A stretch of 64,000 nucleotides of DNA, from the sequence record PQ464595.1; one strand, 5' to 3'. The notes below the pieces were generated by a model. It was not told the origin of the DNA and ran no database searches. It saw nothing but the letters and a program-made list of their open reading frames with translations. The position numbers and the translations under genes were made by a program. Shown piece by piece: positions 1 through 64,000 of this stretch. Within the stretch, counting starts at the first letter, position 1; each line of letters starts with the position of its first letter.

Positions 1-1
1 T

Positions 2-532
2 GATATTTCTAAATTAAGTTTAGAAAAACGATTAGATGAAGGTTTTTGGACACAGAATGATGTGTATGAAAATACTGGTGAATTCAAGCAATTCAAAGAA
101 AAAACTACCACATTTGATGAAGTTAATGGTGTAGTTACTAATACCTACATATATGAATTGATGGATTTAGAAGTAATTAAGACTGATTTAAAAGGTCGTG
201 TTGATTCTAAACGAGACAATGTATATTTCGGTGGTTTTGAATTCAATGGTAAAACATTCTTTTCAGGTCTAAGCAATCGCAGTAATATTCAACTTATGCT
301 ACTATCATCTCTAGTAGATGAAGCAAATTTCCCATCAGATTTAGTATGGGATACAGTTGATGGTGAAAGAATCCCAATGGATTTAGCAACCTTCAAACAA
401 TTTGCTCAAGCACTTGTTGATTTTACTAGAACAATATTCATTAAAACACGTGCTATCAAAGATGCTATCGAAGCTGCTACAGATTACGATTCAATTCGTG
501 CTGCGGCATCGTGGGATGGTGAAGCTCTATAA
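2..532 (+). CDS. Tail-fibre-associated protein, DUF4376-like C-terminus; 5'-truncated by window edge
   Basis: Frame is open from nt 2 (DISKLSLEKRLDEGFW...) into the 62..532 ORF. KRDNVYFGGFEFNGKTF...WDTVDGERIPMD...IKDAIEAA resembles DUF4376 tail-assembly proteins. Confidence 0.6.
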   Translation, partial: DISKLSLEKRLDEGFWTQNDVYENTGEFKQFKEKTTTFDEVNGVVTNTYIYELMDLEVIKTDLKGRVDSKRDNVYFGGFEFNGKTFFSGLSNRSNIQLMLLSSLVDEANFPSDLVWDTVDGERIPMDLATFKQFAQALVDFTRTIFIKTRAIKDAIEAATDYDSIRAAASWDGEAL

Positions 533-536
533 TATT

Positions 537-563
537 AAAAGCCAGGAAACACCTGGCTTTTTT
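537..563 (+). terminator. Intrinsic terminator
   Basis: GCCAGG-AAACA-CCTGGC followed by TTTTTT, just after the stop codon. Confidence 0.8.
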
Positions 564-574
564 ATTTGTTTTTC

Positions 575-582
575 GATAAATA
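575..582 (+). promoter_or_regulatory. T4-like late promoter (GATAAATA)
   Basis: TAAATA core ~30 nt upstream of ATG 615; same core recurs before other structural genes. Confidence 0.6.
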
Positions 583-614
583 TGTTACTTAAGCAATTTT
601 AATAAGGAAAATAT

Positions 615-1367
615 ATGGCTTCATATGTATTAGTTCAAAAAATCAATGATAATTATACTGTTATAAAATTTCTCCCAATCGGTGAATATCTTACTGCTCC
701 AAATTCAGGTTATCCAAATATGCGAGTATTGTATGGTGATAAAAATTATCCAGGAGATAATGTTTATGCTGACACTATGGAAACATATGTCTTGAATAGA
801 ACATCTGCTGGCTTTTGGTTTATGGATTATGTTGAAAGTGGATTGCAAAATATAAATGGTGAAAATCTTGAATTTAGAACGTATTCTCATTCTGAAGATG
901 AGTTTTTTGAAACTGGAAAATTTAAAAAATTAACAGTAATAAGAACAAATTACAATGTTGACCAAGATTTGGATAGTGTAAAAGAGCAGTTAAAAAATTC
1001 CACATTGTGGAAGAAAGATGAAAAGATCAATGTTCCATACACATTTAAATCTAAAGATAATAAAATTACTTTAGAATTTAATATGAGTAATGACGCTCGT
1101 TATAATATTCGTGATGCATATTATCTACAACAAGATATGAAAACTGCCGATATTTCATTTTTCATAGATAATACTCCAATTCGCTTACCTAAAAAATACA
1201 TCAAAGAGTTATTCATTGAAGTTAACGAATTTGTATACAATATTTTAGTAGAGTACCAACGACAAATTTTGAATATTGAGTCTTCAGACAATATATATGA
1301 TGCTCAAGTGAGTGCTGCTTGGGTATATGAAGGTTTTGAAATACCAGAACGCACTATTGCTAACTGA
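615..1367 (+). CDS. Putative tail-fibre-associated protein, DUF4376-like C-terminus
   Basis: 250-aa ORF with AAGGA RBS; C-terminal half echoes the upstream gene; tail-module context. Confidence 0.45.
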   Translation: MASYVLVQKINDNYTVIKFLPIGEYLTAPNSGYPNMRVLYGDKNYPGDNVYADTMETYVLNRTSAGFWFMDYVESGLQNINGENLEFRTYSHSEDEFFETGKFKKLTVIRTNYNVDQDLDSVKEQLKNSTLWKKDEKINVPYTFKSKDNKITLEFNMSNDARYNIRDAYYLQQDMKTADISFFIDNTPIRLPKKYIKELFIEVNEFVYNILVEYQRQILNIESSDNIYDAQVSAAWVYEGFEIPERTIAN

Positions 1368-1374
1368 TTAATTT

Positions 1375-1405
1375 AAGGCTGACTTATGTTGGCCTTTTGT
1401 TTTTT
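1375..1405 (+). terminator. Intrinsic terminator
   Basis: AAGGCTGAC-TTAT-GTTGGCCTT plus T-tract. Confidence 0.7.
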
Positions 1406-1414
1406 GTACCCCAT

Positions 1415-1422
1415 AATAAATA
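1415..1422 (+). promoter_or_regulatory. T4-like late promoter (AATAAATA)
   Basis: TAAATA core upstream of ATG 1454. Confidence 0.6.
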
Positions 1423-1453
1423 CAGGATACAACCATTATCTGAGGAATTTTTA

Positions 1454-3358
1454 ATGAGTGCATATACTATAAAAGGTGCTGAAGGTGTTGTGATAAACAG
1501 TACTTACTTTTTAGAACTACCAAAAGCTCCTACAAAACAAACAACCTACGCTGAACGTGCAGGTATGATTCGTTATAACTCAGAATGGAAAGCATTTGAA
1601 GGTGTAATTGAATTCACAGATGGTTCTCTGAACTATCGTCGTTTCGCTCAACTTGACGAAAACGGTCAACTACAAACTTCCCAATTACCAGATTCCATAA
1701 CAAGTGGTATGCAATGGATTGGTACTTATGCTCCTATTTCTGATGATATTGATCCACCTGTTGACTCTGCGTATACAAAACTTCCCGCTCCAAGTTCTAC
1801 CAATTCTGGTCAGTACTACATTGTTCGTGGGATTTATGACGCTGCTGTAACCCACTTTAGAGCGAATAACCCAACTACTGCTACAGTAACATTCACTCCT
1901 ACAAACCCAAGTTCAGCAGGAAACTGGATTCAAATCAAATATTATATTGATACTGACCCAACAAATACTGCTAATAGAATAGTAGTTGCTGCTTTTGCTC
2001 GTATCGTAACTGCTAGTATTCCAGCTACAGGACATGAAGGATTAGTGTCTTTAGCAAATAATGATTCAAACTTAACTGCTGCTTTTACTTCAGTAGTTGA
2101 TAAAACTGCTGAATTAGGTCTAACCGATGGTGACTGGATTATCAGTACTGGAACAACAAATGTACGTCTTCGTCAGAATCGTGTAAGCGTTAGTGCTGGT
2201 GCTGTATCATTCGATAGAACCTTTATGACTTCTTCAAACCGTCCATTTACTAACAGTTCAGGCACAGTACAAACTATCATAGATAGTATTCTATTACAGG
2301 GTCTACGTCGCACAGGTGACACCATGTACAACGATGGAGGTACTGGTGCTGGTAGGTTAGGTGTGGTTTATGGAACCGCTACAGCCCCTTCTATCGCGTT
2401 TAACAACAATACATTTGATGCTACAACTGATCCAGGTGTGAATCCTGCGTTATGGTCAGACACTACAACTGGTATCTTCCATCCTGCTACTGGCAGTATT
2501 GGTTTATCGGCTAGTGGTACTGAGCGTTTACGTGTTAGTCCTACACAATTAATTGTATATCCAGTAACTTCAAGTACTGCTACTGTTCCGAATATTCTAT
2601 TCTCAGCAACAGGAAACACAGTACTTGGTATGAATGTGAAATCGAACACAATTGATTTCGTTAGCAACAGTGCTGTAAACGTGAGTTTAGCACAAGGCTT
2701 AAGTACTTTCAATGGAAATGTTGTAGTAACTGGAAACACCACTCTAGGTGATGCTAGTACTGATACTTTAACGGTTAATGCTGCTAGTACATTTATAGGA
2801 ACAACCCTATTCAATAATGCAACAAACCGTTTTGCTGTCGGTGCGGTATTAAGTTCAGGTGCTACGTTGTCATTTGAAGGTACTAACACCGCAACAATCA
2901 CTAAAGCTGCTACTGAACTACGTTTCAATATGGATAACTTTAATGATGTATCTGTTTATGATGGAAGTACATTGCGTACTAAGATTAACAGATATGGTAT
3001 TCAATTACCAGTAATTAATCCAATTGATGATGCGGTTGGTGTTGATGGGATGATTGCCTACAGTACTGAACGTAGTACTGTTATTCAAAAGACAAACGGT
3101 ACATGGACAACTGTAGGTTCAGGTGGTGGGGTAGCGACTACTTTCACTACTGCGAATTGGGTCTTGAGTGGTTCATATTATACATATACCATTACTAATC
3201 CTAACATTCAAACTATAGTAGTTCAAGAACTTTCTGGTTCTAACTATAGTCCAGTTGAAGTTGATTCAATAGTAATTTCTCCAACGAATGCTGTACTTTC
3301 AGTACCTGCTTCGCCAGATTTACGTTTCAACGGTCGTGTTATCGTACAATATCAATAA
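1454..3358 (+). CDS. Virion structural protein (tail fibre/baseplate-associated), Thr/Ser/Gly-rich
   Basis: Start moved from TTG 1397 to ATG 1454 (GAGGA RBS, late promoter in between). Beta-rich composition and FNGNVVVTGNTTLGDASTDTLTVNA segment typical of tail fibres. Confidence 0.65.
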   Translation: MSAYTIKGAEGVVINSTYFLELPKAPTKQTTYAERAGMIRYNSEWKAFEGVIEFTDGSLNYRRFAQLDENGQLQTSQLPDSITSGMQWIGTYAPISDDIDPPVDSAYTKLPAPSSTNSGQYYIVRGIYDAAVTHFRANNPTTATVTFTPTNPSSAGNWIQIKYYIDTDPTNTANRIVVAAFARIVTASIPATGHEGLVSLANNDSNLTAAFTSVVDKTAELGLTDGDWIISTGTTNVRLRQNRVSVSAGAVSFDRTFMTSSNRPFTNSSGTVQTIIDSILLQGLRRTGDTMYNDGGTGAGRLGVVYGTATAPSIAFNNNTFDATTDPGVNPALWSDTTTGIFHPATGSIGLSASGTERLRVSPTQLIVYPVTSSTATVPNILFSATGNTVLGMNVKSNTIDFVSNSAVNVSLAQGLSTFNGNVVVTGNTTLGDASTDTLTVNAASTFIGTTLFNNATNRFAVGAVLSSGATLSFEGTNTATITKAATELRFNMDNFNDVSVYDGSTLRTKINRYGIQLPVINPIDDAVGVDGMIAYSTERSTVIQKTNGTWTTVGSGGGVATTFTTANWVLSGSYYTYTITNPNIQTIVVQELSGSNYSPVEVDSIVISPTNAVLSVPASPDLRFNGRVIVQYQ

Positions 3359-3360
3359 CG

Positions 3361-3390
3361 AAAAAAGGGAGCCAATGGCTCCCTTAATTG
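3361..3390. terminator. Terminator between convergent genes
   Basis: AAAAAA-GGGAGCC-AAT-GGCTCCC-TT between 1454..3358(+) and thyA(-). Confidence 0.8.
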
Positions 3391-3391
3391 T

Positions 3392-4324
3392 TTATACAGC
3401 CATTGGTGCTTTAATGGTTGCATCTGGATTGTAGTTTTCTAACCTGAATGATTCCATAGTGAAATCTTCAATATTAGTAATACTCTTATCAATCCATAAT
3501 GTAGGCATTTCACGTGGTTCACGAGAAAGTTGCTCTTGTACAGCATCAACATGGTTCTGATAGATGTGAACATCACCACCAATCCAAATAAATTCACCAA
3601 CTTCTAAATTACATACTTGTGCAAGCATATGAGTTAGTAATGAATAAGAAGCAATATTGAATGGTACGCCCAAGAACAAGTCAGCACTACGTTGATATAG
3701 AGTGCATGATAATTTTCCATCTACTACAAAGAATTGTGAGAATGCATGACAAGGTGGCAATGCCATTTTATCAAGTTCACCGACATTCCAAGCTGAAAGA
3801 ATATGTCTACGAGAATCAGGATTATTTTTCAATCCATCAATCAGTACTTGAATTTGGTCAACAGTACGTTCAAATACCGTGATTCCTTGGTATGAATCAA
3901 AAGCAATTTGTGAATATCCAGCATCCGTATATTCAGAATGGTCAATATATGAAGGAACTACTATATGATCTTTCCAATCCCGCCATTGTTTACCATAAAC
4001 TGGCCCAAGTTCACCATCTGAATATCCTAGAGCAACACCCTGATTTAAGTAGTTGTCAGTCCAGATAGTTTTTTTAGATTCATCACGAGTGCCATGAAGT
4101 ATTTCACATAGTCTACGTTCATCATGTGAACCTTCTAAGAACCATAGAAGTTCTGAACTCATTGCTTTCCATGCTAAACGTTTTGTTGTCGGGGCAGGAA
4201 AATACTCAGAAAGGTCAAACCGCATTGTTTCACCCATGAGTTTAATCGTACCTACACCAGTTCGATCAGTACTGAGAGTACCAAATTCAAGAACTTTTTT
4301 GTATAGATCGTGTAATTGTTGCAT
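3392..4324 (-). CDS. thyA: Thymidylate synthase
   Basis: DRTGVGT, ELLWFL, LGPVYGKQWR, PDSRRHI, ALPPCH (catalytic Cys), YQRSADLFLGVPFNIASY. Confidence 0.97.
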   Translation of the reverse strand: MQQLHDLYKKVLEFGTLSTDRTGVGTIKLMGETMRFDLSEYFPAPTTKRLAWKAMSSELLWFLEGSHDERRLCEILHGTRDESKKTIWTDNYLNQGVALGYSDGELGPVYGKQWRDWKDHIVVPSYIDHSEYTDAGYSQIAFDSYQGITVFERTVDQIQVLIDGLKNNPDSRRHILSAWNVGELDKMALPPCHAFSQFFVVDGKLSCTLYQRSADLFLGVPFNIASYSLLTHMLAQVCNLEVGEFIWIGGDVHIYQNHVDAVQEQLSREPREMPTLWIDKSITNIEDFTMESFRLENYNPDATIKAPMAV

Positions 4325-4655
4325 TCTCTTTCCTTAGAGCGTAATTCTCTTCTTTCAATTGTCTAATAGTACATTGTAAGCTAAGAATCATGTTTTCCAT
4401 GTTATATTGTAATTCAGTTAATTGATTATCAAAGCGTTCTTGTTCATCTTCAACAGCAGTTCGAAGTTCCCGTTTCATTTCTAGTTCATGCTCAGCATGT
4501 AATTCTTCAATACCTTCAGCATGGTCTTTTTCCATTTGTTCGATAATCTTGTCGTACATTTCAGTAGTGCTTTCAGTACCAGCTTCAACACCTTCTTCAT
4601 ATCCAACATCGTAACCAACATCATATTGATCGGGAATTTCTACTATATCTGTCAT
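4287..4655 (-). CDS. Acidic coiled-coil hypothetical protein
   Basis: Start moved to ATG 4655 (TAATG overlap with upstream stop); heptad-like Glu-rich sequence. Confidence 0.6.
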   Translation of the reverse strand: MTDIVEIPDQYDVGYDVGYEEGVEAGTESTTEMYDKIIEQMEKDHAEGIEELHAEHELEMKRELRTAVEDEQERFDNQLTELQYNMENMILSLQCTIRQLKEENYALRKENATITRSIQKSS

Positions 4656-5242
4656 TAGATAAACTTCGCTTCGAATGCTCGTAAGTCTTCTTCTGTGGCA
4701 CGACGAGTACCAATACCTGTCCAACGGCCATGTGGGGCAGGAACAGAATCAACTTGAATGAATTGTTTTGTTTCGTTACAGTACTTATATGTTAACTTAT
4801 CCATAATATCGAAATGATATATTTCTTTATCATCATCATTTAAATCTAAGTACATTTGTACAGCCCATGCTGTTCCACCGTCTAATTGAGTAGGAGATAC
4901 TAATTGACCAATGGTATATACACGTTCAGTACAGTAAATTTGATAGCTATTTCGAGCTAATAGGTTATAAACATATCCCCAACGAGGAACACTACGCCCT
5001 AAAGCTTTATTTGCTAGTTTGAGTTGAACACCTACTTCATTACAAGTAAGCATTTCAAAAGGGAGTTCTAGTACTGTCTCAGGTTTGACATGTGCTTTAT
5101 GACCTTTAAATGAAAAGTGGACTTCTTCATGTCCATTTTCTTCAGCCCACAAACCAAAAAGGCGGTCAGCTCCCGCCGCCCCGCCACTAAAACATACGTT
5201 TTCGAACTCTAACAACATCTCTTGGAGATCATTGCGATTCAT
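4655..5242 (-). CDS. SLOG-superfamily (YspA-like) nucleotide-binding protein
   Basis: CFSGGAAGAD, GGTAWAV and WTGIGTR motifs. Confidence 0.6.
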   Translation of the reverse strand: MNRNDLQEMLLEFENVCFSGGAAGADRLFGLWAEENGHEEVHFSFKGHKAHVKPETVLELPFEMLTCNEVGVQLKLANKALGRSVPRWGYVYNLLARNSYQIYCTERVYTIGQLVSPTQLDGGTAWAVQMYLDLNDDDKEIYHFDIMDKLTYKYCNETKQFIQVDSVPAPHGRWTGIGTRRATEEDLRAFEAKFI

Positions 5243-5537
5243 CTTCTTTATCTTCCAGTTTAGATAATAATTCTTTTATACTATCATCTTCTAAAGAGAA
5301 ACTTGTTTCAAGAGCCGCTAGAATAACGGCTGCTGATTTAATCAGAGATTGACGGAATTCGTCAAACGAAACATGTTTATCAGGTCTAGAAGCACTTTCA
5401 AATAAGTAATACCCAGCTAAACCTGTCCAATCATTTTTCGTTTTAAGATGATCTGCTAAAGTATTTGGGTTGCTCATTTGTTTCAAGCGTTCTTCAATAA
5501 CTAACTGAAGAATTTCTTCCCTACTAACTTTTGACAT
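5229..5537 (-). CDS. Small all-helical protein, possibly MazG-like NTP pyrophosphatase fold
   Basis: EERLKQ...W...E...FRQSLIKSAAVILAALE resembles E-x-x-RQ...ELIQVAAVA MazG-like proteins; degenerate. Confidence 0.35.
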   Translation of the reverse strand: MSKVSREEILQLVIEERLKQMSNPNTLADHLKTKNDWTGLAGYYLFESASRPDKHVSFDEFRQSLIKSAAVILAALETSFSLEDDSIKELLSKLEDKEDESQ

Positions 5538-6217
5538 TATTCACCTTTACGTTCTTTCAATGCTTTTTTGACAAGTTCTACTGCTTTAGCTTGTGAGATA
5601 CCTTCTGGTAGTTCAAGATACAGTGAAGTAGGTTCTTGACTGTCGGCTTCAACTACTGAATCAGATGGTAGTACTACTGCTTGTGCTTGTGGACGTAGAC
5701 TTGGGTCTAGGTTATAAGCACGTTCGCGGTTTTCACGAGCTAGAGTTTCATACTTAGCTGCTTCTTCAAGCAGACGAGAAACGATAGTACCTTGTTCTGG
5801 ATACTGAGTCTGCGATTGTTGTTGTTCGTAAGGGTTGAATGCCTTAACAGTACCGTCTTGTACAACAGCACTTTGGTTAATTTCTTCATTCAATACGTTT
5901 AGAGGAATCTTATTAGATCCACCAACATGCATATCAATATCTAATGTACTTTGTTTACGGATATAGCCCATACGGTGAAGTACGGAAAGCATGTTTCCAC
6001 CTTCTAGGGTTCCGATTTTATCCATTACATCCCATAGTTCAATAGAACTCTGACCACGACCGAGAACAAGCTCAGCAACGCGATTAGAATAAACTTCAGG
6101 TAGAGAGTCACGATAGACTACTAGGCAATGGGATTGATCATTTTCCAGTTGACGCCATACGACGAAAACACGAGATCCAGTACTACGGACTACACCACAA
6201 TGACGTACAATACTCAT
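5537..6217 (-). CDS. Conserved jumbo-phage hypothetical protein
   Basis: 226-aa ORF, TAATG-coupled; HCGVV...HCLVV...GNMLSVLH pattern. Confidence 0.7.
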   Translation of the reverse strand: MSIVRHCGVVRSTGSRVFVVWRQLENDQSHCLVVYRDSLPEVYSNRVAELVLGRGQSSIELWDVMDKIGTLEGGNMLSVLHRMGYIRKQSTLDIDMHVGGSNKIPLNVLNEEINQSAVVQDGTVKAFNPYEQQQSQTQYPEQGTIVSRLLEEAAKYETLARENRERAYNLDPSLRPQAQAVVLPSDSVVEADSQEPTSLYLELPEGISQAKAVELVKKALKERKGE

Positions 6218-6218
6218 A

Positions 6219-6458
6219 TTATTCTCCTTCTACGTCAGAAGCTGTTTGTTCTGCTTGAGCAGCACGAGCTTCTTGATCTGCTAGAATAGCAGCGGAGAAA
6301 TCCTGGAAACGTGAAACGATTGGTGCAACTTCGGATAGTTCTTTAACATTAAAGATACCACGCTCAATTGCTGCTTCCATGATTTTTGTAGCATTGATAA
6401 TATCAATGAATTCTAGTTGTGGTCCAACTACGGTTTCTTCTTGAATTTGATTGCTCAT
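6219..6458 (-). CDS. Conserved jumbo-phage hypothetical protein
   Basis: Start moved to ATG 6458 (GGAG RBS; promoter at 6492-6520); AIERGIF motif. Confidence 0.7.
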   Translation of the reverse strand: MSNQIQEETVVGPQLEFIDIINATKIMEAAIERGIFNVKELSEVAPIVSRFQDFSAAILADQEARAAQAEQTASDVEGE

Positions 6459-6491
6459 TATATACACTCCATGTATTTTTGAATTATCTAT

Positions 6492-6520
6492 ATTATACCA
6501 CAAAAGTGTGGTACGTTCCA
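6492..6520 (-). promoter_or_regulatory. Class B promoter: TGGAAC-N17-TATAAT, extended TGTGG
   Basis: Same geometry at 9441, 25177, 32545 and 41273. Confidence 0.7.
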
Positions 6521-6563
6521 AATATTTGTAAGATCGCCATCCTTGACGACCTTCTATTTAGTA

Positions 6564-7946
6564 TTATGCTGTTTGTTGTTCAAGTTCGTAATGAACCGTG
6601 ACACCAAATGGAGCATCTACTTTAGGGTTTGAATGGATTACAAACAACGTATCACAGTAGTTTGGATCACCCCATGAACCCCAAGGCTCACCATCCGTAA
6701 ACATTACTAATTGTTTTGGACAGTATTCATCGGCTTTCATGAAATCCCACACAGCAGTAAACAATGTACCGCCGCCGCCCCGCACAGGATATTCAAGAAT
6801 TTGTTGTTCTTGTCCAGTACGATAATCATGTACTTCATAGATACTAGTATCAAATGTCAGTACGCGAATTTTGAATTGTGAGAATTGTTTGGTCATACCA
6901 TAAACTTCTGATAAGAAGTCTTGTAACCATTCAGAACGGATACTTCCAGATGCATCAAGTGCGATACAAATGTCAATATCTTCATCAGGTTTCATTCCAG
7001 GATAGATAGGCATCCCATAACCAATACCATTAGACCATGAACGGCGGTTAGGCATCATATAAGTTACGTCATTCTTAATCAAAGAACGTAAAGTGCGGTT
7101 AAGTTTAGTACGCCAATCAATCTTAGGTTCTTTAAAGTCCTGAACCATAGCACGAATTTCTGGTGGAGCACCTTGTGCCATTGCTGCGTTGATCATTGCA
7201 TCTTTGAATGATTCCATGAATCCTTCCAATTCCTCTTGTGAGAAACCAGGAAGATCATCAAATTCCATTCCTTCACCATCACTATTTTCACCATCGTCAT
7301 CATTATCTGATGGAGAACCTTCTTGTGGAATATCGTGTTGGTCTAAAGTACCACCACCAGTTCCTTTACCACCATTACCTGATTCTTCCTGTTCCTTACG
7401 TTCCATAAGGATGTTATAGATTTCTTCTGCTGGCATCTTATCGAAGTCAGGAGAGAATAACCAGGATTTGCGAATTTCACCAAGTGCTTTATCACGTGCG
7501 ATAATTTGGTTAATTGCGAAATCAGCAGCTTTGTTCCACATCTTAGCATCACGTGTACCTTTACGCAAGAAGTGGTTATATGCACAGTGAAGAATTTCAT
7601 GACACACTGCTGCGATTAAGTTCTGTTGAGTTAATCCGTTAAGAGCATCATTAATTTGTTCAGTAGTGAGGTCATCAATACTTTCACGAAGCATATCTTC
7701 ATATTCTTGGCGACGTGAAGGGTCTTCAACACCCATAATGAATTCGACATTGTAGTACAGATGTTTACCATCTACTGCCAATGTACGACACCAAGTATTA
7801 TTAGCTACAGGTTCCAACTGAGCAGCCAGTACTCCAAAGAATGGACAAGCCATAATCATAGTTGTACGTGCCACAATAAGTCTGTCAAAACATTCTTGTG
7901 CTAATTCATCCGATACTTTGTACGGGATACGTTTTTTCTTTGTCAT
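6564..7946 (-). CDS. DUF2201-type HExxH metallopeptidase-like + vWA domain protein
   Basis: CHEILH motif, acidic linker, MIDAS DASGS, RGGGGTLF, MFTDG; start moved to ATG 7946 (GAGGA RBS). Confidence 0.85.
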   Translation of the reverse strand: MTKKKRIPYKVSDELAQECFDRLIVARTTMIMACPFFGVLAAQLEPVANNTWCRTLAVDGKHLYYNVEFIMGVEDPSRRQEYEDMLRESIDDLTTEQINDALNGLTQQNLIAAVCHEILHCAYNHFLRKGTRDAKMWNKAADFAINQIIARDKALGEIRKSWLFSPDFDKMPAEEIYNILMERKEQEESGNGGKGTGGGTLDQHDIPQEGSPSDNDDDGENSDGEGMEFDDLPGFSQEELEGFMESFKDAMINAAMAQGAPPEIRAMVQDFKEPKIDWRTKLNRTLRSLIKNDVTYMMPNRRSWSNGIGYGMPIYPGMKPDEDIDICIALDASGSIRSEWLQDFLSEVYGMTKQFSQFKIRVLTFDTSIYEVHDYRTGQEQQILEYPVRGGGGTLFTAVWDFMKADEYCPKQLVMFTDGEPWGSWGDPNYCDTLFVIHSNPKVDAPFGVTVHYELEQQTA

Positions 7947-7963
7947 AAAATCCTCAAATAACA

Positions 7964-7983
7964 AAAGGGGCATAAGCCCCTTT
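7964..7983 (-). terminator. Hairpin/terminator between AAA and vWA genes
   Basis: AAAGGGGC-ATAA-GCCCCTTT; T-rich flank on the minus strand. Confidence 0.5.
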
Positions 7984-7989
7984 GTTTTA

Positions 7990-9342
7990 TTACTTCAGTG
8001 TACGTGCTTTACGCAGCAGTGGACCATATTTCGTTACGAATGGTTTGAATGCTGGAACTTCTTTATACGTAATGTTTACGTCAGCATCAGTAATAGCACG
8101 AATCGCGTGTACGATAAGTTCTTTTTGAGTTTCAGAGAATTGAGATTCTAAGAATGTCACAAAACTAGTACAGTACAAGCACCAATCATCAAGTGATAAT
8201 TCACCTTTCTGTTTAACTTCGAAGAATTCAATGATTTTCTGAGTAAGACTCAAAGTAATGAAGTAGTTCTTCGAAATTTCTTTCTTGTGATCACCAAAAT
8301 CAGTTACTACGCCTGTCAGAATATCCATTACATCTGGCAGGTCAGCCATGTTTTTGATGTAAGTAATATATTCAATACCAGCAGTACTACCAACACGACC
8401 AGCAACCATTGCTTTGTATACTGGATCAGAAATGCCATGAGAACTACGGACGTTTTGAATGTCAGAAACACGAGTCCATGAACGCGGGGATGAACCACCA
8501 CTATGACTTGTATCTTTCGGACTTAGTGTGTTGAACCATTTAGCACCAGTCTGGTGAATAAATGCGATAGTACCAGGATTCAGACGTTTTGGAATTGCGA
8601 AGTTATTCAGCCAATCAGTATAGTCTGGAATCATTTCTACGTGAGTCATACGGTCACGCAGTGGAGTTGCCAGTGAGAAGGTTACACCACCATCAGTTTC
8701 ACGGTTCCCTGCTGCCAGAATCAAGCAACTATCAGGAAGAATCAGTTCACCAACACGGCGATCAAGAATCAACTGATAAGATGCTGCCTGAACAATTGGC
8801 ATAGCGGAGTTGATTTCATCAAAGATGATAACACCCTGCCAATCACGAGGAAGTTGAAGGATTTTCGGAGCAGCCCATACAACACCAGTTTCTTCAGTGT
8901 ATCCTGGGTTATCAGCCAGTTCATGTTCCAGTACTACTTTACCGTCACGGCTCAGGAAGTACTTAACAGGAATTGGAATACCACGAAGGTCAGAAGGTTC
9001 AACCTGAGACAGACGGAAGTCAATAAAGTTCTCGTCCTGGTCAAGCAGTGAATTGTTGAATGCATGGTAATCAGCCATTGTTACCATTTCATCATCTGGA
9101 TCTTCGGCACGTTGTAGCATATATGCTAAACGGTTAAGATTATTTTTACGCAATGGATATATTTCATTTGCGTATTGAAGGGCAATTGCGGATTTACCAA
9201 TGCCTGGTGAACCCCAAATCATCAAACTATCACGGCACAAATCTGCGACCATCATAGCTTCCATAATTTGAGAAGGTTTTAAATCATATTTTAGGGCGTT
9301 TTCAGTTACTACAGCGTTGCTCATACTCGTTTCTTCTACCAT
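7990..9342 (-). CDS. MoxR-like AAA+ ATPase
   Basis: Walker A WGSPGIGKS, Walker B IIFDEIN, LAAGNRETD, PLRDRM, SPRSW. Start may be ATG 9324. Confidence 0.9.
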   Translation of the reverse strand: MVEETSMSNAVVTENALKYDLKPSQIMEAMMVADLCRDSLMIWGSPGIGKSAIALQYANEIYPLRKNNLNRLAYMLQRAEDPDDEMVTMADYHAFNNSLLDQDENFIDFRLSQVEPSDLRGIPIPVKYFLSRDGKVVLEHELADNPGYTEETGVVWAAPKILQLPRDWQGVIIFDEINSAMPIVQAASYQLILDRRVGELILPDSCLILAAGNRETDGGVTFSLATPLRDRMTHVEMIPDYTDWLNNFAIPKRLNPGTIAFIHQTGAKWFNTLSPKDTSHSGGSSPRSWTRVSDIQNVRSSHGISDPVYKAMVAGRVGSTAGIEYITYIKNMADLPDVMDILTGVVTDFGDHKKEISKNYFITLSLTQKIIEFFEVKQKGELSLDDWCLYCTSFVTFLESQFSETQKELIVHAIRAITDADVNITYKEVPAFKPFVTKYGPLLRKARTLK

Positions 9343-9380
9343 TTGTTGTGTTAAACTACTTAACCAAATCCGTTTGGCAA

Positions 9381-9414
9381 AAAAGAAAGCACTGAGTTGC
9401 GTCAGTGCTTTCTT
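9381..9414 (-). terminator. Strong intrinsic terminator in the AAA-gene leader
   Basis: Minus strand AAGAAAGCACTGA-CGCAAC-TCAGTGCTTTCTT-TTTT. Confidence 0.8.
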
Positions 9415-9440
9415 GCTTCCATTGTTATCTTAACAATTCC

Positions 9441-9469
9441 ATTATACCACAAATTTACTTTCCGTTTCA
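9441..9469 (-). promoter_or_regulatory. Class B promoter: TGAAAC-N17-TATAAT
   Basis: TGTGGTATAAT extended -10 with TGAAAC 17 nt upstream. Confidence 0.65.
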
Positions 9470-9841
9470 CAAAAATGCGGCAAACAACTTAGAAAAATCA
9501 TCTCTACAAAATGTGAGTTGTGCTATCACTAAGTCGTCTGATAAGTACAAAGTGTCTCCGACTATATAGTACGGAGTGGTGCAAATACGGTCTAAAGATG
9601 TGTAAACGTTCGAATTACGATCCTGCTTCTTAAGCGGAATAGCCAGGAACTCATATAAGGAATTATCTTCGCAAATCTGAAATCCTAACTTACTCAACCG
9701 CAAGCCACCACCAGTTCTGTAATTATCAAAAATGGATAACAGTATCATTCTATCATTGAGTTCAGAATCAAATTCATAAACTTCTTTAATAGCATGTAAT
9801 ACACCATATTGAATTTCAGTACTGTTGGTTCTTGGGACCAT
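9467..9841 (-). CDS. Conserved jumbo-phage hypothetical protein
   Basis: 124-aa ORF; GGLRLS and LDRICTTPYY motifs; last gene of the structural operon. Confidence 0.65.
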   Translation of the reverse strand: MVPRTNSTEIQYGVLHAIKEVYEFDSELNDRMILLSIFDNYRTGGGLRLSKLGFQICEDNSLYEFLAIPLKKQDRNSNVYTSLDRICTTPYYIVGDTLYLSDDLVIAQLTFCRDDFSKLFAAFL

Positions 9842-9843
9842 GA

Positions 9844-10257
9844 TTAGATTCCCACAAAACCTTTCTTCTCAGGATATGAAGAACCTTGTGGATTCTCATA
9901 ATTCTGAGTGCCGTTAGCGTCGAAAGATGGTCCCATACCTTCAGCACCATGATCTTCTTCAAGATCGTCTGAACCAACATCTGATTCAAAATCATCAGAG
10001 TATTCACCATCGTCTGATACATCTTCATCAGAACCAGTTAGTTCTTTTAGAGAATCAGCGATAGTTTGTAGGTCAGATGTTAGTGATGCTAAATCTTCGA
10101 TTGACCCATCAGCTACTTTGCTTGATAAGTCACGTAGGGAACCTACGATTTCTTTTAATAGTTCTGGAGCAGATAGCTCAGATTCTTGTTCAAACGATTC
10201 TTCGTCTGCTTCATAAATGTCATCAATTGATTCCATTAAATTTTTCATGCTACTCAT
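9844..10257 (-). CDS. Highly acidic protein, candidate prohead core/internal head protein
   Basis: D/E/S-rich; LME-S and IYE-A motifs; structural operon. Confidence 0.55.
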   Translation of the reverse strand: MSSMKNLMESIDDIYEADEESFEQESELSAPELLKEIVGSLRDLSSKVADGSIEDLASLTSDLQTIADSLKELTGSDEDVSDDGEYSDDFESDVGSDDLEEDHGAEGMGPSFDANGTQNYENPQGSSYPEKKGFVGI

Positions 10258-11198
10258 TATAGACCATCCATAAATTTCTTATACTTGTTATTAATTGATT
10301 CGAAAATGTCCTCAACGGATTCATCATCATCTTCACTTTCATGTACAAGTGGATTGTCACCTAATGCTGTTCCTGGTTGTTTACCTTTATAAGCATGTCG
10401 AGAATGTTGAATACCTGAGTCATCATAGAATTCAGGATTTGGTTCAGTGGTAGCATCTTCTTGCATAGTTCTACGCCAGTAGAAAGCATTACCTTTAGGA
10501 ACAACGATAAAGTTGTCACCTTCGAAACCGTTAGTTTGACGTTGACCATCAATTACACATTCATGTTCTGAACGGAATGGACCGAATTCTTTTTGAGAGT
10601 CGGTAGCAATTGAATCTTCGTCTAGTGATAGATCTGGTAGTAGACTTTCAGAAACAGAATCGTCAGCATCTTCTTCGGCATCATCGCCGCTATCTGCGTC
10701 AACATCATCTGATTCATCGTCATCAACACTTTCGTGGATACCTGCGAGGGAGGACATACGACCCATATCAAAATCATCATCACCCATATCAGGTGAACCC
10801 ATTTCTGGTTCGTCTAATCCTAGACCTGGTTCTTCTGGAGCATCCATAGAGTCTACACCATCAGCCACACCACCGTCAAGCGAATCGTCGCCAAAATCTG
10901 TCACTGAGCCAGCTAAATCACTGACCGCTGAGCCTAAAGCATTATCTCCAGCACCTGACATATCATCAGCACTTGGAGCCATATCAGGACTCATAATAGG
11001 TTGAGTTTCGGAATCACCGCCCATACTATCGAAATTTAATGGAGCGATAGCAGGAACAGAAGTCATTCCACCTAATTGAGAGGAACCACGTTCCGCTTGC
11101 CCTGCTAGAGCAAGCATACGAGATAGTGTATCAAGATCGCTAGATTCTAAACCTTGAACATCTATACGAACTGATGCCTCATTAATTTGTTTTTTCAT
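10257..11198 (-). CDS. Acidic low-complexity protein, candidate scaffold/internal head protein
   Basis: Asp-rich; INE-A, IHE-S, VSE-S, LDE-D, VHE-S, IFE-S motifs. Confidence 0.55.
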   Translation of the reverse strand: MKKQINEASVRIDVQGLESSDLDTLSRMLALAGQAERGSSQLGGMTSVPAIAPLNFDSMGGDSETQPIMSPDMAPSADDMSGAGDNALGSAVSDLAGSVTDFGDDSLDGGVADGVDSMDAPEEPGLGLDEPEMGSPDMGDDDFDMGRMSSLAGIHESVDDDESDDVDADSGDDAEEDADDSVSESLLPDLSLDEDSIATDSQKEFGPFRSEHECVIDGQRQTNGFEGDNFIVVPKGNAFYWRRTMQEDATTEPNPEFYDDSGIQHSRHAYKGKQPGTALGDNPLVHESEDDDESVEDIFESINNKYKKFMDGL

Positions 11199-11219
11199 AA
11201 GAACTAATTCCTTTTATAA

Positions 11220-12653
11220 TTAATCTTCAGTATTTAATGATTTTAGAATCTCTGCTGCTTCCTTTTGCTGTCCAGCAAGTAGAATATCAGCAGCTAATAG
11301 TGATAAATCATCACCACGGCTTAGAAGTACTACAATCTTACGAGCTAATGGATTAGATTTAATCTCGTTAGCAAGTCCTTGTAGTGGGTCATTACCTTGT
11401 GGAGCACCTTCTGAACCTTGATTAGCACCTTGTTCTGGTTCACCTTGTGGCGTACCGGAATCAGTACTTTCAGTACCAGTACCGGAATCTTGCGGTTCAC
11501 CTTGCGGTTGACCTTCAGAAGAACCTTGTTCACCAGATTGTTGCTGGGATAGGTTTGCTAGTACTTTTTGTGCTGTATCTGGTGGAAGAAGTTTTCCATT
11601 ATCAGAAATAAAGCGATTACCACCAACATAACGGTAAGTAATACCTTTCTTAGATTTGAATTCTTGACCAATTTTGATTGGTGATGAAGAATTAAACTTA
11701 GCGATTTCACCTTGAGCAGCACGTTCTAACATAGGTACTGAGGAACTATTAATAGGTTGCTTAGTAGCTGAGTTGAACCATTGTCCATTTTTCTTGAAAT
11801 AGCTATTACCTTTTTTGGACTTATAAACATATCCATTAGGCACTTCACCTGAAGATGATTCAGTACTTCCAGAATCTTGTGCTGGAGCATCAGGAGCTGC
11901 TTCTGGAGCAGTATCTTGACCTTGTGGTTCACCTTCTGCGGCTGGTTCACCTTGACCGGAACCTTGAGCAGATTTATCTTCTTTAGCTTTCTTTTCCATT
12001 CTATCGGTAAATTCACTATTTGTTCTACGACCTTCATCAGTTACAAAAGCATCACCAATATAAGTTAGCGTTTTACCATTGTGTTCAATCTGAGTACCAA
12101 TTGGCATAGCTGCTTTTGGATCATTATTGTGTTGATGAATAATATCTAGAGCATCATTTGTGATTTCTGTATTTAAACGTGGATTATGAACTGCTTGTTG
12201 GTGTTCACTATCCTTATTAATCCACCAGCCATCTTTGTAGTAATATCTATCGTTATTTCTACCATAAGAAGTTTGGAAATAGTTTGGAATCTGATCATTT
12301 TTTTGACCAGGTTTATGTTGTTCTTCGTCAGCTTCCACTAAACGATGAACACGAGTATTCATGCTTTCTGAAAGTAGATTTCCCTGTAAAGAGAAATTGT
12401 TACGACCAACATAGGTGTATTCGGATTCGTTTATAACATAGCTCTTGCCAATTTGCAAGGAACTTTTTTCGTTATGTTCTGCGATTTGACGCATCGCCGA
12501 TTGATTCATTTTGAATGTATGAGCATTTTCTACAATCTTCATGGAATCACAATTGACCCATGAACCTTCGAGGTACATATATTCAGTACCTCTGTTGGAT
12601 GTATACACATAATTATTTGGAATCGAATTGTTACTCTGTAGAGATTTAAACAT
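11220..12653 (-). CDS. Three-repeat virion-associated protein
   Basis: Three copies of a PN-x-Y...G-x-W-x-N + IG...TY[VI]G module with Q/G/E/P-rich linkers. Confidence 0.6.
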   Translation of the reverse strand: MFKSLQSNNSIPNNYVYTSNRGTEYMYLEGSWVNCDSMKIVENAHTFKMNQSAMRQIAEHNEKSSLQIGKSYVINESEYTYVGRNNFSLQGNLLSESMNTRVHRLVEADEEQHKPGQKNDQIPNYFQTSYGRNNDRYYYKDGWWINKDSEHQQAVHNPRLNTEITNDALDIIHQHNNDPKAAMPIGTQIEHNGKTLTYIGDAFVTDEGRRTNSEFTDRMEKKAKEDKSAQGSGQGEPAAEGEPQGQDTAPEAAPDAPAQDSGSTESSSGEVPNGYVYKSKKGNSYFKKNGQWFNSATKQPINSSSVPMLERAAQGEIAKFNSSSPIKIGQEFKSKKGITYRYVGGNRFISDNGKLLPPDTAQKVLANLSQQQSGEQGSSEGQPQGEPQDSGTGTESTDSGTPQGEPEQGANQGSEGAPQGNDPLQGLANEIKSNPLARKIVVLLSRGDDLSLLAADILLAGQQKEAAEILKSLNTED

Positions 12654-12665
12654 ATTCTTCTCCTA

Positions 12666-13232
12666 TTAAGAAATTAGTCTTAGTAGCTTAGCTCGATCAG
12701 CAGGAGATAGTGAAGAAAGACGATCATTAATACCTGATCCTGCATTTCCACCTTGTCCTTGACTTGGTTGTGGATTGTTTTGACCTTGTGACTGACCATT
12801 TTGTGGTTGTCCTTGTTGGTCATTTCCGCCTTGTGCTGGTTGTTGATCTTGAGCATCATTGCCGTAGTCAGTATTTAGCTTCTGAACTGCTTTCATTAAT
12901 GCCGCACCAACATCTTTAGGAACGAATGAACGACGCTCATTGTCACCTAAGAAAGAGGTATCAAGTTTGTTACCTTTGAAAAATGCTGCTACATCTGCGT
13001 ATGGTACTGATTGTGGATGTGACCCGTACTTACGTCCAACATAACGTTTGAAGTCACTCCATAGTTGGTTTGCCATCTGTCCAGTTTCTTGAGCACCTTG
13101 CTCAACTTGTCCTGAACCGAACATACCTTTTACTTTGCCTTTCGCCGAGTCAATCGCTGATTGTGTACGACTATAAGGACGTTCATTTAATGGTTCTGGT
13201 TGACCATCAAACATTTCTTCTAAAAGACTCAT
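12666..13232 (-). CDS. Hypothetical structural protein with Q/G/N-rich tail
   Basis: 188-aa ORF in the late operon; N-terminal LLEE/LNER. Confidence 0.55.
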   Translation of the reverse strand: MSLLEEMFDGQPEPLNERPYSRTQSAIDSAKGKVKGMFGSGQVEQGAQETGQMANQLWSDFKRYVGRKYGSHPQSVPYADVAAFFKGNKLDTSFLGDNERRSFVPKDVGAALMKAVQKLNTDYGNDAQDQQPAQGGNDQQGQPQNGQSQGQNNPQPSQGQGGNAGSGINDRLSSLSPADRAKLLRLIS

Positions 13233-13234
13233 AA

Positions 13235-13774
13235 TTACCCCTTCTTACCGAAGCCAGCAGACATATATTCTGCGTATGATTTTTTCTTAGTACTGTCAAT
13301 TGCATCTTTAACGGCTTTATCAGCACGACCTTGACCACCAAGTTCTTCAGCATTAACTTTTGGAACTTCTTTATATTCAGGGTCTAAAAGACGTGGTTCG
13401 TATTCATCAAATGTAATATCATCTTCGAAATCAGCAAGTTCTTCCTGATATGGATCTAGATTATTACGAACATGAATTAGTGCTTCTGACCAACTCAATA
13501 GGTTTCCAATTTCGAATAGTAAGATTTGAGGTTGTACACCACGCTTACATTTAAAATCGAACATCCAAATTTCACCACAATCTAGATTATAAAAATCAGT
13601 AGGGCGATCTTGGAAGATTGTTTTCTTCATTGGACCAACTTCAAAAGCATCATAACGGTCAGTAAGTCGAGTAACAACTTTATGCAATTCTTCGGAGCTT
13701 GGCTCACACGCAAATTTTACACGGTATGAATATTCTGGAGTAAGATCTGTTAAAATTTTTTGTAATTTATTCAT
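13235..13774 (-). CDS. Hypothetical protein (late operon)
   Basis: 179-aa ORF with GGAG RBS. Confidence 0.6.
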   Translation of the reverse strand: MNKLQKILTDLTPEYSYRVKFACEPSSEELHKVVTRLTDRYDAFEVGPMKKTIFQDRPTDFYNLDCGEIWMFDFKCKRGVQPQILLFEIGNLLSWSEALIHVRNNLDPYQEELADFEDDITFDEYEPRLLDPEYKEVPKVNAEELGGQGRADKAVKDAIDSTKKKSYAEYMSAGFGKKG

Positions 13775-13801
13775 GTTAACTCCGAGTCACAGTATTTTAT
13801 T

Positions 13802-14365
13802 TTATTTATTCTTATTCATAGCAGCAAGCATCTCATTTCGAGACTTTACAGCTACTACCTTCTCACCTTCAATAGCATTAGGATCAGAGTTGTCACTAAT
13901 TGCCTGTTTAGGTTTCTGATTAAGTTCAATTTCCATCTTATCTTTCTTGATCTGCATGTCAATTAACTTAATATCGGAGTCGATAACTTTAGCATGAGCA
14001 TCTAAAGCAATCTTGAGCATAGCATTCGCAGCATTAATCATTTCTGCCGCAAATCTATCTTCGCAATTAAAAGCACGGTCGAAAATATCTTCAAACTTAT
14101 CTTCAGCCATTTTAGCTAATCTGTCTAAATGAGATTTACGATGTGTAATATCTGGAATATCCTTTAGTTGCTCACGATATTCTTTAAGTTGACTCATTGA
14201 ACGACGAGCATTTTCTACTTCTGGACGACCCGCAAGTTCAGTACTTTCGTCGTCATCTTCATCATCGTAGAAATCATCTTCATTGTAATCATCGCCTAGT
14301 AGCTTTTTCAATTCTTCAGAACTTGGTAGTCCTAATGCTTCTTCTACACCACGTTTAGCTTTCAT
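13802..14365 (-). CDS. Helical protein, possible terminase small subunit
   Basis: Acidic N-terminus, helical core, coiled coil, C-terminal VKSRNEMLAAM; layout recalls T4 gp16. Confidence 0.3.
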   Translation of the reverse strand: MKAKRGVEEALGLPSSEELKKLLGDDYNEDDFYDDEDDDESTELAGRPEVENARRSMSQLKEYREQLKDIPDITHRKSHLDRLAKMAEDKFEDIFDRAFNCEDRFAAEMINAANAMLKIALDAHAKVIDSDIKLIDMQIKKDKMEIELNQKPKQAISDNSDPNAIEGEKVVAVKSRNEMLAAMNKNK

Positions 14366-14366
14366 A

Positions 14367-15922
<1,556 letters not shown>

Positions 15923-15933
15923 TTAGTACTCCT

Positions 15934-16707
15934 TTAAATTTGTGTGCTACCAAAGATTCTATCAATAATATCCAAAGTACTGTTAACATCATCTGGAAGA
16001 AGTGAAGTGATTTTGTCAGAATACATTTCTTCGATCATATCGTATTGTACGCAGTTGTCTGGTTTAATAGTTAACTTAATAGTAATAAATTGAGAAGAAC
16101 CATAATCTAATGAATCCCACTCAAGGTCAGTAATAATGCATCCGTACAGAACCCAACGGTCTAAAGTACTAATAGCATTATAGCCATTTCCACCAACAAA
16201 ATCGTCGATAGCATTAACTAGACCTGCGTTATTAGTAATTGCTGTTGCTGCGTCTACTGCGGTATCACGTAAAAGGTTATTCACGGAATCTTCAGGGTTC
16301 GCACCACCAGTTGTTTCAATCATCATACGGAATTTATATCCAGCGGTTGGCTGTTCTGATTTCGCAGAAATACGACGTTGAAAATCGAGTTGTTTCTGTA
16401 ATTGACGAATAATAGACTTAGCTACTTTATTGTCAACTGCATCACGAATTGTAAGAGTAATAGGTTTCCAATCCCAACGACCTACATATGAGGTATTAGT
16501 ACCGAATAGTTTAATTTGATGCGTTTCAAAAGAAATGCTTGGACGATCCACGCTATTAACTTCTAAAGCTACATAGTCTTTTTCGTTAACATCAGTACCG
16601 AAGTTGTATACAACTACACGGAATTTATGCTTAACTTTAGGTTGACTCATAGATCGGTTTGCACCACTTGGTAGAGGAACACCATACTTATCCATCATTG
16701 TTGCCAT
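15934..16707 (-). CDS. Tail tube protein paralog
   Basis: MDKYGVP...QPKVKHKFRV, VDRPSI, WKPITLTIRD, LYGCII, LDYGSS; paralog of 16789..17478. Confidence 0.75.
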   Translation of the reverse strand: MATMMDKYGVPLPSGANRSMSQPKVKHKFRVVVYNFGTDVNEKDYVALEVNSVDRPSISFETHQIKLFGTNTSYVGRWDWKPITLTIRDAVDNKVAKSIIRQLQKQLDFQRRISAKSEQPTAGYKFRMMIETTGGANPEDSVNNLLRDTAVDAATAITNNAGLVNAIDDFVGGNGYNAISTLDRWVLYGCIITDLEWDSLDYGSSQFITIKLTIKPDNCVQYDMIEEMYSDKITSLLPDDVNSTLDIIDRIFGSTQI

Positions 16708-16720
16708 TTATATTTTCCCC

Positions 16721-16728
16721 TATTTAAT
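16721..16728 (-). promoter_or_regulatory. Late promoter (ATTAAATA); second core GCTAAATA at 16744-16751
   Basis: TAAATA cores between the terminator and gene 16707. Confidence 0.5.
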
Positions 16729-16754
16729 ATGGAATGTATATTATATTTAGCAAT

Positions 16755-16781
16755 AAAAAAAGCCCTGAACAAGTCCAGGGC
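16755..16781 (-). terminator. Intrinsic terminator after the major tube gene
   Basis: GCCCTG...CAGGGC with a T-tract on the minus strand. Confidence 0.75.
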
Positions 16782-16788
16782 ATAAGTA

Positions 16789-17478
16789 TTATTGTCCTTC
16801 GTAGAAGTTAGAATCTGATAGTGTATCAGAACTAATTGAAGTTTGACCGTTAGTAATAGATACTGCGTTTTCAGGAGTACCAGTACCAGCGACTTCATCA
16901 CCAAGAGCTTGACCTTCTGGTCCAACTAGTACACATCCATCAGGTTGTACAGTCATGGTAATTACTTGAGCTTCTGAACTTGAATAATCCCAATCACCGA
17001 AGTTAGAATCGGTAATGAAACATCCTTGACAGATCCAAGTATGTAGTGTGCCTTCATAAAGGTTTGTTAGGTTGTCTGAGTTAGAACCATCTAGTGCTTG
17101 AATCCACATTTCGAACTTATACTGAGAAGCAGTAGTACGAGACTCTTGAGAGTAGTAGTTAAATTCTTTACGCATTTGGTTCCAAAGAGCTTTTAGAGAA
17201 AGGTTTCCTACTGAGTCGCGGAAAGCAACTTCAATAGTGTTCCAGGAATATTTCCCTTTAAAGTTCGCAGAACTGTTGTAACTATGAACTTTGATTGGTT
17301 CATGTTCAACGTGTGGAGTACCAACAGTGTTAGTATCCAAAGTAATATAGGTTCCGTCCTCAGTATTACCGAATCCGAAGAATACTACACGGAAACGATA
17401 TTTAGGCTTCGGTTGTTTCATTGGAGCACGAGAGCCACCAGTGATAGGAACGCCATATTTATCCAGTAAATTTGCCAT
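16789..17478 (-). CDS. Major tail tube protein (T4 gp19-like)
   Basis: Directly downstream of sheath; PKPKYRFRV, KGKYSWNTIEVAFRD, QGCFITDSNFGDWDYSSSE; own TATAAATA promoter. Confidence 0.85.
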   Translation of the reverse strand: MANLLDKYGVPITGGSRAPMKQPKPKYRFRVVFFGFGNTEDGTYITLDTNTVGTPHVEHEPIKVHSYNSSANFKGKYSWNTIEVAFRDSVGNLSLKALWNQMRKEFNYYSQESRTTASQYKFEMWIQALDGSNSDNLTNLYEGTLHTWICQGCFITDSNFGDWDYSSSEAQVITMTVQPDGCVLVGPEGQALGDEVAGTGTPENAVSITNGQTSISSDTLSDSNFYEGQ

Positions 17479-17516
17479 TATTAATCTCCCAATAATTTAA
17501 GGAATAATCTTTAATG

Positions 17517-17524
17517 TATTTATA
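17517..17524 (-). promoter_or_regulatory. Late promoter, exact T4 consensus TATAAATA
   Basis: Plus-strand TATTTATA ~40 nt upstream of the tube ATG. Confidence 0.8.
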
Positions 17525-17550
17525 AACTTTATGGATCTATTGAGTACTAC

Positions 17551-17583
17551 AAAAAGAAAAGGGAGCCAATGGCTCCCTTTTTT
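17551..17583 (-). terminator. Intrinsic terminator after sheath
   Basis: GGGAGCC-AAT-GGCTCCC with A/T tracts both sides; identical stem-loop to 3367-3383. Confidence 0.85.
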
Positions 17584-17589
17584 GTTTAA

Positions 17590-20244
17590 TTAAGATGTTA
17601 AACTGTTTTCCAAACGGATTGGAATATAGATGAAGTTGATTGAACGAGTCGGAACAAGTGCAATATCCATCCACAATTCATTCGCATTGATACGAGCGGT
17701 TGTGTTGTTTGATTCGTCACACACTACTAGGAAGTCGTATAGACCGTTTAGTTGAACAATCTCAGCTAGGAAACTGTTAACTACAGAAGTAAACTCTTGA
17801 CGAGTACTTGCGGTGTTCAAACGGAATAGGAACGGTTCAGCTAGTACTGATAGTTGTGTACGAATATACACTACTAGACGAGCAACGTTTACACGGCTTA
17901 GAGCAGATGTATCATCAGCAGCTAGAGTTTTATCTCCGTATACTAGTAATCCACGGTTAGGACGCATCGCGATTGGGTTAATCTTGTTAACATACATTGT
18001 ATCACGTTGGCCTTGGTTGTATACTACTGGAGCATATTCACCTTCGTCATTGATATAACCAATGCTTGCTGCGTTACTTACAACACCACGTGAAGTACCT
18101 GCTGGTGGATACCATACATAACTTACGCTATCGCTATAAGCATAGGTACGCATCGCAATAGTACTGCCTGGTACTGCTACTTCAGATCCGTCAACGTTAG
18201 TTCCAAGACCCCAGCCCATATACTGAGCAGCGTAAGAGTAAGCAGTTACACGACCAACATCACCATTAGATGCTGCGTTGTTAGCGTTTGTAGCCCAAGC
18301 TTGAACGTCAGTAGCAGTTGGAGCTAGACGTGCTGGAACATCGGTAACAATGAAAGCAGTTTCTTTACGGTCAGTGTTTAGAGTTACTAGTTCATCTAGA
18401 AGTTCTACATAACCAGGAACACACATTAGGTTGAACTGAATACTTTCAGCACGAATGTCTTCGTTGGAAACAACAACAGATGCTAGAGCTTCTACAATGA
18501 TATTACGTTGAGCAGCACGACCAAATAGGCCAGCACCGTTTAGAGCAACACCACTAGCTACAGTCCAAACACCGTTAGTCATAACTTTTACAACACCTTC
18601 AGTAGTACCTAAGTCTACTGCGAGCATTCCATTCTGATACAATTCAGCAGCAGGAACATCACTAGTAGTGAAGTCATCGAAGATCATACCATTTAGAGTA
18701 CTTTGGTCAGTGTCATCTAGTTTAACCCAAGTTCCGCTAACATTACGATAGAATACATAACCGTCAACACCTTGTGATAGTGGTTGTACCCAAAAATCAC
18801 GGTCTGCCGCTGGTTCGTCTAGTTGAACGTACATGTTAGTGTTAGGATCAATAGCATCCCATGTATTTGTGCTAACGTTAGCAACATATAGACCCACAGT
18901 TAAGGAATCAGAGTTACTGAAGTTGTACCAGTAAGTGCCATTTGCTGCTTGAGCAGTTGGAGTACTAGAAGAAACACGTAGGTTATTGATATTAACTTGA
19001 ACATAGTTGCTTGAATCAACAGTTAATTTTGCCAAATCGTTTGTGTTAAAGATTTGTTGTCCAATACTTGTAGTTTGGAAACTATAACCATTACGGTTAG
19101 TTACTACCAAAGCGTTAGTACCAGTGAAAGTGAAACCTGCGTTGATTAGGTCAGCACTTTGATTTAGGTTGGTGATTAGTGTAGCAGTATTAATTACTTC
19201 ACCAGAATTCACCGCAACAACAGTATAAGACTTGTTCAAGAACTTGATGGTTAAAGAACCAGCAGCAGCAGCTACTTGACTTGAAGATTGTCCGATTGGT
19301 GTTGCTGGAGCACTAGCAGATGCGATAGAACCAGCTTTGGTATAAAGAGTGAAACTCTTACTATCTTCATCAAATAGTGAACCAAAGTAAGTATTGTCGA
19401 AAGTACCAGATTTTGCTTCAATTTCATAGAAACTGTTACCTGTCCAAACATTAACTTCAGTCCATACGGATGTTAGAGAAGCGAAACGCTTAACAACAAA
19501 ACGTGTACCAAAGTAGTTAGAACCATTCTTTGTATAACCATCGCGAATCCAGATATTTCCTTTTTCGACTGTTACACCAGTTGGTACTCTGTTAATTGGA
19601 GACAAGTAAGTTTCAACTTGAACTAGACCAGCAGCTTCGTACTTGTACATTAGCATTTGTCCGTTCGCTGGGTTATGGCGTAGTACTAAATCGTCTACAT
19701 TCAAACCTGAAGTATCAACATCATCAATGTCTGCTTCGCTCACGATTGTAACAGTTTTTACTGTCCAATCATAGAAACTTTGTGGGTTGTCTTTTGAAGC
19801 AACATATGCTTCAATTTGGGTCGCACTTGTATCTAACCATAGTGTACCGTTAGATACTGGTCCAGTAGGAGCAGTTGCCGCTGGTGCTAGTTGTGCTAGG
19901 TCAATATCAGCACGAACTACATAAGCTCGGTTAGCGATACCCATATAGCTGTATAGTGCATGAAGACCATATTCGTTAAGTTCGTCGCCTTGAACTACAG
20001 AACCATTACTTGATTGAAAAATAGGTGATCCGTAAGTTTCAAGAGCATTTCTTTGCGATGTAATAAGTTGTAGTTTGCCAGAGTTGACTTTAGTTGTACC
20101 TGTAGCCACAGAAGTACTGCCTGTCACAAGTTTATCTTGTGCTGTCGCAATGACAAACAAAGGCACTGTTCCGTTACCACTAGTAGCACTAATAGTCTCG
20201 TCGGTAACTGTTACACTTACACCAGGTGATAGTAAATCAGCCAT
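17590..20244 (-). CDS. Contractile tail sheath protein (T4 gp18-like)
   Basis: N-terminal LLSPGVSVTVTDET; C-terminal WYPPAGTSRG, KINPI, LVYGDKTL, RVNVARL, VVCDESNNT, INFIYI. Confidence 0.95.
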   Translation of the reverse strand: MADLLSPGVSVTVTDETISATSGNGTVPLFVIATAQDKLVTGSTSVATGTTKVNSGKLQLITSQRNALETYGSPIFQSSNGSVVQGDELNEYGLHALYSYMGIANRAYVVRADIDLAQLAPAATAPTGPVSNGTLWLDTSATQIEAYVASKDNPQSFYDWTVKTVTIVSEADIDDVDTSGLNVDDLVLRHNPANGQMLMYKYEAAGLVQVETYLSPINRVPTGVTVEKGNIWIRDGYTKNGSNYFGTRFVVKRFASLTSVWTEVNVWTGNSFYEIEAKSGTFDNTYFGSLFDEDSKSFTLYTKAGSIASASAPATPIGQSSSQVAAAAGSLTIKFLNKSYTVVAVNSGEVINTATLITNLNQSADLINAGFTFTGTNALVVTNRNGYSFQTTSIGQQIFNTNDLAKLTVDSSNYVQVNINNLRVSSSTPTAQAANGTYWYNFSNSDSLTVGLYVANVSTNTWDAIDPNTNMYVQLDEPAADRDFWVQPLSQGVDGYVFYRNVSGTWVKLDDTDQSTLNGMIFDDFTTSDVPAAELYQNGMLAVDLGTTEGVVKVMTNGVWTVASGVALNGAGLFGRAAQRNIIVEALASVVVSNEDIRAESIQFNLMCVPGYVELLDELVTLNTDRKETAFIVTDVPARLAPTATDVQAWATNANNAASNGDVGRVTAYSYAAQYMGWGLGTNVDGSEVAVPGSTIAMRTYAYSDSVSYVWYPPAGTSRGVVSNAASIGYINDEGEYAPVVYNQGQRDTMYVNKINPIAMRPNRGLLVYGDKTLAADDTSALSRVNVARLVVYIRTQLSVLAEPFLFRLNTASTRQEFTSVVNSFLAEIVQLNGLYDFLVVCDESNNTTARINANELWMDIALVPTRSINFIYIPIRLENSLTS

Positions 20245-20310
20245 TTAATCCTCCAAAAATTTTGGGTTTATTCGAATATTCGTATAATGTTATTTATTCG
20301 AGGATTAAAT
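20243..20310 (-). promoter_or_regulatory. Late promoter AATAAATA (20291-20298) inside an anti-SD inverted repeat
   Basis: Perfect 11-bp inverted repeat ATTTAATCCTC/GAGGATTAAAT at 20243-20253 and 20300-20310. Confidence 0.7.
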
Positions 20311-20330
20311 CTTATGTGGCTAAAGTAAAG

Positions 20331-20975
20331 TTACTTGATGATATTGCTCAGAATGGTATAAGCTTGTGAGTGTAACGAGTCAATAGTACTGTTATTTTCT
20401 ACGATATAATCAGGACGATTAATTCCAACCCAACCATATTCAGATGAATGAACACCTTCCATTTCGGTTGGCAGTACTAAACCTTCAATACCAGACTCAA
20501 CAAGTAAGTTATATTTAAAGGCAGTGTGATACCACTCTGGAAGTACTCTCTGTACTTCAACAATAGTACCAGAATTCTCACGAATCATCTTTAATTCATT
20601 AGGGAATCGACAATCAGTGATAATTACACGCTCATGAGGAAGGTTACGGATCTTATTTTCTGCTGCGAATACCCAAATATTATCGTGGAAGTGGCGACGA
20701 AGAACATCAGTACCTAGATTTTGAAGTACCCAGCGTGGAGTTACGTCTTTACCCAATTTACTTGACCAGTACTCGTCAGGTTGTTCACGAATTTTACGTG
20801 CTTCATCGGTAGTACCTTCTAGCATTTCACGATCCCAGCCAAAAATAGCTGCTACAGCATCTTTTAGGGTTTCAGCGAAGGATACTCTATAGAAACCATT
20901 GTCGATGAAAACCTGGGAAAAGGTATCTTTTCCAGATCCAATAGTTCCATTAATTGCTACTAATTTACGTTCCAT
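20331..20975 (-). CDS. Deoxynucleoside monophosphate kinase (T4 gp1-like)
   Basis: GTIGSGKDT, SFAETLK, TPRWVLQNLGT, ITDCRFPNE, HSSE. Confidence 0.9.
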   Translation of the reverse strand: MERKLVAINGTIGSGKDTFSQVFIDNGFYRVSFAETLKDAVAAIFGWDREMLEGTTDEARKIREQPDEYWSSKLGKDVTPRWVLQNLGTDVLRRHFHDNIWVFAAENKIRNLPHERVIITDCRFPNELKMIRENSGTIVEVQRVLPEWYHTAFKYNLLVESGIEGLVLPTEMEGVHSSEYGWVGINRPDYIVENNSTIDSLHSQAYTILSNIIK

Positions 20976-21010
20976 GTTTGTGTTTCCTTTAAACGAAAAA
21001 AGGAAGAACC

Positions 21011-21265
21011 TTATTCAGATTCTTCCATGAGTTCCCAATCATATTCATAAAATTGGATTAAAAATAATGCTTCAGCCCAATCAGGAAAGCATACTGAAGC
21101 ATAATACAGTGGTATGCCACCAACTACTTCTTCTTTTATTTCAAATGTACCAGATTCAGTTTCATCACTAATAGCCGTAATGAATTTCAACATCTTATTT
21201 GATATTTCACTACTTTCACCACTATATAAAAATTCATCTGTACCCATAAAAGCTTCGTAACGCAT
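21011..21265 (-). CDS. Small acidic hypothetical protein
   Basis: 84-aa ORF preceded by TATAAATA at 21296-21303. Confidence 0.55.
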   Translation of the reverse strand: MRYEAFMGTDEFLYSGESSEISNKMLKFITAISDETESGTFEIKEEVVGGIPLYYASVCFPDWAEALFLIQFYEYDWELMEESE

Positions 21266-21295
21266 AATATCACCATAACATTTCTAATTATGGTG

Positions 21296-21303
21296 TATTT
21301 ATA
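21296..21303 (-). promoter_or_regulatory. Late promoter TATAAATA
   Basis: Exact T4 late consensus abutting the neck-gene stop. Confidence 0.6.
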
Positions 21304-22089
21304 TTAACCGATAATGAAGCCTAGCGGTGTACTACCATCTTCGTACTTACGTATACGGTCACGAAGTTCTTGTTGCATACGGATTGCGTTCTGTAACAAG
21401 TCAGCACCATCCATTGAGAATGATCCTTGTGGACCAGGAAGGGTTGCGAATTTAGAACGATAACGTCCTAGAATCATCATTGCTTCGGACAAAGCCCAAT
21501 CACGTAACCACGGATAAGTACTTTGAGTTTTGAATAAAATTGGTTCTGGTTTGTTGTGGTAAACGTGTAGAAGTACTTCTTCTTCACCACGAATATCACG
21601 TTCTAGCGTTAGTTTTTTAGTAACGGAGTTCCATAGGAACATGATTTCACGTCCAAACATACGACCAACAGTTTCATCAAATTGATGATACAAGTCATAC
21701 GTCAATAGACCACCACCAGTACTACCGCGTACTGCACTTAATAGATATGTATTACTGTACGCCAATGAGAATGGATCAACTGTTGCTCCTGAACCGGAAA
21801 CAACACCATTACCACGACGATAAATTCTACGAACAATTTCAACCTCAGTAGGTAGTTCATAAACAGAATCGGACTCATAGAACTTCATATGTAGGAAAGC
21901 TTCTTCTTTCGAAGCAGCAGCCCAAGCACGATAATTAGCTACAGCATTATCAATGCATAATTCAAGTTGTTCATCAGTCAATTCTACTTCAATAGAACCC
22001 GCACCGAGCATTACAGTAATAACACGTTTCATTTCTTCACGATGATCGTATTGTGGAGAATCTGGATTCCCGCCATAATTATAAGACAT
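21304..22089 (-). CDS. Neck/head-tail adaptor protein (T4 gp13-like)
   Basis: LGAGSIEVELTDEQL..ID.A, ILGRYRSKF..LPGPQG..MDG; start moved to ATG 22089 (GGGGT RBS). Confidence 0.8.
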   Translation of the reverse strand: MSYNYGGNPDSPQYDHREEMKRVITVMLGAGSIEVELTDEQLELCIDNAVANYRAWAAASKEEAFLHMKFYESDSVYELPTEVEIVRRIYRRGNGVVSGSGATVDPFSLAYSNTYLLSAVRGSTGGGLLTYDLYHQFDETVGRMFGREIMFLWNSVTKKLTLERDIRGEEEVLLHVYHNKPEPILFKTQSTYPWLRDWALSEAMMILGRYRSKFATLPGPQGSFSMDGADLLQNAIRMQQELRDRIRKYEDGSTPLGFIIG

Positions 22090-22095
22090 AAAAAT

Positions 22096-22130
22096 ACCCC
22101 TAAACATGTTTGTATATCATATTTAGGGGT
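22096..22130 (-). promoter_or_regulatory. Late promoter CCTAAATA within a 13-bp RBS-sequestering hairpin
   Basis: Minus strand ACCCCTAAATATG-9nt-CATGTTTAGGGGT. Confidence 0.7.
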
Positions 22131-22137
22131 TCTAGTC

Positions 22138-22500
22138 TTAAATACGGCGACAGTTCTGAGTGAAATACCGTAGACGTTCTGCGTCAAATGGTCCGATTAC
22201 CATAATCATAGATTGTGAATCTTCTTCAATGAAGTTGATTGGAGCACCTTCTAAATTACAGTGGAATTCAATTTCTGATAACAAATCAGATTCAGAAGCA
22301 ACATATAAATGTTGTTCATAACCATTTTCTACCCATTCAGCAAAATCTTTCTTGAAGATTTTATGCTCATTATCGCCCACATATTGTGTACGAGTTGGGT
22401 CGAACTGGTTCATGATTTCCATACCAGCACGTACTGATAGTTTAACTAAATCCATTGGTGATTGTCCTTCGACAATCACAATTGCTTGATATACACTCAT
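22138..22500 (-). CDS. Peptidyl-tRNA hydrolase Pth2-like protein (divergent)
   Basis: YQAIVI...EWVENGYEQHLYVASESDLL...G...IEED...MVIGPF...YFTQ follows the Pth2 pattern. Confidence 0.55.
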   Translation of the reverse strand: MSVYQAIVIVEGQSPMDLVKLSVRAGMEIMNQFDPTRTQYVGDNEHKIFKKDFAEWVENGYEQHLYVASESDLLSEIEFHCNLEGAPINFIEEDSQSMIMVIGPFDAERLRYFTQNCRRI

Positions 22501-22509
22501 TTTGTACCG

Positions 22510-22830
22510 TTAGATAATGATTTTATTGTCTGGAACGATCAGCTTAGGAGCAGATTTCTCAGCTTCTAGTGATTCAATTGCACTGATATAAGCTGCTTCG
22601 ATTGATGGTGCTGGGTCGTTTACTGAAACGATATTAGACTTCATGAAGATAGTATTCTTGGTAGGATCAATGATACCTTCTAGATAATCACGAATAACCA
22701 TTTGGTTTTCTTCATCTAGACCGAACTGACATGGGTTATTAACCACGATAGCGTCAGTTACATCATCCTGAATAGTTCCGATGATTGGACCAATACCGTT
22801 AATAAAAATTAGTTTTACATTGCTTGACAT
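22510..22830 (-). CDS. Small hypothetical protein (possible Sm-like fold)
   Basis: NVKLIFINGIGPIIGTI...VVNNP pattern common in T4-like phages. Confidence 0.45.
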   Translation of the reverse strand: MSSNVKLIFINGIGPIIGTIQDDVTDAIVVNNPCQFGLDEENQMVIRDYLEGIIDPTKNTIFMKSNIVSVNDPAPSIEAAYISAIESLEAEKSAPKLIVPDNKIII

Positions 22831-22859
22831 AATACTTCCTTGTATTTGTGTGATTGAAC

Positions 22860-23357
22860 TTATTTCAGTTCATAGAGATTCTTTGTTGCGTGTTTTACAC
22901 GATGGTCGATTATTTCAGAAATAACATTCCAGCATCCACCACCTAAATCTGAACCGATTTTAGGGAAATGCATATGTACTTCTTCAATACCCGATACTGC
23001 TTTCAGTACTTTAGCGGAGTTGTCAAGTTCTAAGAAGATCTTGTCAATCGCATCATAGCTGACATATTTAGCACCGTCACGACCATAGAATTCTTGGGTG
23101 ACAGTATTACAGATGATAATATCTGGCTCAGCAGCATGATAGATAACAGTACCAACATTTAAGTGGTTATTACCTTCTTCATACGCTACAATATAATCAT
23201 CATAGGCATTTGGAAAACGTTCACGTAGTTCTTTTGCGAAACCAGAACCCATACGCCCTTGAGCATTACATCCGTGGATGATATAGTGAACATCACTATC
23301 CCAACGTTGACCATTGAGTACTAGGTCAAATAAATTTCCTACATGTGTATTAATCAT
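22860..23357 (-). CDS. Macro domain protein (ADP-ribose-binding/hydrolase)
   Basis: IIHGCNAQGRMGSGFAK, ICNTVTQ, FPKIGSDLGGGCW. Confidence 0.9.
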   Translation of the reverse strand: MINTHVGNLFDLVLNGQRWDSDVHYIIHGCNAQGRMGSGFAKELRERFPNAYDDYIVAYEEGNNHLNVGTVIYHAAEPDIIICNTVTQEFYGRDGAKYVSYDAIDKIFLELDNSAKVLKAVSGIEEVHMHFPKIGSDLGGGCWNVISEIIDHRVKHATKNLYELK

Positions 23358-23371
23358 AAATGCCTCAATTG

Positions 23372-23398
23372 AAAAAAGGGAACCCGAAGGTTCCCTTT
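23372..23398 (-). terminator. Intrinsic terminator
   Basis: GGGAACC-TTCG-GGTTCCC-TTTTTT on the minus strand (cUUCGg loop). Confidence 0.85.
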
Positions 23399-23401
23399 AA
23401 A

Positions 23402-23644
23402 TTATTCTAATCCGAAACGGATTCGCTTTGTCTCTTTACGATGCTTTCTTGCAATATTACTTTGGTAAAGTCTCGTGCCGCGTTTATTATCCTTCGATAA
23501 GTACCAGGTATCTTCCGGTACATCAAAATCACAATATCCGTCTTCTGTAATTGTTCCTAGAAACGCTGATTTCTTAGGAATACTTATAGATGATTTAACA
23601 CTTTCAAAAATGCCTTTCGCTAATTTTTCACGATAACTGAGCAT
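23402..23644 (-). CDS. Small basic hypothetical protein
   Basis: Likely start ATG 23644 (GGGAG RBS); track start 23689. Confidence 0.55.
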   Translation of the reverse strand: MLSYREKLAKGIFESVKSSISIPKKSAFLGTITEDGYCDFDVPEDTWYLSKDNKRGTRLYQSNIARKHRKETKRIRFGLE

Positions 23645-23695
23645 AATTAATCTCCCAAATTGTAATACGAAGGAATCTGTTTCCTTCATCAGTAT

Positions 23696-24037
23696 TTAGG
23701 GCTGATTGAGTTGCTTATCTATGAATTCAATCACGTCCTCTGGTGTACATACTGACAGTACTTGCTTGAGAATAGCATCATAGTCTTCACTATGTTCTTG
23801 ATATTTCTGAACTAATTCCTTATGTTTAATAACGGCTTCAGGTTCAGGCAGAGTAGGTGTATAGTCAACACCTAGACTCTCTGCTAACTCTTTCACTTTC
23901 TGTAAACGTGCTGCGTGACGATCTTGCATTTCACGAATGTTACGTTCGCCTAAAGTGAAGTGAGACATATTAACTTTATAACGAGTATCTTCATCTAAGA
24001 TATATGCGTTAATTGAAGTGGAATCCTCGCGTTTCAT
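23696..24037 (-). CDS. Hypothetical protein
   Basis: 113-aa ORF, operonic. Confidence 0.6.
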   Translation of the reverse strand: MKREDSTSINAYILDEDTRYKVNMSHFTLGERNIREMQDRHAARLQKVKELAESLGVDYTPTLPEPEAVIKHKELVQKYQEHSEDYDAILKQVLSVCTPEDVIEFIDKQLNQP

Positions 24038-24038
24038 C

Positions 24039-24452
24039 TTATGCTCCTAACTGGCTGAATAGAGTATTTGCGTCTTTACCATTATACTGACCGTCATAGT
24101 TAGCTTTCAGGTAAGGGAACATATTTTTCTTTTCTGCCATAGCTGGATCAGCGGCGATTGCGGCTTGCATGATAGCAAGTAGTTCGTCATTGGATAGTTG
24201 CTTAGGTAGGAGATCGACTAGGAGTACTTTTTCAGATTCCAGGTCTGGTTGTTCAGTTTTTGCGACTGCTAAGGTTTCATTTACACTTTCAAGTAGTTTC
24301 TTGATGATCTGAATTACATCCGTATCTGGAACTTCCTGAGAAGTAGTTTTACGTTGTACTTCAGCAATAATAACACCGAAAAGGTTATATTTGACTCGGT
24401 TCTGACCGAGTGCGTGTTGACGTTCCGTTTGAATGGTCTGATAAAGACTCAT
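24039..24452 (-). CDS. GatB/YqeY domain protein
   Basis: IIAEVQ...VIQIIKKL...E...L..LLPKQLSNDEL...YLKANYDGQYNGK. Confidence 0.85.
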   Translation of the reverse strand: MSLYQTIQTERQHALGQNRVKYNLFGVIIAEVQRKTTSQEVPDTDVIQIIKKLLESVNETLAVAKTEQPDLESEKVLLVDLLPKQLSNDELLAIMQAAIAADPAMAEKKNMFPYLKANYDGQYNGKDANTLFSQLGA

Positions 24453-24453
24453 A

Positions 24454-24690
24454 TTATTCTCCTTTTAGAAAAGCTTCAAACTTATCACATCCTCCAATGT
24501 ACTGTTCATCTACGAAAATTTGCGGTACTGTCCGTACTGGAGTACCCACCACTTCTGCTAAATCAGCAGCACTTAGACCTTGTGCTTCAATATCAATAAA
24601 TTCTAATTCATACCCATTCATTTCACAAATGAGTTTCGCACGATCACAAAATTTACATCCTTGTGCTCGACCATACATTTTTACATTCAT
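24454..24690 (-). CDS. Glutaredoxin
   Basis: CKFC active site, RTVPQIF, YIGGCD. Confidence 0.92.
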   Translation of the reverse strand: MNVKMYGRAQGCKFCDRAKLICEMNGYELEFIDIEAQGLSAADLAEVVGTPVRTVPQIFVDEQYIGGCDKFEAFLKGE

Positions 24691-24720
24691 AATATTCCCT
24701 TATTATGTTACTTCTTAATA

Positions 24721-25143
24721 CTATTTTTCCATGAATTGTGTGACAGCCTTAATAATACTATTACACATACGCTCAGTCAGGTAGTACTGACAATCTTCTA
24801 CGTCAATATACATGAACCTATCTAATTCGGGCTTTTCTTGACCGTACCGATTCGTATATGTGCTAAGACATTCCAACTCAGAAACCTCTGGTTTTTCAGG
24901 TGCGGTATAGAAGAATAATACTAGACGCTTCCCTTTGCGATAGGCAACTTCACCTATCAACAAAAGGTCGTCTTCGGATATTTCAAATCCGGTTTCTTCG
25001 TAACATTCCCGTACTGCTGCTTCCTTGTAGGTTTCACCTTCTTCGGTTTTACCTTTAGGAAGATCCCAATGAGATTGTCCGGTCGTATGACCTATAAGTA
25101 TCTGACCGTCGCGGTAAAAAATTATTCCACATGTATAACGCAT
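24721..25143 (-). CDS. NUDIX hydrolase
   Basis: Nudix box WDLPKGKTEEGETYKEAAVRECYEETG. Confidence 0.92.
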   Translation of the reverse strand: MRYTCGIIFYRDGQILIGHTTGQSHWDLPKGKTEEGETYKEAAVRECYEETGFEISEDDLLLIGEVAYRKGKRLVLFFYTAPEKPEVSELECLSTYTNRYGQEKPELDRFMYIDVEDCQYYLTERMCNSIIKAVTQFMEK

Positions 25144-25176
25144 ATGAATTTCCTACTAAAATTATCAGATACCTAT

Positions 25177-25205
25177 AGTATACCACAATTTTTAACACCG
25201 TTCCA
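25177..25205 (-). promoter_or_regulatory. Class B promoter: TGGAAC-N17-TATACT
   Basis: TGTGGTATACT extended -10. Confidence 0.65.
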
Positions 25206-25208
25206 AAA

Positions 25209-26324
25209 TTATGCGAACATCTTTTGGATCTCGGTGGTTTGGATACCCTTAACGTGAGTACGAATATCCTTCGCTTCCAGTTTTCCAGATTTAACCATAT
25301 CTTCAATGTCGCCTACTGGAGCATCGGTAAAGCGATCAAATACCTTCACAATAAGGTCTTCGAGTTCATTATCCATCTCACGACGAATTAAGAAGTACTC
25401 GGTGACTTTGTAAAGGAATTCTTCACCACCGTTATTTTTGATGTTCATAGTACTGAACAGTTCTACCATTTCTTCCGGTTTCTTTTTGCGGAATTTCAGC
25501 AGACTTTCAGTATGCGTCTTAATGAAGTTACTGAACTTCACAAAACGTGCTGGCAGTTTAATACCACCAACAACATATTCTTTATTTGGTGTTAACTTAG
25601 AAAGAATAACAGTCCAAATAAATTCTTCGCGGTGTGAATCTGAGCTAGTATTTACGATATGATCGATAAGCTCCAGTTCTTTTTGAGTTGCCTCAAAACC
25701 TGGCAGCAATACAGTTAACGCACCAATATCTTTCAGGTACTTCAGGAAGATACTTGGTTTTGCTTCGCTGAATGCTTTCTCGAATTCAACATAAACACGC
25801 TCTTTGGTCAGATGATTGATTTCACCATCCTTAACCATTTTACGAACCATATCATCAGTACTTTTATGTACGGTGAAATCCGCATAGCGAGCTTTGAAAC
25901 GTGCCAAACGCAGAACACGCAGAGGATCTTCTTTGAACGCATCCGATACGTGACGAAGTACCTTGTTCTGAAGGTCTTCTTTGCCTTTATATGGGTCAAC
26001 ATGGGTTTTAGTACCAATGTCCCAAGCGATGGCGTTGATAGTCAGGTCGCGACGGAACAGATCTTGCTCCAGTGTTACACCCTGAGTTTCGACGGTGAAA
26101 CCATCATAACCAGTACCAGTCTTACGCTCGATACGTGCCAGTGCGTATTCGTCACCATCTGGTGACAGGAATACAGGGAAGTCAGCACCGACTTGCTTGT
26201 AACCTTGACTTTTCAGGTATTCAATGTCCTTCGGCTTAGCACCGACCAGTACATAATCCTTGTCTTTTGGTTGAAGACCCAGGATCTTATCACGGACAAA
26301 GCCACCTACGATATACTTTTTCAT
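25209..26324 (-). CDS. cca: tRNA nucleotidyltransferase (CCA-adding enzyme), short form
   Basis: YIVGGFVRD, DKDYV, VGADFPVF, EYALAR, DLFRRDLTINA, EDPLRVLRLARF; no recognisable HD domain. Confidence 0.93.
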   Translation of the reverse strand: MKKYIVGGFVRDKILGLQPKDKDYVLVGAKPKDIEYLKSQGYKQVGADFPVFLSPDGDEYALARIERKTGTGYDGFTVETQGVTLEQDLFRRDLTINAIAWDIGTKTHVDPYKGKEDLQNKVLRHVSDAFKEDPLRVLRLARFKARYADFTVHKSTDDMVRKMVKDGEINHLTKERVYVEFEKAFSEAKPSIFLKYLKDIGALTVLLPGFEATQKELELIDHIVNTSSDSHREEFIWTVILSKLTPNKEYVVGGIKLPARFVKFSNFIKTHTESLLKFRKKKPEEMVELFSTMNIKNNGGEEFLYKVTEYFLIRREMDNELEDLIVKVFDRFTDAPVGDIEDMVKSGKLEAKDIRTHVKGIQTTEIQKMFA

Positions 26325-26335
26325 TTGTATTCCTC

Positions 26336-26704
26336 TTATTCAAACATGAATCCACCAAAACGTGGAGGACGACCACCAACTACGCGAGTCTTTGGAGGCT
26401 CAGGCGGTTTAGGCGGTTTAGGTGGAGATGGTATTTGTTTTTTCAAATCATGATTAATTAAACCAAACCAAAACGGTTCTTCTTCTTTTACGAAGTTCGG
26501 TTCACTACGATAACCTTTTAAGAAAAGATCATCTTTGAACATTTCCTTCAAAATACGATGACTTTGAACATTGTCCTTTTTATCGTAAATTGAATGAAAC
26601 AATGGTCGTTGGAGAATGAAAACATTCCCCTGGTACTCAATTTCATAATGACATTTATCTGCGATATGTGTCACTTTCATATCAAGTAAGTGTATAGCCA
26701 TCAT
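26336..26704 (-). CDS. Hypothetical protein with Pro-rich C-terminus
   Basis: PSPPKPPKPPEPPK tail. Confidence 0.6.
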   Translation of the reverse strand: MMAIHLLDMKVTHIADKCHYEIEYQGNVFILQRPLFHSIYDKKDNVQSHRILKEMFKDDLFLKGYRSEPNFVKEEEPFWFGLINHDLKKQIPSPPKPPKPPEPPKTRVVGGRPPRFGGFMFE

Positions 26705-26709
26705 ATCAC

Positions 26710-26946
26710 CTATAGATCAAAATTGCCAGTACGTTTTTTGGTTTTGTGAAGAATATCAGTGTTGATCAACTCTCCCCAAAAAGTACCGTCACATTGTGTG
26801 CGAGGTTGTGGTGGGGTATAACTCTGTATGTGTTTTAAATGCGAACGCATAGCCTTTTCAATACGACCATCATCAGGCCAACCCAAGCCCCAATCTTCTT
26901 CGAGCATTACTGGAACCGCACCGGAATCATCAAAGAAAATACTCAT
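26710..26946 (-). CDS. Hypothetical protein
   Basis: Start moved to ATG 26946 (ATGA overlap). Confidence 0.55.
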   Translation of the reverse strand: MSIFFDDSGAVPVMLEEDWGLGWPDDGRIEKAMRSHLKHIQSYTPPQPRTQCDGTFWGELINTDILHKTKKRTGNFDL

Positions 26947-27371
26947 AAAATATCCTCCACAATTAAAGCACCCCAAAACGTAATACCGAGTTTACTAATT
27001 ACAACACGAGCACGTTCTTTCTGTTCTTCTTCAGATTTACGTTTTTGTGCGTCAAAACGTTCACGTTCGCGGATTGTTAAATTTTTAGGTACATAATCAT
27101 CAGTACCGAAATATTCTTCATACATTGCCATTTCAGATTTCTCCATTTGTCCAGAACGTGCTATTTTGTGAAGAAGCTCACGGTATACTTGATCTGGAGG
27201 ATATGTTATTTCCATATAATTACACATTGTACGGAAATGATGTGCTTCATCAATGAACCTAAATCGCTTTCTTAGTTTCATCAACGTAACATTACATATC
27301 CAACGAGTAGAAGAATAGGGTTCATACTCGAACCGAATTTCCATATCATGGATATAAAAAGTTTCGGACAT
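26943..27371 (-). CDS. Hypothetical protein with hydrophobic C-terminus
   Basis: 142-aa ORF, GGAGAG RBS. Confidence 0.6.
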   Translation of the reverse strand: MSETFYIHDMEIRFEYEPYSSTRWICNVTLMKLRKRFRFIDEAHHFRTMCNYMEITYPPDQVYRELLHKIARSGQMEKSEMAMYEEYFGTDDYVPKNLTIRERERFDAQKRKSEEEQKERARVVISKLGITFWGALIVEDIL

Positions 27372-27392
27372 ATTTTCTCTCCACTTAAAACG

Positions 27393-27423
27393 AAAAAAGG
27401 ACAGAGCATTGCTGCCTGTCCTT
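27393..27423 (-). terminator. Intrinsic terminator after hpf-like gene
   Basis: AAGGACAG...CTGTCCTT-TTTT on the minus strand. Confidence 0.75.
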
Positions 27424-27461
27424 ATAATGTAGCATGTTGTTACGGTTCTGTCAAGCAGTTT

Positions 27462-27797
27462 TTACTCAACATCGTCCTCGGCTGGTACATCAACATCGCG
27501 GTCGATATGTGTACGTTTCCCTTTTGCCGTGCGGAATTGGGATTCCAGTTTAGCTACCATGAGGTCAATACCTTTATACAAATCGTCATCTACTGCCTGA
27601 GCATTGTAGGCGACGCCTTCGAACGTACCGTGTGAATGTACCTTGAAAGAAGAACCTTCTTTCGAATATGAAGTATGGAAATCTACCGGAACTTCACCAG
27701 TGAATTTTTCCAACTTATTGAAAGCATCAAAAGTGTGATATTCCAGTTCTTCAGATACTGCGATACGGTCATTATAAGAAATTGTATGTTTGATCAT
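27462..27797 (-). CDS. Ribosome hibernation factor HPF/RaiA (S30EA)-like protein
   Basis: ISYNDRIAVSEELE...KLEKF...DDLYKGIDLMVAKLESQFRTAKGK. Confidence 0.8.
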   Translation of the reverse strand: MIKHTISYNDRIAVSEELEYHTFDAFNKLEKFTGEVPVDFHTSYSKEGSSFKVHSHGTFEGVAYNAQAVDDDLYKGIDLMVAKLESQFRTAKGKRTHIDRDVDVPAEDDVE

Positions 27798-27822
27798 AAA
27801 AGTACTCCCTTGTATTGTACTG

Positions 27823-28767
27823 TCAAAGACTACTTAATAGCATATCAGCACGGCCTGAACCAACCTGATTGTACCATAAAGAGTTCTTGATTTCTTTTTT
27901 GAATTTACGAGCATTACTGTTTTCAACACTTTTCCAGAGTTTGTTAAACTTAGCAAGTTTATCCGCACCCATAGTATATGTCATCTCGTAAAGAACACGC
28001 TGCTGGTCAATAGTTAAATCAATAGCACGTTTACGTTGAAGTAAAAGAATGAAATCATCCCTTGTGCGTTTCATATCCTCGATTAAGAGATTATGAGCTT
28101 GACCTTTTGAAATACCATTACGGTACTTTGCTGCGTCTTTCTCGCCCTTACCAATATAATGACCGTAACCTATTGTAAAGTTACCAGTACTGTCACGATA
28201 TGGATAGAACTTTCCATTTTTAAAAGATGGACCAACTTTACCGCCAAGTAAACGCCGCTTTAATACGGATTGGGATTCACTTGTTCCTTCTGCTTTTTTA
28301 ATATGAGAGAGAATTTCTTCATCATGAATACTGAACAGGAGTTCAATTTCTGGTAAAGTAACTTCTTTCAAATCGGTTGCATTAGGAAGGTCAAACAATG
28401 TACCAGGATGCATCACAGCTTCCTTATTCACCACCTTTAGTACTTTTACGTACTCGTTAACTTCAACGTTTTGTGGTTTAATTTTGTTCGCAATAGTCCA
28501 TAGACTATCACCACTTAGTACTTTGTATTGCTTTCTGCTATCAGTTGCTTCAGGTTGTACAGGTATAATCTGAGCTACTGGCGGTTGCTTTTGAATTGTT
28601 AATTGTGGTTCTTGTTGTACTACCACCACTGTTGGTACAGTAGCCGATGATGTAGTACGATCATGTGAGTTAAAACCTAATCCAATAGCAGCGGCAAGCA
28701 ACAGAAAACCTGCTAGGATATTTTTCAATCCAGCACGAGTCTTGAGTTCTTGTATCGCTTTATACAA
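27823..28767 (-). CDS. Membrane-anchored LysM + T4-lysozyme (GH24)-like peptidoglycan hydrolase
   Basis: TTG start with AGGAGG RBS; TM helix ILAGFLLLAAAIGLGF; LysM YKVLSGDSLWTIA; KAEG...YRDSTGNFTIGYGH; SLWYNQVGSGRA. Confidence 0.85.
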   Translation of the reverse strand: MYKAIQELKTRAGLKNILAGFLLLAAAIGLGFNSHDRTTSSATVPTVVVVQQEPQLTIQKQPPVAQIIPVQPEATDSRKQYKVLSGDSLWTIANKIKPQNVEVNEYVKVLKVVNKEAVMHPGTLFDLPNATDLKEVTLPEIELLFSIHDEEILSHIKKAEGTSESQSVLKRRLLGGKVGPSFKNGKFYPYRDSTGNFTIGYGHYIGKGEKDAAKYRNGISKGQAHNLLIEDMKRTRDDFILLLQRKRAIDLTIDQQRVLYEMTYTMGADKLAKFNKLWKSVENSNARKFKKEIKNSLWYNQVGSGRADMLLSSL

Positions 28768-28773
28768 AATTCC

Positions 28774-28813
28774 TCCTTATTACACATTTTGTGCTTCTTC
28801 TGCGTAATAAGGA
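28774..28813 (-). promoter_or_regulatory. RBS-sequestering hairpin of the lysin gene
   Basis: Perfect 10-bp inverted repeat TCCTTATTAC/GTAATAAGGA covering part of the SD. Confidence 0.6.
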
Positions 28814-28877
28814 CAAACCTTCGGTGCGACCTTATTTGCACAAAGTCGCTTTTGGACTTTCTACAATAGTACGAATA

Positions 28878-29456
28878 CTACTTCGAAATTTTCTCTGTTC
28901 TGATAGAGAACAGCCGTTCTATGTCATACATAGTAAGCTGTTTCTTCGTGGCTGTCAAGGAAATTGACCCTAACGTGTCAAGATCGCAGCCATTAATTCC
29001 AGTACTCATAAATTCATCCAGACACTGGAGCATATGAGGTGGAACGTATTCAACAAGTATAGAATGATATTTATCGTTCGTCAAGGCGAAATTCAGCAAG
29101 GTTTGATCTACATCACCAAATCCATCAATTACTGCCTGGGAAACGATAGCTTTAAACCATTCTTGATGATCTTCATCTTCTGGTTTGCCTAAAATAGATG
29201 ATTCAATAACACTCGGTACTGATACCGTGGAACTTATTACTAATCTAAGTTCATGTATAGAGAATCTATTCAAGCTTATATAACGTTTGTTTCGAATCAT
29301 ATCCATCTGCGATGAATGCAAATATGCCATAGCAGATGAATATGTATCAAAAACCTTTCCATTCGTGGAATTTATGATATTCCCACTAGCGGAAAGTAAT
29401 TCTACAAATTGTCCGGTTTTCATATCACGGATTTTGTAGACAACATCTCTAATCAT
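28878..29456 (-). CDS. Hypothetical protein
   Basis: Likely start ATG 29456 overlapping the upstream stop. Confidence 0.6.
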   Translation of the reverse strand: MIRDVVYKIRDMKTGQFVELLSASGNIINSTNGKVFDTYSSAMAYLHSSQMDMIRNKRYISLNRFSIHELRLVISSTVSVPSVIESSILGKPEDEDHQEWFKAIVSQAVIDGFGDVDQTLLNFALTNDKYHSILVEYVPPHMLQCLDEFMSTGINGCDLDTLGSISLTATKKQLTMYDIERLFSIRTEKISK

Positions 29457-29874
29457 AGTAAGTTCGACCAATTGTTATGTGGAAGTCACGATACACTGGT
29501 AAACCTAACTCACGACGAATATCAGATAGTTCAGGACATTCAAAGTTGATTACATAGAAACTTCCACTCTTTTTCTTATCCTTCACTTCTACAATGTTCG
29601 GAAAGAATCGGAATTTGAATTTCTGTTTGTGATACTTCTTCCACAAGTGAATATGCTCGTCATCTGGTTTTTCTCCACGAATAATACTTACGTGAGCACC
29701 CCAGGCTGGCATTTCAAGTTGTATGTGTTTGTCAGTGCGAAGAAAGTACTGATAGTATCGTACCAAATCGTTTGGTAGTTGAAGTACGCACCAGTACTGA
29801 GTTCGCGTTTTCATGTCTTTCCGGTCAGGATCGTATTCAAGATACCCTTCCAGTTCGATATATTCAGTAGTCAT
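29449..29874 (-). CDS. 2H-phosphoesterase family protein
   Basis: Two H-x-[S/T] motifs (AHVSII, FHITIG); start moved to ATG 29874 (GAGG RBS). Confidence 0.75.
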   Translation of the reverse strand: MTTEYIELEGYLEYDPDRKDMKTRTQYWCVLQLPNDLVRYYQYFLRTDKHIQLEMPAWGAHVSIIRGEKPDDEHIHLWKKYHKQKFKFRFFPNIVEVKDKKKSGSFYVINFECPELSDIRRELGLPVYRDFHITIGRTYYD

Positions 29875-29899
29875 GATGCACCTCAAGTTAATTAAACTC

Positions 29900-29928
29900 A
29901 GTGTAGCACATCAAATCGGGTAAGTCAA
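29900..29928 (-). promoter_or_regulatory. Sigma70-type promoter TTGACT-N17-TACACT
   Basis: 17-nt spacing, TG-extended -10, directly upstream of the 2H gene. Confidence 0.65.
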
Positions 29929-29929
29929 A

Positions 29930-30070
29930 TTATAGACCGAAGATTTTTGCTACAGATAGGACAAATCCAGCAGCTACGATAGTGCCTAGAGTTGTGATGA
30001 TAGGGTTAACGGCGAACGATGTTTTGTACATCATTACTAAGCCTAAGAAGTGATTTCGAAGAGTTTTCAT
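29930..30070 (-). CDS. 46-aa membrane protein, absent from the ORF track
   Basis: MKTLRNHFLGLVMMYKTSFAVNPIITTLGTIVAAGFVLSVAKIFGL; AAGGA RBS. Confidence 0.6.
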   Translation of the reverse strand: MKTLRNHFLGLVMMYKTSFAVNPIITTLGTIVAAGFVLSVAKIFGL

Positions 30071-30087
30071 ATTAATTCCTTTTAATA

Positions 30088-30600
30088 TTATATTTCTTTT
30101 ACAGTTTTATAAAAACTTTCTGTACATTTTTTACATATAAACAATTCTTTTATTGTGTCACCCAAAGAAATAAATTGTTTAGATTCAAGAATGTGATTAC
30201 ATTCACCATTATCATTTTCAGATAACCATGTATTCATGCTAATACCATTTTGACCAAAAAATATACTCTGGTCAGAAGAATTCGTGGTAAAAGTGTTGTT
30301 GATATCATTTAACATATTAGTACATTGTTCAATTGAATGTTTTGATGATATAAAAAAATTAATTGACTTACGTTCATAGTTATTATCATCATCATTATCA
30401 ATTTTAATAATTTCATCATTTTTAATGATTTCAAGTTCTAAATCAGAAATAAGATATTTTTCAAAATTTGTGTTAATATGATTAAAAGATGTGAAAAATG
30501 TATCTTTAATTACGTTAATAATATCACTTTCATAAACATCATATTCGCCGTTTGAATCAATTTCTGGAACATCATAATAACATGTGAATTTTACTTTCAT
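30088..30600 (-). CDS. Very AT-rich hypothetical protein with C-terminal C-x-H...C-x-x-C
   Basis: 170-aa ORF; ECNHILE...FICKKC. Confidence 0.6.
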   Translation of the reverse strand: MKVKFTCYYDVPEIDSNGEYDVYESDIINVIKDTFFTSFNHINTNFEKYLISDLELEIIKNDEIIKIDNDDDNNYERKSINFFISSKHSIEQCTNMLNDINNTFTTNSSDQSIFFGQNGISMNTWLSENDNGECNHILESKQFISLGDTIKELFICKKCTESFYKTVKEI

Positions 30601-30621
30601 ATTACATTCAACCTATCAAAT

Positions 30622-30648
30622 AAAAAATCCCCATTAAATGGGGATTTT
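30622..30648 (-). terminator. Intrinsic terminator
   Basis: AAAATCCCC...GGGGATTTT with T-tract. Confidence 0.75.
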
Positions 30649-30661
30649 AATATAAAAAATA

Positions 30662-32176
30662 TTAACCAAGTACTTGATAACGTGGTGCGTCGATTACGCG
30701 GAGCATAACTTTCACTGGATCTACATCCTCACCGCTCAGAATTGCTTCCAACACGCTTGGAGAGAAACCACTTACCAGAGCTACGTTGTTCTGGTCGAAA
30801 CGAACAGGATTGTTACCCGGACGTGCGTTAAGGTTCCAGAAGACGATAGTTGGCAGTTCATAACCCGCTGCTGCGAAGTCTGCTTTCGCAGAGTTGAACG
30901 CCGTAGCGTTCCAACCACCCGCATTGCTTGGGTTGAATTCCATGTCAGACAGAACAATCAAGTTCTTAGGCATCTGGTCTGCTGGTACTTGCTGAGCTTT
31001 CGCTACACGCAGTACTTCACGGAATGCCGCCTGAATGTTAGTGCTACCACCCCAGAACTGACCACTGCGATAGTTCATCAGGTCACGGTACTTAGCAGCA
31101 ATGTTATTACCTTTCAGTTCAAACATTTGTGGCTGAGTACTGAAGTTCAGGAACAAGTTCTTGAACGCACCTTCTTGCTTATCGGCAATGTACAGACCCA
31201 AAGAAATCGCAACGTTCATACAAGTCATGCCTGTAGAACCAGCAGAACAGTTCATTGAAGAACTAGTATCTACCATTGGTATTGCTTTGTTGTCGCCCAT
31301 GAAGTTACGCAACTGTTCCCATTGAGCAACGCCCAAAGTTTCAGCAGCAGAACCGTTACTCAAACGAGTTGTTACATCGTATGGGTACAGAGCACCAGCG
31401 TTTACCTTCACTTCGCCTTTTTCGATTGAAGCCAGGAACTCACGGTAGCGAGCTTCGTCACGCTTCATGAACGCTGGCAGATAACGAGCACTAGCAACTG
31501 ATGGCAGCTTGCTGTATTCGATTTCTTCCCATTCGTTAGCACACATCTTCTGTTCAACAGTGTTGCTCAGAGATGACAGAAGCTTACGATACGCACGTTC
31601 GTTGATGTTCATGGTGGTCATGATCTCACGAGCGATTTTGTTGTTCGCAGCACGGTTTTTGTTCGCTTCGGTGTTCATATCAACAACGCCAGCGGCGTTC
31701 TTCTTGAACTTGTAAACACGAGGCATCCACTTAGCACACAGTGCGTTACCAGTGGTCAACGCTTCTGAGATTGCCTGGTAAGCCAGGGTCTTAGCAGCGG
31801 CAGTTTTGAAGATCAGAAGATCATCCCAACGACCGAAATCTGCCAGTACTGGAATTACACGCAGTACAGCTTCAGGATGCTTAACTTCAAGGTACTTCAG
31901 AAGTTCGCGAGGGGTATTACGTTCACCAGCACCACCACGAATATCACGTGCCCAAAGAATCATCTGGAGAGCAAGCGTAGGGTTCGCCTCGTATGCTGCG
32001 TCAAATGAGTTTTTGTACACGCCGAGATCTTTGCCACGCAAAGAACCGATCATGAAGAACAGATCTACCAGCGGGTTCAGCGTACTTTTCAGTGATGCCG
32101 CACCGTTTGCGGTGGTAGAACGATTTTGTGCTGCTGTTGTGTTAACGTTGTTAACTGCGTTTTTAAATGCTGACAT
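30662..32176 (-). CDS. DUF2828-type TROVE/Ro60-like protein with vWA domain
   Basis: NPLVDLFF, WARDIRGGAGER, FGRWDDL, CAKWMPR, MIDAS VDTSSSM, VLSDMEF, IVFWNL, VSGFSP. Confidence 0.85.
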   Translation of the reverse strand: MSAFKNAVNNVNTTAAQNRSTTANGAASLKSTLNPLVDLFFMIGSLRGKDLGVYKNSFDAAYEANPTLALQMILWARDIRGGAGERNTPRELLKYLEVKHPEAVLRVIPVLADFGRWDDLLIFKTAAAKTLAYQAISEALTTGNALCAKWMPRVYKFKKNAAGVVDMNTEANKNRAANNKIAREIMTTMNINERAYRKLLSSLSNTVEQKMCANEWEEIEYSKLPSVASARYLPAFMKRDEARYREFLASIEKGEVKVNAGALYPYDVTTRLSNGSAAETLGVAQWEQLRNFMGDNKAIPMVDTSSSMNCSAGSTGMTCMNVAISLGLYIADKQEGAFKNLFLNFSTQPQMFELKGNNIAAKYRDLMNYRSGQFWGGSTNIQAAFREVLRVAKAQQVPADQMPKNLIVLSDMEFNPSNAGGWNATAFNSAKADFAAAGYELPTIVFWNLNARPGNNPVRFDQNNVALVSGFSPSVLEAILSGEDVDPVKVMLRVIDAPRYQVLG

Positions 32177-32237
32177 TATACTTTCCTTCTCAGAAATGGT
32201 TAAATTTAATTTGTTGACTCACTTCTCTAACTTTTGG

Positions 32238-32528
32238 TTAGTCGTCATAGTCCGAATCAGGAGCACGTTCACCTGGCAACTCCAATGTATGGAACATACC
32301 AAATGCGGCTTCGACTGCTTTACCCGTTTTGCGATGATAAGCGTACACTGAATCCGTTTTATAATTTGATTCGTCATGCATCACTTCATCAACCCAAATA
32401 TGGCTTTCGGTCAAATGAACAACTTCGGTTTCATCACCTTGGGTAATAAAACCAGCACCATGAAAGAAACGATTAACTTTATCGCCGACCTTCAATGATG
32501 CCAAATACTCTTGCTTAGTCATAAGCAT
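32238..32528 (-). CDS. Hypothetical protein
   Basis: 96-aa ORF with GAGGA RBS behind a class B promoter. Confidence 0.65.
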   Translation of the reverse strand: MLMTKQEYLASLKVGDKVNRFFHGAGFITQGDETEVVHLTESHIWVDEVMHDESNYKTDSVYAYHRKTGKAVEAAFGMFHTLELPGERAPDSDYDD

Positions 32529-32544
32529 CCTCTTAATGATTTAC

Positions 32545-32574
32545 ATTATACCAGATTTTGCTGGGCTGTTTCAA
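32545..32574 (-). promoter_or_regulatory. Class B promoter: TGAAAC-N17-TATAAT
   Basis: CTGGTATAAT -10; TGAAAC 17 nt upstream (alternatively TTGAAA at 18 nt). Confidence 0.65.
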
Positions 32575-32586
32575 ATTTTTTCGATT

Positions 32587-32611
32587 AAAAAGGCAACTTT
32601 TTCAGTTGCCT
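32587..32611 (-). terminator. Intrinsic terminator
   Basis: AGGCAACT...AGTTGCCT-TTTT. Confidence 0.75.
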
Positions 32612-32616
32612 ACATT

Positions 32617-32820
32617 TTAGAAGGTTTTACATTCTGGCCTGAAAGGTATCATAGCACGGTCAGTACTGAAAGCAAATGGATTTGCTACTTTTTCATTTGC
32701 GATATTATTCACCATGTAATCTTTTACCTGATTACAAACTTCAGGCGATGGCATAGGAACTACCTGAATAGCACTATTACCACCATATGACATTACGACA
32801 TAAAACAAGAATGTTGCCAT
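32617..32820 (-). CDS. Small hypothetical protein, hydrophobic N-terminus
   Basis: 67 aa, two Cys. Confidence 0.55.
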   Translation of the reverse strand: MATFLFYVVMSYGGNSAIQVVPMPSPEVCNQVKDYMVNNIANEKVANPFAFSTDRAMIPFRPECKTF

Positions 32821-32823
32821 ATT

Positions 32824-34089
32824 TTAATCCTCCACTTTCAGAAGATATTTGTTGTTGATGACTTTGAAGTGGATAGTTTGACCATTCACTTTTACAGTAC
32901 TTTTGTACACGTCACCTTCACAAATCGGAGCTACGATACTCGCATGATCCGCTGAATCAAGTGCTTCTTTAATGGAATTGTATACATCGAAGAAGTATAC
33001 AATCTCACCCTGCGGAGCTACTGTCAGACCCAGGATGCGAGTCAGTTCGATGAAATCCGCATCATCAAGGAAGTTCTGAGCATCAATATCCCATACGCGG
33101 AATGCGTAGAACTGATGTTCTTCCAGTTGTTCGATGTTGCCCTGGATACCTGGACCCATACATTCGCCCTGAATAGCAAGCTGGCGGTTGTTATCGGTAC
33201 AGTACTTACGCAGACTTTCAATAATGTCGTCTTTCAGTGCTGCTTTCCAGAATGCCGCACTTTCATCGAACTTCAGTGCGAGGTTACGTGAACACACGAT
33301 ACCCTGACCATCTTCCCACTGGAACGGGTAAGGAATGACTTCTGCGACTTCCAGCGTCTGAGTTTCCTCATTGAACACTTTCAGATCATCATCAATCTTC
33401 TCTACGAAGAAGTCAGGATTGCTTACGAAAGCAATAGTCTGACTTGAACCTTCCAGTTTCAGAGATTTACGGAACGGTACGCCTTTCATAGTCTGACTGA
33501 ACTTACCGAATACGTTCTGAATACGATCTTCATCAGTTTTCGGAATGAAGATTGGGAAGTTCCCAGCAGTCTTCACACGACCAGCACCAGTACCGCCATT
33601 ACGTTCATCAGGACGTTCGTACTTAGTCACGTTGATGAATTGTTCCAGACCCTGACGGTTATCTTCCAGGTCAGCAAGAATTTCTACTGAATTGGACAGT
33701 ACTTCACTTGCTGACGGAGCCAGGAAGTAACGAACATTCGGGTTCAGTTCGTAGAAGATTTCATAGAACGCCGCAATCGGCAGAGCAAGACCTTGAGAAA
33801 TTTGCCCACGAAGTTTGATCGTGCGGAGGCGAATACGCTCTACACCGTTTTCATCAGTTTTAGTACCTTTTCCAGCAAGGAAAGCGAAACGACCGTCATT
33901 CGCAGGAAGGAATGAGTCAATTTCAAAGAACATGCAGTAGTCACCTACCGCAAATTCACCTTTCTTAATAACTACGTTCCAGCCGTCGATGGTTGCTACT
34001 TCGATAGCATCAGCATTCGGAATTGGATTGATCGCGTTTATTTTGCGAACAGTTACCAGACGACGACCTTCAGTTACGAGTTCAGCCAT
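32824..34089 (-). CDS. RNA ligase, Rnl2-type with N-terminal OB/tRNA-binding-like domain (DRB0094-like)
   Basis: IPNADAIEVA...GWNVV, RGQISQGL, FIPKTDEDRIQN, motif I KLEGSS, AIQGECMGPGIQGN, EGDVYK, FKVINNKYLL. Confidence 0.9.
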   Translation of the reverse strand: MAELVTEGRRLVTVRKINAINPIPNADAIEVATIDGWNVVIKKGEFAVGDYCMFFEIDSFLPANDGRFAFLAGKGTKTDENGVERIRLRTIKLRGQISQGLALPIAAFYEIFYELNPNVRYFLAPSASEVLSNSVEILADLEDNRQGLEQFINVTKYERPDERNGGTGAGRVKTAGNFPIFIPKTDEDRIQNVFGKFSQTMKGVPFRKSLKLEGSSQTIAFVSNPDFFVEKIDDDLKVFNEETQTLEVAEVIPYPFQWEDGQGIVCSRNLALKFDESAAFWKAALKDDIIESLRKYCTDNNRQLAIQGECMGPGIQGNIEQLEEHQFYAFRVWDIDAQNFLDDADFIELTRILGLTVAPQGEIVYFFDVYNSIKEALDSADHASIVAPICEGDVYKSTVKVNGQTIHFKVINNKYLLKVED

Positions 34090-34124
34090 TTTTCTTTTCT
34101 CTCTTTGTTTGATTAAGTGTGAGC

Positions 34125-34153
34125 ATTATAGCTAATACTCACGCCCCTGTCAA
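34125..34153 (-). promoter_or_regulatory. Consensus sigma70 promoter TTGACA-N17-TATAAT
   Basis: Perfect consensus upstream of the RNA ligase. Confidence 0.85.
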
Positions 34154-34728
34154 GCATTCGGTAGACAAAAATCAATATAATTTTGTTCTGAATCCGTTGC
34201 TGAGTATAACGTATTTTTAACATTCGTGAACAGATTTTCTACCAAGAATGGACAACCTTCATGGTTACGATAATTGAACACAACCTGATTAACATGATTG
34301 GTAAAGCACACATCAGCGTACAGAATGTTTTTCAATTCAGTACCTTCAGGCCAATACGCATCGTAGTACTTGTCTTCGTACTTAATAGCACAATGACAGA
34401 AAATATCAGGCAGAGTATAGCCAGTGAATGCTGAACGTTCGTCGGCTTCCCATAAACCAACAATTTCAACTTCAGTTTTATGAACATCCATCATATAGGA
34501 TTGAACAAATAACGCAGTTGGTAAACAGATACCAGTACCTAACTGATTACGACCACTACACACGTTCATATCGAACAGAACACGATTCAATTTACGTGAA
34601 CGTATTAGATGTGGATAGTTAGTTTCTAACCAGTTACGATGATTAGCATCATGTGCTGGCTTGAATACTTTCAAATGTTCTGCGATTAATGCGTTGTAAG
34701 CTGTACCGATACTTTCTGAAATGTTCAT
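34150..34728 (-). CDS. Hypothetical protein
   Basis: 192-aa ORF; C...HC..K...YYDA could be a transglutaminase-like triad (weak). Confidence 0.6.
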   Translation of the reverse strand: MNISESIGTAYNALIAEHLKVFKPAHDANHRNWLETNYPHLIRSRKLNRVLFDMNVCSGRNQLGTGICLPTALFVQSYMMDVHKTEVEIVGLWEADERSAFTGYTLPDIFCHCAIKYEDKYYDAYWPEGTELKNILYADVCFTNHVNQVVFNYRNHEGCPFLVENLFTNVKNTLYSATDSEQNYIDFCLPNA

Positions 34729-34736
34729 AACGTACC

Positions 34737-35060
34737 TTAGTATTTGGTTGGTAAATCTTCGAGTTTAACATCTAATCCATATTTTTCATTGAATTGCTCG
34801 ACGTTCTGAAAAACACGAGAAGCAATTACTTTATTACGGATTCGTGAACGATGATTACGTGAAGTAATCTCAATTGGAACATTAACCATTTTGCTGAAAC
34901 CGTTACGGCGATAAGCACGTTCTGGTACTTCAACTTTATGATATTTTGAACTTCGTTTGAAGTACTGGAAAGATGGATCTCGATGAAGAAGATACAGTAG
35001 CTTATTCTTCGTCCAGAATGTCATCTTCGCTTTGTTGCGATTGATCAGTTTTCTTTTCAT
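34737..35060 (-). CDS. Basic hypothetical protein
   Basis: 107-aa K/R-rich ORF. Confidence 0.55.
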   Translation of the reverse strand: MKRKLINRNKAKMTFWTKNKLLYLLHRDPSFQYFKRSSKYHKVEVPERAYRRNGFSKMVNVPIEITSRNHRSRIRNKVIASRVFQNVEQFNEKYGLDVKLEDLPTKY

Positions 35061-35193
35061 GTTCTTTTATCTTCTTACGTAGAGTTGAACTACTGGAGAA
35101 TCCAGGCTTAGCCTGGAATTCTTCTTTGCGTTCCTCATATTCCTTATTAAAGGATTTGAGGATTTTCTTTGCGTGTTTTTTGAAATCAGTCAT
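35002..35193 (-). CDS. Small charged hypothetical protein
   Basis: 63-aa ORF. Confidence 0.5.
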   Translation of the reverse strand: MTDFKKHAKKILKSFNKEYEERKEEFQAKPGFSSSSTLRKKIKEHEKKTDQSQQSEDDILDEE

Positions 35194-35302
35194 GGGTGAA
35201 TACCAGATACCCTGCTATTAACCAGACACCCCAAAGATCTAAATCCATGAAATATCCACCAGCACCGACAGCCAATAAACCTAAAGATAACCAAGTTTTC
35301 AT
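35186..35302 (-). CDS. 38-aa membrane protein, absent from the ORF track
   Basis: MKTWLSLGLLAVGAGGYFMDLDLWGVWLIAGYLVFTHD; fills the gap between operonic genes. Confidence 0.6.
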   Translation of the reverse strand: MKTWLSLGLLAVGAGGYFMDLDLWGVWLIAGYLVFTHD

Positions 35303-35304
35303 TT

Positions 35305-35640
35305 TCACGGTGCTATTCCCACATCATACATGTCTTCGTAAACAATACCGTCATCATCAGTGACTAGGCTAACTACCCAATCTTTGTATTTCTGAGATGC
35401 TTCACCAGTTACGAAACGAAGTTCAGTATGACCATTATCCCATGATGCTAAAGATACAATAACTGGAGTATCATTTAGAATACGTGCCGCTTGGTCGAGA
35501 ACCCAATCTTTATGAGGGGAACCATCAATACCACCGTACATACCAATGAAGATAAGAGCCAGTACTGAAGATGGAGCACCATAGAATGGGTTCAGTTCTG
35601 AATCGTTGGTTACATCTACTTCGCCTAAGTATCCGTTCAT
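35305..35640 (-). CDS. Conserved phage hypothetical protein
   Basis: YGGIDGSPHKDWVLDQAARIL motif. Confidence 0.65.
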   Translation of the reverse strand: MNGYLGEVDVTNDSELNPFYGAPSSVLALIFIGMYGGIDGSPHKDWVLDQAARILNDTPVIVSLASWDNGHTELRFVTGEASQKYKDWVVSLVTDDDGIVYEDMYDVGIAP

Positions 35641-35641
35641 T

Positions 35642-36172
35642 TTATTTTCCGTGTAATGGTTTATTGCTTTGGAAATAATAAGTCTTCTCTGGAGTTTCCA
35701 GAGTGAAACTTTTCTGGCACAGAGTTTCTGCCAGTTTAAATGCTAATGCCTTGGCTTCGTCTAGAAGCTGGTCATTCGATTTAGGAAATCGCGGATAACA
35801 TATAACACGAGCAGTAATACCAGATTCTTTACCACCAGTATAGACATAATCACACGCACTAATTTGGTAGCAGGCTCCCTGTTCGAAAGTGAATTCGCGA
35901 GCCGTTTGAATTGCCGTATCATAATCACCTGCCATATGGATAGTCACGTATGACGTATCACATGAGTTTACTTCTTTGTAGAATTCATGTTCTACTTTTT
36001 GCTTCAGGGAAAGACGCTGGAACATTACTGCGAACCATGTAGAAAGTTCATCAAGTTCCATTTCAGTTAAAGTACTTTGTACTTCAATCAGAAGTGGAGA
36101 GCTACGACGATACCATTCTTCTAACGTATAACAATCCTGGTACAATTTTTCAAAATCACTACGAGTTACCAT
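35642..36172 (-). CDS. Conserved phage hypothetical protein
   Basis: YVYTGGKESG...YPRFP motif. Confidence 0.65.
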   Translation of the reverse strand: MVTRSDFEKLYQDCYTLEEWYRRSSPLLIEVQSTLTEMELDELSTWFAVMFQRLSLKQKVEHEFYKEVNSCDTSYVTIHMAGDYDTAIQTAREFTFEQGACYQISACDYVYTGGKESGITARVICYPRFPKSNDQLLDEAKALAFKLAETLCQKSFTLETPEKTYYFQSNKPLHGK

Positions 36173-36764
36173 TTGATACCTTTATTGGGGTTAAGTGTAA
36201 TACTGGTTCAGCTAAACGTTCTTCTAGGTCAACAATCCGCAAGAAGGTATATGGGCTGATAGTATAATGATCGCTGTCAAAACAAATATGCCTGTTATGA
36301 ACTGAACGATACAAACGACCATAGGCGTAGTATTTGTTCGAAATCCATAGTTCATCACCATTGGCAAAGTCCAATGTACAATGACCGATTTTGGCTTCGA
36401 GATCACCAGCTTCATAAGCCAGAATCAGACGAAGAATATAACGGTCAGCACGATCAAGAATTTCACGATTTTTGTGTTTTTCTTGATACTCTTTCCATGC
36501 AATAGGATACTGACGTTTCAGATAGTCAAAGTGCTGGTCAGAAGTCATTACAACTTCGGGAATAGTCTCTGTAACCAATTCCCCAGGAACTAAACCATGA
36601 TCAACAGAACGTAGCCGTGCGAGTTCAGCTTGTGCTTCAGCAATCTTTTTAATTGCCTTTGAGCTACGAGCAGATGAAATTTGAGTGTTCAACAACCACC
36701 CTAATACTCCAACAATAACGTGAGAAGCAGCAATTCCAATAACACCTACAGTTGAGATAATCAT
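36159..36764 (-). CDS. Membrane-anchored hypothetical protein (paralog of 36761..37270)
   Basis: N-terminal TM; RLILAYEAGD...YYAYGRL...ISPYTFLRI. Confidence 0.6.
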   Translation of the reverse strand: MIISTVGVIGIAASHVIVGVLGWLLNTQISSARSSKAIKKIAEAQAELARLRSVDHGLVPGELVTETIPEVVMTSDQHFDYLKRQYPIAWKEYQEKHKNREILDRADRYILRLILAYEAGDLEAKIGHCTLDFANGDELWISNKYYAYGRLYRSVHNRHICFDSDHYTISPYTFLRIVDLEERLAEPVLHLTPIKVSNGNS

Positions 36765-37270
36765 GATAAATGTACTTCCTCGTTCTTACGCTTACGGGTG
36801 AAGAAACCATGACGCACAGGTTTTTCTCGTTCTTCCATCAGTACTGAACGTATTTCCATGAGTTTTACCCATGCTTCAGTACTGATTGCTTTACGACCTT
36901 TTTTCAGATTTAAAATGTTCTGATGATAATGAGCTACGTGTAATGGTTCATCTGCCATCCAACCAAAGCAATAATGTTCGGGTTGGTCAACCTGTACGTA
37001 TATACGTTGAGCATCGTACTGAACACTAGAAGTACCATGTTGAAGTACTTTAGTGAACAACAGATTGTCGTTATACTTGCTCAATTGAACAGTGAATTCA
37101 CCATTCTCATAACGCTCAAGTACACGCAGAAGACGTTCACTTTCAGCCTTATCTTTGCGACCATGAAGTTGAAAACGTTGAGCACGGATACCGAACCAAC
37201 CTGCTAAGGATGCTTCAGTTATGAACCAACCAGCACTGATGCCAGTCATGATTGAAAATCCAATCCACAT
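36761..37270 (-). CDS. Membrane-anchored hypothetical protein
   Basis: N-terminal TM; RVLERYENGE...HYCFGWM...ISTEAWVKL. Confidence 0.6.
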   Translation of the reverse strand: MWIGFSIMTGISAGWFITEASLAGWFGIRAQRFQLHGRKDKAESERLLRVLERYENGEFTVQLSKYNDNLLFTKVLQHGTSSVQYDAQRIYVQVDQPEHYCFGWMADEPLHVAHYHQNILNLKKGRKAISTEAWVKLMEIRSVLMEEREKPVRHGFFTRKRKNEEVHLS

Positions 37271-37300
37271 TTTTGTCTCTCCATTAATAAGATAAGGCTA

Positions 37301-37329
37301 ATTCTATCAGCCCTCGTCGGCCTTGTCAA
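37301..37329 (-). promoter_or_regulatory. Sigma70 promoter TTGACA-N17-TAGAAT
   Basis: Overlaps the tdk 3' end. Confidence 0.75.
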
Positions 37330-37894
37330 GCCGTTCTTTTTGAAATTTTCGGTAGCAGTGGCGGCACATACTTTGATATACATCGTTACCACCAATCAAT
37401 ACTTGTTCAGTACTTTCAACTAACCGAGCATTGAAGATAGCCTTTTTGCCACAATGACAGATAGTTTTCATTTCTTCAATACTGTCAGCAATTTCAAGAA
37501 GACGTTTTGAACCACTAAACAATTTAGATTCAAAATCAGTCTTGATTCCGTAGCATAGTACTGGAACATTTAAATCATCTGCTATTATTCCTAAAATGTC
37601 AACCTGTTCTTCTGAAAGAAATTGACATTCGTCAATAAAAACTGCTTTAACATCATTAGCAAAAATATCGTATAATGCTTGATTGAGTACAGTTAAATCA
37701 TCTTTAGGAATGATAATCGCATCAGCATCTATACCAATTCTAGAGGTTACTTTTCCGGTTCCATACCTATCATCTAAAGCAGATGTGAATATAAGTACGT
37801 TGTAATTACGTTCCTTGTAGTTATATGCTGCCTGTAGAAGTGCTGTACTTTTACCTGCTGACATTACGGAATGTCTGAAATAAATCTTCGCCAT
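37307..37894 (-). CDS. tdk: Thymidine kinase
   Basis: SVMSAGKSTALLQ, VTSRIG, FIDECQFL, YGIKTDF, CHCGKKA, YQSMCRHC. Confidence 0.96.
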   Translation of the reverse strand: MAKIYFRHSVMSAGKSTALLQAAYNYKERNYNVLIFTSALDDRYGTGKVTSRIGIDADAIIIPKDDLTVLNQALYDIFANDVKAVFIDECQFLSEEQVDILGIIADDLNVPVLCYGIKTDFESKLFSGSKRLLEIADSIEEMKTICHCGKKAIFNARLVESTEQVLIGGNDVYQSMCRHCYRKFQKERLDKADEG

Positions 37895-37905
37895 AGTAAA
37901 TCCTT

Positions 37906-38205
37906 TTACTTTAGTTGAATATGTGTAACTTTAACTGTTCCATATGAATCTGGAGAGTTAACCATTTTTATCTTACCTTTCTTGATAAGACGTTTTAAAT
38001 CTGGATCATGTTTAGTCTGTAAGCAGTACTTACGATTAACACAAAAACTAAATCCAGCTTTAAGGACTTCTAGAATTAAAGCCCTACGTTCTTTTCCATA
38101 ACTCATGTCACGAATTTGCCAGTACTTTCTCAGTAATGGGGTTGGGTTTTGATTTTCATCACGCAGCAACCCATCTGGAGTACTTACGTATGCTCGTAAT
38201 GCCAT
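37906..38205 (-). CDS. Basic hypothetical protein
   Basis: 99 aa, TAATG-coupled. Confidence 0.6.
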   Translation of the reverse strand: MALRAYVSTPDGLLRDENQNPTPLLRKYWQIRDMSYGKERRALILEVLKAGFSFCVNRKYCLQTKHDPDLKRLIKKGKIKMVNSPDSYGTVKVTHIQLK

Positions 38206-38633
38206 TAGTTATCATCACCAGAATCTTTGCATTCAAATTCATAAATGCGACGGTCTTCTTTTCCCTTGAACCAACGAGCACGTTCACCATCAAGTTCATA
38301 TTCGCAATCCATATCTTCTAAGTCTGCGTCATAACCTTCTTTATATTCATCACTTTCATAGTACTCATAGTAGTGTTCTGGATTATAGCCACTAAGAGTA
38401 TATCCCAACAATTCAATAAGCCATGAAACTTTTTCTTGATCATCAGTTACAACAGTACAGCATTCCTGCCATTTAAAGTCATCTAATGATGCTTCAGAAT
38501 GTTTACCGAATGCTTCACCAAAAAAGATATTAGCATTATTAAGAAGATTCAATTCTTCTTCAGTACTAATGAACAATCCTTCAAGGTCATATCCTCGACC
38601 AAAATCAACATAGAAACGAAATAATTTATTCAT
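38205..38633 (-). CDS. Conserved phage hypothetical protein
   Basis: FYVDFGRGYDLEGLF...FGEAFGKHSE. Confidence 0.65.
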   Translation of the reverse strand: MNKLFRFYVDFGRGYDLEGLFISTEEELNLLNNANIFFGEAFGKHSEASLDDFKWQECCTVVTDDQEKVSWLIELLGYTLSGYNPEHYYEYYESDEYKEGYDADLEDMDCEYELDGERARWFKGKEDRRIYEFECKDSGDDN

Positions 38634-39105
38634 GTTTTTTTACCAAATAATGTGGAAGCCTAAGCTCCCTATCAAAACTATCTAATTTTAACTGGATGTA
38701 ACGTGGATCATCCAGTAGGGAAACTGTACCAGTAAATTGTTGTTTCTTAAGAATTCCCCATGAGAAATCTTCACTATCCACAATTACAGCATCACCAAGT
38801 ACTGCTACTGTACCATCACGGTATGTAGCTTCTTGAACAGCAAAGTATTCTTGTGCTTCTTCAATATCGAAATAATCATCAAAATCGTGATGATAAAATT
38901 CATGTTCTTCTATATCTTTCAGTACTTCATCTAAGTTGGTATCTTCATAAAATAGAATGAATTCAGAATAGTGATCGTAATGACCATAATGTACCCGAAG
39001 ATAATATTCAACGGCTGTTTGATAATCAGTTATCAGTTCAGGATTATAATAAAAAGTTCCTGCTTGGTCTGACCATACTTCAACGGCAACCAATGGTCTA
39101 ATCAT
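38626..39105 (-). CDS. Acidic hypothetical protein
   Basis: Start moved to ATG 39105 (GGAGA RBS). Confidence 0.6.
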   Translation of the reverse strand: MIRPLVAVEVWSDQAGTFYYNPELITDYQTAVEYYLRVHYGHYDHYSEFILFYEDTNLDEVLKDIEEHEFYHHDFDDYFDIEEAQEYFAVQEATYRDGTVAVLGDAVIVDSEDFSWGILKKQQFTGTVSLLDDPRYIQLKLDSFDRELRLPHYLVKKHE

Positions 39106-39120
39106 ACTTTTCTCCACATA

Positions 39121-39145
39121 AAAGAAAAGGAGGCAAAGCCTCCTT
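39121..39145 (-). terminator. Intrinsic terminator
   Basis: AAGGAGGC-TTT-GCCTCCTT-TTCTTT on the minus strand. Confidence 0.7.
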
Positions 39146-39146
39146 A

Positions 39147-39761
39147 TTATTCTTCCTCTTGTTCTTCATCGTCAAATGTGTAATCGTCGTCGGATTCATC
39201 ATATTCTTCATAATCATCATCCTCCCAACGGTACGCATCGTAACGTTCGTCTTCCGAAGAAGTGAGTTCAACTTGAACTCCATGTTGCCTCAAATACGAA
39301 ATGAAGCTATCAGGATTGTTTTCATTCAGTGCTCCTTCGTAGAACGCATAATACGCATCTTCGAATTCGTTCTCTGAATAATAACTATATTCCCAATAAG
39401 TATCCCAATCCGTGTCTTTAGGCCAATTAGCCCAGGTTGGATGAACTTTACGGTCTAGTAGTCCACGATCAATAATCGCAATCTTATAGCGTTGTTCAAG
39501 TTCCTCGTTTGTTTCACGAGGTTTCCATTCTGGACGTGGAATACCACAGCCGATACTCTCTAAGCGATTAAGAATTTCATTACAAAATGCATAATAATCT
39601 GCTTCCTCAACATCGTAACAATGTGCTGAAGTACCAGAACTATACTCTCCAAAATTCTGATGTGAATCAGAATGTACTGAAAGAATATCGTTACTATAGG
39701 AACCGCACATTTCACAATCTGAATAGCTATCATGAACATTGATGGTTAATTCTACTGACAT
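39147..39761 (-). CDS. Acidic hypothetical protein with CxxC/HC possible Zn site
   Basis: DCEMCGS...AHCYD; D/E-rich tail. Confidence 0.6.
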   Translation of the reverse strand: MSVELTINVHDSYSDCEMCGSYSNDILSVHSDSHQNFGEYSSGTSAHCYDVEEADYYAFCNEILNRLESIGCGIPRPEWKPRETNEELEQRYKIAIIDRGLLDRKVHPTWANWPKDTDWDTYWEYSYYSENEFEDAYYAFYEGALNENNPDSFISYLRQHGVQVELTSSEDERYDAYRWEDDDYEEYDESDDDYTFDDEEQEEE

Positions 39762-39774
39762 ATTTTATCTCCAT

Positions 39775-39801
39775 AAAAGAAAAGGACACATTATGTGTCC
39801 T
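39775..39801 (-). terminator. Intrinsic terminator
   Basis: AGGACACA-TAA-TGTGTCCT-TTTCTTTT. Confidence 0.7.
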
Positions 39802-39807
39802 CATTGA

Positions 39808-40257
39808 TTATTGTAGTACTTTAAGTTTATATAAGATGCTCTCAACAAAACTCATTATATCTTCGAGTGTGTTTACAGAGCCATATTCGCCAAGTCCATC
39901 CAATATTTCATGTATTTTTACGCAATGTTTTACGTATTCTTCGAGTAGAGGAATTGCTTCTTCTAAAGGTTGGAAAACATAAGTACTGCCAGTACTGAAA
40001 ATTGGACCACGTTCTGCCATCATTCCTTCAATAAAGGAATCAACATATTCTGGCAATCCTTTATAGAATTCATCCAGTTCAATGTGTTTAGAATAGAACT
40101 TGCACTGTAAGTGCCAGTGGTGTGCTTGGGATTCAAGAAATAGACTATTCTCTACGAATTTAATTAATATATCATCGTGAGTGTCGTCAGTAGTTTCTAC
40201 ATAATCAATCATACTGCGTATGTCGTTAGGATCAAAATGTTCGCTCATAGGTATCAT
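39808..40257 (-). CDS. Ferritin/Dps-like four-helix protein
   Basis: AHHWHLQ...SKHIELDEFY...VDSFIE resembles the Dps H-W...H..LDE..D..E pattern. Confidence 0.6.
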   Translation of the reverse strand: MIPMSEHFDPNDIRSMIDYVETTDDTHDDILIKFVENSLFLESQAHHWHLQCKFYSKHIELDEFYKGLPEYVDSFIEGMMAERGPIFSTGSTYVFQPLEEAIPLLEEYVKHCVKIHEILDGLGEYGSVNTLEDIMSFVESILYKLKVLQ

Positions 40258-40282
40258 CCCTTCAGGTTATTGATAACTGTAT

Positions 40283-40648
40283 TTAGCAGTGAAAAATAAA
40301 CTTCGGGTTGTAGTAGTCACAAACTTTTTTGATTTTCTCATATTCCACGGTTCCGTAAACAAAAAGAAATTCACACGGAACTTCAGACAAATACATGGTA
40401 TTAGTACTGATGAAGTGTAAATTATCTGTCTTCTGAACAGGGAAATGAGGATCAAAATTTAAACAGATAACACAATTATCTTCTAGAGCAATTTCTTTCA
40501 TTGCTTCGTAGATTCCTAATGCTTTGTCATCATTTAAACTTGGTAGGTATATTCGATTCTGTCTTGTTAGATAAGAACCGTACTCAATTAAAATTAGAAA
40601 ATATATCAACATTGTACTGTTGAAATATTCATTGTCTGCTAGTTCCAT
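40283..40648 (-). CDS. Hypothetical protein
   Basis: 121-aa ORF downstream of late core ATTAAATA. Confidence 0.55.
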   Translation of the reverse strand: MELADNEYFNSTMLIYFLILIEYGSYLTRQNRIYLPSLNDDKALGIYEAMKEIALEDNCVICLNFDPHFPVQKTDNLHFISTNTMYLSEVPCEFLFVYGTVEYEKIKKVCDYYNPKFIFHC

Positions 40649-40719
40649 TGCCTAACTCCGTTAGTCAAGAATTTTCGTTAGTACTCACGTTGTTCGTACT
40701 TAACTCAATTCCTATAAAC

Positions 40720-40727
40720 TATTTAAT
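40720..40727 (-). promoter_or_regulatory. Late promoter (ATTAAATA)
   Basis: TAAATA core downstream of the ncRNA terminator. Confidence 0.5.
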
Positions 40728-40794
40728 ACGTTTAACACTGTTTATACTGACGGGGTTTGTTGATCTATTTGCATCCCCCCGCAAAAGGGGAACG

Positions 40795-40819
40795 AAAAAA
40801 AAGTCAGAACTAAGCTGAC
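40795..40819 (-). terminator. Intrinsic terminator closing the candidate ncRNA
   Basis: GTCAG-CTTAGTT-CTGAC-TTTTTTTT. Confidence 0.8.
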
Positions 40820-41266
40820 GGTGGTAGTCTTACCATCTGAATTTGTAGATTTCACTCAAATTTTGGACGGATCTATATTGTCAAAAATAAGTAGTAAACA
40901 CTGGCGGGTTGTCCTATTTCCAGTTACTACAGTCGCATACAACGGTCGGAGTTTTCTCATTTCTCCGCATATAGTACTTGCTAATTCAGCAACAGGTACT
41001 ATTGATATTCCGTAGAATATCTCCCTTTTAACAGGTGAGTATGCCTCTAATGCCTATCTAGTGCGTTCATGTCAAGGACGCATTTAAAGTGCCGCATTGC
41101 CGTGGGTGGTACAAACTATGCCAACTCCTAACGGGTAAATTATATTGCACTCGTACTGATTGAACTACTCAACTGCTGTTTACATTTTCAACTAGGTCAG
41201 GTTCAAACTATTCCATTTCTGGATCAATCAGAGTTATAAAACTATGAAGACCTTTATAGGATCTTC
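40795..41266 (-). ncRNA. Candidate ~470-nt large structured ncRNA of unknown family
   Basis: Bounded by promoter and terminator; no RBS-supported ORF; about ten or more stems with GAAA, GCAA and cUACGg loops on the minus strand. Confidence 0.75.
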
Positions 41267-41272
41267 ATGTAC

Positions 41273-41301
41273 ATTATACCAGAACTTTTAGTTCTGTTCC
41301 A
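41273..41301 (-). promoter_or_regulatory. Class B promoter: TGGAAC-N17-TATAAT
   Basis: CTGGTATAAT; fires into the ORF-free structured region. Confidence 0.7.
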
Positions 41302-41308
41302 TTTATTT

Positions 41309-41566
41309 TCAATCTTTGTAAAAATTATCGTTGAACGATTGTGTCTTTACCAGATATGCTGGATCGATGTTTTCAGGCTTGATGTTATCGTTCAAGAACT
41401 TAATTGCCTTTTCTTCAGTACTGAATATTAAGCGTTCATCAGTTCCTTTAGCACACAAAAACCGACTACGATCATAATCGTATTCATCAAAGTCTTGCAT
41501 ACAACAAACAGTAATAATATCGTCATTGTCGCCTATACGAATCAGGCGATAGTATACATCATCCAT
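41309..41566 (-). CDS. Hypothetical protein
   Basis: 85-aa ORF, GAGGA RBS. Confidence 0.6.
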   Translation of the reverse strand: MDDVYYRLIRIGDNDDIITVCCMQDFDEYDYDRSRFLCAKGTDERLIFSTEEKAIKFLNDNIKPENIDPAYLVKTQSFNDNFYKD

Positions 41567-41576
41567 TATTTAATCC

Positions 41577-41963
41577 TCACATAAAGAGTCGTTTTAATTC
41601 ATTTGGGGAACGGTCAAAGAACTGTTCGATGAAATCAATGTCTTCAAACAGTGAAGGTTCAAGGTCACGCTCATAATAAGCACGTTTGCTGTACTTCTCT
41701 GTTCCGTTGTACGCAATCTTGATTGGAAGTACTGTTTGTCCTTCTTCATTCAACGTGTACGTACATGCTAATTTAATATATTTGTTCTCGTTTTCAAGAG
41801 CATTCTTATGAAATGCCAGTTCTAGACCTTCTAAATGACTAAAAGAGTCTTCTTCTTTAACCATGTTGATTGTGATAGTTACATGCTTTTCATAACCTAA
41901 ATCAGTAATGTTTTTGGTACAAGCAGTAACTTCCAGGTTGTCAAAGTTAATATCTTTCAGCAT
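41577..41963 (-). CDS. Hypothetical protein
   Basis: 128-aa ORF, GGAG RBS. Confidence 0.6.
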   Translation of the reverse strand: MLKDINFDNLEVTACTKNITDLGYEKHVTITINMVKEEDSFSHLEGLELAFHKNALENENKYIKLACTYTLNEEGQTVLPIKIAYNGTEKYSKRAYYERDLEPSLFEDIDFIEQFFDRSPNELKRLFM

Positions 41964-41977
41964 TTAAGGCTCCAAAC

Positions 41978-42005
41978 GAAAAAAAGGAAATCTCACGATT
42001 TCCTT
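41978..42005 (-). terminator. Intrinsic terminator after spanins
   Basis: AAGGAAATC-GTGA-GATTTCCTT-TTTTT (GNRA loop). Confidence 0.8.
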
Positions 42006-42006
42006 A

Positions 42007-42035
42007 ATTTTACTTCAAATTTTGGTTCCTGTCAA
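42007..42035 (-). promoter_or_regulatory. Sigma70 promoter TTGACA-N17-TAAAAT
   Basis: TTGACAGG -35 as at 34148 and 50798; start site falls inside the terminator arm. Confidence 0.65.
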
Positions 42036-42350
42036 CTACTTTTTAGGAACTTCTTTCATATCTTTTAGACCATTCAAAGTTTCAACAAGTTTGTTATGCA
42101 TAGACGCACACTTGTTATAATAGTCTTGCCAATCACGTAGAACACGATACATCTCTTGACCGTTATATACCTGTTCACCTTTGTCATTTAGGACATAATT
42201 CGTAGGAATTGGGGTATCAGTACCACAAAGTTGTACTAAATTGGTTTGCTCGATAATAGGCTTAGTTTGAACTGGAACAGTTGAACAACCAGTGATTGCT
42301 AGAGTACAAGCCAGTACTACCGCAGCAAAAAACATTTTTATCTTATTCAC
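42036..42350 (-). CDS. Outer-membrane spanin (o-spanin) lipoprotein
   Basis: Signal peptide with lipobox LAITGC; C...P, CASMHNKL; overlaps the i-spanin stop. Confidence 0.8.
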   Translation of the reverse strand: MNKIKMFFAAVVLACTLAITGCSTVPVQTKPIIEQTNLVQLCGTDTPIPTNYVLNDKGEQVYNGQEMYRVLRDWQDYYNKCASMHNKLVETLNGLKDMKEVPKK

Positions 42351-42715
42351 TTAGTTTTCTTCCCGTTGATAATATCAGCAGATTGTTGACGATATTCTTT
42401 CAATAAATCAACACCAGCTTGATCCATACACTGTTGTAGGTAAATTGGTTGTTGTAGAATAGTTTTCTCTTTGATGATAGTGTTTGTCTTAGCATCAGCA
42501 AGTAAATCTTTCTGATCTTCTAAACCTTGAGCTTGAGCACTTTGGTACTTTGAGATACCAGCATCAACGATTTTCTCTACTTTTTGGTCTAAACTTTCTT
42601 TATATCCATCATAATATGTATGGACTTTCCAGCCACCGAAAACCATAATAATTGTGTACAGAACGAACGCAACAATGGTAATAGGGAGCTTGTATAACTT
42701 AATAAAATCTAACAT
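42347..42715 (-). CDS. Inner-membrane spanin (i-spanin, Rz-like)
   Basis: N-terminal TM, periplasmic helical region, PIYLQQCMDQAGV. Confidence 0.78.
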   Translation of the reverse strand: MLDFIKLYKLPITIVAFVLYTIIMVFGGWKVHTYYDGYKESLDQKVEKIVDAGISKYQSAQAQGLEDQKDLLADAKTNTIIKEKTILQQPIYLQQCMDQAGVDLLKEYRQQSADIINGKKTK

Positions 42716-42745
42716 GGTACACCTCTTAATACTTAGGTTATACCA

Positions 42746-42753
42746 TATTTAAT
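42746..42753 (-). promoter_or_regulatory. Late promoter (ATTAAATA)
   Basis: Between the terminator and the spanins. Confidence 0.55.
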
Positions 42754-42755
42754 GG

Positions 42756-42780
42756 AAAACCCGCCATTCCTGACGGGTTT
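42756..42780 (-). terminator. Intrinsic terminator after the ACP gene
   Basis: AAACCCG...CGGGTTTT. Confidence 0.6.
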
Positions 42781-42788
42781 AAGTGCTA

Positions 42789-43196
42789 TTAATGTGTAAC
42801 CGCACGTAAAATATCATCAACGGTACGGAAGCTTTCAGCAACCCAATCGTCGATTTCAACATTGAATTCTTCTTCAACTGCCATGATGATTTCAATCATG
42901 TCCAGTGAATCCATCTGAAGTTCTTCAACCAGGAACTGAATAGATGCTTCTGGTTTTACGTACTCATTGATCACATCAATATGTGAACCGGATTGATCTG
43001 CGAAGATCTTACGAAGTTTATTCATAGTATGATCTTCAACTTTGAATTCACGGTTAACCATAGTGTCGATGGTTTCCTGCCGCAGATTCTTGATTGTTTC
43101 TTCAACTTGCTGAAGAATCATATAACGTTCAGTACTGCTGGTTTCGTTCAGATATACAGACTCTAACTCACGCAGTACTTGATAAAGACTTGGCAT
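42789..43196 (-). CDS. Acyl carrier protein homolog with ~55-aa N-terminal extension
   Basis: LVEELQMDSLDMIEIIMAVEEEFNVEIDD...TVDDI aligns with E. coli AcpP [29 protein letters not shown]; Ser97 in DSL. Confidence 0.9.
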   Translation of the reverse strand: MPSLYQVLRELESVYLNETSSTERYMILQQVEETIKNLRQETIDTMVNREFKVEDHTMNKLRKIFADQSGSHIDVINEYVKPEASIQFLVEELQMDSLDMIEIIMAVEEEFNVEIDDWVAESFRTVDDILRAVTH

Positions 43197-43743
43197 GTTT
43201 GATCCTCTCTTTGAATCCAGCAGTAACCCGAATGAGTAGACGCTGGCAATTGGTTTCTAGTAACGGACAGTTGTGAAGTACTTTACTGGTATACTTATGA
43301 GCCGTGCTTGTTGGAGCAACAGCTTCTACCAGTACTTCATTCCTGAGTACATCTTGTACTGAATTGTACCCAATAACGTTGATTGGGTTCATAACGAAGC
43401 TCGTACCCTGAACAGTACCGAAGATGATATGTGTTTCAGGTTCGAAGTCATCATGAATGTCATTAGTACAATCCAAATGGTATCCGTACAGTTGTGAACC
43501 ACTATCACCCGCAGATAAATTACGAACGCGATAATCCACGACAACTGACCGATCATCGTATTTTTTGACTTCATCAATCATACGCTGTACCAATTGTGCC
43601 ATATCGGGAGGGATGTTGGCAAGTACTTTTTGCGGGGTTTCGTATTTAAATTCCTGAACAGGGAGGTTATCAGGAACCTCCCAACTGAACAGATTTAATT
43701 CAATACTACCCGTAGGTTGTAAAGTATTAATGTCCACAGTCAT
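43168..43743 (-). CDS. 2OG-Fe(II) oxygenase-like protein
   Basis: H89-x-D91 (GYHLD), distal H157 (VLHNCP), R168/R172 (RLLIRV). Confidence 0.55.
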   Translation of the reverse strand: MTVDINTLQPTGSIELNLFSWEVPDNLPVQEFKYETPQKVLANIPPDMAQLVQRMIDEVKKYDDRSVVVDYRVRNLSAGDSGSQLYGYHLDCTNDIHDDFEPETHIIFGTVQGTSFVMNPINVIGYNSVQDVLRNEVLVEAVAPTSTAHKYTSKVLHNCPLLETNCQRLLIRVTAGFKERIKHAKSLSSTA

Positions 43744-44206
43744 ATTCTTTTACCGTAATCTGAACAGTTTCACCAGTAAAATCAATGACAATATTGAAGT
43801 TAGTTTGATAAACTACTTCTAAGCCATCTTCGAACTTCGCAGCACTAAGAATGTCTTTAATTTTTTGAGCATCTTCGTTTGAAAGATTGCTGTTAGCAGT
43901 TTTGTATGCTTCTGGACACTCACTTTCATCACGCCAGTACAAACGCTCAACATACTCACTTACGGTATCCCATGAACGGGTATCATCATGAGTAATGAAT
44001 ACTTCAGAATCATGAGTACATTCTTCTCCGTCATTCCATTCTGGAGTTTCCCCTAGAACGAAAATGAAATCCAGTGCTGGGAACTGAGCCTTAAGCTCAG
44101 CACAATCGTATTTTAATTCATCAAGGAATTTAGCCTGAAGATTCTTTTTCAGAGTTTTTAAAGTTTCTTGGTAATCAGTTACAGCAGTTTTCACATTATC
44201 GAACAT
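43727..44206 (-). CDS. NDGxxCxH-family paralog 4
   Basis: GETPEWNDGEECTH...EYDCGH; start moved to ATG 44206. Confidence 0.75.
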   Translation of the reverse strand: MFDNVKTAVTDYQETLKTLKKNLQAKFLDELKYDCAELKAQFPALDFIFVLGETPEWNDGEECTHDSEVFITHDDTRSWDTVSEYVERLYWRDESECPEAYKTANSNLSNEDAQKIKDILSAAKFEDGLEVVYQTNFNIVIDFTGETVQITVKEYDCGH

Positions 44207-44207
44207 A

Positions 44208-44666
44208 TTAGTATCCACAGTAGTAATGATGAACTTCGATAGTTGGTTCTTCACCAGTTAGATCGATATAAACTTTGAAGTTAGTATCATTTTGTTCTTC
44301 AAGTAGATCTTCCAGATGACCAATGATGAAACGGATTTCATCATTATTTTCTGGTTTGATGATATTAATAGGATTTTCATCAAGATAATCTTCATATTCA
44401 TCATATTCTAAATTTTCTGGAAGACCTAAGAACTCTTGATTATCATCAGCAATTTCATACAAATCATCATCATAATATGGAGTACTCCAGTGTTCACATG
44501 GATCTCCATCGTTAAATGATGGTGTGTAACCAATAATAATGATTTTGTTTAGACCGTCAAATTTTTTCAATTTAACCAATCCATCTTTGATAATGCGGTC
44601 AATATTATCGGAAAGATACTTACGATGTTCGATATAAGTATCGAATGAATTAGTGTCCACAATCAT
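44208..44666 (-). CDS. NDGxxCxH-family paralog 3
   Basis: GYTPSFNDGDPCEH...HYYCGY. Confidence 0.75.
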   Translation of the reverse strand: MIVDTNSFDTYIEHRKYLSDNIDRIIKDGLVKLKKFDGLNKIIIIGYTPSFNDGDPCEHWSTPYYDDDLYEIADDNQEFLGLPENLEYDEYEDYLDENPINIIKPENNDEIRFIIGHLEDLLEEQNDTNFKVYIDLTGEEPTIEVHHYYCGY

Positions 44667-45147
44667 ATTCCTCTAAGGTAATATCAGTTTCTTCAGTTGT
44701 AAAATCGAACAAAGCCAAATAATTAGTATATTCAATTTGTTCAACCAGATAATCCAGAAGTTGGATTAACTCACGAACTTTTGGTTCATCAGCGTCAGAA
44801 TAGGTGTTTACATTTTCAAAACCTTCCCAATTCCACGGTTCACCAGATTCCTGAACTTCTTCTGGAACATTCATCATACGGAAGAATGAATAGTCTTCTT
44901 GTTCCGCAAATTCCTGAAAATGATAATCACGGAACAGACATTCGCTGCTATGAGTACAAGCATCACCATCGTTAAACCCTGGAGTATAACCATAGATCAC
45001 GAGCTTATTCATTCCTGGAATAGCTTTTAATTGAGCAGCAACGTCTTTCAGAATCTGACGTTTATTAGTACTCAAAAAGTTTGACAAGTCGCATTTCGCG
45101 GCGTCAGATTTAGTTTTCAGTTCTTGAAATTGTTCAAACAGTGTCAT
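44650..45147 (-). CDS. NDGxxCxH-family paralog 2
   Basis: GYTPGFNDGDACTH...EYDCGH; start moved to ATG 45147. Confidence 0.75.
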   Translation of the reverse strand: MTLFEQFQELKTKSDAAKCDLSNFLSTNKRQILKDVAAQLKAIPGMNKLVIYGYTPGFNDGDACTHSSECLFRDYHFQEFAEQEDYSFFRMMNVPEEVQESGEPWNWEGFENVNTYSDADEPKVRELIQLLDYLVEQIEYTNYLALFDFTTEETDITLEEYDCGH

Positions 45148-45148
45148 A

Positions 45149-45565
45149 TTAGTATCCGCAGTAGTATTCTTCATGTTTAATGGTGATCTCACCATCCTGG
45201 ATAATAAATCCAAATTTGTAGTTCGTTCCGTAGATATGAATCAGAATTTCATCCAGTACTGCTAGTTTAACTTCAATGGCACGACCTTCTGTATCATTCA
45301 GATTATTATCATCATAATCTTCTGCTACATCTTCGATGAAATCAGTAATATCATTGTCCATGTAGCGAATCTGAATGTCGCTACTATGTTCACATGCTTC
45401 ACCATCATTCCACTCAGGAGTATAACCAACAATCATACCGTTGGTTAATCCTGGATGGTCAATACCCAATTCTTTAATGAACTCCTTCATGATTTCGTCA
45501 TGATGTTCATTCAGGAGGGTATTATATACTTCACGAGCGGTTTTAAATTGGTCTAGGATGTTCAT
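45149..45565 (-). CDS. NDGxxCxH-family paralog 1
   Basis: GYTPEWNDGEACEH...EYYCGY; start moved to ATG 45565 (TAATG). Confidence 0.75.
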   Translation of the reverse strand: MNILDQFKTAREVYNTLLNEHHDEIMKEFIKELGIDHPGLTNGMIVGYTPEWNDGEACEHSSDIQIRYMDNDITDFIEDVAEDYDDNNLNDTEGRAIEVKLAVLDEILIHIYGTNYKFGFIIQDGEITIKHEEYYCGY

Positions 45566-46815
45566 TATTTGTTTCCATACCACTGCATCTCACGCATTTC
45601 AATTAGCAGTTTAGCTGCCCTTTTAATGTCTGGAGAGTGTGGTAATACAGATTGTTTATATAGTACTTCACGGATGTAATGATCTTTTTCTTGCCAGTAT
45701 TCCATCATTTCATCGAACGTCCACGCACCATTACGGATAGCCAGAAGTTCTGCTGCGTCAGGTCGTTTGACATGAACTTCACCAGTACTCAATGCTTCTT
45801 CAGCAGTACGCATTAGACGAACAACATGCATCGCATGTTTTGTATCGTAGCCGTTCTGTTGTTCTAACTCAGAACGTGCTTCGTTACGGTTTGCTTTCCA
45901 TGTATGATAGTTGTGACGGTTGTCAGAACTTTTCTCGTATTCTTCCTTGTTGAATTTTACGATCAGCTTTGGTTGTTCTTTAACTTCTTCAAGTGATAGA
46001 TTGCTCGTATCAATACGATGAACGCTACCATCATCATTCAGTGTACGACCACCTTCTTTTGGAACAACACCAAATGTGTTATCACCGTAAGGAACTAACT
46101 GATAGCCGTAATTGTAATTCAGAATTGTGAAGTCACGATCCAGTACTTGATGATCAAAATAGTTATGAACCAGTTTGATGAAGTGATACTGTTTCAATGG
46201 TTGAGTACTCAACATCTGAAGGGAAGCATTACGAAGTTGTTTTTCGAAATGGAAATCCATTGAGGTTTTAACATACTGACCACGACCGCGTTCAACGTCC
46301 AGAAGACCCATAACATAGTCAGGGAATGTATCACCAATCCACTGAATAGTCTGTTCACATGGGAAAGCATCGAAGAATTCCTGGAGAATACGAACACCAG
46401 TACGTTCACGATCCATCCAGCCATGATGGTTCTTCATACGTTTAGCCTGGTTATGAGCATAGCCAGTATAGGTAAACGCAATCTTAGAAGACAGTAAATC
46501 GCCACGAGCCGCACGAAGATGATCGTACAATCCAGTACTAACCTGAATGTCACCTTCATCAACCCACAGTGATTCTAGGATGTTCGGGTTCGCATCAAGA
46601 TACAGTTTCATGTAGTTGTTAAGTTCGTAGTACTTAGTATCTTCTTCTTTAGAATCGGTTACTTCATTTACGGTGAAGAACGGAGTCAGGATGAATTCTT
46701 TATCAGCCATGAAGATACCACGGAAATCGGTATCTGAGGTTGGAGTACTAGTACCGTAAGCCTGGGAACCTGCCAGGTGTCGGACAATAAGATTGTCTAA
46801 ATGATTATCTGCCAT
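45565..46815 (-). CDS. RlaP-type (Pol beta superfamily) nucleotidyltransferase
   Basis: AGSQAYGTSTPTSDTDFRGIF, ANPNILE, YDTKHAMHVVRL, LLAIRNG. Confidence 0.85.
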   Translation of the reverse strand: MADNHLDNLIVRHLAGSQAYGTSTPTSDTDFRGIFMADKEFILTPFFTVNEVTDSKEEDTKYYELNNYMKLYLDANPNILESLWVDEGDIQVSTGLYDHLRAARGDLLSSKIAFTYTGYAHNQAKRMKNHHGWMDRERTGVRILQEFFDAFPCEQTIQWIGDTFPDYVMGLLDVERGRGQYVKTSMDFHFEKQLRNASLQMLSTQPLKQYHFIKLVHNYFDHQVLDRDFTILNYNYGYQLVPYGDNTFGVVPKEGGRTLNDDGSVHRIDTSNLSLEEVKEQPKLIVKFNKEEYEKSSDNRHNYHTWKANRNEARSELEQQNGYDTKHAMHVVRLMRTAEEALSTGEVHVKRPDAAELLAIRNGAWTFDEMMEYWQEKDHYIREVLYKQSVLPHSPDIKRAAKLLIEMREMQWYGNK

Positions 46816-46919
46816 TTTGCTTCCTTGTTGGAAAATCCAAGATGTTATAAACCATAACAGGAACTACTTTTTCACGTTGTAGTCTTCCTTGTGATTGTCG
46901 GTATCTTAACGAATTGGTA

Positions 46920-47780
46920 TTATAGATAGTTTTCTCGCCCATATTGTAATAGCCTTTCAATGATTAGTTCGTAGTACTGGTCGGACTTTTCAATAAGAAC
47001 ACAATTACGATTAAGCTGTACAGCACTTAATGCTGTTGTTCCTGAACCACCAAATGGATCAAGAATCCAGTCCTGTTCTTCAGTACTGAGTTTGATAAAG
47101 AAGTTCGGTATGTCAATAGGATAAACCGCAGGATGACCAATATTCAAGTTACTGGTACTACATGTAAGAACGTTACTTGGGCGTACCATATCTTCAGCAA
47201 CACGCTTAGACATGTTCATAGTACTGCCATTAGTGACGTTGTGTTCACCTTTGTTTTTACGTTTCTTCTCACTTTCCAGATATTTTGAAGTACTTTGTAC
47301 CTTCACTTCATCAGGAAAGAATTTATATTTTGAGGTGTGATTAAACTGAAAGATTCGTTCGAATCCATCCTTCAATCGGGTTTTAGCACCAGTTGGGAAA
47401 GGATTAGTCTTGTTCCAAATGTACTCGTCGCTCCAGTTATATTCGTCAGACATAGCAATAATGGTGCGATACACATAGGTATCACGCTTACCTTTATCAA
47501 CATGTTCTTTGATATTAAAGAAGTACGAGCCATCTTCATGAATGACATTCATAATATCAGTACTGATATTCTTGTACCATTCAGGAAAGTCTTCAGGACT
47601 TATGCTGTCATACACATCTTTACGCTGTTCAGCGTAAGGAGGGGATGTAATAGCAGAATTGAACTTAACTTCCGATTCGTGGAGTTCTTTAAGCACTTCA
47701 GCACAATCACCATTAATTACGATGATTGTGCTCGTGCCTAACTCAATAACTTGATGCGGGGATTGTCCGGTATATTCCAT
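46920..47780 (-). CDS. Beta-class amino-DNA methyltransferase (N4-C/N6-A), SPPY type; no adjacent restriction enzyme
   Basis: NGDC, catalytic ITSPPY, YIWNK, HPAVYP, SAM-binding ILDPFGGSGTT. Confidence 0.92.
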   Translation of the reverse strand: MEYTGQSPHQVIELGTSTIIVINGDCAEVLKELHESEVKFNSAITSPPYAEQRKDVYDSISPEDFPEWYKNISTDIMNVIHEDGSYFFNIKEHVDKGKRDTYVYRTIIAMSDEYNWSDEYIWNKTNPFPTGAKTRLKDGFERIFQFNHTSKYKFFPDEVKVQSTSKYLESEKKRKNKGEHNVTNGSTMNMSKRVAEDMVRPSNVLTCSTSNLNIGHPAVYPIDIPNFFIKLSTEEQDWILDPFGGSGTTALSAVQLNRNCVLIEKSDQYYELIIERLLQYGRENYL

Positions 47781-47786
47781 AGTTCC

Positions 47787-48398
47787 TTATGAATACTTGT
47801 CGAGTATTCCTTCTTTGAATTTTTCTACTACTCGTAGTTCTTCCATAATTTTTTGTTGACGCATAATTTCTTCTTCTGCGTCTTTGGCATCTTTGATCGC
47901 ATTGTATACGTCTTCGAACCAAGCATGATCTGCACCACCGAACAGTACTACATTTTGAATAGTAGTTTGTTTTGCTTCAAGAATGAAGTAATGGTTCAGT
48001 ATCTTGTCATGAAGAATACGTGGATCTGGATCATCAACAGTTTCACCAAACGCAGATGAACGATACATTCCACGCATGATTTGAACCGAGTTATGAAAAG
48101 ATTTAAGAACAATATCTGTTTCAGGAATCATCAACCTAACAACTTCTGAACTCTGGTCAAATGCTCGTACTGGAGTCAGAATGTCAAAACGATTAACATC
48201 AGTAGCAATTGTTTTCAGAAGATTATACTTCTTCATAGGCAACGAAGCAAGCTGACTTTTCATGAAAATAATATGCTGGCGACGATTACAACGAACACGT
48301 CCCGCACCAACAGCACTAACGTATTCTTTCAGTAGTTTCGTATTCTTTCGCAGAATAAGAAAAAGGATTTTCATATTTGTGAATTTAGTTGTTGACAT
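47787..48398 (-). CDS. 'LRK' family paralog
   Basis: LILRKNTKLLKE...KSQLASL...IATDVNRF; C-terminal coiled coil. Confidence 0.6.
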   Translation of the reverse strand: MSTTKFTNMKILFLILRKNTKLLKEYVSAVGAGRVRCNRRQHIIFMKSQLASLPMKKYNLLKTIATDVNRFDILTPVRAFDQSSEVVRLMIPETDIVLKSFHNSVQIMRGMYRSSAFGETVDDPDPRILHDKILNHYFILEAKQTTIQNVVLFGGADHAWFEDVYNAIKDAKDAEEEIMRQQKIMEELRVVEKFKEGILDKYS

Positions 48399-48877
48399 TA
48401 GCGAAACTCCGATAAGATACCCATACGCTGTTCTTCGATCTCACGTTCTTCCATCAGACGTTTCTGACGTTCCTGAGCACGAATTAAGCAACCAAACGCA
48501 ACGATGAAAGCATGATGTTCAGTACCTTCAAAGATAACAACATCATTGGACATGACGTTTTTATGAAACACAACAAAACGATTTCCAGTGTTGTTATCGA
48601 TCAATGTAGGATGACCATATTTGGAAACATTAGCCCCATTCTTCTCACTTTCATTTTCCATCGTTGAGGTAAACGCATTAGTATTCGCGTTCGAAGACGA
48701 AAAACGTTCAATATCGGTAGCCATGACACGAATCATGTTACGCAGCATTGGTTGAAGCTTTGAGTACTGATATTTCAACTGAATTAAAAACTTGCGGTCA
48801 GTATCTGTATTAATATCTTCTTTCAGGACATTATTACTTTTACGCAGAAGTGCGAACAGCAAATCAGACTTTTTCAT
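48398..48877 (-). CDS. 'LRK' family paralog
   Basis: ALLRKSNNVLKE...KYQYSKL...MATDIERF; start moved to ATG 48877. Confidence 0.6.
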   Translation of the reverse strand: MKKSDLLFALLRKSNNVLKEDINTDTDRKFLIQLKYQYSKLQPMLRNMIRVMATDIERFSSSNANTNAFTSTMENESEKNGANVSKYGHPTLIDNNTGNRFVVFHKNVMSNDVVIFEGTEHHAFIVAFGCLIRAQERQKRLMEEREIEEQRMGILSEFR

Positions 48878-48884
48878 ATGAACC

Positions 48885-49190
48885 TCATTCGTCACTAAGC
48901 ATTTCAACTATCGTGTTGAAAACTTCAATTATCACATCTCCGTGGCATTCCAACGGAGCACAAGAGCATCCGATACGTAGACCGCTTAGGCTCAATACGT
49001 CATCGGTTGTTATTGTACCACTCTCCAGGCAGTCATACAAGTACTCTCTGTACATTTGTATAGAAACTTGGCGAGAAATTCCCGCCCCTGGATCGAGGGG
49101 AAACGGATTTCCCCACATTGTACCACGTCCGATGTAAATGTCAAACTCGCCTTTGTGACGATTTACAAGGACAGGTGTAACGTATTCCAC
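48885..49190 (-). CDS. DUF4326 family protein
   Basis: VNRH...DIYIGRGTMWGNPF...LSGLRIGCSCAPLECHGDVI. Confidence 0.85.
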   Translation of the reverse strand: MEYVTPVLVNRHKGEFDIYIGRGTMWGNPFPLDPGAGISRQVSIQMYREYLYDCLESGTITTDDVLSLSGLRIGCSCAPLECHGDVIIEVFNTIVEMLSDE

Positions 49191-49940
49191 TTATTCCTCG
49201 TCTTTATCGAAGACCAAGTGCATACGCTCAAGAGTACTGAGATCTTCGAATTTCTGACCTACCAGTACTTCAGTTACATGAGAACGGATTACTTCTGTAC
49301 CTTCATGCATCTTGATGTAATTCTGACGTTTGAAGAATGAACCTTCTTTCCATGCTTTCGGATAATCATTCCAGTTAATACCAGCTTCCAGAAGCATATC
49401 AAGCTTGTTATTAGTGGACTTACCCTGAAGCTTAGAATGCCCGAACGTCGCGTGAGCAGCCATAGAGATACTGTTACGTACCGCATCTTGAACACGCCAC
49501 AGTACTGCGTTAGTGGCTTCTGAGCGTGATGGAACCTGGAATACACGACAATCGAAGTGTGGCAGACGTTTAGAGCATTCTTCAGGGAAATGCTGAAGTG
49601 CCATTGATACAAACATCGCAGTTGCCAATGATGCCAGTACTGAAATCATCTTCTGCTTTTTGCCAGAAAAGAACACATCACTTTCATAATCACGTTGCCA
49701 GAACACCAAAGTAATTTCATCACTCTGAGTATATCCAACAGTCGCCCCAGTTTCTTCAACTAGGTACTTAGTAACAGCTTGCATGATCATAGTCATGTTC
49801 ATGTCAAACGGTTTAGTCATGCTCTTAGTAAATTTACTGAAAGAGCGACCATCCAGCCGTGCTACAATTGGAATCATCGGCATGAATTTATCTGCCGTTT
49901 CCATCTTTTCATAATGCTTGATACGATCACCGAGATTCAT
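49191..49940 (-). CDS. tRNA-His guanylyltransferase Thg1-like 3'-5' polymerase
   Basis: ARLDGRSFSKFT, GYTQSDEITL, HFDCRVF, WRVQDAVRNS, WNDYP. Confidence 0.93.
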   Translation of the reverse strand: MNLGDRIKHYEKMETADKFMPMIPIVARLDGRSFSKFTKSMTKPFDMNMTMIMQAVTKYLVEETGATVGYTQSDEITLVFWQRDYESDVFFSGKKQKMISVLASLATAMFVSMALQHFPEECSKRLPHFDCRVFQVPSRSEATNAVLWRVQDAVRNSISMAAHATFGHSKLQGKSTNNKLDMLLEAGINWNDYPKAWKEGSFFKRQNYIKMHEGTEVIRSHVTEVLVGQKFEDLSTLERMHLVFDKDEE

Positions 49941-50224
49941 TGATTTTCCTTAATGAACTTTTGTAATTTTTCATGATATGCGATAGAGATTGAATTGTAA
50001 TCTTGAACGATTTCAACATGAAGATTAGCGAATACAATTTCTTTACCGAAGTAAAACTCACATGCCACCACGATAACTCCACTTGGGTAAGAAGTTGCGT
50101 GATGTAAAATGACTTGATCACAGCCATTGTACCATTCTTTGATGTGACGTTCAAACAAAAGTTGGTACAAATTATCAGGATGTGTGTGTTTGATTTTTTT
50201 CAGCTTGATATATTTCGAAGACAC
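49937..50224 (-). CDS. Hypothetical protein
   Basis: GTG start, ATGA overlap with Thg1; start uncertain. Confidence 0.45.
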   Translation of the reverse strand: MSSKYIKLKKIKHTHPDNLYQLLFERHIKEWYNGCDQVILHHATSYPSGVIVVACEFYFGKEIVFANLHVEIVQDYNSISIAYHEKLQKFIKENQ

Positions 50225-50759
50225 TGTTTTGTACCTCTAATTTCTCCAACTCCTGTTGAAGTTTATATTCATTTTGACGCATATGATCTAATGACCGAAC
50301 CACCCGGAACATCATTAATTCTTCATGATCAGTTAAGAACTCTTCACCATTAATGTAAATTTTTGGTAAAGGTGAATCTTTATCAGGGTCATGGTTATAA
50401 CCTGAACGAAAATTATAAATCTGAAAGTACATCTGATCATACGCAGTATCATCAAGTACCATTCTTGAATCTTCAGTTGTGTCACGAAATTCAAATCGCT
50501 TTGGATTTCGTGCCATAGCAGTTAATATTGCCAATACTTCAGGACGACACTTACTTAGCTGGTACTTAGTGTTAATAATATGACGAGATGCGTCTTTACG
50601 CTTGTTGAAATATTTTGTGTACTCCAACAACTTACCAGCACTTTTACGCAGTACTAAAAGATGTAAATGACGATGAATATCAAAGATTTCTTTAACATTC
50701 AACTCAGGATTCTTTTTACCTGGTGGTGGCGGATTTCGTGGCATTGGTTGATACCCCAT
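50175..50759 (-). CDS. 'LRK' family paralog
   Basis: LVLRKSAGKLLE...KYQLSKC...MARNPKRF. Confidence 0.6.
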   Translation of the reverse strand: MGYQPMPRNPPPPGKKNPELNVKEIFDIHRHLHLLVLRKSAGKLLEYTKYFNKRKDASRHIINTKYQLSKCRPEVLAILTAMARNPKRFEFRDTTEDSRMVLDDTAYDQMYFQIYNFRSGYNHDPDKDSPLPKIYINGEEFLTDHEELMMFRVVRSLDHMRQNEYKLQQELEKLEVQNSVFEIYQAEKNQTHTS

Positions 50760-50774
50760 AGAATTAATTCCTAT

Positions 50775-50803
50775 ATTCTAGACGAAGCATAGCGGCCTGT
50801 CAA
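50775..50803 (-). promoter_or_regulatory. Sigma70 promoter TTGACA-N17-TAGAAT
   Basis: TTGACAGG class with an A-rich upstream element. Confidence 0.75.
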
Positions 50804-50846
50804 GGACTATTTTCACTTAATTTGGTTATTTTTTTGTGGTACGCAC

Positions 50847-50875
50847 ATTATAACAGGTACAAAAAAAGCGGTCAA
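50847..50875 (-). promoter_or_regulatory. Second tandem promoter TTGACC-N17-TATAAT
   Basis: -35 lies inside the tail-fibre terminator hairpin. Confidence 0.6.
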
Positions 50876-50885
50876 TGACCGCTTT
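50861..50885 (-). terminator. Intrinsic terminator after the tail-fibre operon
   Basis: AAAGCGGTC-ATT-GACCGCTTT-TTTT. Confidence 0.8.
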
Positions 50886-50894
50886 GATTTTTTG

Positions 50895-53639
50895 TTAATG
50901 CCAACGTGAACCTGTACTTGAAGGTACTCCAGTACTCGCAGGAATCGCAGAACCACGTTTAGTAGTACTCGGTCTGTAAGTAAGGAACCTTGTCACTTTC
51001 TCTGTTGTAATTGATGTTATTGATGATGCTCCAGTAACGATTGTACCAATGTAAACCCTGTACAATTCTTCCGTAAGAAGTGTAGTACTAATTTGATAAA
51101 TTGCCGCACCTTCAACTATTGTTATGTACAAATAGAATGTTGTGTTAGCAGGGTTAGCCTGAATAGTGGTTAAGTTAATCGTCTGAACTTGCATTTCATA
51201 ATATGCACCATGAAGAAACACTGGAATTTCTTGAGTGAAATACACATTGAAACCTTGTGGTACTTCTTGTGAAGCAACTACATATCGAGCCGTTGGTGTT
51301 GATGTTGGATCAGCAATCAACGCATCTAAGTTGGCTTCAGTAGTACCATGATACTTATAAACTAGTTTAGTTTGATAGTCTGTAACATCACCATTCTCAA
51401 ATAATCCGAAACCAAATCCAGGAAGAACACCTACTTCATATGATGTGCCACCACTCAAGTACTGAGAAGTAATTGCTCTTAAAGATACAATATTGTTTGA
51501 AGCATCGAGCTTTCCTAACATAGATCTAAATGAAGCATTACTACTAGTACCCATATTGAATAGGGCAGGAATTCCAATATATGAGAATCCACTATACTTA
51601 GCGATTGTCAATCCAGCCATACGAGCAAAGTATGTTAGATTAATTGTAATCACACCACTGCTTACACCATTAATTACAGAAGCCGCAGCATTTAATGCTG
51701 TAATATTCTGACCACTCAATGTAACATCTACAGTACTTACAATTACATGACCACTATATCCAGAACCATCAACTGTATCAGTTCTCAATGAAACAATAGC
51801 AATACTCTTTCCATATGAGCTATCAGGTACATAATATAGAACAATTTTACTTTCTAGTACTGTACCAGTTATCGTTACCGCGTTGATCATCTGAGTTTTC
51901 AGTGTAGTTAACAATGCTGTATTTGTCATAGTGTATGCTGTGCCAAAATCAAACGTACTAGTATTAAGTAATCCACCAGCAGGTTTAGTTAGACCTTCGA
52001 CAAATGAAGAACCATATGAGCGAGTAGTTCCGTCCTCTGCTACTAGTGTAATCATTCCAGTATATTTGAAATCCGCATTATCAACTCTTGTTCTTGTTGG
52101 TTGTGGAGCATAGCCATTAATAGTTGAATCACTAACGATTGAGTTATATGAATAAGTTCTGGTTGAACCAATATCAGCATATACTCTAGAATCAAAACCG
52201 AATGAACCATTTGAATCATTACCACTACAAGAAAGCATTATTCTGGTAGGAGATATAACTATTGGGTTAATAAGATTCTCACCTAGTGCTGAACCATAAA
52301 CTGGATTAACATATTTCAGTGTAACCGAATTTAGTGTACGATTTACAAGATTCAATGAATCATAAGCATTAGTAAATGAACTGATTGTTGCACGAGTGAT
52401 TTTATGTTGCGGTGATGTGATATATCGAGCCACAGTACTGAATACCATACCATCTGCTGTCTGGAATATAGTTGGAACATTACCTTGAGCATCACTTGGA
52501 AAACCATTAATATTTTCCATAGTTGAGTTATATGGATTCGTATAAGTAAATGAACTACCATTTGATGAAACCATTATTGGTCCAGCCGCAGGTTTATCCA
52601 GAACATAAGCTTTAGTACTTATATTGTAAGTTAAACTTAATCCCCAATGTGTTTGTATTCCTGTAATTCCTGTAGCATTCATAGCCCACGGATGGAATAA
52701 CGCAACACGAATTGATGTACTATCTGAGTTCGCAGCAGCTTGAATAACACCATTGGTATTCAACTGAAATAAACTTGTTGTAGTATTAGCATCCGTTAGT
52801 AAGAATGGATTATCAGAGCTTGAAGTACTGATATAACGCTGAGCAATACGGACTGTATTAGACGCACTAACCGCAGTTCCATAAATTGTAGCACCGCTGA
52901 ATCCAGTAACTCTAGCTAGAGATGTTGTCACACCATTACGGACATTATCCACACTTATTGTATATAATGAAATATCAAAAGCACTTGTAGTTTCATATGA
53001 ATCAATACACCAAATATAAATTGTACTATCAACAATATGAGCATACTGAGGATCAGTTGTTCCTAATAGACTTCTATTAAATTCAACATATTGATGTGAA
53101 ATACTATTCATAGTACCATTTGTTAGACCAATTGTATATGTATCATTAGTTCCATTATTAGTTTTCATGAATAGCAATTCACTTGCCTTCGTTCCAACAA
53201 AATCAAGTAATTTGTGATTTACTGTAAAGAATGATGGTACATATTTGGTATTAGATAGTACTGGAACCAAGTCTGATACATTACGAGCATCTGCCGTATA
53301 GCAATAATAATAACCATCAGTACTACCATTTGTACCTGGTCGAAGATAAACTAATGTTCCATTATCTTCAATGATAATAGGTAGAATATGTTTTGAAGAA
53401 TAATATGTTGTAGCACCTTCATATGAACCATTAATACTCATTGGTAGATAATCCATTGTACCTACCCGCGATACTGGCAATACTGCTGTAATACGGTCAA
53501 TTTCTTCTTTAGTATAAAGTGGGAACGGGATGTTCCCACTTTGATCGGCGGTAATATTGTTAATGTCACGAATAGCATTTTTACTATTCACGATTGTATT
53601 ACTGGAAACACTTAAGTCACCAATTATTTTTTTAGACAT
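50895..53639 (-). CDS. Tail fibre/spike-like structural protein, paralog 3
   Basis: T/S/G/N-rich; EDNGTLVYLRPGTNG; C-terminal ASQEVPQGF...ANPANTTFY...RPSTTKRGSAIP. Confidence 0.75.
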   Translation of the reverse strand: MSKKIIGDLSVSSNTIVNSKNAIRDINNITADQSGNIPFPLYTKEEIDRITAVLPVSRVGTMDYLPMSINGSYEGATTYYSSKHILPIIIEDNGTLVYLRPGTNGSTDGYYYCYTADARNVSDLVPVLSNTKYVPSFFTVNHKLLDFVGTKASELLFMKTNNGTNDTYTIGLTNGTMNSISHQYVEFNRSLLGTTDPQYAHIVDSTIYIWCIDSYETTSAFDISLYTISVDNVRNGVTTSLARVTGFSGATIYGTAVSASNTVRIAQRYISTSSSDNPFLLTDANTTTSLFQLNTNGVIQAAANSDSTSIRVALFHPWAMNATGITGIQTHWGLSLTYNISTKAYVLDKPAAGPIMVSSNGSSFTYTNPYNSTMENINGFPSDAQGNVPTIFQTADGMVFSTVARYITSPQHKITRATISSFTNAYDSLNLVNRTLNSVTLKYVNPVYGSALGENLINPIVISPTRIMLSCSGNDSNGSFGFDSRVYADIGSTRTYSYNSIVSDSTINGYAPQPTRTRVDNADFKYTGMITLVAEDGTTRSYGSSFVEGLTKPAGGLLNTSTFDFGTAYTMTNTALLTTLKTQMINAVTITGTVLESKIVLYYVPDSSYGKSIAIVSLRTDTVDGSGYSGHVIVSTVDVTLSGQNITALNAAASVINGVSSGVITINLTYFARMAGLTIAKYSGFSYIGIPALFNMGTSSNASFRSMLGKLDASNNIVSLRAITSQYLSGGTSYEVGVLPGFGFGLFENGDVTDYQTKLVYKYHGTTEANLDALIADPTSTPTARYVVASQEVPQGFNVYFTQEIPVFLHGAYYEMQVQTINLTTIQANPANTTFYLYITIVEGAAIYQISTTLLTEELYRVYIGTIVTGASSITSITTEKVTRFLTYRPSTTKRGSAIPASTGVPSSTGSRWH

Positions 53640-53651
53640 TTAATTTTCCTT

Positions 53652-56405
53652 TTACCAGTTAATTGTTCCTGTTTGAGTAGGATTACCAGTACTAACAGGG
53701 AACGCAGAACCAATTTGTGTAGTACTTGGTCTGTATGTGTCTAGTCTAGAAACCTTCTTTATATTTAACGTAGCAACTTTAGTACCATCAGTAACAATTG
53801 TTCCAAGAAACATTTGGGTTTCAGTTTCAGGTAATGTAGTAGTACTTACTACATAAGATGGAGTCCCTAATGCTAATTTTATATAAACATAAAATGTAGT
53901 ATTTCCTGGATTAGCTTGAATTGTGCTTAAATCAATTGCTGTAATTGGAACATCAAAGTACTGTCCACTTATGAATAATGGAGTAACTTCAGTAAAATAC
54001 AAATAGAATCCTTGTGGAACATCTTGTGCTAAAATTACAGTTTCTGTTCCTGTTCCTGCTGCTAAGTTTGAATTATATTCAGCCAATGTGTTACCACATC
54101 GTTTGAAGATAAGTTTTGTTCCTTGATCGGATTTTTCGAACATATAATATCCGAATCCATAATTTGGAATATAGCTATATTCACGAGCACTTGGTGAAAT
54201 ATCAGGAGCATGATAACTATTTGTCATTATTAATGAAGTTAGTGTATTTCCAGATTTAACTCCAGCATATGTGTATTCTCTGGTATCACCCGCTACGCCA
54301 GCATTAATTAAATGTGGTAATGAAACATATGTAAAATCACTATAATTAACAACACATAATCCACCATGTCTACGCATTTCAGAAGTAGCTGTACCATTAA
54401 CCGCAGTATTTAAAAATTCTGAATCGCTGTAATTATTAATTACAGTGTTAAGTGTAGCTGTAAGGACTGAAGCTGTATCTGCCGTACAATTAACTGATGC
54501 TAAAATCATATTACCTCCACCAGAAGAATTAACACTGGTAACACAAGCAACACTTGCGAAGTAAGATGTATTAGGGGAATAATATAACGCAATAGTACTT
54601 GATGATGGGGATAATCCTTGATTTGCCAATATACTATTTTTCAAATTAGTTAGTACTGTATTTGAAATAGATATTGTTTTATCGTACAATAGAGTTGTTG
54701 GATTTAACAAATAACCAGCAGTTAACACATTATTCTCTACAAAAACTGTTCCATAAAATGTCACATTTCCTGAAGCATCACAATAAGATATTCCACCATA
54801 TGTTGAATTTTCAGTAATAGTTGGTAATGGTAAACGAGTTGCTTGCGGAGCATAACCAGTACTTGTTCCAGTTGAAAATGAATTGTATGTATAGGTTCTT
54901 GTGGTTCCAATATCTGAAATACCTTTTGTATATTTTAAATATTTTGTTCCATTATATGTTCCAGTACCACTAAACATCATTCTACTAGAACTAATTGGAA
55001 TTCCACCCATAAGCTGATCACCAACCCTTGAAGCATAATCAGCATATACATCATATTGAACAACACTATTAAATGTTCTTCCTCTGATATTATAAGCATT
55101 TACTTTATTAGTAAAGCTGTTTATTTTTCCTGAATATACTGGATAATAATCACTAAGAATATATTTTTCACGAATATAATATTGTGTTCCATTTTCTGTA
55201 ATATACCATGTTCCATTCAAGCTATCAGAAACTGATGAACCAACACCGAACATATTAGTTGTTGTTATAGCATAGGGGTTATTCCATGTAATAGTACCAG
55301 AACTGCCACCAGTAGCAACTACTGGAGCACCAGTGGTTAAATCTGTCGTAAATGCTTTTGTATTCACATTATAGAACACTCTAAAAGAAGGTCTTGTATC
55401 TACACGTGCTGTTATATTTCTAACGAACGAATTATTATTCATTGAAATAACTAAATTTGTTCCATCAAAAATACATTTTAAAATCCCATACATTGAATAT
55501 GTATAACCAAAACATTGTGACAACGCAGCACTATATCGCAACCATGATTTAGAACCACTTTCAATAGTACTTTGCCAAAGGTCAGCAATTCTAATATATC
55601 CTTGAGAACCTTGAGAATCTCCATATAGAGTATTACCTGTAATTCCTGTAATTTGTTCAACAGTACTTACAGTACCTGCTTGAATTTGAGAAACTGGAAT
55701 TCTATATAATATGAATTGGAATGGATCATTTCCATTATAATATACACCAGTAGGATTATTAATATCATATACTGATGAATACAATGAAACAATATACATA
55801 TATGATCCAACAACAGTTGAATTCATAATATAATACGGAATTAAGTTACGATTAATCGTTGCTGTTTGGTGATTAGCTTTTGCCATAGTTCCATTAGTTA
55901 GTACTAAATGAAGTATGTTATTACCAACTTCTTCATATGTTAGGCATGATTTGGCATCACTATCATGAAATAAAATTTTCTTCCATGAACCTGTATAATA
56001 CGAGTTTATAGTCGTAAATGGTTGCATTGAAGCACTTGGGTTATTGATATAAGTATAGTAATAATTAATAGAACTACCATTCGTTCCTGGGCGAAGATAT
56101 ACTAATGACCCATCATCTTCAAGAAGTACGGGCATAGCTGAGTAATATGACAGTGTACTACCGCCATCGAATGTTCCTGCTACACCAGGGGCGTTATTGT
56201 TTAACGCCCCATATTGTGAAAGAGGAAGTTGTTTTAAAATGTAATCCACATCGGATTTGGACGGTAAAGGTAAATCTACGTGTCCAGTAGTATCAGCCAA
56301 GTAAACAGTACTATTACCTGTTGTTGTTATACTAGTACCGACATTTTTACTTTGTACTGTTATATTTCCGGTGACATTCACATCACCTTTAATGACATAT
56401 GCCAT
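53652..56405 (-). CDS. Tail fibre/spike-like structural protein, paralog 2
   Basis: EDDGSLVYLRPGTNG; LAQDVPQGF...ANPGNTTFY...RPSTTQIGSAFP. Confidence 0.75.
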   Translation of the reverse strand: MAYVIKGDVNVTGNITVQSKNVGTSITTTGNSTVYLADTTGHVDLPLPSKSDVDYILKQLPLSQYGALNNNAPGVAGTFDGGSTLSYYSAMPVLLEDDGSLVYLRPGTNGSSINYYYTYINNPSASMQPFTTINSYYTGSWKKILFHDSDAKSCLTYEEVGNNILHLVLTNGTMAKANHQTATINRNLIPYYIMNSTVVGSYMYIVSLYSSVYDINNPTGVYYNGNDPFQFILYRIPVSQIQAGTVSTVEQITGITGNTLYGDSQGSQGYIRIADLWQSTIESGSKSWLRYSAALSQCFGYTYSMYGILKCIFDGTNLVISMNNNSFVRNITARVDTRPSFRVFYNVNTKAFTTDLTTGAPVVATGGSSGTITWNNPYAITTTNMFGVGSSVSDSLNGTWYITENGTQYYIREKYILSDYYPVYSGKINSFTNKVNAYNIRGRTFNSVVQYDVYADYASRVGDQLMGGIPISSSRMMFSGTGTYNGTKYLKYTKGISDIGTTRTYTYNSFSTGTSTGYAPQATRLPLPTITENSTYGGISYCDASGNVTFYGTVFVENNVLTAGYLLNPTTLLYDKTISISNTVLTNLKNSILANQGLSPSSSTIALYYSPNTSYFASVACVTSVNSSGGGNMILASVNCTADTASVLTATLNTVINNYSDSEFLNTAVNGTATSEMRRHGGLCVVNYSDFTYVSLPHLINAGVAGDTREYTYAGVKSGNTLTSLIMTNSYHAPDISPSAREYSYIPNYGFGYYMFEKSDQGTKLIFKRCGNTLAEYNSNLAAGTGTETVILAQDVPQGFYLYFTEVTPLFISGQYFDVPITAIDLSTIQANPGNTTFYVYIKLALGTPSYVVSTTTLPETETQMFLGTIVTDGTKVATLNIKKVSRLDTYRPSTTQIGSAFPVSTGNPTQTGTINW

Positions 56406-56417
56406 ATGTAAATCCTT

Positions 56418-59111
56418 TTACCAGTTGATTGTTCCTGAATCAGTAGGTAGACCATAACTCACAGGGATTGAAGAACCCGCAGCTTCTAGTGAAGTGCCAA
56501 ACACATCTAAACGACTGCGTTTAAAAATGTTAATTGTTTCAATTTGTAGAGCATTGGTTGTTACTGTACCAATCCAGAATGTGTTATATGCGGTTGTTCC
56601 TGATTCAGCAATTACCGTTTCCGTTGCAATATATTTTGCTAATCCTTCTTGCATTACTGCGTATATGTAAAAAGTACTATTAGCTGGGTTGGCTTTCACT
56701 GTTGACAGATCAATATTTTGTACTGGCAATGTGAACGATTTACCACTGAGTAGTAACGATGTTGGTTCTGTAAAGTAAATTATAAACCCTTGAGCAACAT
56801 CCTGTGATGCTAATAGAATTGGAGAACCTACATCAGTCCACGCATTATATTGTGCTAGAGTAGTACCACATGAACGGAATATTAATCTAACAGCATCGTC
56901 AGCCCATGAAGCAACATAATCAATATATCCAAAACCAATTCCTGGAGCGGCGAACGGCATTGAACCAACATTAGGAACATGGTTCTGATAGGTACTAGTC
57001 GGAATGAAACTATCCATTTGACCAGTACTTTTTGTTACTTTAGCTCTGAAAGTAATAGCATTACTATCACCAGTAGTTTTATAAATGTATGGATCAGCAC
57101 CACCAATGAAGTAGAATGTTCCTGCATCATAAATTGTCAATCCAGTGCTTGCTTGAGATACACCATAGGTTGCCGGTTGAGCAATTGAATCAAATTGACC
57201 AGAATCTTCATAAACAAGTCTCTTTAACGTTAATGATGTAATAGCTCCAGTTCTTGTATTAACATTCACTTCCACCACTTTAACATAACTTGTTTGTGTT
57301 GTGGTAACTGCTGTAATTAGAGCAAATGCTGGACAATCAGTTTGTTGTGGAACATACAGAGTAATATTACTTACATTTGATGAATCCAAAGTAATTGTAC
57401 TAGATGCTAATTGTGAATTTTTAAATGATGTTAAAAGCGAATTAGCAATACTCATTGAGCCAGTACTATTCATATCACCATCATATGTTACACCAGATGA
57501 AATTTTATTATTCTCAATGAACATACCACCATTTGTTGTAACTGTACTTCCATTAATAGTACTAATGAAGAAACGATGATCATTATCGTATGTAGTTCTG
57601 TAACGATTAACTGTTGGTTGATAACCTTGAATTGTTCCAAATGATACTGAATCAAAAGTATATGTAGCACCTGGAACATATTGGTTAACTGAGTTAACCC
57701 ATGAGCCGATCTGAGAATTTACTCTATATCTATTATTAGGCAACCACTCCATGCTCATTAAATTAGAACCAACTGGTGAACCATATTGATAGTTCATATT
57801 TGATTGAGTATAATTTATGCTTGTTGGATAGCTACGAACCTGTAAAGTATCATATACTGATGTTGCATTTGGATAATTACCACGACTTATTAACGTGTTA
57901 CCTTGGTTTGGAGAAGCGATAGCTATTGTTGTACCATTATCAAAATAATAATATCCCATTACATAGTTTGAACGTTGGGTATTAATAGTTGGAATTGGAT
58001 CAGTAGAATAAGTTGAACCAGATACATTAAGTACTGTCCCACTACCTGGATCTGTAATTGTCAATGGAGCAATATTGCCAGCTTCAAGAGTCGCAGTCTT
58101 AGTTGTCATATTCAATAAGAAACTAAATGTATGTTTAGGACGTGCATTTCTAAGTGCTGTTGTACACCAAGCATCACCAACAACTCTAAGTCTAATTGTT
58201 CCAGCACTATTTTGAGCAGCGTATATATCAACACCTGTCATAAACAAACCTGCACCGGTCGTAGCTGCTGGAATTAACATATAAGGATTAGCAGCAGCAC
58301 TAGTACTTTGAAGTAATGGTATAATTGTTAATTCAGTACTATTAGTAACTGTACCATAAAAGCCTGTAGTACTCCAAGTAGCATAATTCGTAATAGTATA
58401 TGAACCACCTGCTTGTACTTGAGAAATAGGAATTGACCTAATTTCAAATGATAAATTAGAACCAGTACTGACTTCTGTAAAGAAGTAAATGTTGGTATTA
58501 CCAGTCATCACAAAACGCACTGTACCACTCGGCACAATTGTTGCTAGTGGGATTAGAATACCAGTATGTTGTGTATCATTTAATGTACCATTCATCCATG
58601 ATACAAATACATATGGATCATTGGATGTATTAAATGCCACACCAGAAGTCACTCTGTTGTCTGTAGCATACAAATACTTTGCTGTATAAGTTGATCCGAA
58701 ATAACCTGGTTTGTATTCTTTATTTGTATTAATTGATGTTGATAATGTTGTAGTACTTAAAATGTTATTCAAATATGAATAGTAAACACCACGTTTAGCA
58801 CCATTTGTGCCCGGACGTAGAATCATTAATGTTCCATCATCTTCGACGAATAGTTTACGGTATCTGTAGCTTATTACATCACTCGCACCTTCATAAGAAC
58901 CGTAAACTCCAGCAGGAATGTAGTTAAAGGAACCATAGTGAGATAGTGGTAATACACTAACTATTTTGTTGAATTCATCTTGGGTGTAAGAATCGATCTC
59001 TAGACTTCCTGAAGTACTAAAGTTTGCTCCCTCAACTGAACGTGTTAAGTTTCTTCCTTGAGAAGAAGCATATCTTCCAACCTGTAAATTTCCTAGAATT
59101 TTTTTAGCCAT
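56418..59111 (-). CDS. Tail fibre/spike-like structural protein, paralog 1
   Basis: EDDGTLMILRPGTNG; ASQDVAQGF...ANPANSTFY...GSSIP; late promoter upstream. Confidence 0.75.
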   Translation of the reverse strand: MAKKILGNLQVGRYASSQGRNLTRSVEGANFSTSGSLEIDSYTQDEFNKIVSVLPLSHYGSFNYIPAGVYGSYEGASDVISYRYRKLFVEDDGTLMILRPGTNGAKRGVYYSYLNNILSTTTLSTSINTNKEYKPGYFGSTYTAKYLYATDNRVTSGVAFNTSNDPYVFVSWMNGTLNDTQHTGILIPLATIVPSGTVRFVMTGNTNIYFFTEVSTGSNLSFEIRSIPISQVQAGGSYTITNYATWSTTGFYGTVTNSTELTIIPLLQSTSAAANPYMLIPAATTGAGLFMTGVDIYAAQNSAGTIRLRVVGDAWCTTALRNARPKHTFSFLLNMTTKTATLEAGNIAPLTITDPGSGTVLNVSGSTYSTDPIPTINTQRSNYVMGYYYFDNGTTIAIASPNQGNTLISRGNYPNATSVYDTLQVRSYPTSINYTQSNMNYQYGSPVGSNLMSMEWLPNNRYRVNSQIGSWVNSVNQYVPGATYTFDSVSFGTIQGYQPTVNRYRTTYDNDHRFFISTINGSTVTTNGGMFIENNKISSGVTYDGDMNSTGSMSIANSLLTSFKNSQLASSTITLDSSNVSNITLYVPQQTDCPAFALITAVTTTQTSYVKVVEVNVNTRTGAITSLTLKRLVYEDSGQFDSIAQPATYGVSQASTGLTIYDAGTFYFIGGADPYIYKTTGDSNAITFRAKVTKSTGQMDSFIPTSTYQNHVPNVGSMPFAAPGIGFGYIDYVASWADDAVRLIFRSCGTTLAQYNAWTDVGSPILLASQDVAQGFIIYFTEPTSLLLSGKSFTLPVQNIDLSTVKANPANSTFYIYAVMQEGLAKYIATETVIAESGTTAYNTFWIGTVTTNALQIETINIFKRSRLDVFGTSLEAAGSSIPVSYGLPTDSGTINW

Positions 59112-59144
59112 ATATATCCCTATAGTTTAAGATATTCATTGTTG

Positions 59145-59152
59145 TATTTATG
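59145..59152 (-). promoter_or_regulatory. Late promoter (CATAAATA)
   Basis: TAAATA core 34 nt upstream of ATG 59111. Confidence 0.65.
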
Positions 59153-59164
59153 CAGGGTACAAAC

Positions 59165-59187
59165 AAAAAAAGCACCCATTGGGTGCT
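59165..59187 (-). terminator. Intrinsic terminator
   Basis: AGCACCC-AAT-GGGTGCT-TTTTTT. Confidence 0.8.
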
Positions 59188-59360
59188 TATTCTTCATCAG
59201 GATCATAGTCTGGTGGTGTGTATGTTACCGTAACAGTGAATGTACCGTGAGCATCACCAAACGCATCAGTAACAACATCATCATTGTCTAAGAAATCAAT
59301 TGGATCAATAGACTCAACCGAATTACCTTGAAATGTTTTGTCGTATATAACTTTACTCAT
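59187..59360 (-). CDS. 57-aa acidic protein, absent from the ORF track
   Basis: MSKVIYDKTFQGNSVESIDPIDFLDNDDVVTDAFGDAHGTFTVTVTYTPPDYDPDEE; overlaps the nrdG stop, AAGGA RBS. Confidence 0.6.
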   Translation of the reverse strand: MSKVIYDKTFQGNSVESIDPIDFLDNDDVVTDAFGDAHGTFTVTVTYTPPDYDPDEE

Positions 59361-59826
59361 AATCTTTTCCTTTTATCAGTACTCTCTGATTTTCAGAACC
59401 TCTAAATGGAAGTTGTAGGTTTTTAAGTTCTTCAACAAATTTCCCATCAACTAACACATCAACATAATTAAGAATATCATGAGCATGATTTTGTAGCACT
59501 TCTTCTAGTGTATAACCAGTCCAGCACCATATATTTTTTGTAGGAAACTCGTCTTTTACTACTTTACACAACTCAAGAACAGTACTGATATTTTTAGGCA
59601 TCAGAGCATCACCACCAAGTAGAGTTAATCCTTCTACATAAGGTTTAGATAATTCTTCTCTTATTGTATTAATTTGTTCTTCCCCAAATGGTGTTCCAGA
59701 TCGGTAATCCCAAGCTGATTCATTGAAACAGCCAGGACAGCCGTGACTACAACCTGATACATATAAACTTACACGAACACCAGTGCCGTTTATTAGGTCA
59801 TCTTTTACTATTGTTTGATAGTTCAT
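59353..59826 (-). CDS. nrdG: Anaerobic RNR activating radical-SAM enzyme
   Basis: NGTGVRVSLYVSGCSHGCPGCFN, GLTLLGGD, VLVDGKF, FRGSENQR. Confidence 0.96.
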   Translation of the reverse strand: MNYQTIVKDDLINGTGVRVSLYVSGCSHGCPGCFNESAWDYRSGTPFGEEQINTIREELSKPYVEGLTLLGGDALMPKNISTVLELCKVVKDEFPTKNIWCWTGYTLEEVLQNHAHDILNYVDVLVDGKFVEELKNLQLPFRGSENQRVLIKGKDYE

Positions 59827-60275
59827 TAGTAGTTACTCATTAGAAATTCGTGAGTATCATAAATTTCATCAAAATACGTGATACCTTCTAAAAACTCAAT
59901 AGCATGTTCACGATCTTTGAACCGCATAATTTTGTCACCATCATCACAACCAACAAAAATAACAACATATTTGTTATCATTGAAATTTTGAATATAGTCA
60001 TCGCGATAGATTTCATGCCGTAATACATCTACTTCTCGTGATTTTGGTGACAATGATTCACGCATAAAGAAATCTTCTTCAGCAGTTGTCCATTCATCAC
60101 TAACTTGGTACTGGTAGCATGGAACAACTCGGCGATGTTCTGCTTCAGGGTGCAGGTTCTCACACGAATAGTAACTGATAGCATTAAAATCTTCATCAAA
60201 AACTGGCAGGTATCCTAGAAGTTCAGAATCATTAAATCGTAAACCCCATATTGTATTAACTTTTTCATGTATCAT
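59826..60275 (-). CDS. Hypothetical protein
   Basis: 149 aa, TAATG-coupled to nrdG. Confidence 0.6.
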   Translation of the reverse strand: MIHEKVNTIWGLRFNDSELLGYLPVFDEDFNAISYYSCENLHPEAEHRRVVPCYQYQVSDEWTTAEEDFFMRESLSPKSREVDVLRHEIYRDDYIQNFNDNKYVVIFVGCDDGDKIMRFKDREHAIEFLEGITYFDEIYDTHEFLMSNY

Positions 60276-60790
60276 AACTTATCCTTAGAGAATATAGGAA
60301 TGTAATTATTGATTTTAGTACTGAATATTAGAGCATCACGAGTACTTCCACTAAAATTACTATCATCAATGATAATAGAATTTTGCTTCACTACAGTCCT
60401 TGTAAAAAGATGCTCTATATATTTTGTTCGTTGGGTTGCTTTAAGCATATTGATCTTAAAGGTATCCCCCATTTCTTCCATACGTTCTAAATGACTACGT
60501 AATTCAGCCTTTTGAAGACCAAGCGTAGGAGATAAGTCTTTAAAGTACTGAATATTATTTTTCTTCGCAATACGAATATCTTTTCCTAAGTTCTTCACAA
60601 CTTTAAAAATAAAATCAGAAGAACTTTCAGGAATAATAATAGTACTTCTCGTCTTGACATATGGCTCAAGAGCACAACTTATTGTATGAATCATTATATT
60701 ACGATTATCACCCAAGGTGTAACCATGTTTCTCTTTAAGAGCAAAATACAGAAGCATGTTTTCGCGTTTTGTCAAGTCGAGTGGAATCAT
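60272..60790 (-). CDS. Hypothetical protein
   Basis: 172 aa, ATGA overlap. Confidence 0.6.
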   Translation of the reverse strand: MIPLDLTKRENMLLYFALKEKHGYTLGDNRNIMIHTISCALEPYVKTRSTIIIPESSSDFIFKVVKNLGKDIRIAKKNNIQYFKDLSPTLGLQKAELRSHLERMEEMGDTFKINMLKATQRTKYIEHLFTRTVVKQNSIIIDDSNFSGSTRDALIFSTKINNYIPIFSKDKL

Positions 60791-60791
60791 A

Positions 60792-61421
60792 TTAAGTATT
60801 CATTATGTTAAAGATAACGCCATTACCTGCGTAGAATGGCTTAATTTTTCCAGCAATATCATCTAAAGCATAGAAAACAGGATAATTATCACCGTTGATG
60901 ATAACAAAGTAGTTACCAAATGACAAATCATGAACATGATTCAGAGTTGTTACCTGATCTACATCGTGTGAGCACTTTGTAAAGACAAATTCATCATCAC
61001 CCATATAGGAAGTGAATTCGTCGATATTTCCTTTACGAACTGGCTTAGACGCAATGTACAGGATTTTATCTCCAGCGTGGTCTTTAGTTACAATCTTCGG
61101 TTTAATCTGAGTAAACTTACTAACCACCAACTCGATATGATCACCAGTGTGGTTATAAGTATAATCAGAAACATGTTCCATGTAATAATCTAGTAATTCA
61201 TATAAACCATTCTTAGCTTCTAACAAAAGGTTAATCTGAGATACAGATTCCCTTGCTTTTTCTAAGAAGTATGAACCATCTTCAATTTTATCAAATGTTG
61301 CCAGAATGTCTGGAATATCACCACGAATACTGGCTACAGTAATCTTACCTTCACCTAGACCCGTAATTAATTTTGATAATACATCTACTACTTTCTGTTT
61401 ACTTTGAGATAAATCTTCCAT
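60792..61421 (-). CDS. Hypothetical protein
   Basis: Start moved to ATG 61421, just after the nrdD stop. Confidence 0.6.
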   Translation of the reverse strand: MEDLSQSKQKVVDVLSKLITGLGEGKITVASIRGDIPDILATFDKIEDGSYFLEKARESVSQINLLLEAKNGLYELLDYYMEHVSDYTYNHTGDHIELVVSKFTQIKPKIVTKDHAGDKILYIASKPVRKGNIDEFTSYMGDDEFVFTKCSHDVDQVTTLNHVHDLSFGNYFVIINGDNYPVFYALDDIAGKIKPFYAGNGVIFNIMNT

Positions 61422-61422
61422 T

Positions 61423-63228
61423 TTAGCTTCCGTGTTTGATTCTTTGTATAACTTCTTGTTGTTTACCAGTATTGAAAGGTCTACTATTCGGAGCACTAAG
61501 ATAACCAGATACTCTACGAATAACTGACATAGTACCTTCTTCTCGGTTATCACATTGTGGACAATGGAAACCAACTTTATCTACCGAAAATTCACCTTCA
61601 AATTCACACTTATAACACTTATCGACTGGTTGGTTAATTCCAAAATATGGAATACGCTCATACGCATAATCGATCAGTACTTCTAAGGCTTTTAAATTGT
61701 TAGAAAGATTCGGAGTCTCAACATAACTGATGTTTCCACCATTGCTCAAGTACGCAAAACTTTCTTCATAATCAAACTTCCTGAAAGGAGATGATTCAAT
61801 CCATACTGGTTGGTGGAATGAATTTGTTATGAAATCTCTTTTTAGTACATTTGGATATTTTTCTTCTATTGCTTTCGCAAATTTATAACATAAGCTCTCT
61901 GCTGGTGTACCATATAAACTAAATGCGATAGTACTTTCATCTTTGAACTGTTCACATTTGTATTTCATATAGTGCAAGATGGATTTACAATAATCCTTAC
62001 TTAACTGTTGTAGCATAATTTCAGAACATTCAGCTAGTCCAACATATCCAATACTGATACTCGCATATCCATCATAGAATAACTGGTCAATTGTATCATC
62101 AGCATTTAAACGAGCAATAGCACCTTCCATAAACATAGTAGGGTTCTGTCGAGCTTTCATTGTTTTCAATCGTTCTACACGATTCATTTGTGCTCGATAA
62201 GCCATTGTCATGTGATAATCCAATTTACCGAAGAATTCACCATCGGATTTAGATTCAAGAGCAAGTAATGGAAGATTAATAGACACTACGCCTAAGTTAA
62301 ATCTACCATCATATTGTTCAGTACCGTTATGTTCCCATTTACCAAGGAATGAACGACAACCCATAGGCGATACAGCCATAGAAGTACTGCCAGTTACTTT
62401 CTTATTCAATGGTACTGATACGAAGTCTGGATAAATGCGTTTAGCACTGGTTTTCATCGCTTGCTGTTTAAGGTCATAATTAGGATCAGACTCTTTCATA
62501 TTCACCCCATCTTCTAGGAAGAAGACAACTTTAGGAAATACTGGAGTACTGCCATCTACACCTAAACCTTTCTCATGTACTTTTAAGTACGAATCGGTAA
62601 TCATCTTACCGAATTTAGAGGTGTTTAGACCCATTGTAATCGTAACAAAGGGGGTTTGACCGTTACTGCTTGTGATGGTATTAACCTGGTACAGAAGTGC
62701 TTGCATAGCGTCGTACACCTCTTTCTGGAGTGTCTTCTGTACGTATTCATCCGGTAGACCGAATTCTTTTTGTTGCTCTAGGAGCTTGTTATAGGACTTC
62801 TGAACGTATGGTTCTAGACCGAAGTCAATATGTGCTAGTGTTTGACCACCGTATTGACTTGCTGAAACTGCTAGTACTATTTGTGTCAGTACTGTACTTG
62901 CTACCCCAATACTATTAGGTGTACCAACTTGTGCGTTTCCAATCTTGAAACCGTTCTCCAACATGTCTCTGTAATTAACTAAACAACAGTTAGTCAAAGG
63001 GCTTATGAAGTAATCAAGATCATGTATATGTCCATATCCGTTCTTGTGCCAAAGCATAAGTTCTTCTGAGATTTCATCCTCAGCGAAATGCTTAGATAAA
63101 ATACCTGCTAGTAAGTCACGATGCGTGTTTACAATCTTCGCATCCTTATTAGCATTCTCATTCATTATATCTTTATTACTTTGGTTTATTAGTGCGGATA
63201 CATCATTATACAGTCTGTCGTTATTCAT
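61423..63228 (-). CDS. nrdD: Anaerobic (class III) ribonucleotide reductase, no ATP-cone
   Basis: NENANKD, HIHDLD, TNCC, NGQTPF, MGCRS, NLGVVSINL, TPAESL, YITNS-like FITNS, CYKC...CPQC, RRVSGYL glycyl-radical site. Confidence 0.97.
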   Translation of the reverse strand: MNNDRLYNDVSALINQSNKDIMNENANKDAKIVNTHRDLLAGILSKHFAEDEISEELMLWHKNGYGHIHDLDYFISPLTNCCLVNYRDMLENGFKIGNAQVGTPNSIGVASTVLTQIVLAVSASQYGGQTLAHIDFGLEPYVQKSYNKLLEQQKEFGLPDEYVQKTLQKEVYDAMQALLYQVNTITSSNGQTPFVTITMGLNTSKFGKMITDSYLKVHEKGLGVDGSTPVFPKVVFFLEDGVNMKESDPNYDLKQQAMKTSAKRIYPDFVSVPLNKKVTGSTSMAVSPMGCRSFLGKWEHNGTEQYDGRFNLGVVSINLPLLALESKSDGEFFGKLDYHMTMAYRAQMNRVERLKTMKARQNPTMFMEGAIARLNADDTIDQLFYDGYASISIGYVGLAECSEIMLQQLSKDYCKSILHYMKYKCEQFKDESTIAFSLYGTPAESLCYKFAKAIEEKYPNVLKRDFITNSFHQPVWIESSPFRKFDYEESFAYLSNGGNISYVETPNLSNNLKALEVLIDYAYERIPYFGINQPVDKCYKCEFEGEFSVDKVGFHCPQCDNREEGTMSVIRRVSGYLSAPNSRPFNTGKQQEVIQRIKHGS

Positions 63229-63279
63229 TAGACACTCCTTGTCAAATTGTTAGGTAGTTTATTTAAACCACTTAAAAAT

Positions 63280-63306
63280 AAAATACCCCATACTAAGGGG
63301 TATTTT
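63280..63306 (-). terminator. Intrinsic terminator
   Basis: AAAATACCCC...GGGGTATTTT plus T-tract. Confidence 0.7.
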
Positions 63307-63338
63307 CTTTGATCTAGATCAATGTTTTAGCACTTTGG

Positions 63339-63455
63339 TTAACGTTTGTTCAGGAAGCTACAGAAGTCCAAAATAACAAATATTACTAAAGCTCCAATGG
63401 AACTTAAGGCAATAACATAGAACCAAAACATAATCATTAAGAAAGTATAAAGCAT
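63339..63455 (-). CDS. 38-aa membrane protein, absent from the ORF track
   Basis: MLYTFLMIMFWFYVIALSSIGALVIFVILDFCSFLNKR. Confidence 0.55.
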   Translation of the reverse strand: MLYTFLMIMFWFYVIALSSIGALVIFVILDFCSFLNKR

Positions 63456-63457
63456 TT

Positions 63458-64000
63458 TTAGACCCCTTTAGCCTCGAAGCCGTACTTTTCGCTCAGTACT
63501 TCAAGGATACGAATTGGCATTTCTTCATGAGTATATTCACGCATGTCAATGAATGGAATATTCATTTCTTCCAAATTGCGAACAAAGATAGCATCAATTT
63601 CTTTTGCCTGTTCCAGAGTCTGTGTGCGACCGTACTGATCATATTCTGGTTTACGTGGGAGCAGGAATACAACATTCTCATATTGATTATATAGCTCTAA
63701 CGCAATTTCAGAACTTATATTATCAACATCATCATAGAATTCATTGTACATGATACCATTCAGTAGTGAAGCATCAGATACGACAAAATCCACCTTTCCG
63801 TTTAAACGGAATAGGCGGTGATTTTGTTGAGCAGTAATTAGAACCTGGTCTTGCATTGCCATTTTGTTTTCATCATAAACATAGTCTTTGATTACTTCAG
63901 TGACAATCTCAACTTTCTGTTTTGACTTTAGTTTTAGTGCTGCGAATAGACCAGCAGCAGTTGTTGATTTACCGCAGCACGGTCCACCAACAAGATTAAT
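63458..64000 (-). CDS. NadR/AAA_28-type P-loop kinase, 5'-truncated by window edge
   Basis: Frame is open to nt 64000: INLVGGPCCGKSTTAAGLF...VTEVIKD, then VVSDASLL, GRTQTLEQAKEID. Confidence 0.8.
   Translation of the reverse strand: MNLVGGPCCGKSTTAAGLFAALKLKSKQKVEIVTEVIKDYVYDENKMAMQDQVLITAQQNHRLFRLNGKVDFVVSDASLLNGIMYNEFYDDVDNISSEIALELYNQYENVVFLLPRKPEYDQYGRTQTLEQAKEIDAIFVRNLEEMNIPFIDMREYTHEEMPIRILEVLSEKYGFEAKGV

Follow-up and report, generated by a model that had tools for sequence, protein, structure and literature searches.

Why should a jumbo phage keep four small acidic proteins in tandem, divergent from one another and yet alike in one loop and in their last residues? The question is raised by the genome of the Erwinia jumbo phage Kaldavass, of which we analysed a 64,000-nucleotide stretch of record PQ464595.1 (the window). 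A preliminary description had reported four divergent acidic paralogs of 138-165 residues with a common loop motif and an exact C-terminus at 43727-45565, and this is borne out by open reading frames (all on the minus strand), alignment and isoelectric points. Paralog 1 (138 aa, 45149-45565; loop motif 45386-45427) ends in YYCGY-stop at 45149-45166; paralog 2 (165 aa, 44650-45147; loop motif 44950-44991) ends in YDCGH-stop; paralog 3 (152 aa, 44208-44666; loop motif 44490-44531) ends in YYCGY-stop; and paralog 4 (159 aa, 43727-44206; loop motif 44012-44053) ends in YDCGH-stop at 43727-43744. Pairwise identity among the four is 32-34% and their pI is 4.1-4.3. All four carry G-x-T-P-x-[WF]-N-D-G-x-x-C-x-H and a terminal Y-x-C-G-[HY]-stop, with the G, T, P, N, D, G, C and H of the loop invariant among the copies, and they differ mainly in an acidic insert. 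No further copies exist in the 366-kb genome. For paralog 2, homologs and the junction pattern favour a start at the ATG at 45147, 1 nt past the paralog 1 stop, over the upstream start at window position 45195 given in the GenBank record.

The array is not a chance occurrence, because every copy matches PHROG 10375 at very low E (3e-30 to 8e-43, the latter for paralog 1), over nearly the whole 153-position profile. Full-length HMM matches place the family in PHROGs 10375 and 9564, entries that come without function, partner information or motif description. It comprises 5180 clusters at 50% identity (of 1.84 billion representatives), nearly all of them viral, and is found at only 5 loci in cellular genomes of 185,579 species. 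Most phages have a single copy, and three independent metagenome studies yielded contigs with the four-copy array intact. The preliminary description had allowed that the proteins might map to a characterised family with a routine function; a PHROG of function unknown is all that matches. Pfam, NCBIfam and PADLOC gave nothing meaningful for the four proteins, nor did Pfam across 146 family members, and PDB searches by sequence profile had no match for the family. A BFVD fold search returned the family's own members and nothing else, and the ESM Atlas unnamed viral clusters alone.

The neighbouring genes are more informative. Upstream, the stop of an RlaP-type nucleotidyltransferase gene (45565-46815, minus strand; Pfam PF10127, E 1e-15; PHROG 388) overlaps the paralog 1 start by 1 nt, and an RlaP gene is near family members in three other loci (L019, L023 and L039). 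Directly downstream of paralog 4 is a gene for 191 residues (43168-43743, minus strand; PHROG 21561), the product of which is, as judged from its modelled fold and its residues, a minimal member of the 2OG-Fe(II) dioxygenase superfamily. The assignment is made on fold and residues, since sequence searches of Pfam (no 2OG-FeII_Oxy match in 17 members at E up to 1) and the PDB gave nothing. The AF2 model (pLDDT 91.5) has a DSBH fold, and all of its best 50 VIA structural matches are 2OG oxygenases (Z 7.0-9.7 over 136-170 residues), those at Z 8-9.7 including SnoK, PHD2, PPHD and AlkB homologues; Foldseek returned HygX and ABH2 (E 5e-4 to 1e-3). An alignment of 17 homologs, some with as little as 18% identity, shows no change at the residues of the HxD...H...R pattern (His89, Asp91, His157 and Arg168) or at Arg172. 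Overlapping the oxygenase gene at its 3' end is an acyl-carrier-protein-like gene (42789-43196, minus strand) with a DSLD motif in its translation; it is annotated as ACP in phage XbC2 and, among family loci, is confined to RaK2-like phages. Scans for promoters and terminators found no signals inside the array above shuffled background, and the sole minus-strand terminator-like hairpin is at 42005-41984. Among public sequencing runs, none recorded as RNA contains this stretch.

All RaK2-like loci, 11 unrelated IMG/VR contigs and 4 of the 5 family loci of bacterial genomes have the oxygenase gene directly downstream of a family member. Viewed from the oxygenase side, all 16 strong matches retrieved follow immediately after a family member; ten relatives that are longer and more distant have neither a family member there nor any other conserved neighbour. 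As a general matter, genes that lie side by side need not interact. The junction is also translationally tight, as in Kaldavass the ATG of the oxygenase falls within the codons for the tail of paralog 4 (a 17-nt overlap, 43727-43743), and the same placement within the tail Tyr-Asp codons recurs in the RaK2-likes and in four distant loci (L042, L013, L014 and L033); where this overlap is absent, the gap is at most 23 nt. Paralog 3 likewise begins within the Tyr-Asp codons of paralog 2, with a 17-nt overlap. A recurrent peptide at gene starts, T-[AV]-D-T-N, simply arises when the codons for Y-D-C-G-[YH]-stop are read in the +1 frame.

Because a family member directly precedes every oxygenase of this type that was retrieved, the small proteins are most likely dedicated partners or substrates rather than free-standing arms-race proteins. 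Our reading, to which we assign a probability of about one half, is that the four genes, paralogs of long standing, belong to a large phage-specific family whose members serve as dedicated partners of an enzyme co-translated with them, here a 2OG-Fe(II) dioxygenase. The overlaps could also mean that the C-terminal conservation stems from the nucleotide sequence, which has to accommodate the start and ribosome-binding region of the following gene, with the downstream ATG inside the Tyr-Asp codons and a Gly GGA codon just upstream of several starts. We consider this extremely unlikely, however, as a Y-[DE]-C-G-Y tail is retained where there is no overlap (L036, L015, L032 and L020), the tail is kept in 179 of 194 members in many contexts, and members with a different partner gene (class B) end just as precisely in another conserved tail of their own.

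That other partner is DUF6915, which adjoins the family members that lack the oxygenase. It has four invariant His plus Asp/Glu, has no match in the PDB by sequence profile and matches itself alone in the ESM Atlas. Because the family also pairs with this unrelated domain, 2OG chemistry as such cannot be what its core function requires. Conservation in the family is highest in the loop and at the exact C-terminus, and the two change together when the partner gene is a different one, the loop at positions 47, 51 and 60. Members paired with the oxygenase have His at position 60 (46 of 48) and a (C)G[YH] tail; all 18 paired with DUF6915 have Phe60, which occurs in 22 of 190 members overall, and their tail is mostly Y-x-H-D, with Gln47 and Tyr51 also going with DUF6915. 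From this covariation, a composite site made of the loop and the free C-terminus is plausible.

The composition of such a site is less fixed than the Kaldavass copies suggest. Across 146 members, the N, D and first Cys of the loop are invariant and no more; the terminal residue is Tyr in 145 and His in 36 of 194. In several members the tail Cys is replaced by Pro, Arg, Ser or Val, and it is lost even in some oxygenase-adjacent copies (GAP32, L008, L011 and L017), and some members have neither His60 nor the tail Cys. We rejected a zinc-finger-like structural Cys/His site, for which three to four invariant ligands would be expected and only the first Cys is found, and a Rieske-type 2Fe-2S site (C-x-H ... 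C-x-x-H), the second His of which would be the terminal residue present in only 36 of 194 members. The Cys/His metal site closed by the free C-terminus that had been proposed earlier thus survives in part: loop and tail covary with the partner, which fits one composite site, but a fixed Cys2His site is not family-wide. Another reading is that of a metal chaperone or donor, an acidic protein that holds Fe(II) or another metal by Cys, His, Tyr, Asp or carboxylate groups and passes it to its client enzyme. Both the oxygenase, with its HxD...H triad, and DUF6915, with its His and acidic residues, look metal-dependent, ligand-type residues shift between loop and tail upon partner change, and the proteins are acidic and tightly co-translated with their partner. 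With one Cys alone invariant, and with two to four conserved paralogs per single client hard to account for, we nevertheless regard metal donation as rather doubtful.

The preliminary description had taken the tandem copies as a sign of arms-race diversification, an idea that the evidence does not support. In the tree, the paralogs fall into old, position-specific orthogroups that predate the RaK2-like genera, with support of 100/100 for paralog 1, 99/88 for the middle orthogroup (paralog 2) and 97/95 for the last-position orthogroup (paralog 4). Paralog 3 arose by a Mimasvirus-specific duplication of the middle copy and is found in Kaldavass and XbC2 only, on a long branch. Compared with XbC2, dN/dS is 0.078, 0.087, 0.088 and 0.142 for paralogs 1 to 4, like that of the neighbouring genes (0.02-0.15), and the paralogs are under purifying selection. 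A recent arms-race duplication was rejected on the tree and dN/dS. Free-standing metal-binding effectors, diversified by tandem duplication to bind variable host or defence proteins, would be in keeping with four divergent copies that vary in an acidic insert and with a phage-restricted family that has no known function. Old orthogroups, purifying selection and a single copy in most phages leave this interpretation unsupported, and the strict linkage to an enzyme gene and the lack of any PADLOC defence or anti-defence match for the four proteins (E up to 1) also make it unlikely.

If the partner reading is correct, each small protein would fold into an alpha/beta platform that exposes a single site built from its T-P-x-[FW]-N-D-G-x-x-C-x-H loop and its free Y-x-C-G-[YH] tail, and the iron centre of the oxygenase would be either what this site docks on or what acts on it. 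The AF2 model of paralog 1 has a pLDDT of 90, with the loop and tail at 75-79 and the core at 90-96. A single oxygenase would serve two to four paralogous partners, and because these differ mainly in the acidic insert, the array would diversify what the oxygenase acts on or produces. Whether bound as a subunit, modified as a substrate or employed as a metal donor, the small protein would presumably make physical contact with the enzyme. Among these roles, we tentatively entertain, as a possibility well short of probable, that the small proteins are substrates oxidatively matured by the co-translated oxygenase (or by DUF6915 in other phages). The invariant Pro, Asn or Asp could be hydroxylated, or the invariant Cys oxidised or cross-linked with the terminal Tyr or His.

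A different role to be weighed is that of immunity- or inhibitor-like proteins that keep the partner enzyme inactive or shield the phage from it. By two independent methods, the best fold matches are the DUF600 proteins EsaG (8guo_A) and BH3703 (3i0t), and EsaG-type immunity genes likewise occur as tandem arrays. These matches are weak, however, with Z 5.3 and 4.8 (rmsd 3.5-3.7 over 88-96 residues) where the best background Z is typically 7-8, and with a Foldseek E of 0.05 and TM of 0.32-0.36. Neither DUF600 (PF04634) nor SUKH is matched by Pfam in any of the 146 members, the former being absent from the four paralogs as well. The genes around the array encode the oxygenase, the RlaP nucleotidyltransferase and the ACP-like protein, none of them a secreted nuclease toxin, and domains for toxin delivery were not found nearby. 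We consequently judge an inhibitory role quite improbable.

The dedicated-partner reading ties a phage family of more than 5000 clusters, hitherto without name, Pfam model or proposed role, to one specific enzyme, and makes of what were two sets of "hypothetical proteins" a single two-component system that can be tested. We found no paper on the family, on DUF6915 or on the oxygenase pairing, and the Kaldavass paper and a jumbo-phage review are silent on them. To our knowledge, the substrates of phage 2OG oxygenases are largely unknown, and the small proteins are the obvious first candidates; the pairing with DUF6915 likewise gives a first functional lead for that domain. Should the small proteins prove to be substrates, they would be phage proteins modified after translation, or protein-derived cofactors, of a class not known before, with four in Kaldavass.

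Among known systems, EsaG and other DUF600 (YezG-like) proteins are also small, acidic and alpha/beta, with tandem paralogs beside the protein they bind, but the resemblance is one of weak fold match and not of sequence-profile kinship; the phage family has its own N-D-G-x-x-C loop and fixed C-terminus, and its neighbour is an oxygenase or DUF6915 and not a nuclease toxin. Two-protein systems are also known in the TlxI-TlxJ heterodimer (PDB 7vbq) and the carrier-protein-dependent SyrB2-SyrB1, in which a 2OG oxygenase relies on a second co-encoded protein for activity or substrate presentation, and both TlxI-TlxJ and SyrB2 are among the structural matches of the phage enzyme (Z 9.2 and 7.8). 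The phage partner, however, is not itself an oxygenase and not a phosphopantetheinylated carrier either, the ACP-like gene being present only in RaK2-likes. Protein-hydroxylating 2OG oxygenases with a dedicated protein substrate include PHD2, which acts on HIF, and Pseudomonas PPHD, which acts on EF-Tu (PDB 4iw3); both have the same DSBH core and HxD...H...R residues as the phage oxygenase and are among its best structural matches (Z 9.5 and 9.1). The phage enzyme is much smaller, at 191 residues, has no Pfam match, and its modification of the partner is putative. The invariant Pro/Asn/Asp/Cys loop of the small phage proteins is of a sort that these enzymes modify, and in the phages a single operon carries both the enzyme and its putative substrate or partner, which is translationally coupled to it and present in one to four copies.

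Erwinia phage Kaldavass (PQ464595.1; 366,556 bp), to which the region is 100% identical, belongs to the genus Mimasvirus among the RaK2/GAP32/CBB-like jumbo myoviruses; its published description leaves the four paralogs undiscussed. Their ORFs are arranged head to tail on the minus strand as paralog 1 (45149-45565, 138 aa), paralog 2 (44650-45147, 165 aa), paralog 3 (44208-44666, 152 aa), and paralog 4 (43727-44206, 159 aa), and no further copies are present in the whole genome. GenBank places the start of paralog 2 at 45195 (181 aa, with a 47-nt overlap with paralog 1); we favor the ATG at 45147 on the basis of homolog alignments and the junction pattern. The proteins share 32-34% identity and have pI values of 4.1-4.3, and all four carry both the loop motif G-x-T-P-x-[WF]-N-D-G-x-x-C-x-H and a Y-x-C-G-[HY] tail directly before the stop codon. 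All four also match PHROG 10375 (function unknown) at E values of 1e-30 to 1e-43, so their similarity is not due to chance. ORFs, alignment, and PHROG matches thus confirm the preliminary description of four acidic paralogs with a common loop and an exact tail.

The four sequences matched nothing in Pfam, NCBIfam, or PADLOC. A word-indexed search with a four-sequence profile returned 53 proteins, mostly from RaK2-like phages; an exhaustive HMM search of 1.84 billion cluster representatives returned 5180 clusters at E≤1e-3, 1614 of them at E≤1e-10. Pfam offered no relevant match for any of 146 diverse members, the family profile found no PDB sequence, a single scan by pattern across 185,579 prokaryotic species genomes yielded five loci only, and the Atlas clusters of the family were 81-96% viral. 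Judged by these sequence searches, the cluster counts, the missing Pfam and PDB matches, and the cellular scarcity define a very large, unnamed, and essentially phage-only family. Across the 146 members, only the loop Asn, Asp, and first Cys are invariant; Thr, Pro, and Gly, together with the tail Tyr, Cys, and Gly, are at least 90% conserved. Tyr is the last residue in 145 of a set of 194 sequences, followed by His (36), Trp (8), and Phe (2); in this set Phe takes the place of the loop His that follows the first Cys in 22 sequences, and Pro that of the tail Cys in ∼10. PHROG 2290 (function unknown), a small acidic phage family containing the stretch W-E-N-D-A-D, is found repeatedly close to family members (L021:7274-7690, L027:7274-7690, and L032:5779-6240, mostly IMG/VR contigs as are other L-numbered loci).

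An AlphaFold2 model of paralog 1 (37-sequence alignment) was confident (pLDDT 90, pTM 0.81) and predicts, from the N-terminus, a long helix, a pair of strands connected through the conserved loop, and a short helix; the variable acidic insert comes next, then a further long helix and a beta hairpin running into the tail. The loop (pLDDT 79) and tail (75) blocks scored below the core. Neither Foldseek nor VIA-align found a convincing fold relative for this model. Their top matches, the DUF600 immunity proteins EsaG and BH3703, were weak (E 0.05, TM 0.32-0.36, Z 5.3 and 4.8) and fell under the tool's quoted background, and a BFVD fold search returned the family's own members only.

The most informative feature of the array is its neighbor. 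A gene of PHROG 21561 (43168-43743, minus strand, 191 aa) directly follows a family member in every RaK2-like locus, and the same order was found in 11 unrelated contigs from IMG/VR (5-395 kb) and in all but one of the five loci from bacterial genomes (those of Ancylobacter, Agrobacterium, Sinorhizobium, and a Planctomycetota MAG). Its product had no match in Pfam or PDB sequence searches. The AF2 model (pLDDT 91.5) forms a double-stranded beta-helix whose 50 best VIA matches were all 2OG-Fe(II) oxygenases, including SnoK (Z 9.7), PHD2 (9.5), Pseudomonas PPHD (9.1), and ALKBH3/7 (8.1); Foldseek returned HygX and ABH2 (E 5e-4 to 1e-3). These fold matches, together with His89-x-Asp91, His157, and Arg168/Arg172, which do not vary among 17 homologs with identities as low as 18%, identify the product as a minimal 2OG-Fe(II) dioxygenase. 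When the linkage was tested in reverse by searching IMG/VR from the oxygenase, a family member lay directly upstream in 16 of 16 strong hits and in none of ten weaker relatives, which had no other conserved neighbor in common. Weaker relatives (L070-L080) are 25-80 aa longer, with two insertions, a conserved C-terminal extension (Q-V-Q-V-Y), and the shared motifs C-I-P-G-W-H-L-D-D and W-R-W-F-x-R. We thus conclude that the minimal oxygenase clade and the family form an obligate pair.

The genes are also tightly coupled. In Kaldavass the stop of an RlaP nucleotidyltransferase gene overlaps the paralog 1 ATG, and a single base separates the starts of paralogs 2 and 4 from the stop codons before them. 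The ATGs of paralog 3 and the oxygenase lie within the Tyr-Asp codons of the tail encoded just before, so that the genes overlap by 17 nt. This 17-nt overlap of tail and oxygenase start recurs in RaK2, GAP32, BF, and related contigs and, among distant loci, in L042, L013, L014, and L033; the other family-oxygenase loci show an overlap at the stop or a gap of no more than 23 nt. Since the tail stays Y-[DE]-C-G-Y in loci without gene overlap, it is a feature of the protein. An ACP-like gene with a DSLD motif (42789-43196) overlaps the oxygenase 3′ end by 29 nt; it is found in RaK2-like phages only and thus lies outside the core pair. A scan in the array's direction of transcription found no terminator-like hairpin on the minus strand before 42005-41984, where a 9-bp stem with T-runs on both strands forms a bidirectional terminator-like site, the first to follow the long run of minus-strand genes that holds the array.

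The preliminary description had proposed arms-race diversification, which the history of the array does not bear out. Kaldavass and XbC2 have four copies, GAP32, BF, and relatives three, and CBB, RaK2, and relatives two, with a single copy in nearly all phages beyond this group. In a maximum-likelihood tree of all RaK2-like copies and six single-copy outgroups, with nothing else deliberately left out, copies cluster by array position and not by phage (support 100/100 for the first position, 97/95 for the last, and 99/88 for the middle), and paralog 3 is a Mimasvirus-specific, long-branched duplicate of the middle copy. Between Kaldavass and Xanthomonas phage XbC2 (87% identity over the array region), dN/dS was 0.078, 0.087, 0.088, and 0.142 for the four copies, similar to neighboring genes (0.02-0.15). 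The complete array occurs in contigs of three independent metagenome studies with 8-23 differences over ∼3 kb, and 11 metagenome studies of food, plants, silage, and wastewater yielded relatives of 42700-46900, near-identical contigs among them. The array thus reflects stable subfunctionalization rather than a fast arms race. One silage contig of a diverged relative has 479 other bases in place of paralogs 2-4. Degenerate extra copies lacking the loop motif or the tail (L022:8314-8868 and L038:11642-12043; tail E-C-W-D-E-Y, without C-G-Y) indicate that, beyond the RaK2-like phages, duplicates can decay.

Family members without the oxygenase adjoin DUF6915 (PF21866, PHROG 8143), usually directly after its gene, in 16 non-redundant IMG/VR loci (e.g., L041:7537-7905 and L046:7602-7967, plus 14 others) and one Nocardia genome. 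The two partners are mutually exclusive, occurring together in no locus examined, and Kaldavass lacks DUF6915. Oxygenase-paired members have Gly47, His at position 60 (the His position of the loop C-x-H) in 46 of 48, and a (C)G[YH] tail; DUF6915-paired (class B) members have Phe at position 60 in 18 of 18, usually Gln47 and Tyr51, and mostly a Y-x-H-D-stop tail. Because loop positions covary with the extreme C-terminus and with partner identity across the two classes, the simplest reading of the sequences is that loop and tail form one site, which would face the partner. This is compatible with the earlier suggestion of a functional site closed by the free C-terminus; the fixed Cys2His metal site proposed with it is not family-wide, as His60 can be Phe and the tail Cys can be Pro. 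DUF6915 has invariant His6, His40, His45, and His78 and several invariant acidic residues, and no relatives were detectable in PDB or Atlas; the alternative pairing is a first functional lead for this domain. In two related large class B contigs, DUF6915 and the family member are separated by a cupin (L025:5298-5792 and L028:6464-6949) that matches PHROG 4786 ("cysteine dioxygenase"); an aminotransferase-like gene and one for a tRNA synthetase of class II (Lys/Asp/Asn-type) are nearby. Wider neighborhoods of the family contain nucleotide and RNA/DNA repair genes (RlaP, Thg1, RNA/DNA ligases, NT5C, and class II tRNA synthetase).

The best-supported role for the paralogs is therefore that of dedicated partners of the minimal oxygenase, and the partnership may take one of three modes. 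They may be specificity or presenting subunits, as suggested by the several conserved paralogs per enzyme and by an oxygenase without the insertions of its partner-less relatives. They may instead be protein substrates, for which the invariant exposed Pro/Asn/Asp/Cys loop and the closeness of the oxygenase to protein prolyl hydroxylases argue. Finally, they may donate metal, given their ligand-type residues and that both partners, the oxygenase and DUF6915, are probably metal-dependent. We found no paper or database entry naming the family, the minimal oxygenase clade, or their pairing. Two-protein oxygenase systems are already known; what is new here is the family-oxygenase pair, its scale, and its restriction to phages.
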